Shown here: positions 1-64,000 of the stretch, one piece after another | Layout: every line of letters begins with the position of its first letter | Position numbering within the stretch: position 1 is the stretch's first letter | From: Centroscyllium fabricii | Taxonomy: Eukaryota | Direction of reading: 5' to 3' | DNA length: 64,000 nucleotides | NCBI GenBank assembly: GCA_051313645.2 | Contig: JBNRSN020000118.1 | Coordinates: 1,302,001 to 1,366,000, forward strand | The notes under the pieces: model-generated | What the model was told of the DNA's origin: nothing | Database searches by the model: none | Seen by the model: the letters and a program-made list of their open reading frames with translations, nothing else | Made by a program: the position numbers and the translations under genes

Positions 1-3000
1 TACAGATGTTCATCTTGTTGTGGTGCACATTGTACAGATGTTAATCTTGTTGTGGTGCACACTGTACTGATGTTCATCTTTGTGTGGTGCACACTGTACA
101 GATGTTCATCATGTTGTGGTGCACACTGTACAGATTTTCCTCATGTTGTGGTGCACACTGTACAGATGTTGATCTTGTTGTGGTGCACACTGTACAGATG
201 TTAATCTTGTTGTGGTGCACACTGTACAGATGTTCATCCTGTTGTGGTGCACACTGTACAGATGTTCATCATGTTGAGGTGCACACTTTACAGATGTACA
301 ACGTGTTATGGTGCACACTGTACAGATGTTCATCTTGTTGTAGTGCACAATGTACAGATGTCCATCCTGTTATGGTGCACACTGTACAGATGTTCATCAT
401 GTTGTGGTGCACACTGTACAGATGTTCATCATGTTGTGGTGCACACTGTACAGATGTTCAACTTGTTGTAGTGCACTCTGTACAGATGTTCATCATGTTG
501 TGGTGCACACTGCATATATGTCCACCATGTTGTGGTGCACACTGTACAGATGTTCATCATGTTGTGTTGCACACTGTACAGATGTTCATCATGTTGTGGT
601 GCACACTTTAAAGATGTTCATCTTGTTGTGGTGCACAATGTACAGATGTTCATCTTGTTGAGGTGCACACTGTGCAGATGTTCATCATGTTGTTGTGCAC
701 ACTGTACAGATGTTCATCTTGTTGAGGTGCACACTGTACAGATGTTAATCTTGTTGTGGTGCACACTGTACAGAGTTTCATTATGTTGTGGTGCAATCTG
801 TACAGATGTTCATCTTGTTGTGGTGCCACTGTACAGATGTTCATCGTGTTGTGGGGCACACTGTACAGATGTTCATCATGTTGTGGTGCACACTGTACAG
901 ATGTGCATCATGTTGTGGTGCACACTGTACATATGTTCATCTTGTTGTGGTGCACATTGTACAGATGTTAATCTTGTTGTGGTGCACACTGTCCAGATGT
1001 TCAACTTTTTGTGGTGCACACTGTACAGATGTTCATCATGTTGTGGTGCAAACTGTACAGATGTTCCTCATGTTGTGGTGCACACTGTACAGATTTTCAT
1101 CTTGTTGTGGTGCACACTGTGCAGATGTTCACCCTGTTGTGGTGCACACTGTAGAGATGTTCATCATGTTGCGGTGCACACTGTACAGATGTTCAACTTG
1201 TTGTGGTGCACACTGTACAGATGTTCATCTTGTTGTAGTGCACACTTTACAGGTGTCCATCCTGTTATGGTGCACACTGTACAGATGTTCATCATGTTGT
1301 GGTGCACACTGTACAGATTTTCATCTTGTTGTGGTGCACACTGTACAGAAGTACATCTTGTTGTGGTGCACACTGTACAGATGTTCATCATGTTGTGGTG
1401 CACACTGTACAGATTTTCATCTTTGTTGTGGTGCCACTGTATAGATGTTCATTGTGTTGTGGTGCACACTGTACAGATGTTCATCTTGTTGTGGTGCACA
1501 CTGTACAGATGTTCATCTTGTTGTGGTGCACACTGTACTGATGTTCATCATGTTGTGGTGCACACTGTACAGATGTTCCTCATGTTGTGGTGCACAATGT
1601 ACAGATTTTCATCTTGTTGTGGTGCACACTGTACAGCTGTTCATCATGTTGTGGTGCACACTGTGCAGATTTTATGTTGTGGTGCACACTGTACAGATGT
1701 TCCTCATGTTGTGGTGCACACTGTACAAATGTTCATCTTGTTGTGGTGCACACTGTACAGATGTTCATCATTTTGTGGTGCACACATTACAGATGTGCAT
1801 CATGTTGTGGTGCACACTGTACAGATGCTCATCATGTTGTGGTGCACACTGTACAGATGTTCATCATGTTGTGGTGCACACTGTACAGATGTTCATCTTG
1901 TTGTTGTGCACAATGTACAGATCTTCATCATGTTCTGGTGCACACTGTACAGATGTTCATCATGTTGTGGTGCACACTGTACAGATGTTCATCATGTTGT
2001 GGTGCACACTGTAGAGATGTCCATCATGTTGTGGTGCACACGGTACAGATCTTCATCTTGTTGTGGTGTACACTGCACAGATGTTCATCTTGTTGTGGTG
2101 CACACTGTACAGATGTTAATCTTGTTGTGGTGCACACTGTCCAGATGTTCATCTTTTTGTGCTGCACAATGTACAGATGTTCATCATGTTGTGGTGCACA
2201 ATGTACAGATGTTAAACTTGTTGTGGTGCACACTGTACAGATGTTAACCTTGTTGTGGTGCACACTGTACAGATGTTCATCTTTTTGTGTAGCACACTGT
2301 ACAGATGCTTTTCATGTTGTGGTGCACACTGTACAGATGTTCCTCATGTTGTGGTGCACACTGTACAGATGTTGATCTTGTTGTAGTGCACACTGTACAG
2401 ATGTTAATCTTGTTGTGGTGCACACTGTACAGATGTTCATCCTGTTGTGGTGCACACTGTAAAGATGTTCATCATATTGCGGTGCACACTGTACAGATGT
2501 ACAACGTGTTGTGGTGCACACTGTACAGATGTTCATCTTGTTGTAGTGCACAATGTACAGATGTCCATCCTGTTATGGTGCACACTGTACAGATGTTAAT
2601 CTTGTTGTGGTGCACACTGTACAGATGTTCATCATGTTGTTTTGCACACTGTACATATGTTCCTCATGTTGTCGTGCACACTTTACAGATGATAATCTTG
2701 TTCTGGTGCACACTGTACAGATATTAATCTTGTTGTGGTGCACACTGTACAGATGTTCATCCTGTTGTGGTGCACATTGTACAGATGTTCATCATGTTGC
2801 GGTGCACACTGTACAGATGTTCATCTTGTTGTGGTGCACACTGTACAGATGTTCATCATGTTGTGTTGCACACTGTCCAGATTTTCACCAAGTTGTGGTG
2901 CACACTGTACAGATGTTCATCATGTTGTGCTGCACACTGTACAGATGTTCGTCATGTTGTGGTGCGCACTGTACAGATGTTAATCATGCTGTGGTGCACA

Positions 3001-6000
3001 ATGTACAGATGTTCATCATGTTGTCGTGCAGACTGTACAGATGTTCATCATGTTGTGGTGCACACTGTACAGATGTTCATCATGTTGTTGTGCACAATGT
3101 ACAGATGTTCATCTTGTTGTGGTGCTCACAGTACATATGTTCATCATGTTGAGGTGCACACTGTACAGATGTTCAGCATGTTGTGGTGCGCACTGTACTG
3201 ATGTTCATCATGTTGTGGTGCACACTGTACAGATGTTCATCTTGTTGTGGTGCACATTGTACTGATGTTAATCTTGTTGTGGTGCACACTGTACAGATGT
3301 TCATCTTTTTGTGGTGCACACTGTACAGATGTTCATCATGTTGTGGTGCACACTGTACAGATGTTCCTCATATTGTGGTGCACACTGTACAGCTGTTGAT
3401 CTTGTTGTGGTGCACACTGTACAGATGTTAATCTTGTTGTGGTGCACACTGTACAGATGTTCATCCTGTTGTGGTGCACACTGTACAGATGTTCATCATG
3501 TTGCGGTGCACACTTTACAGATGTACAACGTGTTGTGGTGCACACTGTACAGATGTTCATCTTGTTGTAGTGCACAATGTACAGATGTCCGTCCTGTTAT
3601 GGTGCACACTGTACAGATGTTCATCATGTTGTGGTGCACACTGTACAGATGTTCATCATGCTGTGGTGCACACTGTACAGATGTTCAACTTGTTGTAGTG
3701 CACACTGTACAGATGTTCATCATGTTGTGGTGCACACTGCATAGATGTCCATCATGTTGTGGTGCACACTGTACAGATGTTCATCTTGTTGTGGTGCACA
3801 CTGTGCAGATGCTCATCTTGTTGAGGTGCACACTGTGCAGATGTTCATCATGTTGTTGTGCATACTGTACAGATGTTCATCTTGTTGTGGTGCACACTGT
3901 ACAGATGTTAATCTTGTTGTGGTGCACACTGTACAGATGTTCATTATGTTGTGTGCACACTGTACAGATGTTCATCTTGTTGTGGTGCCACTGTACAGAT
4001 GTTTATCGTGTTGTGGTGCACACTGTACAGATGTTCATCATGTTGTGGTGAACACTGTACAGATGTGCATCATGTTGTGGTACACACTGTACAGATGTTC
4101 ATCTTGTTGTGGTGCACACTGTACAGATGTTAATCTTGTTTTGGTGCACACTGTCCAGATGTTCATCTTTTTGTGGTGCACACTGTACAGATGTTCATCA
4201 TGTTGTGGTGCACACTGTACAGATGTTCCTCATGTTGTGGTGCACACTGTACAGATGTTCATCTTGTTGTGGTGCAAACTGTACAGAAGTACATCTTGTT
4301 GTGGTGCACACTGTACAGATGTTCATCATGTTGTGGTGCACATTGTACAGATGTTCATCATGTTGCGGTGCACACTGTACAGATATTCATCTTGTTGTTT
4401 TGCTCACTGTACAGATGTTCATCATGTTGTGTTGCACACTGTCCAGATTTTCACCAAGTTGTGGTGCACACTGTACAGATGTTCATCATGTTGTGCTGCA
4501 CACTGTACAGATGTTCATCATGTTGTGGTGCGCACTGTACAGATGTTAATCATGCTGTGGTGCACAATGTACAGATGTTCATCATGTTGTCGTGCAGACT
4601 GTACAGATGTTCATCATGTTGTGGTGCACACTGTACAGATGTTCATCATGTTGTTGTGCACAATGTACAGATGTTCATCTTGTTGTGGTGCTCACAGTAC
4701 ATATGTTCATCATGTTGAGGTGCACACTGTACAGATGTTCAGCATGTTGTGGTGCGCACTGTACTGATGTTCATCTTGTTGTGGTGCACACTGTACAGAT
4801 GTCCACCATGTTGTGGTGCACACTGTACAGATGTTCATCTTGTTGTGGTGCACATTGTACAGATGTTAATCTTGTTGTGGTGCACACTGTACAGATGTTC
4901 ATCTTTTTGTGGTGCACACTGTACAGATGTTCATCATGTTGTGGTGCACACTGTACAGATGTTCCTCATATTGTGGTGCACACTGTACAGCTGTTGATCT
5001 TGTTGTGGTGCACACTGTACAGATGTTAATCTTGTTGTGGTGCACACTGTACAGATGTTCATCCTGTTGTGGTGCACACTGTACAGATGTTCATCATGTT
5101 GCGGTGCACACTTTACAGATGTACAACGTGTTGTGGTGCACACTGTACAGATGTTCATCTTGTTGTAGTGCACAATGTACAGATGTCCGTTCTGTTATGG
5201 TGCACACTGTACAGATGTTCATCATGTTGTGGTGCACACTGTACAGATGTTCATCATGCTGTGGTGCACACTGTACAGATGTTCAACTTGTTGTAGTGCA
5301 CACTGTACAGATGTTCATCATGTTGTGGTGCACACTGCATAGATGTCCATCATGTTGTGGTGCACACTGTACAGATGTTCATCATGTTGTGTTGCACACT
5401 GTACAGATGTTCATCTTGTTGTGGTGCACACTGTGCAGATGTTCATCTTGTTGAGGTGCACACTGTGCAGATGTTCATCATGTTGTTGTGCATACTGTAC
5501 AGATGTTCATCTTGTTGTGGTGCACACTGTACAGATGTTAATCTTGTTGTGGTGCACACTGTACAGATGTTCATTATGTTGTGTGCACACTGTACAGATG
5601 TTCATCTTGTTGTGGTGCCACTGTACAGATGTTCATCGTGTTGTGGTGCACACTGTACAGATGTTCATCATGTTGTGGTGAACACTGTACAGATGTGCAT
5701 CATGTTGTGGTACACACTGTACAGATGTTCATCTTGTTGTGGTGCACGCTGTACAGATGTTAATCTTGTTGTGGTGCACACTGTCCAGATGTTCATCTTT
5801 TTGTGGTGCACACTGTACAGATGTTCATCATGTTGTGGTGCACACTGTACAGATGTTCCTCATGTTGTGGTGCACACTGTACAGATGTTCATCTTGTTGT
5901 GGTGCACACTGTACAGAAGTACATCTTGTTGTGGTGCACACTGTACAGATGTTCATCATGTTGTGGTGCACACTGTACAGATTTTCATCTTTGTTGTGGT

Positions 6001-6339
6001 GCCACTGTATAGATGTTCATCGTGTTGTGGTGCACACTGTACAGATGTTCATCTTGTTGTGGTGCACACTGTACAGATGTTCATCTTGTTGTGGTGCACA
6101 CTGTACAGATGTTCATCATGTTGTGGTGCACACTGTACAGATGTTCCTCATGTTGTGGAGCACAATGTACAGATTTTCATCTTGTTGTGGTGCACACTGT
6201 ACAGCTGTTCATCATGTTTTGGTGCACACTGTGCAGATTTTATGTTGTGGTGCACACTGTACAGATGTTCCTCATGTTGTGGTGCACACTGTACAAATGT
6301 TCATCTTGTTGTGGTGCACACTGTACAGATGTTCATCAT

Positions 6340-9300
6340 GTTGTGGTGCACACTGTACAGATGTTCATCATGTTGTGTTGCACACTGTCCAGATTTTCAC
6401 CAAGTTGTGGTGCACACTGTACAGATGTTCATCATGTTGTGCTGCACACTGTACAGATGTTCATCATGTTGTGGTGCGCACTGTACAGATGTTAATCATG
6501 CTGTGGTGCACACTGTACAGATGTTCATCATGTTGTCGTGCAGACTGTACAGATGTTCATCATGTTGTGGTGCACACTGTACAGATGTTCATCATGTTGT
6601 TGGGCACAATGTACAGATGTTCATCTTGTTGTGGTGCTCACAGTACATATGTTCATCATGTTGATGTGCACACTGTACAGATGTTCAGCATGTTGTGGTG
6701 CGCACTGTACTGATGTTCATCTTGTTGTGGTGCACACTGTACAGATGTCCACCATGTTGTGGTGCACACTGTACAGATGTTCATCTTGTTGTGGTGCACA
6801 TTGTACAGATGTTAATCTTGTTGTGGTGCACACTGTAAAGATGTTCATCTTTTTGTGGTGCACACTGTACAGATGTTCATCATGTTGTGGTGCACACTGT
6901 ACAGATGTTCCTCATATTGTGGTGCACACTGTACAGCTGTTGATCTTGTTGTGGTGCACACTGTACAGATGTTAATCTTGTTGTGGTGCACACGGTACAG
7001 ATGTTCATCCTGTTGTGGTGCACACTGTATAGATGTTCATCATGTTGCGGTGCACACTTTACAGATGTACAACGTGTTGTGGTGCACACTGTACAGATGT
7101 TCATCTTGTTGTAGTGCACAATGTACAGATGTCCATCCTGTTATGGTGCACACTGTACAGATGTTCATCATGTTGTGGTGCACACTGTACAGATGTTCAT
7201 CATGTTGTGGTGCACACTGTACAGATGTTCAACTTGTTGTAGTGCACACTGTACAGATGTTCATCATGTTGTGGTGCACACTGCATAGATGTCCATCATG
7301 TTGTGGTGCACACTGTACAGATGTTCATCATGTTGTGTTGCACACTGTACAGATGTTCATCATGTTGTGGTGCACACTGTAAAGATGTTCATCTTGTTGT
7401 GGTGCACACTGTGCAGATGTTCATCTTGTTGAGGTGCACACTGTGCAGATGTTCATCATGTTGTTGTGCATACTGTACAGATGTTCATCTTGTTGTGGTG
7501 CACACTGTACAGATGTTAATCTTGTTGTGGTGCACACTGTACAGATGTTCATTATGTTTTGTGTACACTGTACAGATGTTCATCTTGTTGTGGTGCCACT
7601 GTACAGATGTTCATCGTGTTGTGGTGCACACTGTACAGATGTTCATCATGTTGTGGTGAACACTGTACAGATGTGCATCATGCTGTGGTACACACTGTAC
7701 AGATGTTCATCTTGTTGTGGTGCACACTGTACAGATGTTAATCTTGTTGTGGTGCACACTGTCCAGATGTTCATCTTTTTGTGGTGCACACTGTACAGAT
7801 GTTCATCATGTTGTGGTGCACACTGTACAGATGTTCCTCATGTTGTGGTGCACACTGTACAGATGTTCATCTTGTTGTGGTGCACACTGTGCAGATATTC
7901 ACCCTGTTGGGGTGCACACTGTAGAGATGTTCATCATGTTGCGGTGCACACTGTACAGATGTTCAACTTATTGTGGTGCACACTGTACAGATGTTCATCT
8001 TGTTGTAGTGCACACTTTACAGGTGTCCATCCTGTTATGGTGCACACTGTACAGATGTTCATCATGTTGTGGTGCACACTGTACAGATGTTCATCTTGTT
8101 GGGGTCCACACTGTACAGAAGTACATCTTGTTGTGGTGCACACTGTACAGATGTTCATCTTGTTGTGGTGCACACTGTCCAGATGTTCATCTTTTTGTGG
8201 TGCACACTGTACAGATGTTCATCATGTTGTGGTGCACACTGTACAGATGTTCCTCATGTTGTGGTGCACACTGTACAGATGTTCATATTGTTGTGGTGCA
8301 CACTGTGCAGATGTTCATCCTGTTGTGGTGCACACTGTAGAGATGTTCATCATCTTGTGGTGCACACTGTACAGATGTTCATCTTGTTGTAGTGCACACT
8401 TTACAGGTTTCCATTCTGTTATGCTGCACACTGTACAGATGTTCATCATGTTGTGGTGCCCACTGTGCACATGTTCATCATGTTGTGGTGCACACTGTAA
8501 AGATGTTCATCTTGTTGTAATGCACACTGTACAGATGTTCATCATGTTGTGGTGCACACTGTATAGATGTCCATCATGTTGTGGTGCACACTGTACAGCT
8601 GTTCATCATGTTGTGTTGCACACTGAACAGATGTTCATCATGTTGTGGTGCAAACTGTAAAGATGTTCTTCTTGTTGTGGTGCACACTGTACAGATGTTC
8701 ATCATGTTGTGGTGCACACTGTACAGATGTTCATCATGTTGTGGTGCACACTGTAGAGATGTCCATCATGTTGTGGTGCACACGGTACAGATCTTCATCT
8801 TGTTGTGGTGTACACTGCACAGATGTTCATCTTGTTGTGGTGCACACTGTACAGATGTTAATCTTGTTGTGGTGCACACTGTCCAGATGTTCATCTTTTT
8901 GTGCTGCACAATGTACAGATGTTCATCATGTTGTGGTGCACAATGTACAGATGTTAACCTTGTTGTGGTGCACACTGTACAGATGTTAACCTTGTTGTGG
9001 TGCACACTGTACAGATGTTCATCTTTTTGTGTAGCACACTGTACAGATGCTCATCATGTTGTGGTGCACACTGTACAGATGTTCCTCATGTTGTGGTGCA
9101 CACTGTACAGATGTTGATCTTGTTGTAGTGCACACTGTACAGATGTTAATCTTGTTGTGGTGCACACTGTACAGATGTTCATCCTGTTGTGGTGCACACT
9201 GTACAGATGTTCATCATATTGCGGTGCACACTGTACAGATGTACAACGTGTTGTGGTGCACACTGTACAGATGTTCATCTTGTTGTAGTGCACAATGTAC

Positions 9301-12300
9301 AGATGTCCATCCTGTTATGGAGCACACTGTACAGATGTTAATCTTGTTGTAGTGCAAACTGTACAGATGTTCATCTTTTTGTGGTGCACACTGTACAGAT
9401 GTTCATCATGTTGTTTTGCACACTGTACATATGTTCCTCATGTTGTCGTGCACAATTTACAGATGATAATCTTGTTCTGGTGCACACTGTACAGATGTTA
9501 ATCTTGTTGTGGTGCACACTGTACAGATGTTCATCCTGTTGTGGTGCACATTGTACAGATGTTCATCATGTTGCGGTGCACACTGTACAGATGTTCATCT
9601 TGTTGTGGTGCACACTGTACAGATGTTCATCATGTTGTGTTGCACACTGTCCAGATTTTCACCAAGTTGTGGTGCACACTGTACAGATGTTCATCATGTT
9701 GTGCTGCACACTGTACAGATGTTCATCATGTTGTGGTGCGCACTGTACAGATGTTAATCATGCTGTGGTGCACACTGTACAGATGTTCATCATGTTGTCG
9801 TGCAGACTGTACAGATGTTCATCATGTTGTGGTGCACACTGTACAGATGTTCATCATGTTGTTGGGCACAATGTACAGATGTTCATCTTGTTGTGGTGCT
9901 CACAGTACATATGTTCATCATGTTGATGTGCACACTGTACAGATGTTCAGCATGTTGTGGTGCGCACTGTACTGATGTTCATCTTGTTGTGGTGCACACT
10001 GTACAGATGTCCACCATGTTGTGGTGCACACTGTACAGATGTTCATCTTGTTGTGGTGCACATTGTACAGATGTTAATCTTGTTGTGGTGCACACTGTAA
10101 AGATGTTCATCTTTTTGTGGTGCACACTGTACAGATGTTCATCATGTTGTGGTGCACACTGTACAGATGTTCCTCATATTGTGGTGCACACTGTACAGCT
10201 GTTGATCTTGTTGTGGTGCACACTGTACAGATGTTAATCTTGTTGTGGTGCACACTGTACAGATGTTCATCCTGTTGTGGTGCACACTGTATAGATGTTC
10301 ATCATGTTGCGGTGCACACTTTACAGATGTACAACGTGTTGTGGTGCACACTGTACAGATGTTCATCTTGTTGTAGTGCACAATGTACAGATGTCCATCC
10401 TGTTATGGTGCACACTGTACAGATGTTCATCATGTTGTGGTGCACACTGTACAGATGTTCATCATGTTGTGGTGCACACTGTACAGATGTTCAACTTGTT
10501 GTAGTGCACACTGTACAGATGTTCATCATGTTGTGGTGCACACTGCATAGATGTCCATCATGTTGTGGTGCACACTGTACAGATGTTCATCATGTTGTGT
10601 TGCACACTGTACAGATGTTCATCATGTTGTGGTGCACACTGTAAAGATGTTCATCTTGTTGTGGTGCACACTGTGCAGATGTTCATCTTGTTGAGGTGCA
10701 CACTGTGCAGATGTTCATCATGTTGTTGTGCATACTGTACAGATGTTCATCTTGTTGTGGTGCACACTGTACAGATGTTAATCTTGTTGTGGTGCACACT
10801 GTACAGATGTTCATTATGTTTTGTGTACACTGTACAGATGTTCATCTTGTTGTGGTGCCACTGTACAGATGTTCATCGTGTTGTGGTGCACACTGTACAG
10901 ATGTTCATCATGTTGTGGTGAACACTGTACAGATGTGCATCATGCTGTGGTACACACTGTACAGATGTTCATCTTGTTGTGGTGCACACTGTACAGATGT
11001 TAATCTTGTTGTGGTGCACACTGTCCAGATGTTCATCTTTTTGTGGTGCACACTGTACAGATGTTCATCATGTTGTGGTGCACACTGTACAGATGTTCCT
11101 CATGTTGTGGTGCACACTGTACAGATGTTCATCTTGTTGTGGTGCACACTGTGCAGATATTCACCCTGTTGGGGTGCACACTGTAGAGATGTTCATCATG
11201 TTGCGGTGCACACTGTACAGATGTTCAACTTGTTGTGGTGCACACTGTACAGATGTTCATCTTGTTGTAGTGCACACTTTACAGGTGTCCATCCTGTTAT
11301 GGTGCACACTGTACAGATGTTCATCATGTTGTGGTGCACACTGTACAGATGTTCATCTTGTTGGGGTCCACACTGTACAGAAGTACATCTTGTTGTGGTG
11401 CACACTGTACAGATGTTCATCTTGTTGTGGTGCACACTGTCCAGATGTTCATCTTTTTGTGGTGCACACTGTACAGATGTTCATCATGTTGTGGTGCACA
11501 CTGTACAGATGTTCCTCATGTTGTGGTGCACACTGTACAGATGTTCATATTGTTGTGGTGCACACTGTGCAGATGTTCATCCTGTTGTGGTGCACACTGT
11601 AGAGATGTTCATCATCTTGTGGTGCACACTGTACAGATGTTCATCTTGTTGTAGTGCACACTTTACAGGTTTCCATTCTGTTATGCTGCACACTGTACAG
11701 ATGTTCATCATGTTGTGGTGCCCACTGTGCACATGTTCATCATGTTGTGGTGCACACTGTAAAGATGTTCATCTTGTTGTAATGCACACTGTACAGATGT
11801 TCATCATGTTGTGGTGCACACTGTATAGATGTCCATCATGTTGTGGTGCACACTGTACAGCTGTTCATCATGTTGTGTTGCACACTGAACAGATGTTCAT
11901 CATGTTGTGGTGCAAACTGTAAAGATGTTCTTCTTGTTGTGGTGCACACTGTACAGATGTTCATCATGTTGTGGTGCACACTGTACAGATGTTCATCATG
12001 TTGTGGTGCACACTGTAGAGATGTCCATCATGTTGTGGTGCACACGGTACAGATCTTCATCTTGTTGTGGTGTACACTGCACAGATGTTCATCTTGTTGT
12101 GGTGCACACTGTACAGATGTTAATCTTGTTGTGGTGCACACTGTCCAGATGTTCATCTTTTTGTGCTGCACAATGTACAGATGTTCATCATGTTGTGGTG
12201 CACAATGTACAGATGTTAACCTTGTTGTGGTGCACACTGTACAGATGTTAACCTTGTTGTGGTGCACACTGTACAGATGTTCATCTTTTTGTGTAGCACA

Positions 12301-15225
12301 CTGTACAGATGCTCATCATGTTGTGGTGCACACTGTACAGATGTTCCTCATGTTGTGGTGCACACTGTACAGATGTTGATCTTGTTGTAGTGCACACTGT
12401 ACAGATGTTAATCTTGTTGTGGTGCACACTGTACAGATGTTCATCCTGTTGTGGTGCACACTGTACAGATGTTCATCATATTGCGGTGCACACTGTACAG
12501 ATGTACAACGTGTTGTGGTGCACACTGTACAGATGTTCATCTTGTTGTAGTGCACAATGTACAGATGTCCATCCTGTTATGGAGCACACTGTACAGATGT
12601 TAATCTTGTTGTAGTGCAAACTGTACAGATGTTCATCTTTTTGTGGTGCACACTGTACAGATGTTCATCATGTTGTTTTGCACACTGTACATATGTTCCT
12701 CATGTTGTCGTGCACAATTTACAGATGATAATCTTGTTCTGGTGCACACTGTACAGATGTTAATCTTGTTGTGGTGCACACTGTACAGATGTTCATCCTG
12801 TTGTGGTGCACATTGTACAGATGTTCATCATGTTGCGGTTCACACTGTACAGATGTTCATCTTGTTGTGGTGCACACTGTACAGATGTTCATCATGTTGT
12901 GTTGCACACTGTCCAGATTTTCACCAAGTTGTGGTGCACACTGTACAGATGTTCATCATGTTGTGCTGCACACTGTACAGATGTTCATCATGTTGTGGTG
13001 CGCACTGTACAGATGTTAATCATGCTGTGGTGCACACTGTACAGATGTTCATCATGTTGTCGTGCAGACTGTACAGATGTTCATCATGTTGTGGTGCACA
13101 CTGTACAGATGTTCATCATGTTGTTGGGCACAATGTACAGATGTTCATCTTGTTGTGGTGCTCACAGTACATATGTTCATCATGTTGATGTGCACACTGT
13201 ACAGATGTTCAGCATGTTGTGGTGCGCACTGTACTGATGTTCATCTTGTTGTGGTGCACACTGTACAGATGTCCACCATGTTGTGGTGCACACTGTACAG
13301 ATGTTCATCTTGTTGTGCTGCACATTGTACAGATGTTAATCTTGTTGTAGTGCACACTGTACAGATGTTCATCTTTTTGTGGTGCACACTGTACAGATGT
13401 TCATCATGTTGTGGTGCACACTGTACAGATGTTCCTCATATTGTGGTGCACACTGTACAGCTGTTGATCTTGTTGTGGTGCACACTGTACAGATGTTAAT
13501 CTTGTTGTGGTGCACACTGTACAGATGTTCATCCTGTTGTGGTGCACACTGTATAGATGTTCATCATGTTGCGGTGCACACTTTACAGATGTACAACGTG
13601 TTGTGGTGCACACTGTACAGATGTTCATCTTGTTGTAGTGCACAATGTACAGATGTCCATCCTGTTATGGTGCACACTGTACAGATGTTCATCATGTTGT
13701 GGTGCACACTGTACAGATGTTCATCATGTTGTGGTGCACACTGTACAGATGTTCAACTTGTTGTAGTGCACACTGTACAGATGTTCATCATGTTGTGGTG
13801 CACACTGCATAGATGTCCATCATGTTGTGGTGCACACTGTACAGATGTTCATCATGTTGTGTTGCACACTGTACAGATGTTCATCATGTTGTGGTGCACA
13901 CTGTAAAGATGTTCATCTTGTTGTGGTGCACACTGTGCAGATGTTCATCTTGTTGAGGTGCACACTGTGCAGATGTTCATCATGTTGTTGTGCATACTGT
14001 ACAGATGTTCATCTTGTTGTGGTGCACACTGTACAGATGTTAATCTTGTTGTGGTGCACACTGTACAGATGTTCATTATGTTGTTTGTACACTGTACAGA
14101 TGTTCATCTTGTTGTGGTGCCACTGTACAGATGTTCATCGTGTTGTGGTGCACACTGTACAGATGTTCATCATGTTGTGGTGAACACTGTACAGATGTGC
14201 ATCATGCTGTGGTACACACTGTACATATGTTCATCTTGTTGTGGTGCACACTGTACAGATGTTAATCTTGTTGTGGTGCACACTGTCCAGATGTTCATCT
14301 TTTTGTGGTGCACACTGTACAGATGTTCATCATGTTGTGGTGCACACTGTACAGATGTTCCTCATGTTGTGGTGCACACTGTACAGATGTTCATCTTGTT
14401 GTGGTGCACACTGTGCAGATGTTCACCCTGTTGTGGTGCACACTGTAGAGATGTTCATCATGTTGCGGTGCACACTGTACAGATGTTCAACTTGTTGTGG
14501 TGCACACTGTACAGATGTTCATCTTGTTGTAGTGCACACTTTACAGGTGTCCATCCTGTTATGGTGCACACTGTACAGATGTTCATCATGTTGTGGTGCA
14601 CACTGTACAGATGTTCATCTTGTTGGGGTCCACACTGTACAGAAGTACATCTTGTTGTGGTGCACACTGTACAGATGTTCATCTTGTTGTGGTGCACACT
14701 GTCCAGATGTTCATCTTTTTGTGGTGCACACTGTACAGATGTTCATCATGTTGTGGTGCACACTGTACAGATGTTCCTCATGTTGTGGTGCACACTGTAC
14801 AGATGTTCATATTGTTGTGGTGCACACTGTGCAGATGTTCATCCTGTTGTGGTGCACACTGTAGAGATGTTCATCATCTTGTGGTGCACACTGTACAGAT
14901 GTTCATCTTGTTGTAGTGCACACTTTACAGGTTTCCATCCTGTTATGCTGCACACTGTACAGATGTTCATCATGTTGTGGTGCCCACTGTGCACATGTTC
15001 ATCATGTTGTGGTGCACACTGTAAAGATGTTCATCTTGTTGTAATGCACACTGTACAGATGTTCATCATGTTGTGGTGCACACTGTATAGATGTCCATCA
15101 TGTTGTGGTGCACACTGTACAGCTGTTCATCATGTTGTGTTGCACACTGAACAGATGTTCATCATGTTGTGGTGCAAACTGTAAAGATGTTCTTCTTGTT
15201 GTGGTGCACACTGTACAGATGTTCA
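6340..15225. repeat. Higher-order tandem duplication of the satellite, period 3262 bp (~102 monomers, ~2.7 copies)
   Basis: Rare variant ACCAAGTTG recurs at 6399/9661/12923. ORF starts recur at 6855/10117/13379 and 7434/10696/13958. Copies differ by isolated SNPs (G6994 vs T10256; A7970 vs G11232). Boundaries are approximate. Confidence 0.93.
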
Positions 15226-18200
15226 TCTTGTTGTGGTGCACAATGTACAGATGTTCATCATGCTGTGTTGCACACTGTACAGATGTTCATTTTGTTGTGG
15301 TGCACACTGTACAGATGTTCATCTTGTTGTGATGCACACTGTACAGATTTTCATCATGTTGTGGTGCATACTGTACAGATTTTCATCTTTGTTGTGGTGC
15401 CACTGTATAGATGTTCATCGTGTTGTGGTGCACACTGTACAGATGTCCATCGTGTTGTGGTGCACACTGTACAGATGTTCAACATGTCGTGGTGCACACT
15501 GTAAAGATGTTCATCTTGTTGTGGTGCACACTGTACAGATGTTCATCTTGTTGTGATGCACACTGTGCAGATGTTCATCATGTTGTGGTGCACACTGTAC
15601 AGATGTTCATCTTGTTGTGGTGCACACTGTACAGATGTTAATCTTTTTGTGGTGCACACTGTACAGATGTTCATTATGTTGTGGTGCACACTGTACAGAT
15701 GTTCATCTTGTTGTGGTGCCACTGTACAGATGTGCATCGTGTTGTGGTGCACACTGTACAGATGTTCATCATGTTGTGGTGCACACTGTACAGATGTTCA
15801 TCTTGTTGTGGTGCACACTGTACAGATGTTCATCATGTTGTGGTGCACACTGTACAGATTTTCATCATGTTGTGGTGCACACTGTACAGATGTTCATCAT
15901 GTTGTGGTGCACACTGTACAGATGTTCATCATGTTGTGGTGCGCACTGTACAGATGTTCATCATGCTGTGGTGCACACTGTACAGATGTTCATCATGTTG
16001 TCGTGCAGACTGAACAGATGTTCATCATGTTTTGGTGCACACTGTACAGATGTTCAGCATGTTGTGGTGCACACTGTACTGATGTTCATCTTGTTGTGGT
16101 GCACACTGTACAGATGACCATCATGTGGTGGTGCACACTGTACAGATGTTCATCTTGTTGTAGTGCACAATGTACAGATGTCCATCCTGTTATGGAGCAC
16201 ACTGTACAGATGTTAATCTTGTTGTAGTGCAAACTGTACAGATGTTCATCTTTTTGTGGTGCACACTGTACAGATGTTCATCATGTTGTTTTGCACACTG
16301 TACATATGTTCCTCATGTTGTCGTGCACAATTTACAGATGATAATCTTGTTCTGGTGCACACTGTACAGATGTTAATCTTGTTGTGGTGCACACTGTACA
16401 GATGTTCATCCTGTTGTGGTGCACATTGTACAGATGTTCATCATGTTGCGGTGCACACTGTACAGATGTTCATCTTGTTGTGGTGCACACTGTACAGATG
16501 TTCATCATGTTGTGTTGCACACTGTCCAGATTTTCACCAAGTTGTGGTGCACACTGTACAGATGTTCATCATGTTGTGCTGCACACTGTACAGATGTTCA
16601 TCATGTTGTGGTGCGCACTGTACAGATGTTAATCATGCTGTGGTGCACACTGTACAGATGTTCATCATGTTGTCGTGCAGACTGTACAGATGTTCATCAT
16701 GTTGTGGTGCACACTGTACAGATGTTCATCATGTTGTTGGGCACAATGTACAGATGTTCATCTTGTTGTGGTGCTCACAGTACATATGTTCATCATGTTG
16801 ATGTGCACACTGTACAGATGTTCAGCATGTTGTGGTGCGCACTGTACTGATGTTCATCTTGTTGTGGTGCACACTGTACAGATGTCCACCATGTTGTGGT
16901 GCACACTGTACAGATGTTCATCTTGTTGTGGTGCACATTGTACAGATGTTAATCTTGTTGTGGTGCACACTGTACAGATGTTCATCATGTTGCGGTGCAC
17001 ACTTTACAGATGTACAACGTGTTGTGGTGCACACTGTACATATGTTCATCTTGTTGTAGTGCACAATGTACAGATGTCCATCCTGTTATGGTGCACACTG
17101 TACAGATGTTCATCATGTTGTGGTGCACACTGTACAGATGTTCATCATGTTGTGGTGCACACTGTACAGATGTTCAACTTGTTGTAGTGCACACTGTACA
17201 GATGTTCATCATGTTGTGGTGCACACTGCATAGATGTCCATCATGTTGTGGTGCACACTCTACAGATGTTCATCATGTTGTGTTGCACACTGTACAGATG
17301 TTCATCATGTTGTGGTGCACACTGTAAAGATGTTCATCTTGTTGTGGTGCACACTGTGCAGATGTTCATCTTGTTGAGGTGCACACTGTGCAGATGTTCA
17401 TCATGTTGTTGTGCATACTGTACAGATGTTCATCTTGTTGTGGTGCACACTGTACAGATGTTAATCTTGTTGTGGTGCACACTGTACAGATGTTCATTAT
17501 GTTGTGTGTACACTGTACAGATGTTCATCTTGTTGTGGTGCCACTGTACAGATGTTCATCGTGTTGTGGTGCACACTGTACAGATGTTCATCATGTTGTG
17601 GTGAACACTGTACAGATGTGCATCATGCTGTGGTACACACTGTACAGATGTTCATCTTGTTGTGGTGCACACTGTACAGATGTTAATCTTGTTGTGGTGC
17701 ACACTGTCCAGATGTTCATCTTTTTGTGGTGCACACTGTACAGATGTTCATCATGTTGTGGTGCACACTGTACCGATGTTCCTCATGTTGTGGTGCACAC
17801 TGTACAGATGTTCATCTTGTTGTGGTGCACACTGTGCAGATGTTCACCCTGTTGTGGTGCACACTGTAGAGATGTTCATCATGTTGCGGTGCACACTGTA
17901 CAGATGTTCAACTTGTTGTGGTGCACACTGTACAGATGTTCATCTTGTTGTAGTGCACACTTTACAGGTGTCCATCCTGTAATGGTGCACACTGTACAGA
18001 TGTTCATCATGTTGTGGTGCACACTGTACAGATGTTCATCTTGTTGGGGTCCACACTGTACAGAAGTACATCTTGTTGTGGTGCACACTGTACAGATGTT
18101 CATCTTGTTGTGGTGCACACTGTCCAGATGTTCATCTTTTTGTGGTGCACACTGTACAGATGTTCATCATGTTGTGGTGCACACTGTACAGATGTTCCTC

Positions 18201-19556
18201 ATGTTGTGGTGCACACTGTACAGATGTTCATATTGTTGTGGTGCACACTGTGCAGATGTACATCCTGTTGTGGTGCACACTGTAGAGATGTTCATCATCT
18301 TGTGGTGCACACTGTACAGATGTTCATCTTGTTGTAGTGCACACTTTACAGGTTTCCATCCTGTTATGCTGCACACTGTACAGATGTTCATCATGTTGTG
18401 GTGCCCACTGTGCACATGTTCATCATGTTGTGGTGCACACTGTAAAGATGTTCATCTTGTTGTAATGCACACTGTACAGATGTTCATCATGTTGTGGTGC
18501 ACACTGTATAGATGTCCATCATGTTGTGGTGCACACTGTACAGCTGTTCATCATGTTGTGTTGCACACTGAACAGATGTTCATCATGTTGTGGTGCAAAC
18601 TGTAAAGATGTTCTTCTTGTTGTGGTGCACACTGTACAGATGTTCATCTTGTTGTGGTGCACAATGTACAGATGTTCATCATGTTGTGTTGCACACTGTA
18701 CAGATGTTCATTTTGTTGTGGTGCACACTGTACAGATGTTCATCTTGTTGTGGTGCACACTGTACAGATTTTCATCATGTTGTGGTGCATACTGTACAGA
18801 TTTTCATCTTTGTTGTGGTGCCACTGTATAGATGTTCATCGTGTTGTGGTGCACACTGTACAGATGTTCATCGTGTTGTGGTGCACACTGTACAGATGTT
18901 CAACATGTCGTGGTGCACACTGTAAAGATGTTCATCTTGTTGTGGTGCACACTGTACAGATGTTCATCTTGTTGTGATGCACACTGTGCAGATGTTCATC
19001 ATGTTGTGGTGCACACTGTACAGATGTTCATCTTGTTGTGGTGCACACTGTACAGATGTTCATCTTTTTGTGGTGCACACTGTACAGATGTTCATTATGT
19101 TGTGGTGCACACTGTACAGATGTTCATCTTGTTGTGGTGCCACTGTACAGATGTGCATCGTGTTGTGGTGCACACTGTACAGATGTATATCATGTTGTGG
19201 TGCACACTGTACAGATGTTCATCTTGTTGTGGTGCACACTGTACAGATGTTCATCATGTTGTGGTGCACACTGTACAGATTTTCATCATGTTGTGGTGCA
19301 CACTGTACAGATGTTCATCATGTTGTGGTGCACACTGTACAGATGTTCATCATGTTGTGGTGCGCACTGTACAGATGTTCATCATGCTGTGGTGCACACT
19401 GTACAGATGTTCATCATGTTGTCGTGCAGACTGAACAGATGTTCATCATGTTTTGGTGCACACTGTACAGATGTTCAGCATGTTGTGGTGCACACTGTAC
19501 TGATGTTCATCTTTTTGTGGTGCACACTGTACAGATGACAATCATGTGGTGGTGCA
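13555..19556. repeat. Satellite segmental duplication, offset 3421 bp (~13555-16135 vs ~16976-19556)
   Basis: ORF landmarks at constant offset: 13958/17379, 14593/18014, 15105/18526, 15553/18974. Boundaries are approximate. Confidence 0.85.
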
Positions 19557-22500
19557 CACTGTACAGATGTTCATCTTGTTGTGGTGCACACTGTACAGAT
19601 GTTAATCTTGTTGTGGTGCAAACTGTACAGATGTTCATCTTTTTGTGGTGCACACTGTACAGATGTTCATCATGTTGTGGTGCACACTTTACATATCTTC
19701 CTCATGTTGTCGTGCACACTTTACAGATGATAATCTTGTTGTGGTGCACACTGTACAGATGTTAATCTTGTTGTGGTGCACACTGTACAGATGTTCATCC
19801 TGTTGTGGTGCACATCGTACAGATGTTCATCATGTTGCGGTGCACACTGTACAGATGTTCATCTTGTTGTGGTGCACACTGTACAGATGTTCATCATGTT
19901 GTTTTGCACAATGTCCAGATTTTCACCAAGTTGTGGTGCACACTGAACAGATGTTCATCATGTTGTGGTGCACACTGTACAGATGTTCATCATGTTGTGG
20001 TGCGCACTGTACAGATGTTAATCATGCTGTGGTGCACACTGTATAGATGTTCATCATGTTGTCGTGCAGACTGTACAGATGTTCATCATGTTGTGGTGCA
20101 CACTGTACAGATGTTCATCATGTTGTTGTGCACAATGTACAGATGTTCATCTTGTTGTGGTGCACACAGTACATATGTTCATCATGTTGAGGTGCACACT
20201 GTACAGATGTTCAGCATGTTGTGGTGCACACTGTACTGATGTTCATCTTGTTGTGGTGCACACTGTACAGATGTCCATCATGTTGTGGTGCACACTGTAC
20301 AGATGTTCATCTTGTTGTGGTGCACACTGTACAGATGTTAATCTTGTTGTGGTGCACACTGTACAGATGTTCATCTTTTTGTCGTGCAAACTGTACAGAT
20401 GTTCATCATGTTGTGGTGCATACTGTACAGATGTTCCTCATGTTGTGGTGCACACTGTACAGATGTTGATCTTGTTGTGGTGCACACTGTGCAGATGTTA
20501 ATCTTGTTGTGGTGCACACTATACAGATGCTCATCCTGTTGTGGTGCACACTGTACAGATGTTCATCATGTTGTGGTGCACACTGTACAGATGTACAACG
20601 TGTTGTGGTGCACACTGTACAGATGTTTATCTTGTTGTAGTGCACAATGTACAGATGTCCATCCTGTTATGGTGCACACTGTACAGATGTTCATCATGTT
20701 GTGGTGCACAATGTACAGATGTTCTTCATGTTGTGGTGCACACTGTACAGATGTTCAACTTGTTGTAGTGCACACTGTACAGATGTTCATCATGTTGTGG
20801 TGCACACTGCATAGATGTCCATCATGTTGTGGTGCACACTGTACAGATGTTCATCATGTTGTGTTGCACACTGTACAGATGTTCATCATGTTGTGTTGCA
20901 CACTGTAAAGATGTTCATCATGTTGTGGTGCACACTGTACAGATGTTCATCTTGTTGAGGTGCACACTGTGCAGATGTTCATCATGTTGTGGTGCACACT
21001 GTACAGATGTTCATCTTGTTGTGGTGCACACTGTACAGATGTTAATCTTGTTGTGGTGCACACTGTACAGATGTTCGTTATGTTGTGGTGCACACTGTAC
21101 AGATGTTCATCTTGTTGTGGTGCCACTGTACAGATGTTCATCGTGTTGTGGTGCACACTGTACAGATGTTCATCATGTTGTGGTGCACACTGTACAGATG
21201 TGCATCATGTTGTGGTGCACACTGTACAGATGTTAATCTTGTTGGGTTGCACACTGTACAGATGCTAATCTTGTTGTGGTGCACACTGTCCAGATGTTCA
21301 TCTTTTTGTGGTGCACACTGTACAGATGTTCATCATGTTGTGGTGCACACTGTACAGATGTTCCTCATGTTGTGGTGCACACTGTACAGATGTTCATATT
21401 GTTGTGGTGCACACTGTGCAGATGTTCATCCTGTTTGGTGCACACTGTAGAGATGTTCATCATGTTGTGGTGCACACTGTACAGATGTTCTTCTTGTTGT
21501 AGTGCACACTTTACAGGTGTCCATCCTGTTATGGTGCACACTGTACAGATGTTCATCATGTTGTGGTGCACACTGTGCACATGTTCATCATGTTGTGGTG
21601 CACACTGTAAAGATGTTCATCTTGTTGTAATGCACACAGTACAGATGTTCATCATGTTGTGGTGCACACTGTATAGATGTCCATCATGTTGTGGTGCACA
21701 CTGTACAGCTGTTCATCATGTTGTGTTGCACACTGTACAGATGTTCATCATGTTGTGGTGCACACTGTAAAGATGTTCTTCTTGTTGTGGTGCACACTGT
21801 ACAAATGTTCATCTTGTTGTGGTGCACAATGTACAGATGTTCATCATGTTGTGTTGCACACTGTACAGATGTTCATCTTGTTGTGGTGCGCACTGTACAG
21901 ATGTTCATCTTGTTGTGGTGCACACTGTACAGATTTTCATCATGTTGTGGTGCACACTGTACAGATTTTCATCTTTGTTGTGCTGAAACTGTATAGATGT
22001 TCATCGTGTTGTGGTGCACACTGTACAGATGTTCATCGTGTTGTGGTGCACACTGTACAGATGTTCATCTTGTTGTGGTGCACACTGTACAGATGTTCAT
22101 CTTGTTGTGGTGCACACTGTACAGATGTTCATCATGTTGTGGTGCACACTGTACAGATGTTCCTCGTGTTGTGGTGCACACTGTACAGATTTTCATCTTG
22201 TTGTGGTGCACACTGTACAGCTGTTCATCATGTTGTGGTGCAAACTGTGCAGATTTTATGTTGTTGTGCACACTGTACAGATGTTCCTCATGTTGTGGTG
22301 CACACTGTACAAATGTTCATCTTGTTGTGGTGCACACTGTACAGATGTTCATCATGTTGTGGTGCACACAGTACAGATGTGCATCATGTTGTGGTGCACA
22401 CTGTACAGATGCTCATCATGTTGTGGTGCACACTGTACAGATGTTCATCATGTTGTGGTGAACACTGTACAGATGTGCATCTTGTTGTGGTGCACAATGT

Positions 22501-25500
22501 ACAGATGTTCATCATGTTCTGGTGCACACTGTACAGATGTTCATCATGTTGTGGTGCACACTGTACAGATGTTCATCATGTTGTGGTGCACAATGTAGAG
22601 ATGTTCATCATGTTGTGGTGCACACGGTACAGATGTTCATCTTGTTGTGGTGTACACTGCACAGATGTTCATCTTGTTGTGGTGCACATTGTACAGATGT
22701 TAATCTTGTTGTGGTGCACACTGTGCAGATGTTCATCTTTTTGTGGTGCACAATGTACAGATGTTCATCATGTTGTGGTGCACATTGTACAGATGTTCCT
22801 CATGTTGTGGTGCACACTGTACAGATGTTAATCTTGTTTTGGTGCACACTGCACAGATGTTCATCCTTTTGTGGAGCACACTGTACAGATGTTCATCATG
22901 TTGTGGTGCACACTGTACAGATGTTCCTCATGTTGTGGTGCACACTGAACAGATGTTGATCTTGTTGTAGTGCACACTGTACAGATGTTAAACTTGTTGT
23001 GGTGCACACTGTACAGATGTTCATCCTGTTGTGGTGCACACTGTACAGATGTTCATCATGTTGCGGTGCACACTAACAGATGTACAACGTGTTGTGGGGC
23101 ACACTGTACAGATGTTCATCTTGTTGTAATGCACAATGTACTGATGTCCATCCTGTTATGGTGCACACTGTACAGATGTTCATCATGTTGTGCTGCACAC
23201 TGTACAGATGTTCATCATGTTGTGGTGCACACTGTACAGATGTTCAACTTGTTGAAGTGCACACTGTACAGATGTTCATCATGTTGTGGTGCACACAGCA
23301 TAGTTGTCCATCATGTTGTGTTGCACACTGTACAGATGTTCAACATGTCGTGGTGCACACTGTAATGATGTTCATCTTGTTGTGGTGAACACTGTACATA
23401 TGTTCATCTTGTTGTGGTGCACACTGTGCAGATGTTCATCATGTTGTGGTGCACAATGTACAGATATTCATCTTGTTGTGGTGCACACTGTACAGATGTT
23501 AATCTTGTTGTGGAGCACACCATACAGATGTTCATTATGTTGTGGTGCACACTTTACAGATGTTCATCTTGTTGTGGTGCCACTGTACAGATGTGCATCG
23601 TGTTGTGGTGCACATTGTACAGATGTTCATCATGTTGTGAGGCACACTGTACAGATGTTCATCTTGTTGTGGTGCACACTGTACAGATGTTCATCATGTT
23701 GTGGTGCACACTGTACAGATTTTCATCATGTTGTGGTGCACACTGTACAGATGTTCATCATGTTGTGGTGCACACTGTACAGATGTTCATCATTTTGTGG
23801 TGCGCACTGTACAGATGTTCATCATGCTGTGGTACACACTGTACAGATGTTCATCATGTTGTCGTGCAGACTGTACAGATGTTCATCATGTTTTGGTGCA
23901 CACTGTACAGATGTTCAGTATGTTGTGGTGCACACTGTACTGATGTTCATCTTGTTGTGGGGCACACTGTACAGATGTTAATCTTGTTGTAGTGCAAACT
24001 GTACAGATGTTCATCTTGTTGTGGTGCACACTGTACAGATGTTAATCTTGTTGTAGTGCAAACTGTACAGATTTTCATCTTTTTGTGGTGCAAACTGTAC
24101 AGATGTTCATCATGTTGTGGTGCACACTGTACATATGTTCCTGATGTTGTCGTGCACACTTTACAGATGATAATCTTGTTGTTGTGCACACTGTACAGAT
24201 GTTAATCTTGTTGTGGTGCACACTGTACAGATGTTCATCTTTTTGTGGAGCACACTGTACAGATGTTCATCATGTTGTGGTGCACACTTTACAGATGTTC
24301 CTCATGTTGTGGTGCACACTGTACAGATGTTAATCTTGTTGTGGTGCACACTGTACAGATGTTCATCCTGTTTTGGTGCACACTGTACAGATGTTCATCA
24401 TGTTGCGGTGCACACTGTACAGATGTACAACGTGTTGTGGGGCACACTGTACAGATGTTCATCTTGTTGTAGTGCACAATGTACAGATGTCCATCCTGTT
24501 ATGGTGCACACTGTACAGATGTTCATCATGTTGTGCTGCACACTGTACAGATGTTCATCATGTTGTGGTGCACACTGTACAGATGTTCAACTTGTTGTAG
24601 TGCACACCGTACAGATGTTCATCATGTTGTGGTGCACACAGCATAGTTGTCCATCATGTTGTGTTGCACACTGTACAGATGTTCAACATGACGTGGTGCA
24701 CACTGTAAAGATGTTCATCTTGTTGTGGTGAACACTGTACAGATGTTCATCTTGTTGTGGTGCACACTGTGCAGATGTTCATCATGTTGTGGTGCACACT
24801 GTACATATGTTCATCTTGATGTGGGGCACACTGTACAGATGTTAATCTTGTTGTGGTGCACACTGTACAGATGTTCATTATGTTGTGGTGCACACTGTAC
24901 AGATGTTCATCCTGTTGTGGTGCCACTGTACAGATGTGCATCGTATTGTGGTGCACACTGTACAGATGTTCATCATGTTCTGGTGCACACTGTACAGATG
25001 TTCATCTTGTTGTGGTGCACACTGTACAGATGTTCATCATGTTGTGGTGCACACTGTACAGATTTTCATCATGTTGTGGTGCACAATGTACAGATGCTCA
25101 TCTTGTTGTGGTGCACACTGTACATATGTTCCTCATGTTGTCGTGCACACTTTACAGATGATAATCTTGTTGTGGTGCACACTGTACAGATGTTAATCTT
25201 GTTGTGGTGCACACTGTACAGATGTTCATCCTGTTGTGGTGCACATTGTACAGATGTTCATCATGTTGCGGTGCACACTGTACAGATGTTCATCTTGTTG
25301 TGGTGCACACTGAACAGATGTTCATCATGTTGTGCTGCACAATGTACAGATGTTCATCATGTTGTGGTGCGCACTGTACAGATGTTAATCATGCTGTGGT
25401 GCACACTGTACAGATGTTCATCATGTTGTCGTGCAGACTGTACAGATGTTCATCATGTTGTGGTGCACACTGTACAGATGATCATCATGTTGTTGTGCAC

Positions 25501-28500
25501 AATGTACAGATATTCATCTTGTTGTGGTGCACACAGTACATATGTTCATCATGTTGAGGTGCACACTGTACAGATGTTCATCTTGTTGTGGTGCACACTG
25601 TACAGATGTTCATCCTGTTGTGGTGCACACTGTACAGATGTTCATCATGTTGTGGTGCACACTGTACATATGTACAACGTGTTGTGGTGCACACTGTACA
25701 GATGTTCATCTTGTTGTAGTGCACAATGTACAGATGTCAACCCTGTTATGGTGCACACTGTACAGATGTTCATCATATTGTGGTGCACAATGTACAGATG
25801 TTCATCATGTTGTGGTGCACTCTGTAGAGATGTTCAACTTGTTGTAGTGCACACTGTACAGATGTTCATCATGTTGTGGTGCACACTGCATAGATGTCCA
25901 TCATGTTGTGGTGCACAATGTACAGATGTTCATCATGTTGTGTTGCACACTGTACAGATGTTCATCATGTTGTGGTGCACACTGTAAATATGTTCATCTT
26001 GTTGTGGTGCACACTGTACAGATGTTCATCTTGTTGAGGTGCACACTGTGCAGATGTTCATCATGTTGTGGTGCACACTGTACAGATGCTCATCTTGTTG
26101 TGGTGCACACTGTACAGATGTTCATCATGTTGTGGTGCACACTGTACAGATGTTCCTCATGTTGTGGTGCACACTGTACAGATGTTCATATTGTTGTGGT
26201 GCACACTGTACAGATGTTCATTATGTTGTGGTGCACACTGTACAGATGTTCATCTTGTTGTGGTGCCACTGTACAGATGTTCAACGTGTTGTGGTGCACA
26301 CTGTACAGATGTTCATCATGTTGTGGTGCACACTGTACAGATGGGCATCATGTTGTGGTGCACACTGTACAGATGTTCATCTTGTTGTGGTGCACACTGT
26401 ACAGATGATAATCTTGTTGTGGTGCACACTGTCCAGATGTTCATCTTTTTGTGGTGCACACTGTACAGATGTTCATCATGTTGTGGTGCACACTGTACAG
26501 ATGTTCATCATGTTGTGGTGCACACTGTACAGATGATCATATTGTTGTGGTGCACACTGTGCAGATGTTCATCCTGTTGTTGTGCACACTGTAGAGATGT
26601 TCATCATGTTGTGGTGCACACTGTACAGATGTTCAACGTGTTGTGCTGCACACTGTACAGATGTTCATCTTGTTGTAGTGCACACTTTACAGGTGTCCAT
26701 CCTGTTATGGTGCACACTATACAGATGTTCATCATGTTGTGGTGCACACTGTACACATGTTCATCATGTTGTGGTGCACACTGTAAAGATGTTCATCTTG
26801 TTGTAATGCACACTGTACAGATGTTCATCATGTTGTGGTGCACACCGTATAGATGTCCATCATGTTGTGGTGCACACTGTACAGCTGTTCATCATGTTGT
26901 GTTGCACACTGTACAGATGTTCATCATGTTGTGGTGCACACTGTAAAGATGTTCTTCTTGTTTTGGTGCACACTGTACAGATGTTCATCTTGTTGTGCTG
27001 CACACTGTACAGATGTTCATCATGTTGTGGTGCACACTGTACAGATGTTCATCTTGTTGTGGTGCACACTGTACAGATACTCATCTTGTTGTGGTGCACA
27101 CTACAGATTTTCATCATGTTGTGGTGCACACTGTACAGATTTTCATCTTTGTTGTGGTGCCACTGTATAGATGTTCATCGTGTTGTGGTGCACACTGTAC
27201 AGATGTTCATCGTGTTGTTGTGCACACTGTACAGACGTTCATCTTGTTGTGGTGCACACTGTACAGATGTTCATCTTGTTGTGGTGCACACTGTACAGAT
27301 GTTCATCATGTTGTGGTGCACACTATACAGATGTTCCTCATGTTGTGGTGCACACTGTACAGATTGTCATCTTGTTGTGGTGCACACTGTACAGATGTTC
27401 ATCATGTTGTGGTGCACACTGTACAGATGTTCCTCATGTTGTGGTGCACACTGTACAGATTGTCATCTTGTTGTGGTGCACACTGTACAGCTGCTCATCA
27501 TGTTGTGGTGCAAACTGTGCAGATTTTATGTTGTGGTGCACACTGTACAGATGCTCCTCATGTTGTGGTGCACACTGTATAAATGTTCATCTTGTTGTTG
27601 TGCACACTGTACAGATGTTCATCATGTTGTGGTGCACACAGTACAGGTGTGCATCATGTTGTGGTGCACACTGTACAGATGCTCATCATGTTGTGGTGCA
27701 GACTGTACAGATGTTCATCATGTTCTGGTGCGCACTGTACAGATGTTCATCATGTTGTGGTGCACACTGTACAGATGTTCATCGTGTTGTTGTGCACACT
27801 GTACAGATGTTCATCTTGTTGTGGTACACACTGTACAGATGTTCCTCTTGTTGTGGTGCACACTGTACAGATGTTCATCATGTTGTGGTGCACACTATAC
27901 AGATGTTCCTCATGTTGTGGTGCACACTGTACAGATTGTCATCTTGTTGTGTTGCACACTGTACAGATGTGCATCATGTTGTGGTGCACACTGTACAGAT
28001 GTTCCTCATGTTGTGGTGCACACTGTACAGATTGTCATCTTGTTGTGGTGCACACTGTACAGCTGCTCATCATGTTGTGGTGCAAACTGTGCAGATTTTA
28101 TGTTGTGGTGCACACTGTACAGATGTTCCTCATGTTGTGGTGCACACTGTATAAATGTTCATCTTGTTGTGGTGCACACTGTACAGATGTTCATCATGTT
28201 GTGGTGCACACAGTACAGATGTGCATCATGTTGTGGTGCACACTGTACAGATGCTCATCATGTTGCGGTGCAGACTGTACAGATGTTCATCATGTTGTGG
28301 TGCACACTGTACAGATGTTCATCTTGTTGTGGTGCACAATGTACAGATGTTCATCATGTTCTGGTGCACACTGTACAGATGTTCATCATGTTGTGGTGCA
28401 CACTGTACAGATGTACATCATGTTGTGGTGCACACTGTAGAGATGTTCATCATGTTGTGGTGCACACTGCACAGATGTTCATCTTGTAGTGGTGCACACT

Positions 28501-31500
28501 GTACAGATTTTAATCTTGTTGTGGTGCACACTGTCCAGATGTTCCTGTGTTTGTGGTGCACACTGTACAGATGTTCATCATGTTGTGGTGCACACTGTAC
28601 AGATGTTCCTCATGTTGTGGTGCACACTGTACAGATGTTCATCTTGTTGTGCTGCACACTGTACAGATGTTCATCCTGTTGTGGTGCACACTGTAGAGAT
28701 GTTCATCTTGTTGTGCTGCACACTTTACAGGTGTCCATCCTGTTATGGTGCACACTGTACAGATGTTCCTCATGTTGTGGTGCACACTGTACACATGTTC
28801 ATCATGTTGTGGTGCACACTGTAAAGATGTTCATCTTGTTGTAATGCACACTGTACAGATGTTCATCATGTTGTGGTGCACACTGTACAGATGTTCATCT
28901 TGTTGTGGTGCACACTGTACAGATGTTAATCTTATTGTGGTGCACACTGTACAGATGTACATTATGTTGTGGTGCACACTGTACAGATGTTCATCTTGTT
29001 GTGGTGCCACTGTACAGATGTTCATCGTGTTGTGGTGCACACTGTACAGATGTTCATCGTGTTGTGGTGCACACTGTACAGATGTTCATCATGTTGTGGT
29101 GCACAATGTACAGATGTTCATATTGTTGTGGTGCACGCTGTACAGATGTTAATCTTGTTGTGGTGCACACTGTCCAGATGTTCATCTTTCTGTGGTGCAC
29201 ACTGTACAGATGTTCATCATGTTGTGGTGCACACTGTACAGATGTTCCTCATGTTGTGGTGCACAATGTACAGATGTTCATCTTGTTGTGGTGCACACTG
29301 TGCAGATGTTCATCCTGTTGTGGTGCACACTGTACAGATGTTCCTCATGTTGTGGTGCACACTGTATAAATGTTCATCTTGGTGTGGTGCACACTGTACA
29401 GATGTTCATCATGTTGTGGTGCACACAGTACAGATGTGCATCATGTTGTGGTGCACACTGTACAGATGCTCATCATGTTGTGGTGCAGACTGTACAGATG
29501 TTCATCATGTTGTGGTGCACACTGTACAGATGTTCATCTTGTTGTGGTGCACAATGTACAGATGTTCATCATGTTCTGGTGCGCACTGTACAGATGTTCA
29601 TCATGTTGTGGTGCACACTGTACAGATGTTCATCGTGTTGTTGTGCACACTGTACAGATGTTCATCTTGTTGTGGTGCACACTGTACAGATGTTCATCTT
29701 GTTGTGGTGCACACTGTACAGATGTTCATCATGTTGTGGTGCACACTATAAAGATGTTCCTCATGTTGTGGTGCACACTGTACAGATTGTCATCTTGTTG
29801 TGTTGCACACTGTACAGATGTTCATCATGTTGTGGTGCACACTGTACAGATGTTCCTCATGTTGTGGTGCACACTGTACAGATTGTCATCTTGTTGTGGT
29901 GCACACTGTACAGCTGCTCATCATGTTGTGGTGCAAACTGTGCAGATTTTATGTTGTGGTGCACACTGTACAGATGTTCCTCATGTTGTGGTGCACACTG
30001 TATAAATGTTCATCTTGTTGTGGTGCACACTGTACAGATGTTCATCATGTTGTGGTGCACACAGTACAGATGTGCATCATGTTGTGGTGCACACTGTACA
30101 GATGCTCATCATGTTGCGGTGCAGACTGTACAGATGTTCATCATGTTGTGGTGCACACTGTACAGATGTTCATCTTGTTGTGGTGCACAATGTACAGATG
30201 TTCATCATGTTCTGGTGCACACTGTACAGATGTTCATCATGTTGTGGTGCACAATGTACAGATGTTCATCTTGTTGTGGTGCACGCTGTAGAGATGTTAA
30301 TCTTGTTGTGGTGCACACTGTCCAGATGTTCATCTTTCTGTGGTGCACACTGTACAGATGTTCATCATGTTGTGGTGCACACTGTACAGATGTTCCTCAT
30401 GTTGTGGTGCACAATGTACAGATGTTCATCTTGTTGTGGTGCACACTGTGCAGATGTTCATCCTGTTGTGGTGCACACTGTAGAGATGTTCATCATGTTG
30501 CGGTGCACACTGTACAGATGTTCAACGTGTTGTGGTGCACACTGTACAGATGTTCATCTTGTTGTAGTGCACACTTTACAGGTGTCCATCCTGTTATGGT
30601 ACACACTGTACAGATGTTCATCATGTTGTGGTGCACACTGTACACATGTTCATCATGTTGTGGTGCACACTGTAAAGATGTTCATCTTGTTGTAATGCAC
30701 ACTGTACAGATGTTCATCATGTTGTGGTGCCACTGTACAGATGTTCATCGTGTTGTGGTGCACACTGTACAGATGTTCATCGTGTTGTGGTGCACACTGT
30801 ACAGATGTTCATCATGTTGTGGTGCACAATGTACAGATGTTCATCTTGTTGTGGTGCACGCTGTAGAGATGTTAATCTTGTTGTGGTGCACACTGTCCAG
30901 ATGTTCATCTTTCTGTGGTGCACACTGTACAGATGTTCATCATGTTGTGGTGCACACTGTACAGATGTTCCTCAGGTTGTGGTGCACAATGTACAGATGT
31001 TCATCTTGTTGTGGTGCACACTGTGCGGATGTTCATCCTGTTGTGGTGCACACTGTAGAGATGTTCATCATGTTGCGGTGCACACTGTACAGATGTTCAA
31101 CGTGTTGTGGTGCACACTGTACAGATGTTCATCTTGTTGTAGTGCACACTTTACATGTGTCCATCCTGTTATGGTACACACTGTACAGATGTTCATCATG
31201 TTGTGGTGCACACTGTACACATGTTCATCATGTTGTGGTGCACACTGTAAAGATGTTCATCTTGTTGTAATGCACACTGTACAGATGTTCATCATGTTGT
31301 GGTGCACACTGTATAGATGTCCATCATGTTGTGGTGCACACTGTACAGCTGTGCATCATGTTGTGTTGCACACTGTACAGATGTTCATCATGTTGTGGTG
31401 CACACTGTGAAGATGTTCTTCTTGTTGTGGTGCACACTGTACAGATGTTCATCTTGTTGTGGTGCACACTGTACAGATGTTCATCATGTTGTGGTGCACA

Positions 31501-31649
31501 CTGTACAGATGTTCATCTTGTTGTGGTGCACACTGTACAGATGTTCATCCTGTTGTGGTGCACACTGCAAAGATGTTCTTCTTGTTGTGGTGCACACTGT
31601 ATAGATGTCCATCATGTTGTGGTGCACACTTTACAGCTGTTCATCATGT

Positions 31650-34600
31650 TGTGGTGCACACTGTACAGATGTACATCTTGTTGTGGTGCACACTGTACAG
31701 ATGTTCATCTTGTTGTGGTGCACACTGTACAGATGTTCATCATGTTGTGGTGCACACTGTACAGATTTTCATCTTTGTTGTGGTGCCACTGTATAGATGT
31801 TCATCGTGTTTTGGTGCTCACTGTACAGATGTTCATCGTGTTGTGGTGCACACTGTACAGATGTTCATCTTGTTGTGTTGCACACTGTACAGTTATTCAT
31901 CTTGTTGTGGTGCACACTGTAAAGATGTTCATCATGTTGTGGTGCACACTGTACAGATGTTCCTCATGTTGTGGTGCACACTGTACAGATTTTCATCTTG
32001 TTGTGGTGCACACTGTACAGCTGTTCATCATGTTGTGGTGCAAACTGTGCAGATTTTATGTTGTGGTGCACATTATACAGATGTTCCACATGTTGTGGTG
32101 CACACTGTACAAATGTTCATCTTGTTGTGGTGCACACAGTACAGATGTGCATCATGCTGTAGTGCACACTGTACAGATGCTCATCATGTTGTGGTGCACA
32201 CTGTACAGATGTTCATCATGTTGTCTTTCACACTGTACAGATGTTCATCTTGTTGTGGTGCACAATGTACAGATGTTCATCATGTTCTGGTGCACACTGT
32301 ACAGATGTTCATCATGTTGTGGTGCACACTGTACAGATGTTCATCATGTTGTGGTGCACACTGTAGAGATGTTCATCATGTTGTGGTGCACACGGTACAG
32401 ATCTTCATCTTGTTGTGGTGTACACTGCACAGATGTTCATCTTGTTGTGGTGCACACTGTACATATGTTAATCTTGTTGTGGTGCATACTGTCCAGATGT
32501 TCATATTTTTGTGGTGCACACTGTAAAGATGTTCATCATGTTGTGGTGCACACTGTATAGATGTTCCTCATGTTGTGGTGAACACTGTACAGATGTTCAT
32601 CTTGTTGTGCTGCACACTGTACAGAATTTCATCCTGTTGTGGTGCACACTGTAGAGATTTTCATCATGTTGCGGTGAACACTGTACAGATGTTCAACGTG
32701 TTGTGGTGCACACTGTACAGATGTTCATCTTGTTGTAGTGCACACTTTACAGGTGTCCATCCTGTTATGGTGCACACTGTACAGATGTTCATCATGTTGT
32801 GTTGCACACATTTTACACATGTTCATCATGCTGTGGTGCACACTGTAAAGATGTTCATCTTGTTGTAATGCACACTGTAGAGATGTTCATCATGTTGTGG
32901 TGCACACTGTGCAGATGTTCATCTTGTTGTTGTGCACACTGTACAGATGTTAATCATGTTGTGGTGCACACTGTACAGATGTTCATTATGTTGTGGTGCA
33001 CACTGTACAGATTTTCATCTTGTTGTGGTGCCACTGTACAGATGTTCATCGTGTTGTGGTGCACACTGTACAGATGTTCATCATGTTGTGGTGCACACTG
33101 TACAGATGTTCATCCTGTTGTGGTGCACACTGCAAAGATGTTCTTCTTGTTGTGGTCCACACTGTATAGATGTCCATCATGTTGTGGTGCACACTTTACA
33201 GCTGTTCATCATGTTGTGTTGCACACTGTACAGATGTTAATCATGTTGTGGTGCACACTGTAAAGATGTTCTTCTTGTTGTGGTGCACACTGTACAGATG
33301 TTCATCTTGTTGTGGTGCACACTGTACAGATGTTCATCATGTTGTGGTGCACACTGTACAGATGTACATCTTGTTGTGGTGCACACTGTACAGATGTTCA
33401 TCTTGTTGTGGTGCACACTGTACAGATGGTCGTCATGTTGTGGTGCACACTGTACAGATTTTCATCTTTGTTGTGGTGCCACTGTATAGATGTTCATCGT
33501 GTTTTGGTGCTCACTGTACAGATGTTCATCGTGTGGTGGTGCACACTGTACAGATGTTCATCTTGTTGTGTTGCACACTGTACAGTTATTCATCTTGTTG
33601 TGGTGCACACTGTACAGATGTTCATCATGTTGTGGTGCACACTGTACAGATGTTCCTCATGTTGTGGTGCACACTGTACAGATTTTCATCTTGTTGTGGT
33701 GCACACTGTACAGCTGTTCATCATGTTGTGGTGCAAACTGTGCAGATTTTATGTTGTGGCGCACACTGTACAGATGTTCCTCATGTTGTGGTGCACACTG
33801 TACAAATGTTCATCTTGTTGTGGTGCACACAGTACAGATGTGCATCATGTTGTAGTGCACACTGTACGGATGCTCATCATGTTGTGGTGCACACTGTACA
33901 GATGTTCATCATGTTGTCTTTCACACTGTACAGATGTTCATCTTGTTGTGGTGCACAATGTACAGATGTTCATCATGTTCTGGTGCACACTGTACAGATG
34001 TTCATCATGTTGTGGTGCACACTGTACAGATGTTCATCATGTTGTGGTGCACACTGTAGAGATGTTCATCATGTTGTGGTGCACACGGTACAGATCTTCA
34101 TCTTGTTGTGGTGTACACTGCACAGATGTTCATCTTGTTGTGGTGCACACTGTACATATGTTAATCTTGTTGTGGTGCATACTGTCCAGATGTTCATATT
34201 TTTGTGGTGCACACTGTACAGATGTTCATCATGTTGTGGTGCACACTGTACAGATGTTCCTCATGTTGTGGTGCACACTGTACAGATGTTCATCTTGTTG
34301 TGCTGCACACTGTACAGATGTTCATCCTGTTGTGGTGCACACTGTAGAGATTTTCATCGTGTTGCGGTGAACACTGTACAGATGTTCAACGTGTTGTGGT
34401 GCACACTGTACAGATGTTCATCTTGTTGTAGTGCACACTTTACAGGTGTCCATCCTGTTATGGTGCACACTGTACAGATGTTCATCATGTTGTGTTGCAC
34501 ACATTTTACACATGTTCATCATGCTGTGGTGCACACTGTAAAGATGTTCATCTTGTTGTGGTGCACACTGTACAGATGTTCATCATGTTGTGGTGCACAT

Positions 34601-34793
34601 TGTGCAGATGTTCATCTTGTTGTTGTGCACACTGTACAGATGTTAATCATGTTGTGGTGCACACTGTACAGATGTTCATTATGTTGTGGTGCACACTGTA
34701 CAGATTTTCATCTTGTTGTGGTGCCACTGTACAGATGTTCATCGTGTTGTGGTGCACACTGTACAGATGTTCATCATGTTGTGGTGCACACTG
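31650..34793. repeat. Satellite segmental duplication, offset 1693 bp
   Basis: Rare variants TTTTGGTGCTCAC, TTGTCTTTCACAC and CACATTTTACAC each occur twice, 1693 bp apart (e.g. ORF starts 32799/34492). Boundaries are approximate. Confidence 0.85.
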
Positions 34794-37700
34794 TACAGAT
34801 GTGCATCATGTTGTGGTGCACACTGTACAGATGTTCATCTTGTTGTGGTGCACAAAGTACAGATGTTCATCGTGTTGTGGTGCACACTGTACAGATGTTC
34901 ATCATGTTGTGGTGCACACTGTACAGATGTTCATCTTTTTGTGGTGCACACTGTACAGATGTTCATCATGTTGTGGTGCACACTGTACAGATGTTCCTCA
35001 TGTTGTGGTTCACACTGTACAGATGTTCATCTTGTTGTGGTGCACACTGGGCAGATGTTCATCCTGTTGTGGTGCACACTGTAGAGATGTTCATCATGTT
35101 GCGGTGCACACTGTACAGATGTTCAACGTGTTGTGGTGCACACTGTACAGATGTCCATCTTGTTGTAGTGCACACTTTACAGGTGTCCATCCTGTTATGG
35201 TGCGCACTGTACAGATGTTCATCATGTTGTGGTGCACACTGTACACATGTTCATCATGTTGTGGTGCACACTGTAAAGATGTTCATCTTGTTGTAATGCA
35301 CACTGTACAGATGTTCATCATGTTGTGGTGCACACTGTATAGATGTCCATCATGTTGTGGTGCACACTGTACAGCTGTTCATCATGTTGCGTTGCACACT
35401 GTACAGATGTTCATCATGTTGTGGTGCACACTGTAAAGATGTTCTTCTTGTTGTGGTGCGCACTGTACAGATGTTCATCTTGTTGTGGTGCACACTGTAC
35501 AGATGTTCATCATGTTGTGGTGCACATTGTACAGATGTTCATCTTTTGTGGTGCACACTGTACAGATGTTCATCTTGTTGTGTTGCACACTGTACAGATG
35601 TTCACCTTGTTGTGGTGCACACTGTACAGATGTTCATCATGTTGTGGTGCACACTGTACAGATGTTCCTCATGTTGTGGTGCACACTGTACAGATTTTCA
35701 TCATGTTGTGGTGCACACTGTACAGATGTTTCTCATGTTGTGGTGCACACTGTACAAATGTTCATTTTGCTGTGGTGCACACTGTACAGATGTTCATCAT
35801 GTCGTGGTGCACACAGTACAGATGTGCATCATGTTGTGGTGCACACTGTACAGATGCTCATCATGTTGTGGTGCACACTGTACAGATGTTCATCATGTTG
35901 TGGTGCACACAGTACAGATGTTCATCTTGTTGTGGTGCACAATGTACAGATGTTCATCATGTTCTGGTGCACACTGTACAGATGTTCATCATGTTGTGGT
36001 GCACACTGTACAGATGTTCATCATGTTGTGGTGCACACTGTAGAGATGTTCATCATGTTGTGGTGCACACGGTACAGATCTTCATCTTGTTGTGGTGTAC
36101 ACTGCACAGATATTCATCTTGTTGTGGTGCACACTGTACAGATGTTAATATTGTTGTGGTGCACACAGTCCAGATGTTCATATATTTGTGGTGCACACTG
36201 TACAGATGTTCATCGTGTTGTGGTGCATTGTGTACAGATGTTCCTCATGTTGTGGTGCACACTGTACAGATGTTCATCTTGTTGTGCTGCACACTGTACA
36301 GATGTTCATCCTGTTGTGGTGCACACTGTAGAGATGTTCATCCTGTTGCTGTGCAAACTGTACAGATGTTCAACGTGTTGTGGTGCACACTGTACAGATG
36401 TTCATCTTGTTGTAGTGCACACTTTACAGGTTTCCATCCTGTTATGGTGCACACTGTACAGATGTTCATCATGTTGTGGTGCACACTGTACACATGTTCA
36501 TCATGTTGTGGTGCACATTGTAAAGATGTTCATCTTGTTGTAATGCACACTGTACAGATGTTCATCATGTTGTGGTGCACACTGTACAGATGTTCACCTT
36601 GTTGTGGTGCACACTGTACAGATGTTAATCTTGTTGTGGTGCACACTGTACAGATGTTCATTATGTTGTGGTGCACACTGTACAGATGTTCATCTTGTTG
36701 TGGTGCCACTGTACAGATGTACATCGTGTTGTGGTGCACACTGTACAGATGTTCATCATTGTGGTGCACACTGTACAGATGTGCATCATGTTGTGGTGCA
36801 CACTGTACAGATGTTCATCTTGTTGTGGTGCACACTGCACAGATGTTAATCTTGTTGTGGTGCACACTGTCCAGATGTTCATCTTTTTGTGGTGCACACT
36901 GTACAGATGTTCATCATGTTGTGGTGCACACTGTACAGATGTTCCTCATGTTGTGGAGCACACTGTACAGATGTTCATCTTGTTGTGGTGCACACTGTGC
37001 AGATGTTCATCCTGTTGTGGTGCACACTGTAGAGATGTTCATCATGTTGCGGTGCACACTGTACAGATGTTCAACGTGTTGTGGTGCACACTGTACAGAT
37101 GTTCATCTTGTTGTAGTGCACACTTTACAGGTGTCCATCCTGTTATGGTGCACACTGTACAGATGTTCATCATGTTGTGGTGCACACTGTACACATGTTC
37201 ATCATGTTGTGGTGCACACTGTAAAGATGTTCATCTTGTTGTAATGCACAGTGTACAGATGTTCATCATGTTGTGGTGCACACTGTATAGATGTCGATCA
37301 TGTTGTGGTGCACACTGTGCAGCTGTTCATCATGTTGTGTTGCACACTGTACAGATGTTCATCATGTTGTGGTGCACACTGTAAAGATGTCCTTCTTGTT
37401 GTGGTGCACACTGTACAGATGTTCATCTTGTTGTGGTGCACACTGTACAGATGTTCATCATGTTGTGGTGCACACTGTACAGATGTTCATATTTTGTGGT
37501 GCACACTGTACAGATGTTCATCTTGTTGTGGTGCACACTGTACAGATGTTCATCATGTTGTGGTGCACACTGTACAGATTTTCATCTTTGTTGTGGTGCC
37601 ACTGTATAGATGTTCATCGTGTTGTGGTGCACACTGTACAGATGTTCATCGTGTTGTGGTGCACACTGTACAGATGTTCATCTTGTTGTGGTGCACACTG

Positions 37701-40489
37701 CACAGATGTTCATCATGTTGTGGTGCACACTGTACAGATGTTCCTCATGTTGTGGTGCACACTGTACAGATTTTCATCTTGTTGTGGTGCACACTGTACA
37801 GCTGTTCATCACGTTGTGGTGCACACTGTGCAGATTTTATGTTGTGGTGCACACTGTACAGATGTTCCTCATGTTGTGCTGCAAACTGTACAAATGTTCA
37901 ACTTGTTGTGGTGCACACTGTACTGATGTTCATCATGTTGTGGTGCACACTGTACAGATGCTGATCATGTTGTGGTGCACACTGTACAGATGTTCATCAT
38001 GTTGTGTTGCACACTGTACAGATGTTCATCATGTTGTGGTGCACACTGTAATGATGTTCTTCTTTTTGTGGTGCACACTGTACAGATGTTCATCTTGTTG
38101 TGGTGCACACTGTACAGATGTTCATCATGTTGTGGTGCACACTGTACAGATTTTCATCTTTGTTGTGGTGCCACTGTATAGATGTTCATCGTGTTGTGGT
38201 GCACACTGTACAGATGTTCATCGTGTTGTTGGGCACACTGTACAGATGTTCATCTTGTTGTGGTGCACACTGTACAGATGTTCATCTTGTTGTGGTGCAC
38301 ACTGTACAGATGTTCATCATGTTGTGGTGCACACTGTACAGATGTTCCTCATGTTGTGGTGCACACTGTACAGATTTTCATCTTGTTGTGGTGCACACTT
38401 TACAGCTGTTCATCATGTTGTTGTGCACACTGTGCAGATTTTATATTGTGGTGCACACTGTAGAGATGTTCATCATGTTGTGGTGCACATGGTACAGATC
38501 TTCATCTTGTTGTGGTGTACACTGCACAGATCTTCATCTTGTTGTGGTGTACACTGCACAGACGTTCATCTAGTTGTGTTGCACACTGTACAGATGTTAA
38601 TCTTGTTGTGGTGCACACTGTCCAGATGTTCATCTTTTTGTGGTGCACACTGTGCAGATGTTCATCATGTTGTGGTGCACACTGTACAGATGTTCATATT
38701 TTGGGGTGCACACTGTACAGATGTTCATCTTGTTGTGGTGCACACTGTACAGATGTTCATCATGTTGTGGTGCACACTGTACAGATTTTCATCTTTGTTG
38801 TGGTGCCACTGTATAGATGTTCATCGTGTTGTGGTGCACACTGTACAGATGTTCATCGTGTTGTGGTGCACACTGTACAGATGTTCATCTTGTTGTTGTG
38901 CACACTTTACAGATGTTCATCTTGTTGTGGTGCACACTGTACAGATGTTCATCATGTTGTGGTGCACACTGTGCAGATTTTATGTTGTGGTGCACACTGT
39001 ACAGATGTTCCTCATGTTGTGGTGCACACTGTACAGATTTTCATCTTGTTGTGGTGCACACTGTACAGCTGTTCATCATGTTGTGGTGCACACTGTGCAG
39101 ATTTTATGTTGTGGTGCACACTGTACAGATGTTCCTCATATTGTGCTGCACACTGTACAAATGTTCAACTTGTTGTCGTGCACACTGTACTGATGTTCAT
39201 CATGTTGTGGTGCACACAGTACAGATGTGCATCATGTTGTGGTGCACACTGTACAGATGCTCATCATGTTGTGGTGCACACTGTACAGATGTTCATCATG
39301 TTGTGTTGCACACTGTACAGATGTTCATCATGTTGTGGTGCACACTGTAATGATGTTCTTCTTGTTGTGGTTCACACTGTACAGATGTTTATCTTTGTTG
39401 TGGTGCCACTGTATAGATGTTCATCGTGTTGTGTTGCACACTGTACAGATGTTCATCGTGTTGTGGTGCACACTGTACAGATGTTCATCTTGTTGTGGTG
39501 CACACTGTACAGATGTGCATCTTGTTGTGGTGCACACTGTACAGATGTGCATCTTGTTGTGGTGCACACTGTACAGATGTTCATCATGTTGTGGTGCACA
39601 CTGTACAGATGTTCCTCATGTTGTGGTGCACACTGTACAAATGTTCATCTTGTTGTGGTGCACACTGTACAGATGTTCATCATGTTGTGGTGCACACAGT
39701 ACAGATGTGCATCATGTTGTGGTGCACACTGTACAGATGCTCATCATGTTGTGGTGCACACTGTACAGATGTTCATCATGTTGTGGTGCACACTGTACAG
39801 ATGTTCATCTTGTTGTGGTGCACAATGTACAGATGTTCATCATGTTCTCGTGCACACTTTACAGATGTTCATCATGTTGTGGTGCACACTGTATAGATGT
39901 TAATCATGTTGTGGTGCACACTGTAGAGATGTTCATCATGTTGTGGTGCACATGGTACAGATCTTCATCTTGTTGTGGTGTACACTGCACAGACGTTCAT
40001 CTAGTTGTGTTGCACACTGTACAGATGTTAATCTTGTTGTGGTGCACACTGTCCAGATGTTCATCTTTTTGTGGTGCACACTGTACTGATGTTCATCATG
40101 TTGTGGTGCACACTGTACAGATGTTCCTCATGTTGTGGTGCACATTGTACAGATGTGCATCTTGTTGTGCTGCACACTGTACAGATGTTCATCCTGTTGT
40201 GGTGCACACTGTAGAGATGTTCATCATGTTGCGGTGCACACTGTACAGATGTTCAACGTGTTGTGCTGCACACTGTACAGATGTTCATCTTGTTGTAGTG
40301 CACATTTTACAGGTGTCCATCCTGTTATGGTGCACACTGTACAGATGTTCATCATGTTGTGGTGCACACTGTACACATGTTCATCATGTTGTGGTGCACA
40401 CTGTAAAGATGTTCATCTTGTTGTCATGCACACTGTACAGATGTTCATCATGTTGTGGTGCACACTGTATAGATGTCCATCATGTTGTG

Positions 40490-43400
40490 GTGCACACTGT
40501 ACAGCTGTTCATCATGTTGTATTGCACACTGTACAGATGTTCATCATGTTGTGGTGCACACTGTAAAGATGTTCATCTTGTTGTTGTGCACACTGTACAG
40601 ATGTTCATCATGTTGTGGTGCACACTGTACAGATGTTCATCTTGTTGTGGTGCACACTGTACAGATGTTCATCTTGTTGTGGTGCACACTGTACAGATGT
40701 TCATCATGTTGTGGTGCACACTGTACAGATGTTCATCTTGTTGTGGTGCACAATGTATAGATGTCCATCATGTTGTGGTGCACACTGTACAGCTGTTCAC
40801 CATGTTGTGTTGCACACTGTACAGATGTTCAACGGGTTGTGGTGCACACTGTACAGATGTTCATCTTGTTGTAGTGCACACTTTACAGGTGTCCATCCTG
40901 TTATGGTGCACACTGTAGAGATGTTCATCTTGTTGTGGTGCACACTGTACAGATGTTAATCTTGTTGTGGTGCACACTGTCCAGATGTTCATCTTTTTGT
41001 GGTGCACACTGTACTGATGTTCATCATGTTGTGGTGCACACTGTACAGATGTTCCTCATGTTGTGGTGCACACTGTACAGATGTTCATCTTGTTGTGCTG
41101 CACACTGTACAGATGTTCATCCTGTTGTGGTGCACACTGTAGAAATGTTCATCATGTTGCGATGCACACTGTACAGATGTTCAACGTGTTGTGGTGCACA
41201 CTGTACAGATGTTCATCTTGTTGTAGTGCACACTTTGCAGGTGTCCATCCTGTTATGGTGCACACTGTACAGATGTTCATCATGTTGTGGTGCACACTGT
41301 ACACATGTTCATCATGTTGTGGTGCACACTGTAAATATGTTCATCTTGTTGTAATGCACACTGTACAGATGTTCATCATGTTGTGGTGCACACTGTATAG
41401 ATGTCCATCATGTTGTGGTGCACACTGTACAGCTGTTCATCATGTTGTGTTGCACACTGTACAGATGTTCACAATGTTGTGGTGCACACTGTAAAGATGT
41501 TCATCTTGTTGTGGTGCACACTGTACAGATGTTCATCTTGTTGTGGTGCACACTGTACAGATGTTCATCATGTTGTGGTGCACACTGTAAATATGTTCAT
41601 TTTGTTGTAATGCACACTGTACAGATGTTCATCATGTTGTGGTGCACACTGTATAGATGTCCATCATGTTGTGGTGCACACTGTACTGATGTTCATCTTG
41701 TTGTAGTGCACACTTTACAGGTGTCCATCCTGTTATGGTGCACACTGTACAGATGTTCATCATGTTGTGGTGCACACTGTACACATGTTCATCATGTTGT
41801 GGTGCACACTGTAAATATGTTCATCTTGTTGTAATGCACACTGTACAGATGTTCATCATGTTGTGATGCACACTGTATAGATGTCCATCATGTTGTGGTG
41901 CACGCTGTACAGCTGTTCATCATGTTGTGTTGCACACTGTACAGATTATCATCATGTTGTGGTGCACACTGTAAAGATGTTCATCTTGTTGTGGTGCACA
42001 CTGTACAGATGTTCATCTTGTTGTGGTGCACACTGTACAGATGTTCATCATGTTGTAGTGCACACTGTACAGATGTTCAGCTTGTTGTGGTGCACACTGT
42101 ACAAATGTTCATCATGTTGTGGTGCACACTGTACAGATATTCATCATGTTGTGGTGCACACTGTACAGATTTTCATCTTGTTGTGGTGCCACTGTATAGA
42201 TGATCATCGTGTTGTGGTGCACACTGTACAGATGTTCATCGTGTTGTGGTGCACACTGTACAGATGTTCATCATGTTGTGGTGCACACTGTACAGATTTT
42301 CTTCATGATGTGGTGCACACTGTACAGATTTTCATCTTGTTGTGGTGCACACTGTACAGCTGTTCATCATGTTGTTGTGCAGAATGTGCAGATTTTATGT
42401 TGTGGTGCACACTGTACAGATGTTCCTCATGTTGTGGTGCACACTGTACAAATGTTCATCTTGTTGTGGTGCACACTGTACAGATGTTCATCATGTTGTC
42501 GTGCACACTGGACAGATGTTCATCATGTTGTGGTGCACACTGAACAAATGTTCATCTTGTTGTGGTGCACACTGTACAGATGTTCATCATGTTGTCGTGC
42601 ACACTGGACAGATGTTCATCATGTTGTGGTGCACACTATAAAGATGTTCATCTTGTTGTGGTGCACACTGCACAGATGTTCATCTTGTTGTGGTGCACAC
42701 TGTACAGATGTTCATCATGTTGTGGTGCACACTGTACAGCTGTTCATCATGTTGTATTGCACACTGTACAGATGTTCATCATGTTGTGGTGCACACTGTA
42801 AAGATGTTCATCTTGTTGTGGTGCACACTGTACAGATGTTCATCTTGTTGTTGTGCACACTGTACAGATGTTCATCATGTTGTGGTGCACACTGTACAGA
42901 TGTTCATCTTGTTGTGGTGCACACTGTACAGATGTTCATCTTGTTGTGGTGCACACTGTACAGATGTTCATCATGTTGTGGTGCACACTGTACAGATGTT
43001 CATCTTGTTGTGGTGCACAATGTATAGATGTCCATCATGTTGTGGTGCACACTGTACAGCTGTTCACCATGTTGTGTTGCACACTGTACAGATGTTCAAC
43101 GGGTTGTGGTGCACACTGTACAGATGTTCATCTTGTTGTAGTGCACACTTTACAGGTGTCCATCCTGTTATGGTGCACACTGTAGAGATGTTCATCTTGT
43201 TGTGGTGCACACTGTACAGATGTTAATCTTGTTGTGGTGCACACTGTCCAGATGTTCATCTTTTTGTGGTGCACACTGTACTGATGTTCATCATGTTGTG
43301 GTGCACACTGTACAGATGTTCCTCATGTTGTGGTGCACACTGTACAGATGTTCATCTTGTTGTGCTGCACACTGTACAGATGTTCATCCTGTTGTGGTGC

Positions 43401-45000
43401 ACACTGTAGAAATGTTCATCATGTTGCGATGCACACTGTACAGATGTTCAACGTGTTGTGGTGCACACTGTACAGATGTTCATCTTGTTGTAGTGCACAC
43501 TTTGCAGGTGTCCATCCTGTTATGGTGCACACTGTACAGATGTTCATCATGTTGTGGTGCACACTGTACACATGTTCATCATGTTGTGGTGCACACTGTA
43601 AATATGTTCATCTTGTTGTAATGCACACTGTACAGATGTTCATCATGTTGTGGTGCACACTGTATAGATGTCCATCATGTTGTGGTGCACACTGTACAGC
43701 TGTTCATCATGTTGTGTTGCACACTGTACAGATGTTCACAATGTTGTGGTGCACACTGTAAAGATGTTCATCTTGTTGTGGTGCACACTGTACAGATGTT
43801 CATCTTGTTGTGGTGCACACTGTACAGATGTTCATCATGTTGTGGTGCACACTGTAAATATGTTCATTTTGTTGTAATGCACACTGTACAGATGTTCATC
43901 ATGTTGTGGTGCACACTGTATAGATGTCCATCATGTTGTGGTGCACACTGTACTGATGTTCATCTTGTTGTAGTGCACACTTTACAGGTGTCCATCCTGT
44001 TATGGTGCACACTGTACAGATGTTCATCATGTTGTGGTGCACACTGTACACATGTTCATCATGTTGTGGTGCACACTGTAAATATGTTCATCTTGTTGTA
44101 ATGCACACTGTACAGATGTTCATCATGTTGTGATGCACACTGTATAGATGTCCATCATGTTGTGGTGCACACTGTACAGCTGTTCATCATGTTGTGTTGC
44201 ACACTGTACAGATTATCATCATGTTGTGGTGCACACTGTAAAGATGTTCATCTTGTTGTGGTGCACACTGTACAGATGTTCATCTTGTTGTGGTGCACAC
44301 TGTACAGATGTTCATCATGTTGTAGTGCACACTGTACAGATGTTCAGCTTGTTGTGGTGCACACTGTACAAATGTTCATCATGTTGTGGTGCACACTGTA
44401 CAGATATTCATCATGTTGTGGTGCACACTGTACAGATTTTCATCTTGTTGTGGTGCCACTGTATAGATGATCATCGTGTTGTGGTGCACACTGTACAGAT
44501 GTTCATCGTGTTGTGGTGCACACTGTACAGATGTTCATCATGTTGTGGTGCACACTGTACAGATTTTCTTCATGATGTGGTGCACACTGTACAGATTTTC
44601 ATCTTGTTGTGGTGCACACTGTACAGCTGTTCATCATGTTGTTGTGCAGAATGTGCAGATTTTATGTTGTGGTGCACACTGTACAGATGTTCCTCATGTT
44701 GTGGTGCACACTGTACAAATGTTCATCTTGTTGTGGTGCACACTGTACAGATGTTCATCATGTTGTCGTGCACACTGGACAGATGTTCATCATGTTGTGG
44801 TGCACACTGAACAAATGTTCATCTTGTTGTGGTGCACACTGTACAGATGTTCATCATGTTGTCGTGCACACTGGACAGATGTTCATCATGTTGTGGTGCA
44901 CACTATAAAGATGTTCATCTTGTTGTGGTGCACACTGCACAGATGTTCATCTTGTTGTGGTGCACACTGTACAGATGTTCATCATGTTGTGGTGCACACT
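40490..45000. repeat. Satellite tandem duplication, period 2267 bp (2 near-identical copies)
   Basis: ORF landmarks 40935/43202, 41401/43668, 41881/44148, 42200/44467 and 42562/44829 are all offset by 2267, with near-identical translations. Confidence 0.92.
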
Positions 45001-48000
45001 GTACAGATAATCATCTTGTTGTGGTGCACAATGTATAGATGTTCATCATGTTGAGGTGCACACTGTACATATGTTCATCATGTTGTGTTGCACAATGTAC
45101 AGATTTTATTCATGTTGTGGTGCACACTGTACAGATGTTCATCATGTTGTGGTGCACACTGTACAGATGTTCATCATGTTGAGGTGCACACTGTACATAT
45201 GTTCATCATGTTGTGGTGCACAATGTACAGATTTTATTCATGTTGTGGTGCACACTGTACAGATATTCATCATGTTGTGGTGCACACTGTACAGATGTTC
45301 ATCATGCTGTGGTGCACACTGTACAAATGTTCATCGTGTTGTGGAGCACACTGTACAGATGTTCATCATGTTGTCGTGCAGACTGTACAGAAATTCATCA
45401 TGTTGTGGTGCACACTGTACAGATGTTCATCATGTTGTCGTGCACACTGTACAGATGTTCATCTTGCTGTGTTGCACACTGTACAGATGTTCATCATGTT
45501 GTGGTGCACACTGTACAGATGTTCATCATGTTGTGGTGCACACTGTACAGATGTTCATCTTGTTGTGGTCCACACTGTACAGATGTTCATCATGTTGTGG
45601 TGCACACTGTACAGATGTTTATCTTGTTGTGGTGCACACTGTACAGATGTTCATCTTGTTGTGGTGCACAATGTACAGATGTTCATCTTGTTGTGGTGCA
45701 CACGGTAAAAATGTTCATCATGTTGTGGTGCACACTGTACAGATGTTCATCATGTTGTGTTGCACACTGTAGAGATGTTCATCTTGTTGTGGTGCAAACT
45801 GTACAGATGTTCATCATGTTGTGTTGCACACTGTACAGATGTTCATCATGTTGTGGTGCACACTGTCAAGATGTTCATCTTGTTGTGGTGCACACTTTAC
45901 AGATGTTCATCTTGTTGTGGTGCACACTGTTCAGATGTTCATCATGTTGTGGTGCACACAGTACAAATGTTCATCATGTTGTGGAGCACACTGTACAGAT
46001 GTTCGTCATGTTGTCGTGCAGACTGTACAGAAATTCATCATGTTGTGGTGCATACTGGACACATGTTCATCATGTTGTCGTGCACACTGTACAGATGTTC
46101 ATCTTGTTGTGGTGCACACTGTACAGATGTTTATCATGTTGTGGTGCACACTGTACAGATGTTCATCATGTTGTGGTGCACAATGTACAGATGTTTATCT
46201 TGTTGTGGTGCACACTGTACAGATGTTCAACATGTTGTGGTGCACACTGTACAGATGTTCATCATGTGGTGGTGCACACTGTACAGATGTTCGTCTTGTT
46301 GTGGAGCACACTATACAGATGTTCATCATGTTGTGGTGCACAATGTACAGATTTTCATCATGTTGTTGTGCACACTGTACAGATGTTCATCTTGTTGTGG
46401 TGCACACTGTACAGATGTTCATCATGTTGTAGTGAACACTGGAAAGATATTCATCATGTTGTGTTGCACACTGTAAGATGTTCATCTTGTTGTGGTGCAC
46501 ACTGTACAGATGTTCATCTTGTTGTGGTGCACACTGTACAGATGTTCATCATGTTGTGGTGCTCACTGTACAGATCTTCATCTTGTTGTGGTGTACACTG
46601 TGCAGATGTTCATCATGTTGTGGTGCACAGTGTACAGATGTTCATCATGTTGTGGTGCACACTGTACAGATGTTCGTCTTGTTGTGCTGCACACTGTACA
46701 GATGTTCATCATGTTGTGGTGCACAATGTACAGATTTTAATCTTGTTGTTTTACACACTGTACAGATGTTCATCTTGTTGTGGTGCACACTGTACAGATG
46801 TTCACCATGTTGTGGTGCACAATGTACAGATGTTCATCATGTTGTGGTGCACACTGTACAGATGTTCATCATGTTGTCGTGCAGACTGTACAGAAATTCA
46901 TCATGTTGTGGTGCACACTGTACAGATATTCATCATGTTGTGGTGCACACTGTACAGATGTTCATCTTGTTGTGGTGCACACTGAACAGATGTTCATCAT
47001 ATTGTGGTGCACACTGTACACATGTTCATCATGTTGTGGTGCACACTGTACAGATGTTCATCTTGTTGTTGTACACACTGTACAGATGTTCATCATGTTG
47101 TGGTTCACACTGTACAGATGTTCATCTTGTTGAGGTGCACATTGTACAGATGTTCATCATGTTGTGGTGCACACTGTACAGATGTTCGTCTTGTTGTGGT
47201 TCACACTGTACAGATGTTCATCTTGTTGTGGTGCACACTGTACAGATGTTCATCGTGTTGTGGTGCACACTGTACAGATGTTCATCATGTTGTGGTGCAC
47301 ACTGTACAGATGTTAATCTTGTTGTGGTGCACACTGTACAGATGTGCATCTTGTTGTGGTGCACACTGTACAGATGTTCATCTTGTTGTAGTGCACACTG
47401 TACAGATGTTCATCATGTTGCGGTGCACACTGTGCAGATGTTCATCTTGTTGAGGTGCACACTGTACAGATGTTCATCTTGTTGTAGTGCACACTGTACA
47501 GATGTTCATCATGTTGTGGTGAACACTGTACAGATATTCATCATGCTGTGGTGCACACTGTACAGATGTACATCATGTTGTGGTGCACAATGTACAGATG
47601 TTCATCTTGTTGTGGTGCACACTGTACAGATGGTCATCATGTTGTGGTGCACACTGTACAGATGTTCATCATGTTGTGGTGCACAATGTACAGATGTTCA
47701 TCTCGTTGTGGTGCAAACTGTACAGATGTTCATCATGTTGTGGTGCACATTGTACAGATGTTCATCATGTGGTGGTGCACACTGTACAGATGTTCGTCTT
47801 GTTGTGGAGCACACTGTACAGATGTTCATCATGTTGTGGTGCACAATGTACAGATTTTCATCATGTTGTTGTGCACACTGTACAGATGTTCATCATGTTG
47901 TAGTGAACACTGGACAGATGTTCATCATGTTGTGTTGCACACTGTAAGATGTTCATCTTGTTGTGGTGCACACTGTACAGATGTTCATCTTGTTGTGGTG

Positions 48001-48599
48001 CACACTGTGCAGATGTTCATCATGTTGTGGTGCTCACTGTGCAGATTTTCATCTTGTTCTGGTGTACACTGTACAGATGTTCATCATGTTGTGGTGCACA
48101 GTGTACAGATGTTCATCTTGTTGTGGTGCACACTGAACAGATGTTCGTCTTTTTGTGGTGCACACTGTACAGATGTTCATCATGTTGTGGTGCACAATGT
48201 ACAGATTGTAATCATGTTGTGGTGCACACTGTACAGATGTTCTTCATGTTGTGGTGCACACTGTACAGATGTTCATCATGTTGTGGTGCGCACTGTACAA
48301 ATGTTCATCATGTTGTGGTGCTCACTGTACAGATGTTCATCATGTTGTCGTGCAGACTGTACAGAAATTCATCATGTTGTCGTGCACACTGTACAGATCT
48401 TCATCATGTTGTCGTGCACACTGTACAGATGTTCATCTTGTTGTGGTGCACACTGTACAGATGTTCATCATGTTGTGGTGCACACTGTACAGATGTTCAT
48501 CATGTTGTGGTGCACACTGTACAGATGTTCATCTTGTTGTGGTGCACACTTTACAGATGTTCATCATGTTGTGGTGCACACTGTACAGATGTTCATCTT

Positions 48600-51500
48600 G
48601 TTGTGGTTTCACACTGGAGAGATGTTCGTCTTGTTGTGGTTCACACTGTACAGATGTTCATCTTGTTGTGGTGCACACTGTACAGATGTTCATCGTGTTG
48701 TGGTGCACACTGTACAGATGTTCATCATGTTGTGGTGCACACTGTACAGATGTTAATCTTGTTGTGTTGCACACTGTACAGATGTGCATTTTGTTGTGGT
48801 GCACACTGTACAGATGTTCATCTTGTTGTAGTGCACACTGTACAGATGTTCATCATGTTGCGGTGCACACTGTGCAGATGTTCATCTTGTTGTGGTTCAC
48901 ACTGTACAGATGTTCATCTTGTTGTAGTGCAAACAGTACAGATGTTCATCATGTTGTGGTGAACACTGTACAGACATTCATCATGTTGTGGTGCACACTG
49001 TACAGATGTTCATCATGTTGTGGTGCACACTGTACAGATGTTCATCCTGTTGTAGTTCACACTGTACAGATGTTCATCATGTCCTGGTGCACACTGTACA
49101 GATGTTCATCACGTTGTGGTGCACACTGTACAGATGTTCATCATGTTGTGATGCACACTGTGCAGATGTTGATCATGTTGTGGTGCACACTGTACAGGTG
49201 TTCATCATGTTGTGGTGCACACTGTACAGATGTTCGTCATATTTTGCACACTGGACCGATGTTCTCCCTGTTATCATGCACATACAGATGTTCATCCTAT
49301 TATGCACACTTTGCAGATGTTCACACTGTTATCATGCACACTGTACAGATGTTCACCCTGTTATCATGCACACTGTACAGATGTTCATCCTGTTATCATG
49401 CACACTGTACAGATGTTAACCCTGTTATCATGCACACTGTACAGATGTTCACCCTGTTATCATGCACAATGTACAGATGTTCATCTTGTTCTGGTGCACA
49501 ATGTAAAGATGTTCATCATGTTGTGGTGCACAATGTACAGATGTTCATCATGTTGTGTTGCACACTGTACAGATGTTCATCTTGTTGTGGTGCAAACTGT
49601 ACAGATGTTCATCATGTTGTGGTGCACACTGTACAGATGTTCATCTTGTTGTGGTGCACACTGTACAGATGTTCATCTTGTTGTGGTGCACACTGTACAG
49701 ATGTTCATCTTGTTGTGGTGCACACTGTAAATATGTTCCTCATGTTGTGGTGCACTCTGTACAGATGTTAATTATGTTGTCGTGCACACTGGACAGATGT
49801 TCTTCATGTTGTGTTGCACACTGTACAGATGTTCATCATGTTGTGGTGCACACTGTCAAGATGTTCATCTTGTTGTGGTGCACACTTTACAGATGTTCAT
49901 CTTGTTGTGGTGCACACTGTACAGATGTTCATCATGTTGTGGTGCACACAGTACAAATGTTCATCATGTTGTGGAGCACGGTGTACAGATGTTCGTCATG
50001 TTGTCGTGCAGACTGTACAGAAATTCATTATGTTGTGGTGCACACTGTACAGATGTTCATCATGTTGTCGTGCACACTGTACAGATGTTCATCTTGTTGT
50101 GGTGCACACTGTACAGATGTTTATCATGTTGTGGTGCACACTGTACAGATGTTCATCATGTTGTGGTGCACAATGTACAGATGTTCATCTTGTTGTGTTG
50201 CACACTGTAAAGATGTTCATCATTTTGTGGTGCACACTGTACAGATGTTCATCATGTGGTGGTGCACACTGTACAGATGTTCGTCTTGTTGTGGAGCACA
50301 CTGTACAGATGTTCATCATGTTGTGGTGCACAATGTACAGATTTTCATCATGTTGTGTGCACTCTGTACAGATGTTCATCATGTTGTAGTGAACACTGGA
50401 ACGATGTTCATCATGTTGTGGTGCACACTGTAAGATGTTCATCTAGTTGTGGTGCACACTGTACAGATGTTCATCTTGTTGTGGTGCACACTGTACAGAT
50501 GTTCATCATGTTGTGGTGCTCACTGTACAGATATTCATCTTGTTGTATTGTACACTGTACAGATGTTCATCATGTTGTGGTGCTCAGTGTACAGATGTTC
50601 ATCATGTTGTGGTGCACACTGTACAGATGTTCGTCTTGTTGTGGTGCACACTGTACAGATGTTCATCATGTTGTGGTGCACAATGTACAGATTTTAATCT
50701 TGTTGTGGTACACACTGTACAGATGTTCATCATGTTGTGGTGCACAATGTACAGATGTTCATCATGTTGTGGTGCACACTGTACAAATGTTCATCATGAT
50801 GTGGTGCACACTGTACAGATGTTCATCTTGTTGTGGTGCACACTGTACAGATGTTCATCATGTTGTGGTGCACACTGTACAGATGTTCATCTTGTTGTGG
50901 TGCACACTGTACAGATGTTCGTCTTGTTGTGGTGCACACTGTACAGATGTACATCATGTTGTGGTGCACACTGTACAGATGTTCATCTTGTTGTGGTGCA
51001 CACTGTACAGATGTTCATCATGTTGTGGTGCACACTGTACAGATGTTCATCATGTTGTGGTGCACAATGTACAGATGTTCATCTTGTTGTGGTGCAAACT
51101 GTACAGATGTTCATCATGTTGTGGTGCACATTGTACAGATGTTCATCATGTGGTGGTGCGCACTGTACAGATGTTCTTCTTGTTATGGAGCACACTGTAC
51201 AAATATTCATCATGTTGTGGTGCACAATGTACAGATTTTCATCATGTTGTTGTGCACACTGTACAGATGATCATCATGTTGTAGTGAACACTGGAAAGAT
51301 GTTCATCATGTTGTGGTGCACACTGTAAGATGTTCATCTTGTTGTGGTGCACACTGTACAGATGTTCATCTTGTTGTGGTGCACACTGTACAGATGTTCA
51401 TCATGTTGTGGTGCTCACTGTGCAGATTTTCATCTTGTTGTGGTGTACACTGTACAGATGTTCATCATGTTGTGGTGCACAGTGTACAGATGTTCATCAT

Positions 51501-54500
51501 GTTGTGGTGCTCACTGTGCAGATTTTCATCTTGTTGTGGTGTACACTGTACAGATGTTCATCATGTTGTGGTGCACACTGTACAGATGTTCATCATGTTG
51601 TGGTGCACACTGTACAGATGTTCATCAGGTTGTGGTGCGCACTGAACAGATGTTCATCTTGTTTTGGTGCGCACTTTACAGATGTTCATCATGTTGTGGT
51701 GCACACTGTACAGATGTTCATCTTGTTGTGGTGCACACTGGAGAGATGTTCGTCTTGTTGTGGTTCACACTGTACAGATGTTCATCTTGTTGTGGTGCAC
51801 ACTGTACAGATGTTCATCGTGTTGTGGTGCACACGGTACAGAAGTTCATCATGTTGTGGTGCACACTGTACAGATGTTAATCTTGTTGTGTTGCACACTG
51901 TACAGATGTGCATCATGTTGCGGTGCACAATGTGTAGATGTTCATCTTGTTGTGGTGCGTACTGTACAGATGTTCATCTTGTTGTAGTGCACACTGTACA
52001 GATGTTCATCATGTTGTGGTGAACACTGTACAGATATTCATCATGTTGTGGTGCACACTGTACAGATGTTCATCATGTTGTGGTGCACACTGTACAGATG
52101 TTCATCTTGTTGTATTGCACACTGTACAGATGTTCATCATGTCGTGGTGCACACTGTACAGATGTTCATCATGTTGTGGTGCACACTGTACAGATGTTCA
52201 TCATGTTGTGATGCACACTGTGCAGATGTTGATCATGTTGTGGTGCACACTGTACAGATGTTCATCATGTTGTGGTGCACACTGGAGAGATGTTCATCAT
52301 ATTTTGCACGCTGAACCGATGTTCACCCTATTATCATGCACATACAGATGTTCATCCTATTATGCACACTGTGCAGATGTTCACCCTGTTATCATGCACA
52401 CTGTACAGATGTTCATCCTGTTATCATGCACACTGTACAGATGTTCACCCTGTTATCATGCACAATGTACAGATGTTCATCCTGTTATCATGCACACTGT
52501 ACAGATGTTAACCCTGTTATCATGCACACTGTACAGATGTTCACCCTGTTATCATGCACAATGTACAGATGTTCATCTTGTTCTGGTGCACAATGTAAAG
52601 ATGTTCATCATGTTGTGGTGCACAATGTACAGATGTACATCATGTTGTGTTGCACACTGTACAGATGTTCATCTTGTTGTGGTGCAAACTGTACAGATGT
52701 TCATCATGTTGTGGTGCACACTGTACAGATGTTCATCTTGTTGTGGTGCACACTGTACAGATGTTCATCTTGTTGTGGTGCACACTGTACAGATGTTCAT
52801 CTTGTTGTGGTGCACACTGTAAATATGTTCCACATGTTGTGGTGCACTCTTTACAGATGTTAATTATGTTGTCGTGCACACTGGACAGATGTTCTTCATG
52901 TTGTGTTGCACACTGTACAGATGTTCATCATGTTGTGGTGCACACTGTCAAGATGTTCATCTTGTTGTGGTGCACACTTTACAGATGTTCATCTTGTTGT
53001 GGTGCACACTGTACAGATGTTCATCATGTTGTGGTGCACACAGTACAAATGTTCATCATGTTGTGGAGCACACTGTACAGATGTTCGTCATGTTGTCGTG
53101 CAGACTGTACAGAAATTCATTATGTTGTGGTGCACACTGTACAGATGTTCATCATGTTGTCGTGCACACTGTACAGATGTTCATCTTGTTGTGGTGCACA
53201 CTGTACAGATGTTTATCATGTTGTGGTGCACACTGTACAGATGTTCATCATGTTGTGGTGCACAATGTACAGATGTTCATCTTGTTGTGTTGCACACTGT
53301 AAAGATGTTCATCATTTTGTGGTGCACACTGTACAGATGTTCATCATGTGGTGGTGCACACTGTACAGATGTTCGTCTTGTTGTGGAGCACACTGTACAG
53401 ATGTTCATCATGTTGTGGTGCACAATGTACAGATTTTCATCATGTTGTGTGCACTCTGTACAGATGTTCATCATGTTGTAGTGAACACTGGAACGATGTT
53501 CATCATGTTGTGGTGCACACTGTAAGATGTTCATCTAGTTGTGGTGCACACTGTACAGATGTTCATCTTGTTGTGGTGCACACTGTACAGATGTTCATCA
53601 TGTTGTGGTGCTCACTGTACAGATATTCATCTTGTTGTAGTGTACACTGTACAGATGTTCATCATGTTGTGGTGCTCAGTGTGCAGATGTTCATCATGTT
53701 GTGGTGCACACTGTACAGATGTTCGTCTTGTTGTGGTGCACACTGTACAGATGTTCATCATGTTGTGGTGCACAATGTACAGATTTTAATCTTGTTGTGG
53801 TACACACTGTACAGATGTTCATCATGTTGTGGTGCACAATGTACAGATGTTCATCATGTTGTGGTGCACACTGTACAAATGTTCATCATGTTGTGGTGCA
53901 CACTGTACAGATGTTCATCTTGTTGTGGTGCACACTGTACAGATGTTCATCATGTTGTGGTGCACACTGTACAGATGTTCATCTTGTTGTGGTGCACACT
54001 GTACAGATGTTCGTCTTGTTGTGGTGCACACTGTACAGATGTACATCATGTTGTGGTGCACACTGTACAGATGTTCATCTTGTTGTGGTGCACACTGTAC
54101 AGATGTTCATCATGTTGTGGTGCACACTGTACAGATGTTCATCATGTTGTGGTGCACAATGTACAGATGTTCATCTTGTTGTGGTGCAAACTGTACAGAT
54201 GTTCATCATGTTGTGGTGCACATTGTACAGATGTTCATCATGTGGTGGTGCACACTGTACAGATGTTCTTCTTGTTATGGAGCACACTGTACAAATGTTC
54301 ATCATGTTGTGGTGCACAATGTACAGATTTTCATCATGTTGTTGTGCACACTGTACAGATGTTCATCATGTTGTAGTGAACACTGGAAAGATGTTCATCA
54401 TGTTGTGGTGCACACTGTAAGATGTTCACCTTGTTGTGGTGCACACTGTACAGATGTTCATCTTGTTGTGGTGCACACTGTACAGATGTTCATCATGTTG

Positions 54501-55560
54501 TGGTGCTCACTGTGCAGATTTTCATCTTGTTGTGGTGTACACTGTACAGATGTTCATCATGTTGTGGTGCACAGTGTACAGATGTTCATCATGTTGTGGT
54601 GTCCACTGTACAGATGTTCATCTTGTTGTGGTGCACACTGTACAGATGTTCATCATGTTGTGGTGCACACTGTACAGATGTTCATCAGGTTGTGGTGCGC
54701 ACTGAACAGATGTTCATCTTGTTTTGGTGCGCACTTTACAGATGTTCATCATGTTGTGGTGCACACTGTACAGATGTTCATCTTGTTGTGGTGCACACTG
54801 GAGAGATGTTCGTCTTGTTGTGGTTCACACTGTACAGATGTTCATCTTGTTGTGGTGCACACTGTACAGATGTTCATCGTGTTGTGGTGCACACGGTACA
54901 GAAGTTCATCATGTTGTGGTGCACACTGTACAGATGTTAATCTTGTTGTGTTGCACACTGTACAGATGTGCATCATGTTGCGGTGCACAATGTGTAGATG
55001 TTCATCTTGTTGTGGTGCGCACTGTACAGATGTTCATCTTGTTGTAGTGCACACTGTACAGATGTTCATCATGTTGTGGTGAACACTGTACAGATATTCA
55101 TCATGTTGTGGTGCACACTGTACAGATGTTCATCATGTTGTGGTGCACACTGTACAGATGTTCATCTTGTTGTATTGCACACTGTACAGATGTTCATCAT
55201 GTCGTGGTGCACACTGTACAGATGTTCATCATGTTGTGGTGCACACTGTACAGATGTTCATCATGTTGTGATGCACAATGTGCAGATGTTGATCATGTTG
55301 TGGTGCACACTGTACAGATGTTCATCATGTTGTGGTGCACACTGTACAGATGTTCATCATATTTTGCACACTGAACCGATGTTCACCCTATTATCATGCA
55401 CATACAGATGTTCATCCTATTATGCACACTGTGCAGATGTTCACCCTGTTATCATGCACACTGTACAGATGTTCATCCTGTTATCATGCACACTGTACAG
55501 ATGTTAACCCTGTTATCATGCACACTGTACAGATGTTCACCCTGTTATCATGCACACTGT
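48600..55560. repeat. Satellite tandem duplication, period ~3060-3092 bp (~2.2 copies)
   Basis: Landmarks 49555/52647, 50256/53348 and 51330/54422 are offset by 3092. Landmarks 51664/54724 and 52048/55108 are offset by 3060, one monomer less. Confidence 0.88.
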
Positions 55561-57099
55561 ACAGATGTTCACCCTGTTGTAATGCACAATGTACAGATGT
55601 ACACCCTGTTGTAGTGAACACTGTACTGATGCTCACCCTGTTATCATGCACAATGTACAGATGCTCACCCTGTCGTAGTGCACACTGAACAGCTTTTCAC
55701 CCTGTTGTAGTGCACACTGTACAGATGTTCACCCTGTTGTAGTGCACACTGTACAGATTTTCACATTGTTATCATGCACACTGTACAGATGTTCACCCTG
55801 TTGTAGTGCACACTGTACAGATGTTCACCCTGTTGTAGTGCACACTGTACAGATGTTCACCGTGCTGTAGTGCACACTGTACAGATGCTCATCCTGTTAT
55901 CATGCACACTGTACACATGTTCATCCTGTTATCATGCACAATGTACAGATGTTCATCTTGTTGTAGTGCACATTGTACAGATGTTCATCCTGTTGTAGTG
56001 CACACTGTAGAGATGTTCATTATGTTATGGTACACACTGTGCAGATGTACATCCTGTAGTGGTGCACACTGTACAGATGTTCATCATGTTATGGTGCACA
56101 CTGTACATTTATTCATATTGTTATGGTTCACACTGCACAGATGTTCATCCTGTTATGGTGCACACTGTACCGATGTTCATCATGTTATAGTGCACACTGT
56201 ACAGATGTTCATCCTGTTGTGTTGCGCACTGTACAGATGTTCATCCTGTTATCATGCACAATGTACAGATGTTCACCCTGTTGTAGTGCACATTGTACAG
56301 ATGTTCATCCTGTTGTTGTTCACACTTTACAGATGTTCATCTTGTTATGGTGCACACTGTGCAGATGTTGATCATGTAGTGGTACACACTGTACAGATGT
56401 TCATCATGTTATGGTGCACACTGTACATATGTTCATCGTGTTATGGTTCACACTGTACAGATGTTCATCGTGTTATGGTGCACACTGTACAGATGTTCAC
56501 CCTGTTATAGTGCACAATGTTCAGATGTTCATCCTGTTGTGGTGCACACTGTACAGATGTTCATCCTGTTGCAGTGCACACTGTACAGATGTTCATCCTG
56601 TTGTAGTGCATACTGTACAGATGTTCACCCTTTTGTGGTGCACACTGTACATATGTTCATCCTGTTATCATGCACAATGTACAGATGTTCACCCTGTTGT
56701 AGTGCACAATGTACAGATGTTCATCCTATTGTGGTGCACACTGTACAGATGTTCATCCTGTTATGGTGCACACTGTACAGATGTTCTTCCTGTTGTGGTG
56801 CACACTGTACAGATGTTCATCCTGTTATGCTCACTGTATAGATGTCCATCCTGTTATGGTGCACAATGTACAGATGTTCACACTGTTATGCACACTGTAC
56901 AGATGTTCATCCTGTTATGCACATTGTACAGATGTTCATCATGTTGTGGTGCACAATGTTCAGATGTTCACCCTGTTATGCACACTATACTGATGTGCAT
57001 CCTGTTATGTTGCACACTGTACAGATGTTCATCCTGTTATGAACACTGTACAGATGTTCACCCTGTTATGCACACTGTACAGATGTTCATCCTGTTATG
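55361..57099. repeat. Diverged marginal satellite subfamily (CCTGTTATCATGCACAC / CCTGTTGTAGTGCACAC monomers and 29-bp deletion monomers)
   Basis: The monomer tail switches from CATC[A/T]TGTTGTGG to CA[T/C]CCTGTTATCA/GTAG/ATGG. Shortened CCTGTTATGCACAC units occur at ~56820-57099. No long internal duplication is apparent. Confidence 0.85.
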
Positions 57100-57203
57100 A
57101 GATGGGTAAGTGCAGAGAGACCTGGGTGTTCTTGTGCACCAGTCACTGAAGCCGAGCATGCAGGTGCAACAGGCAGTTAAGAAGGCAAATGGTATGTTGG
57201 CCT
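57100..57203 (+). mobile_element. CR1-clade LINE, 5' piece of a 5'-truncated copy (ORF2 C-terminal region)
   Basis: Translates as VQRDLGVLVHQSLKPSMQVQQAVKKANGMLA, a typical CR1 ORF2 segment. It joins in frame to FISRGFEY at 62100 once the LTR element and one GGCCT copy are removed. Confidence 0.93.
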
Positions 57204-57503
57204 TGTGGTAACCGTTGTATATATAGTAATTACCACCATAATATTGTACACAATATTATCTGTATGTGTAGTGGTCGGGTGCATGATGCAACTGTCCTGT
57301 GTTGCGACACTGTCGTGGGGCCAGGTCAGCCACACCTCTAACTCCTCCCCTCAGTTGAGTGCCTTATAGATGGGGACTGACCGGCCCCCATTCATTCTGT
57401 ACCTGATGTTCGATCGGAGCGTAGATCCATTGTAAGCTAATAAAAGCCTTGAGTTAAGGTAACTACTCGTCTTTAGTTTTATTAGATTATTGACAATACG
57501 TCA
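57204..57503 (+). repeat. 5' LTR (300 bp)
   Basis: TGTGGTAACC...AATACGTCA; AATAAA at 57439-57444; 11 mismatches and no indels versus the 3' LTR by manual comparison. Confidence 0.97.
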
Positions 57504-57504
57504 A

Positions 57505-57520
57505 TTTTATTAGCTTATAA
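57505..57520 (+). promoter_or_regulatory. Non-tRNA primer-binding-site position, complementary to LTR 57430-57445
   Basis: TTTTATTAGCTTATAA starts one base after the LTR end and pairs with TTGTAAGCTAATAAAA (15 Watson-Crick pairs plus one G.U). There is no TGG-initiated tRNA PBS. Confidence 0.7.
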
Positions 57521-57527
57521 ATTTTAA

Positions 57528-58262
57528 ATGGAGAGCGGCACTGTGAAACCCGAAAAGCTGGACATTAGTCCAAAGGACCCAGCCGCCGCCAACACCTTCG
57601 AACACTGGTTCGGCCTCCTGGAGGCCTACATGGACGCCGTCAAGGCTACAACAGAGGGGAACAAGCTACAGGTTCTCCAATCCAGGATCTCCAGCCGGGT
57701 ATTCTCTTTCATACGTGACACCAAAACGTACCCCGATGCAGTGGCTAAACTGAAGAAATGCTACGAGTGCCCGGTCTACTCAGTCTACCGCAGACATGTG
57801 CTTGCGACCAGACCACAACTACCGAGTGAGTCAAATGAACAGTTCGAGCAGGCACTCCAAGCCATGGTCCGGGTCTGTGGCTGCCAACCATGGATGGCAG
57901 AAGAGGAGGCGAACCTCCTCATCTGTGATGCCTATGTAACAGGACTCAGGTCTGCAGAGGCCCGCCAGCGGCTGCTGGAAAAAGACTCTTTAACTTTGGA
58001 GGAGGCGATCTCTATCTCCAACTCTGTGGAGGGTGCACACCACAAGCTGCAGGTGTACAGCGGCCCAAACCCACAGGCCTACGATGCGTGGGCAGCCCCA
58101 CAACGGGTCGAGACCCCTACGATGGCAGCGGCAGCTGCGAAACCGCCGGCGGAGAGGAGATGCTACTTCTGCGGCCAGTGACTACACCCACGGGTGAAAT
58201 GCCCAGCGAAGACCGCGACCTGCGAGAGGTGCTCCAAGAAAGGACACTATGCCAAGGCCTGC
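57528..58262 (+). pseudogene. gag: Gypsy gag with two CCHC zinc knuckles, interrupted by a stop
   Basis: ATG at 57528 (MESGTVKPEKLD...FEHW). CYFCGQ*LHPRVKC and CERCSKKGHYAKAC both fit CX2CX4HX4C. In-frame TGA at 58179-58181. The true 3' end of gag is uncertain; the frame stays open to 58850. Confidence 0.9.
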
Positions 58263-58486
58263 AGATCAGCCCCGGCGTCCAGCTCCAGGTACAACAGCGC
58301 GGCCTGCGAAAGCTCTCAGGTAAGCTGCAACAGCAGCATGACCCAGCGACGTTCCGGGGGTAGAGTACAAGCGCCCCATCTCCCACCCCGAAGCGGCAGA
58401 GGCTGGCTGCACCCACGGCACACCAAATTCAGCCACGGCCGGCAATGGATGATCCCCCAATGCCAGCATCCCGCCCAGCACGGCTC

Positions 58487-58756
58487 GCTGCGTGTGAATC
58501 ACGGGCACCGCCATCCCAGCCACCGCGGCCAGCTGCATGCGAACCACGGGCACCACCACCATGTCTACAGCGGCCCGCCACGTGCGAACCACGGGTGCCG
58601 CCATCTTGTCCGCAGCGGCCCGCCATGTGCGACCCCCAGGCGCCGCCATCTTGTCTTCAGTGACCAGCCATGTGCGACTCTCCGGCGCTGCTATTTTGTC
58701 CTCAGAGGCCAGCCATGTGCGAACCATGGGCGCCGTCATCTTGTGTACAGCCCCGA
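58487..58756 (+). repeat. 45-bp minisatellite x6 in the gag-protease linker
   Basis: Units such as GCCACGTGCGAACCACGGGTGCCGCCATCTTGTCCGCAGCGGCCC. In the pol frame they give 15-aa repeats A(A/T/M)C(E/D)PxAPPSCxQRP. Confidence 0.88.
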
Positions 58757-58844
58757 CCAGCGGAGGGCTCACACACACACTCACACACTTCGGCCTCAGC
58801 CATCCCGAAAGTCAATCAGGCTAGGCCGCACACCCTATCAAATT

Positions 58845-61740
58845 CCATGATGGGGATTAAAGTCAACGGCCATGTCACGAACTGGCTGTTCGACACCGGA
58901 AGCACATAGAGATTTATTCACCCTGATACAGCGCTGCACTACGGACTGTAGATCCTGCCCACGCGCTACCAGGTCTCCCTTGCTTCACAGTCCCACACCA
59001 CGGACGTCACCAGCTACTGCTCCATCACGCTCACAATTAAGGGCAGCGTGTACCGTAATTTTAAATTGTACATTCTGAAACAGTTGTGCTCCCCAGTCTT
59101 ACTCGGACTGGATTTCCAGTGCCACCTTAAGAGCTTGACAATGGAGTTCGGCGGGACCCTGCACCCCCTCACAGTCAGTAGCCGGGACAATCCCTTCCCA
59201 AAGCGGAGCCCGGCCTGCGGCCTCTCTACCCTGAAAGTCGACCCCCCTTCACTGTTTGCCAACCTCGACCCCAACTGCAAGCCCATTGCTACCAAGAGTC
59301 GGCGTTACAATGCAGGGGACTGGGCATTTATCAGGACGGAGGTCGGGCGTATGCTGAAGGAGGGGATAATTGAAGCCAGCACCAGCACCTGGCGGGCCCA
59401 GGTTGTAGTGTTGAAGACTGGCGAGAAACACAGGATGGTTATCGACTATAGCCAGACCATTAACCGCTACACCGGGCTCGATGCCTACCCCCTCCCCCGC
59501 ATCTCGGAAATGGTTAACCAGATCGCCCAATACAAGGTGTTCTCCACAATCGACCTTAAGTCGGCGTATCACCAACTCCCGATCCGGAAAGCTGACCGCC
59601 CGTACACCACCTTCGAGGCGAACGGTCGGCTGTACCACTTCGTCCGGGTCCCCTTCGGCGTGACCAATGGAGTGTCAGTGTTCCAAAGGGAGATGGACCG
59701 CATGGTTGACCAGAACGGGTTGCAGGCCACCTTCCCCTACCTGGACAACGTGACCATCTGCGGCCATGACTAGCAGGACCACGATGCCAATCCGGCCAAA
59801 TTTCTCGACACGGCGAAACGGCTAGATCTCACATACAACAAAGACAAGTGCATCTTTAGTACAGATTGGCTCGCCATCCTCGGATACATGGTGGAAAACA
59901 GTGTCCTCGGCCCCGACCCACAGCGTATGCGCCCCTTTACAGGAACTGCCGCTTCCTCACAACCCCAAAGCCCTGAAGAGATGTCTGGGATTTATCGCTT
60001 ATTATGCGCAATGGTTTCCCCAGTTCACAGATAAGGCCAGACCGCTCCTCAAGGCTGCCGTATTCCCCCTCTCGGCAGAAGCCCACACGGCGTTCGCTCG
60101 GATTAAGGAAGATATCATCAAAGTGTCCATGCATGCCGTTAATGAGTCCATCCCTTTCCAGGTGGAGAGTGACGCTTCGGACTTTGCCCTTGCCGCTACC
60201 CTGAATCAGGCAGGCAGGCCCATAGCGTTTTCCTCCCGCACCTTACAGTGACCCGAAATTCACCACTCTGCAGTGGAAAAGGAGGCCCAGGCCATCGTGG
60301 AGGCCGTGCGCTACTGGCATCATTACCTGGCCGGTAATCATTTTACCCAGCTCACCGACCAACGGTCGGTCGCGTTTATGTTTAACAATAAACAAAAGGG
60401 TAAAATCAAGAATGATAAGATCCTGCGGTGGCGGATTGAGCTCTCGACTTACGAGTATGACATTCTTTACCGACCAGGCAAACTCAATGAACCCCCAGAC
60501 GCACCATCCAGGGGAACATGCGCCAGTGCCCAGCTAGACCGGCTGAAGGATCTCCACGATCGCCTCTGCCACCCGGGTGTCACCAGACTTGCCCACTTCA
60601 TTAAATCCTTTAGCCTCCCCTACTCCATCACGGAGATCAAGGCTATGACCCGAGAGTGCCCTGTTTGCACCGAGTGCAGACCCCAATTTTTCAGGCCAGA
60701 CACGGCGCACCTCATTAAGGCCACCCGCCCCTTTGAACGTCTAAGCATGGACTTCAAAGGCCCCCTCCCCACCACCGACCGCAACTCGTACTTCCTCACG
60801 GTCGTAGACGAGTTCTCCCGCTTCCCCTTCGCCTTCCCCTGCCCAGATATGACGAGCGCAACGGTGATCAAACACTTCACCACGCTGTTCGCCATTTTCG
60901 GTCTCCCCAGCTACATCCATAGCGACCGGGGGACGTCGTTCATGAGCGACGAACTGCGCCAGTTTCTGCTCCAGAAAGGGGTTGCCTCGAGCAGAACAAC
61001 CAGTTACAACCCCCGGGGGAACGGCCAGGTAGAAAGGGAGAATGGGATCATCTGGAAGGCGGTCACCCTGGCCCTGAAGTACAGAGCCCTTCCAGTGTCA
61101 CATTGGCAGGCAGTCCTCCCTGATGCGCTGCACCAAATACGCTCTCTGTTATGTACGGCCACCAACGCCACACCTCATGAACTTATTTTTTCATTCCCCA
61201 GGAAGTCGACTTCGGGGACAGCCCTTCCACTGTGGCTCATGACGCCGGGGCCGGTCTTGCTTAGGAAGCACGTCCACGGCCATAAGACCGACCCCCTGGT
61301 AGACAAGGTGCAGCTGCTGCATGCCAACCCGCAGTACGCGTAGGTACAGTTCCCGGATGGGCGCGAGGACACCGTCTCCATCAAGGACCTAGCACCCGCC
61401 GGGAGCACCACAGCAGAGCTTCTGGTCGGGCAGCAGCCCGCCCAGACACTATACTTCGGCCACCTCCATCCGCTACACATCGACCACTGGCCGATACATG
61501 ACCCACAACCCACCGGAGGCTGGCCGCCACTACCGCGTGGTCTGGAGCCCTCGCCATGGCCAGCTGCAGACCACAAATCGGATGGCTCGGACTCACCGCC
61601 ACCACCAGCACCTACAGTACCGACACCAGCGCCGCCTTAACCACCATCGGCCCCAACGTCGCCGGTACTACAGGAACCGGAACATTCGACAGAGACCCGG
61701 CGGTCCTCCAGACAGACATGACTGCTGGACAAACTAATCA
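58845..61740 (+). pseudogene. pol: Gypsy pol (aspartic protease, reverse transcriptase, RNase H, integrase), disrupted
   Basis: Protease LFDTGS (D at 58892); RT IDLKSAYHQ, VPFGVTN, YLDN; RNase H ESDASD, EKEAQA, TDQRS; integrase HDRLCH...CPVC, MDFKGP, SDRG, VERENG. Stops at 58907, 58949, 59771, 60249, 61341 and 61638, plus a +1 frameshift near 59935. Ends are approximate. Confidence 0.95.
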
Positions 61741-61780
61741 TGAACTGTTCTGTCCATTCACCCCGCCGGACTTGATTTTC

Positions 61781-61794
61781 AAAGAAGGGGTGAA
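61781..61794 (+). promoter_or_regulatory. Polypurine tract (plus-strand primer)
   Basis: AAAGAAGGGGTGAA directly abuts the TG of the 3' LTR. Confidence 0.88.
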
Positions 61795-62094
61795 TGTGGT
61801 AACCGTTGTATATACAGTAATTACCACCATAATATTGTGTACAATATTATCTGTATGTGTAGCGGTCGGGTGCATGATGCAACTGTCCTGTGTTGCGACA
61901 CTGTCATGGGGCCAGGTCAGCCACACCTCTAACTCCTCCCCTCAGGTGAGTGCCTTATAGGTGGGGACTGACCGGCCCCCATTCATTCTGAACCTGATGT
62001 TCGATCGGAGCGTAGCTCCATTGTAAGCTAATAAAAGCCTCGAGTTAAGGTAACTACTCGTCTTTAGTTTTATTAGATTATTGACGATACGTCA
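61795..62094 (+). repeat. 3' LTR (300 bp)
   Basis: TGTGGTAACC...GATACGTCA followed by TSD GGCCT; about 96% identical to 57204-57503. Confidence 0.97.
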
Positions 62095-62099
62095 GGCCT

Positions 62100-62733
62100 T
62101 CATATCAAGAGGGTTCGAGTATAGGAATAAGGATACCTTACTACAGCTGTACAAGGCACTGGTGAGACTACACCTTGAGTATTGTGTACAGTTTTGGTCG
62201 CCTCATCTGAGGAAGGATGTTCTTGCCATGGAAGGAGTGCAGCGGCGATTCACCAGGATGATACCTGGAATGGCAGGAATGACCTACGAGGAGAGATTGT
62301 GTAGTTTGGGCTTGTACTCGCAGGAGTTTAGAAGATTGAGAGGGGATCTCATCGAAACATATAAAATTCTGACAGGCCTGGACAGGTTAGATTCAGAAAG
62401 AATGTTTCCAATGGCGGGGGAGTCCAGAACCAGGGGCCACAGTCTAAGGATAAGGGGTAAACCATTTAGGACAGATATGAGGAAGAATTTATTCACCCAG
62501 AGAGTGGTGAGCCTATGGAATTCCTTGCCACAGAGGGCAGTGGAGGCCAGTTCATTAAATATATTTAAGAGGGAATTGGATATATTTCTTCGGGCTAAGG
62601 GGATTAGGGGTTACGGAGAACGGGCGGGGATGGGTACTGAACTTGAAAAATCAGCCATGTTCTCATTGAATGGCGGAGCAGGTTTGAAGGGCCGAATGGC
62701 CTACTCCTGCTCCTATCTTCTATGTTTCTATGT
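62100..62733 (+). mobile_element. CR1-clade LINE, 3' piece (ORF2 C-terminus, 3' UTR, (TTCTATGT)2 tail)
   Basis: LYKALVRLHLEYCVQFWSP, VQRRFTRMIPG, YEERL, RRLRGDLIETYKI, TRGHSL and FTQRVVSLWNSLP are hallmark CR1 ORF2 motifs. It ends GGCCGAATGGCCTACTCCTGCTCCTATC-TTCTATGT-TTCTATGT. Confidence 0.96.
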
Positions 62734-63362
62734 TTATGGTGCACACTGTACAGATGTTCATCCTGTTGTGGTGCACATGGTACAGATGTTCATCTTGTTG
62801 TGGTGCACAATGTGCAGATGTTCATGTTTTCGCGCACACTGTACAGATGTTCACCCTGTTGTAGTGCACACTGTACAGATGTTCACCCTGTTATCGTGCA
62901 CACTGTACAGATTTTCATCCTGTTATCGTGCACACTGTACAGATGTTCATCCTGTTGTGGTGCACACTATACAGATGTTCGCCCTGTTGTGCACACTGTA
63001 CAGATGTTCATCATGTTATCATGCACACGGTACAGATGTTCAGCCTGTTATGGTGCACACTGTACAGATTTTCATCCTGTTGTGTTGCACACTGTACAGA
63101 TGTTCATCCTGTTGTGGTGCACACTATACAGATGTTCGCCCTGTTGTGCACACTGTACAGATGTTCATCCTGTTATGGTGCACACTGTACAGATGTTCAT
63201 CCTGTTATGGTGCATACTGTACAGATGTTCATCCTGTTATCATGCACACGGTACAGATGGTTAGCCTGTTATGCACACTGTACAGATGTTCATCCTGTTA
63301 TTATGCACACTGTACAGATGTTCAACCTGTTATTATGCACAATGTACAGATGTTCAGCCTGT
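62734..63362. repeat. Distal diverged remnant of the 32-bp satellite (~20 monomers); right end of the array
   Basis: The satellite resumes as TTATGGTGCACACTGTACAGATG, with marginal-type monomers (CCTGTTAT, 29-bp variants), and ends at ...GATGTTCAGCCTGT. Confidence 0.95.
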
Positions 63363-63465
63363 ATTCCAGGGTTAATTCTTAGTTCCATCTTCAGAAGGAA
63401 GTAAGGACACAGCATCATCATGGGTGCAACTTTAAACGCACACCTTCCAAAATGACAATTAGTTT

Positions 63466-63564
63466 GAATCATAGAATTTTACAGTACAACCATTCTGCCC
63501 ATCTTGCCTGTGCCGGCTTTCTGAAAAAGTTATCCACTCTTTCACACTTCCCTGTTCTTTTCCC
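63466..63564 (-). mobile_element. Degenerate 3' tail of a CR1-type LINE or its partner SINE
   Basis: GAATCATAGAA...TACAGTACA..CCATTCTGCCCATC..GCCTGTGCCGGCT resembles the reverse complement of a CR1-type 3' end (TTCTATGATTC tail). Recognised by eye only. Confidence 0.55.
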
Positions 63565-64000
63565 TTTTTGACACTTTTCTTATTCAAACAGCTGTCTGTG
63601 AACATTTGAAAACTCTTTTATGCAGAACATACTGAGGCAATGCTGCACCCAGCTCTAAGTCTGTGTGTGCCAGTGGGTGGCTGATCTCGGTTACAGACAA
63701 AATAAAAAGGAGCTGTGAATTTATAAAAGTAAAACGTAAAACCAGGACCCAACCAACTGCCTCAAACTTAACCCTCACTGTTCGTAGTCACAGCAAGAAA
63801 CACGGATGTAGCAATGCAATACTCCAGCAAGCATCATGCTATTGTTGAGGCCTGCAAGGCTGAAGGACCACGCTGGACACAGAGAGGTTAGAAGGAGAGT
63901 TTTTATTATACTGCTTGTTACAACTAGGGCCAGGTGGAGAGAAAGAGGCTGAGCCACCTGGCGCTCAGGTATTTAAAGGTCCCGCGGTTGGGGACGTCAC

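Follow-up and report, generated by a model that had tools for sequence, protein, structure and literature searches.

How is reverse transcription primed in an LTR retrotransposon whose 5′ LTR is not followed by the TGG that pairs with a tRNA CCA end? The question is raised by a full-length Ty3/Gypsy element at positions 57204–62094 of the window, by which we mean the whole 64,000-nt stretch of Centroscyllium fabricii DNA analyzed here. An earlier note on this DNA had observed that the primer binding site (PBS) position pairs with the poly(A) signal of the element's own LTR, and had suggested tRNA-free priming and/or silencing of 5′ polyadenylation. The pairing is real and clade-wide, and the mechanism is probably a variation on known self-priming.

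The element and its self-complementary leader

Most of the window is a 32-bp satellite (array at 1–57100 and 62735–63360), broken by a CR1 LINE fragment in which the Gypsy element is nested. The element has TG...CA LTRs, a target site duplication (TSD), a polypurine tract and the gag-PR-RT-RH-INT order of Ty3/Gypsy, all on the forward strand. The TSD is GGCCT (57199–57203 and 62095–62099). The 300-bp 5′ LTR (57204–57503) is identical to the 3′ LTR (61795–62094) at 289 of 300 positions, and an AA-ending polypurine tract (61781–61794) abuts the latter. The gag-pol region, from 57528 to approximately 61780, encodes gag with two CCHC knuckles (58161–58262), protease, RT with a YLDN motif, RNase H and integrase. 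In this copy it is disrupted by several stops and frameshifts, with a stop inside the first knuckle. A block of 45-bp tandem repeats (58440–58750) has the zinc knuckles on one side and the protease on the other.

The gag ATG at 57528 leaves a leader of 24 nt after the LTR, in agreement with the earlier note. A 1-nt spacer (A, 57504) separates the LTR end from the PBS at 57505–57517, which is complementary to 57433–57445 over 13 contiguous Watson-Crick pairs spanning AATAAA at 57439–57444; the 13 pairs previously described over the hexamer, one base past the 5′ LTR and without TGG, are thus confirmed. Thirteen pairs with the LTR were reached by none of 5000 leader shuffles and none of 1414 internal 24-mers, and the helix is present in the predicted minimum-energy fold (z = −2.1). 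The longer duplex of the earlier description (57430–57445 with 57505–57520, 16 pairs including one G.U) exists in the window copy but is not a family feature, since most copies carry a mismatch in the extension and the conserved core is 13 bp. An apparent mutation hot spot at 57518 was rejected because a subfamily accounts for it. Among the 30 closest copies 29 were scored, all with at least 12 pairs. The exact PBS and leader length of the window element recur in 8832 genome copies, and a 21-nt motif of its LTR occurs 76,209 times in this genome. Elements of the clade are often nested in each other (L440, L006, L025 and L420). One nested solo LTR sits at the predicted cut site discussed below, with a 5-bp duplication. 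L440, considered as a U5 duplication, proved to be a nested solo LTR with its TSD.

In the predicted folds, the probability that AAUAAA is unpaired is 0–0.10 at the 5′ end versus 0.75 in the 3′ LTR, where the second copy of the site (62024–62036) leaves AATAAA (62030–62035) exposed. The masking of the 5′ signal proposed earlier is therefore borne out as a prediction. The further claim that the duplex can form only at the 5′ LTR holds for the short-range fold, which is 5′-specific, but the LTR segment itself is also present in the 3′ R.

Conservation of the pairing and lineage of the clade

We compared 26 representatives, made up of 10 families of this genome and 16 of 80 metagenome loci, some of them close kin. 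The metagenome loci were chosen for a gag start and enough upstream DNA, and their LTR ends were taken from the CA motif rather than from LTR pairs. Pairing of 11–18 bases is kept in 24 of the 26, compensatory changes included. In 23 representatives, 11–17 perfect pairs begin one base past the LTR-end CA, a result matched by 0/300 shuffles in 22 of them and 1/300 in one. L046 has 18 pairs and a T as spacer, L070 is paired at 14 of 15 positions with a single mismatch, and in L077 no LTR partner for the PBS was found. The LTR A-run and the PBS T-run covary in length (three or four A's with three or four T's) and, as these lengths change together, the register of the duplex is fixed. The paired LTR stretch has AAA at its end, and the next bases are mostly GCC or ACC. 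The covariation check proposed in the earlier note, between the post-LTR 16-mer and the LTR site, accordingly finds compensatory change across distant families. A sister subfamily (L444, L454 and L484) has the site altered to GTGATTAAAA and the PBS altered to match.

Variation within families is less uniform. Of 214 copies with a PBS variant at 57514, 30 were examined, and in 0 of these did the LTR carry the matching change. Post-insertion mutation dominates this test, given 214 variant versus 8832 unchanged copies and their different patterns. Minority alleles of two other families are mirrored in L120, L131, L137, L186 and L209, and not in L191, L206 and L117. The G-C pair formed by window positions 57436 and 57514, ten bases in from the end of the duplex, is unchanged in all 23 of 23 families while adjacent pairs vary; it could be a site of protein contact or an alternative start. 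Predicted folds of the loop vary from family to family, with no conserved U5 hairpin seen.

Most families have AATAAA or ATTAAA as the hexamer; eight have GTTAAA, TTTAAA, GTGAAA or GATAAA and retain the pairing. These eight bear on the proposal that the duplex mainly hides the 5′ poly(A) signal and that the primer is some other host RNA or site. The hexamer position always lies under the duplex and its masking is predicted, as this proposal would have it; yet families with non-canonical hexamers still pair, the register to the LTR end is exact to one base, which masking would not need, and the leader (15–36 nt) is too short for another PBS, with no tRNA site found. We regard masking as the main function as quite improbable.

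TGG follows the LTR in 0 of the 26 representatives. In an incomplete host tRNA set (22 distinct sequences, 8 types), the PBS is matched over at most 8–9 nt, in the anticodon loop of tRNA-Ile(AAT), and this match is lost in sister families; beyond this internal match, no tRNA 3′ end or half in the set matched the PBS. The lack of a tRNA PBS reported earlier is upheld by both observations, within the 8 types covered. Half-tRNA priming is known in Copia lineages (PMC6317226, in the parts available to us), and a tRNA-Ile(AAT) half cut in its anticodon loop could in principle be the primer here, the host genes matching those 8–9 nt and the LTR match being incidental. However, the LTR pairs over 13 nt and the tRNA over just 8–9, and in sister families these same bases covary with the element's own LTR, making a tRNA half exceedingly unlikely.

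The integrase of the window element is 72–75% identical to shark and ray proteins and 60–65% identical to proteins from sea anemone, crinoid, argonaut, nematode and many unnamed contigs, which suggests an animal-wide clade; no relatives were found in viral contigs. Neither a chromodomain nor SH3_Tf2-1 was matched in this integrase or in 6 full-length relatives. Both were found in the control L350, its partial chromodomain match falling below the cut-off (E=0.00026). Sushi-type controls, located in the same genome via Pfam SH3_Tf2-1 and Integrase_H2C2 (7 loci), have self-primers of 8–11 bp, mostly with a 1-nt spacer, that lie 155–220 nt from the LTR end and off AATAAA. Five sushi-type chromoviruses (L336, L348, L350, L390 and L391) have self-primers of 10–11 bp with compensatory changes between families. 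A PNMA-gag family of the same genome has a TGG site. A very abundant PNMA-gag Gypsy at L383 (1243–7137) has a 1964-codon open frame and a TGG five bases past the LTR end.

An RT tree of 53 rows, which omits 9 loci and 3 proteins without a long enough RT match, places the window element together with every poly(A)-pairing family in a 40-row clade (support 100/100), which is separate from the TGG group and from 9 sushi-type rows drawn from this genome. The tree places the clade outside the Tf1/sushi chromoviruses, though its branches are long and it lacks both named references and a true root, so that it bears on membership and not on independent origin. The earlier view that an element with two CCHC knuckles and no chromodomain does not look like Tf1/sushi agrees with both the domain search and the tree. 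Its suggestion of an independent case stands as far as a lineage separate from the sushi-type elements of this genome, independent origin being beyond the reach of an unrooted tree. In the alignment of RT rows, YLDN or YMDN stands in place of the active-site YxDD across most of the clade, and a side branch has YLDD. Motifs of the clade had no match in the searched parts of the supplements of PMC6238403 and PMC8556966.

Rearranged copies and the ends of the putative primer

A TATA-like box lies at 57365–57370, 81 nt upstream of the predicted cut. Among 11 copies that represent 10 families in this genome, the TATA stands 81–85 nt ahead of the duplex end, where the cut is predicted, in 10, and an initiator-like TCATT, TCAGT or GCATT follows about 30 nt past it in most. 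The initiator-like TCATTCT of the window is at 57392–57398, and this spacing puts the predicted start of transcription at 57393–57394, 39 nt upstream of the duplex; the start was placed at 57394 ahead of the mapping of copy ends. The 5′ part of R (57394–57432) would then be an unpaired 39-nt extension of the primer. It contains a six-base palindrome (57411–57416), with equivalents in L113, L114 and L006, which lies 15–25 nt upstream of the duplex, is family-specific in sequence and is possibly a dimerisation signal or factor site.

In seventy genome copies, all of them examined, the LTR end and the PBS continue into upstream R in inverted orientation. A second family has 46 such read-through copies, and the one examined entered U3. 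Of the 70, 31 enter U3, 17 end at 57404–57420, none at 57395–57403, 11 at 57393–57394 and 11 further upstream, with a per-base stop rate in R three times that in U3. In all 11 copies ending at 57393–57394 the LTR ahead of the PBS is intact, and the allele present is that of the copy's own LTR. Four end at 57393, each with a different join; seven end at 57394 with one common join at a 6-nt microhomology, occur in two LTR subtypes and may reflect few events. At least 5–6 independent events lie behind these ends. Their excess over the within-R stop rate has p=3e-8 with all copies counted, 0.0012 with the seven taken as two events, 0.007 as one and 0.03 with the seven dropped. Ends at 57393–57394 are the expected trace of plus-strand synthesis copying RNA from there to the paired segment, and suggest that such copying took place. 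The inverted-R class as a whole is mixed, since the 31 copies that run into U3 and the 11 that end upstream of the start mean that DNA fold-back explains much of it, and the U3-entering copies need fold-back. L232 and L245, which begin at 57392–57393, were considered as LINE-retroposed mRNA copies and rejected, as they keep full 3′ LTRs.

From the TATA/initiator spacing and the inverted-R ends we infer that the transcript starts at 57393–57394. These two observations speak against the Tf1-like 5′ end near 57430 that the earlier note had predicted; its wider proposal of tRNA-free priming and/or 5′ silencing loses that start and keeps the lack of a tRNA PBS, the covarying pairing and the predicted masking. 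A strict Tf1 geometry, in which the transcript starts at the duplex (57430–57435) and an 11–16-nt 5′ piece is the primer, could draw on the 11 bp of sushi-type controls, on the TTAGT-like, initiator-like context of the G that is invariant in 23/23 families, and on the metagenome families, most of which have no visible TATA spacing. Yet the core pairing is 13 bp, the TATA of the families of this genome lies about 68 nt upstream of the duplex, and the inverted-R copies extend well beyond the duplex to a peak at 57393–57394, with only 3 breakpoints, 0 of them internal, at 57433–57435. Strict Tf1 geometry is, in our assessment, unlikely.

At the other end of the putative primer, 31 copies consist of U3, R and the site followed by inverted U5 or more, and 5 of them end at 57444–57447 (0.88 expected, p=0.002), as would be expected if the 5′ end of the template were a cut at AAAA/GCC, between 57445 and 57446. 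Broken copies were also sampled at chosen LTR positions by patterns with four forced mismatches. Overall breakpoint rates are equal at the cut (27/76209), the start (19/53846) and 57421 (14/35557), and a raw hot spot at the cut was rejected once these true denominators were applied. Internal sequence is joined to the LTR at 13 of 27 breakpoints at the cut, but at 5 of 36 when three upstream sites are taken together (Fisher p=0.0045). Inside the duplex such joins make up 1 of 30 examined (of 64), and 6 nt downstream of the cut they are equally frequent at 4 of 30 examined (of 116). Counted per LTR, sense-only joins give p=0.2, which is not significant, and all joins p=0.02; antisense joins are the same copy type as the inverted-U5 class, so the two lines of evidence overlap. 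In a second family 9 of 13 breakpoints at the cut are self-joins versus 0 of 2 upstream, a count made without whole-genome denominators. L537–539 and L541 were left out of the self-joins. Where a partner LTR was located (L535, L439 and L441) it is intact, so that deletion after insertion may account for some joins. Thirteen of 20 loci yielded no partner, and the exception to intact partners is L532 and L533, which lie 2.2 kb apart and have a deletion in common. The kind of breakpoint is therefore a supportive but weak line in favor of a cut at AAAA/GCC.

The same ends bear on priming in trans, in which a short LTR transcript running from the start to AAUAAAA primes an uncut template. Such a transcript could come from early 5′ polyadenylation with trimming, from the second copy of the genome or from the 3′ R. 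This reading is equally compatible with the covarying PBS and with the inverted-R copies that end at 57393–57394, and the 19 breakpoints at the start site include 4 internal joins. But trans priming predicts strong-stop ends at 57394 rather than 57446, whereas the inverted-U5 copies peak at 57444–57447; internal joins are enriched at and past the cut, and structure prediction gives the cis fold as the one of minimum energy. We consider a trans primer conceivable but doubtful.

The reading we favor, and hold to be somewhat probable, is Tf1-like self-priming by the element's own RNA of about 52 bases, the pairing being seen directly and the start near 57393–57394 and the cut at AAAA/GCC (57445/57446) being deduced from copy ends and promoter spacing. 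Capped RNA would begin at 57393–57394 and fold so that 57433–57445, the 3′ end of the primer, pairs with the PBS. A cut behind the hexamer would free the primer; the cutter, if Tf1 is a guide, is probably the element's own RNase H, and self-primer cleavage by the element's own RT comes from work on Tf2 (PMC5341516, in part). RT would extend the freed 3′ end over the spacer and U5 to 57446, with the remaining R and U5 (57446–57503), the loop of the duplex, as template for minus strong-stop DNA. The strand jump to the 3′ R would use the short run of bases from the cut to the 3′ poly(A) site, and a primer ending on the hexamer would leave 10–30 nt of R for this transfer. Hiding the 5′ AAUAAA would be a second role of the same duplex.

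Known self-priming systems and significance

To our knowledge, Tf1 is the only element in which self-priming has been demonstrated, and for a few other lineages it has been inferred. In HIV-1, which is tRNA-primed, AAUAAA in R is masked by the 5′ poly(A) hairpin within R-U5. The window clade is like HIV-1 in that its 5′ AAUAAA is predicted to be masked by pairing, and unlike it in that the masking strand is the PBS.

Descriptions of self-priming, cited here from the parts of each paper available to us, cover Tf1/sushi, Tcn1 and TAR (PMC6317226, PMC4600332, PMC5341516, PMC6934838, PMC3601003). In Tj1 and Tf1 the partner of the PBS is the mRNA 5′ end (PMC4600332); in the Tf1/Tf2/Tj1 group RT cleavage releases the self-primer (PMC4600332, PMC5341516), and Tf1 cDNA keeps a copy of the primer at its 3′ end (PMC11042837). 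For Tcn1 (Ty3/Gypsy) and the TAR/Houba/Osr-1 (Ty1/Copia) plant lineages, self-priming is predicted from PBS-LTR complementarity (PMC6317226); these are other lineages in other hosts, and overlap with the poly(A) hexamer is not mentioned in the available parts of that paper.

The window element is like Tf1 and Tf2 of Schizosaccharomyces pombe, Tj1 of S. japonicus and Tf1/sushi in its Ty3/Gypsy domain order and in having a PBS that pairs with a part of the LTR within R, and it has the 1-nt spacer of the sushi-type elements of its own genome. Unlike Tf1/sushi, the clade is without chromodomain or SH3_Tf2-1, and its RT is about 28–32% identical and on a separate branch. Its duplex ends on the poly(A) hexamer and measures 13 bp rather than the 11 nt of the Tf1 self-primer, and its loop is 24–70 nt versus 155–220 in the sushi-type controls. 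Unlike in Tf1 and Tj1, the paired segment would lie 39 nt inside the transcript and not at its 5′ end. By description, the clade is also like the Mag lineage and Steamer-like elements of aquatic animals, being compact, with short LTRs, no chromodomain and the paired CCHC knuckles that are the Mag gag pattern. Steamer has a tRNA-Leu TGG PBS (PMC8905726, in part), unlike the 26 clade representatives. A search of the full-text literature found no paper on self-priming in this clade, including the available parts of PMC8220671, PMC3587641, PMC6238403, PMC7472051, PMC13524379 and PMC8905726; earlier mention is possible in subscription papers, GyDB and Repbase, which lie outside this scope.

The broader proposition is that a very large, animal-wide, non-chromoviral Gypsy clade has its own tRNA-free route. 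A capped primer of about 52 nt would be excised just behind the hexamer, a single helix would determine where the primer ends, mask the 5′ poly(A) signal and set the length of the R available for strand transfer, and both primer ends would be readable from aberrant copies. Our confidence in it is evenly divided. It makes exact predictions, namely a cap at 57393–57394, a cut at 57445/57446 and strong-stop DNA of about 58 nt, and it implies that primer ends are mappable from genome assemblies alone. Annotation tools that seek a tRNA PBS will miss or mis-score such elements. If the proposition is true, a widespread animal Gypsy clade is independent of host tRNA and would, we infer, escape PBS-directed silencing by tRNA fragments, and priming and 5′ poly(A) control would be coupled in one helix.
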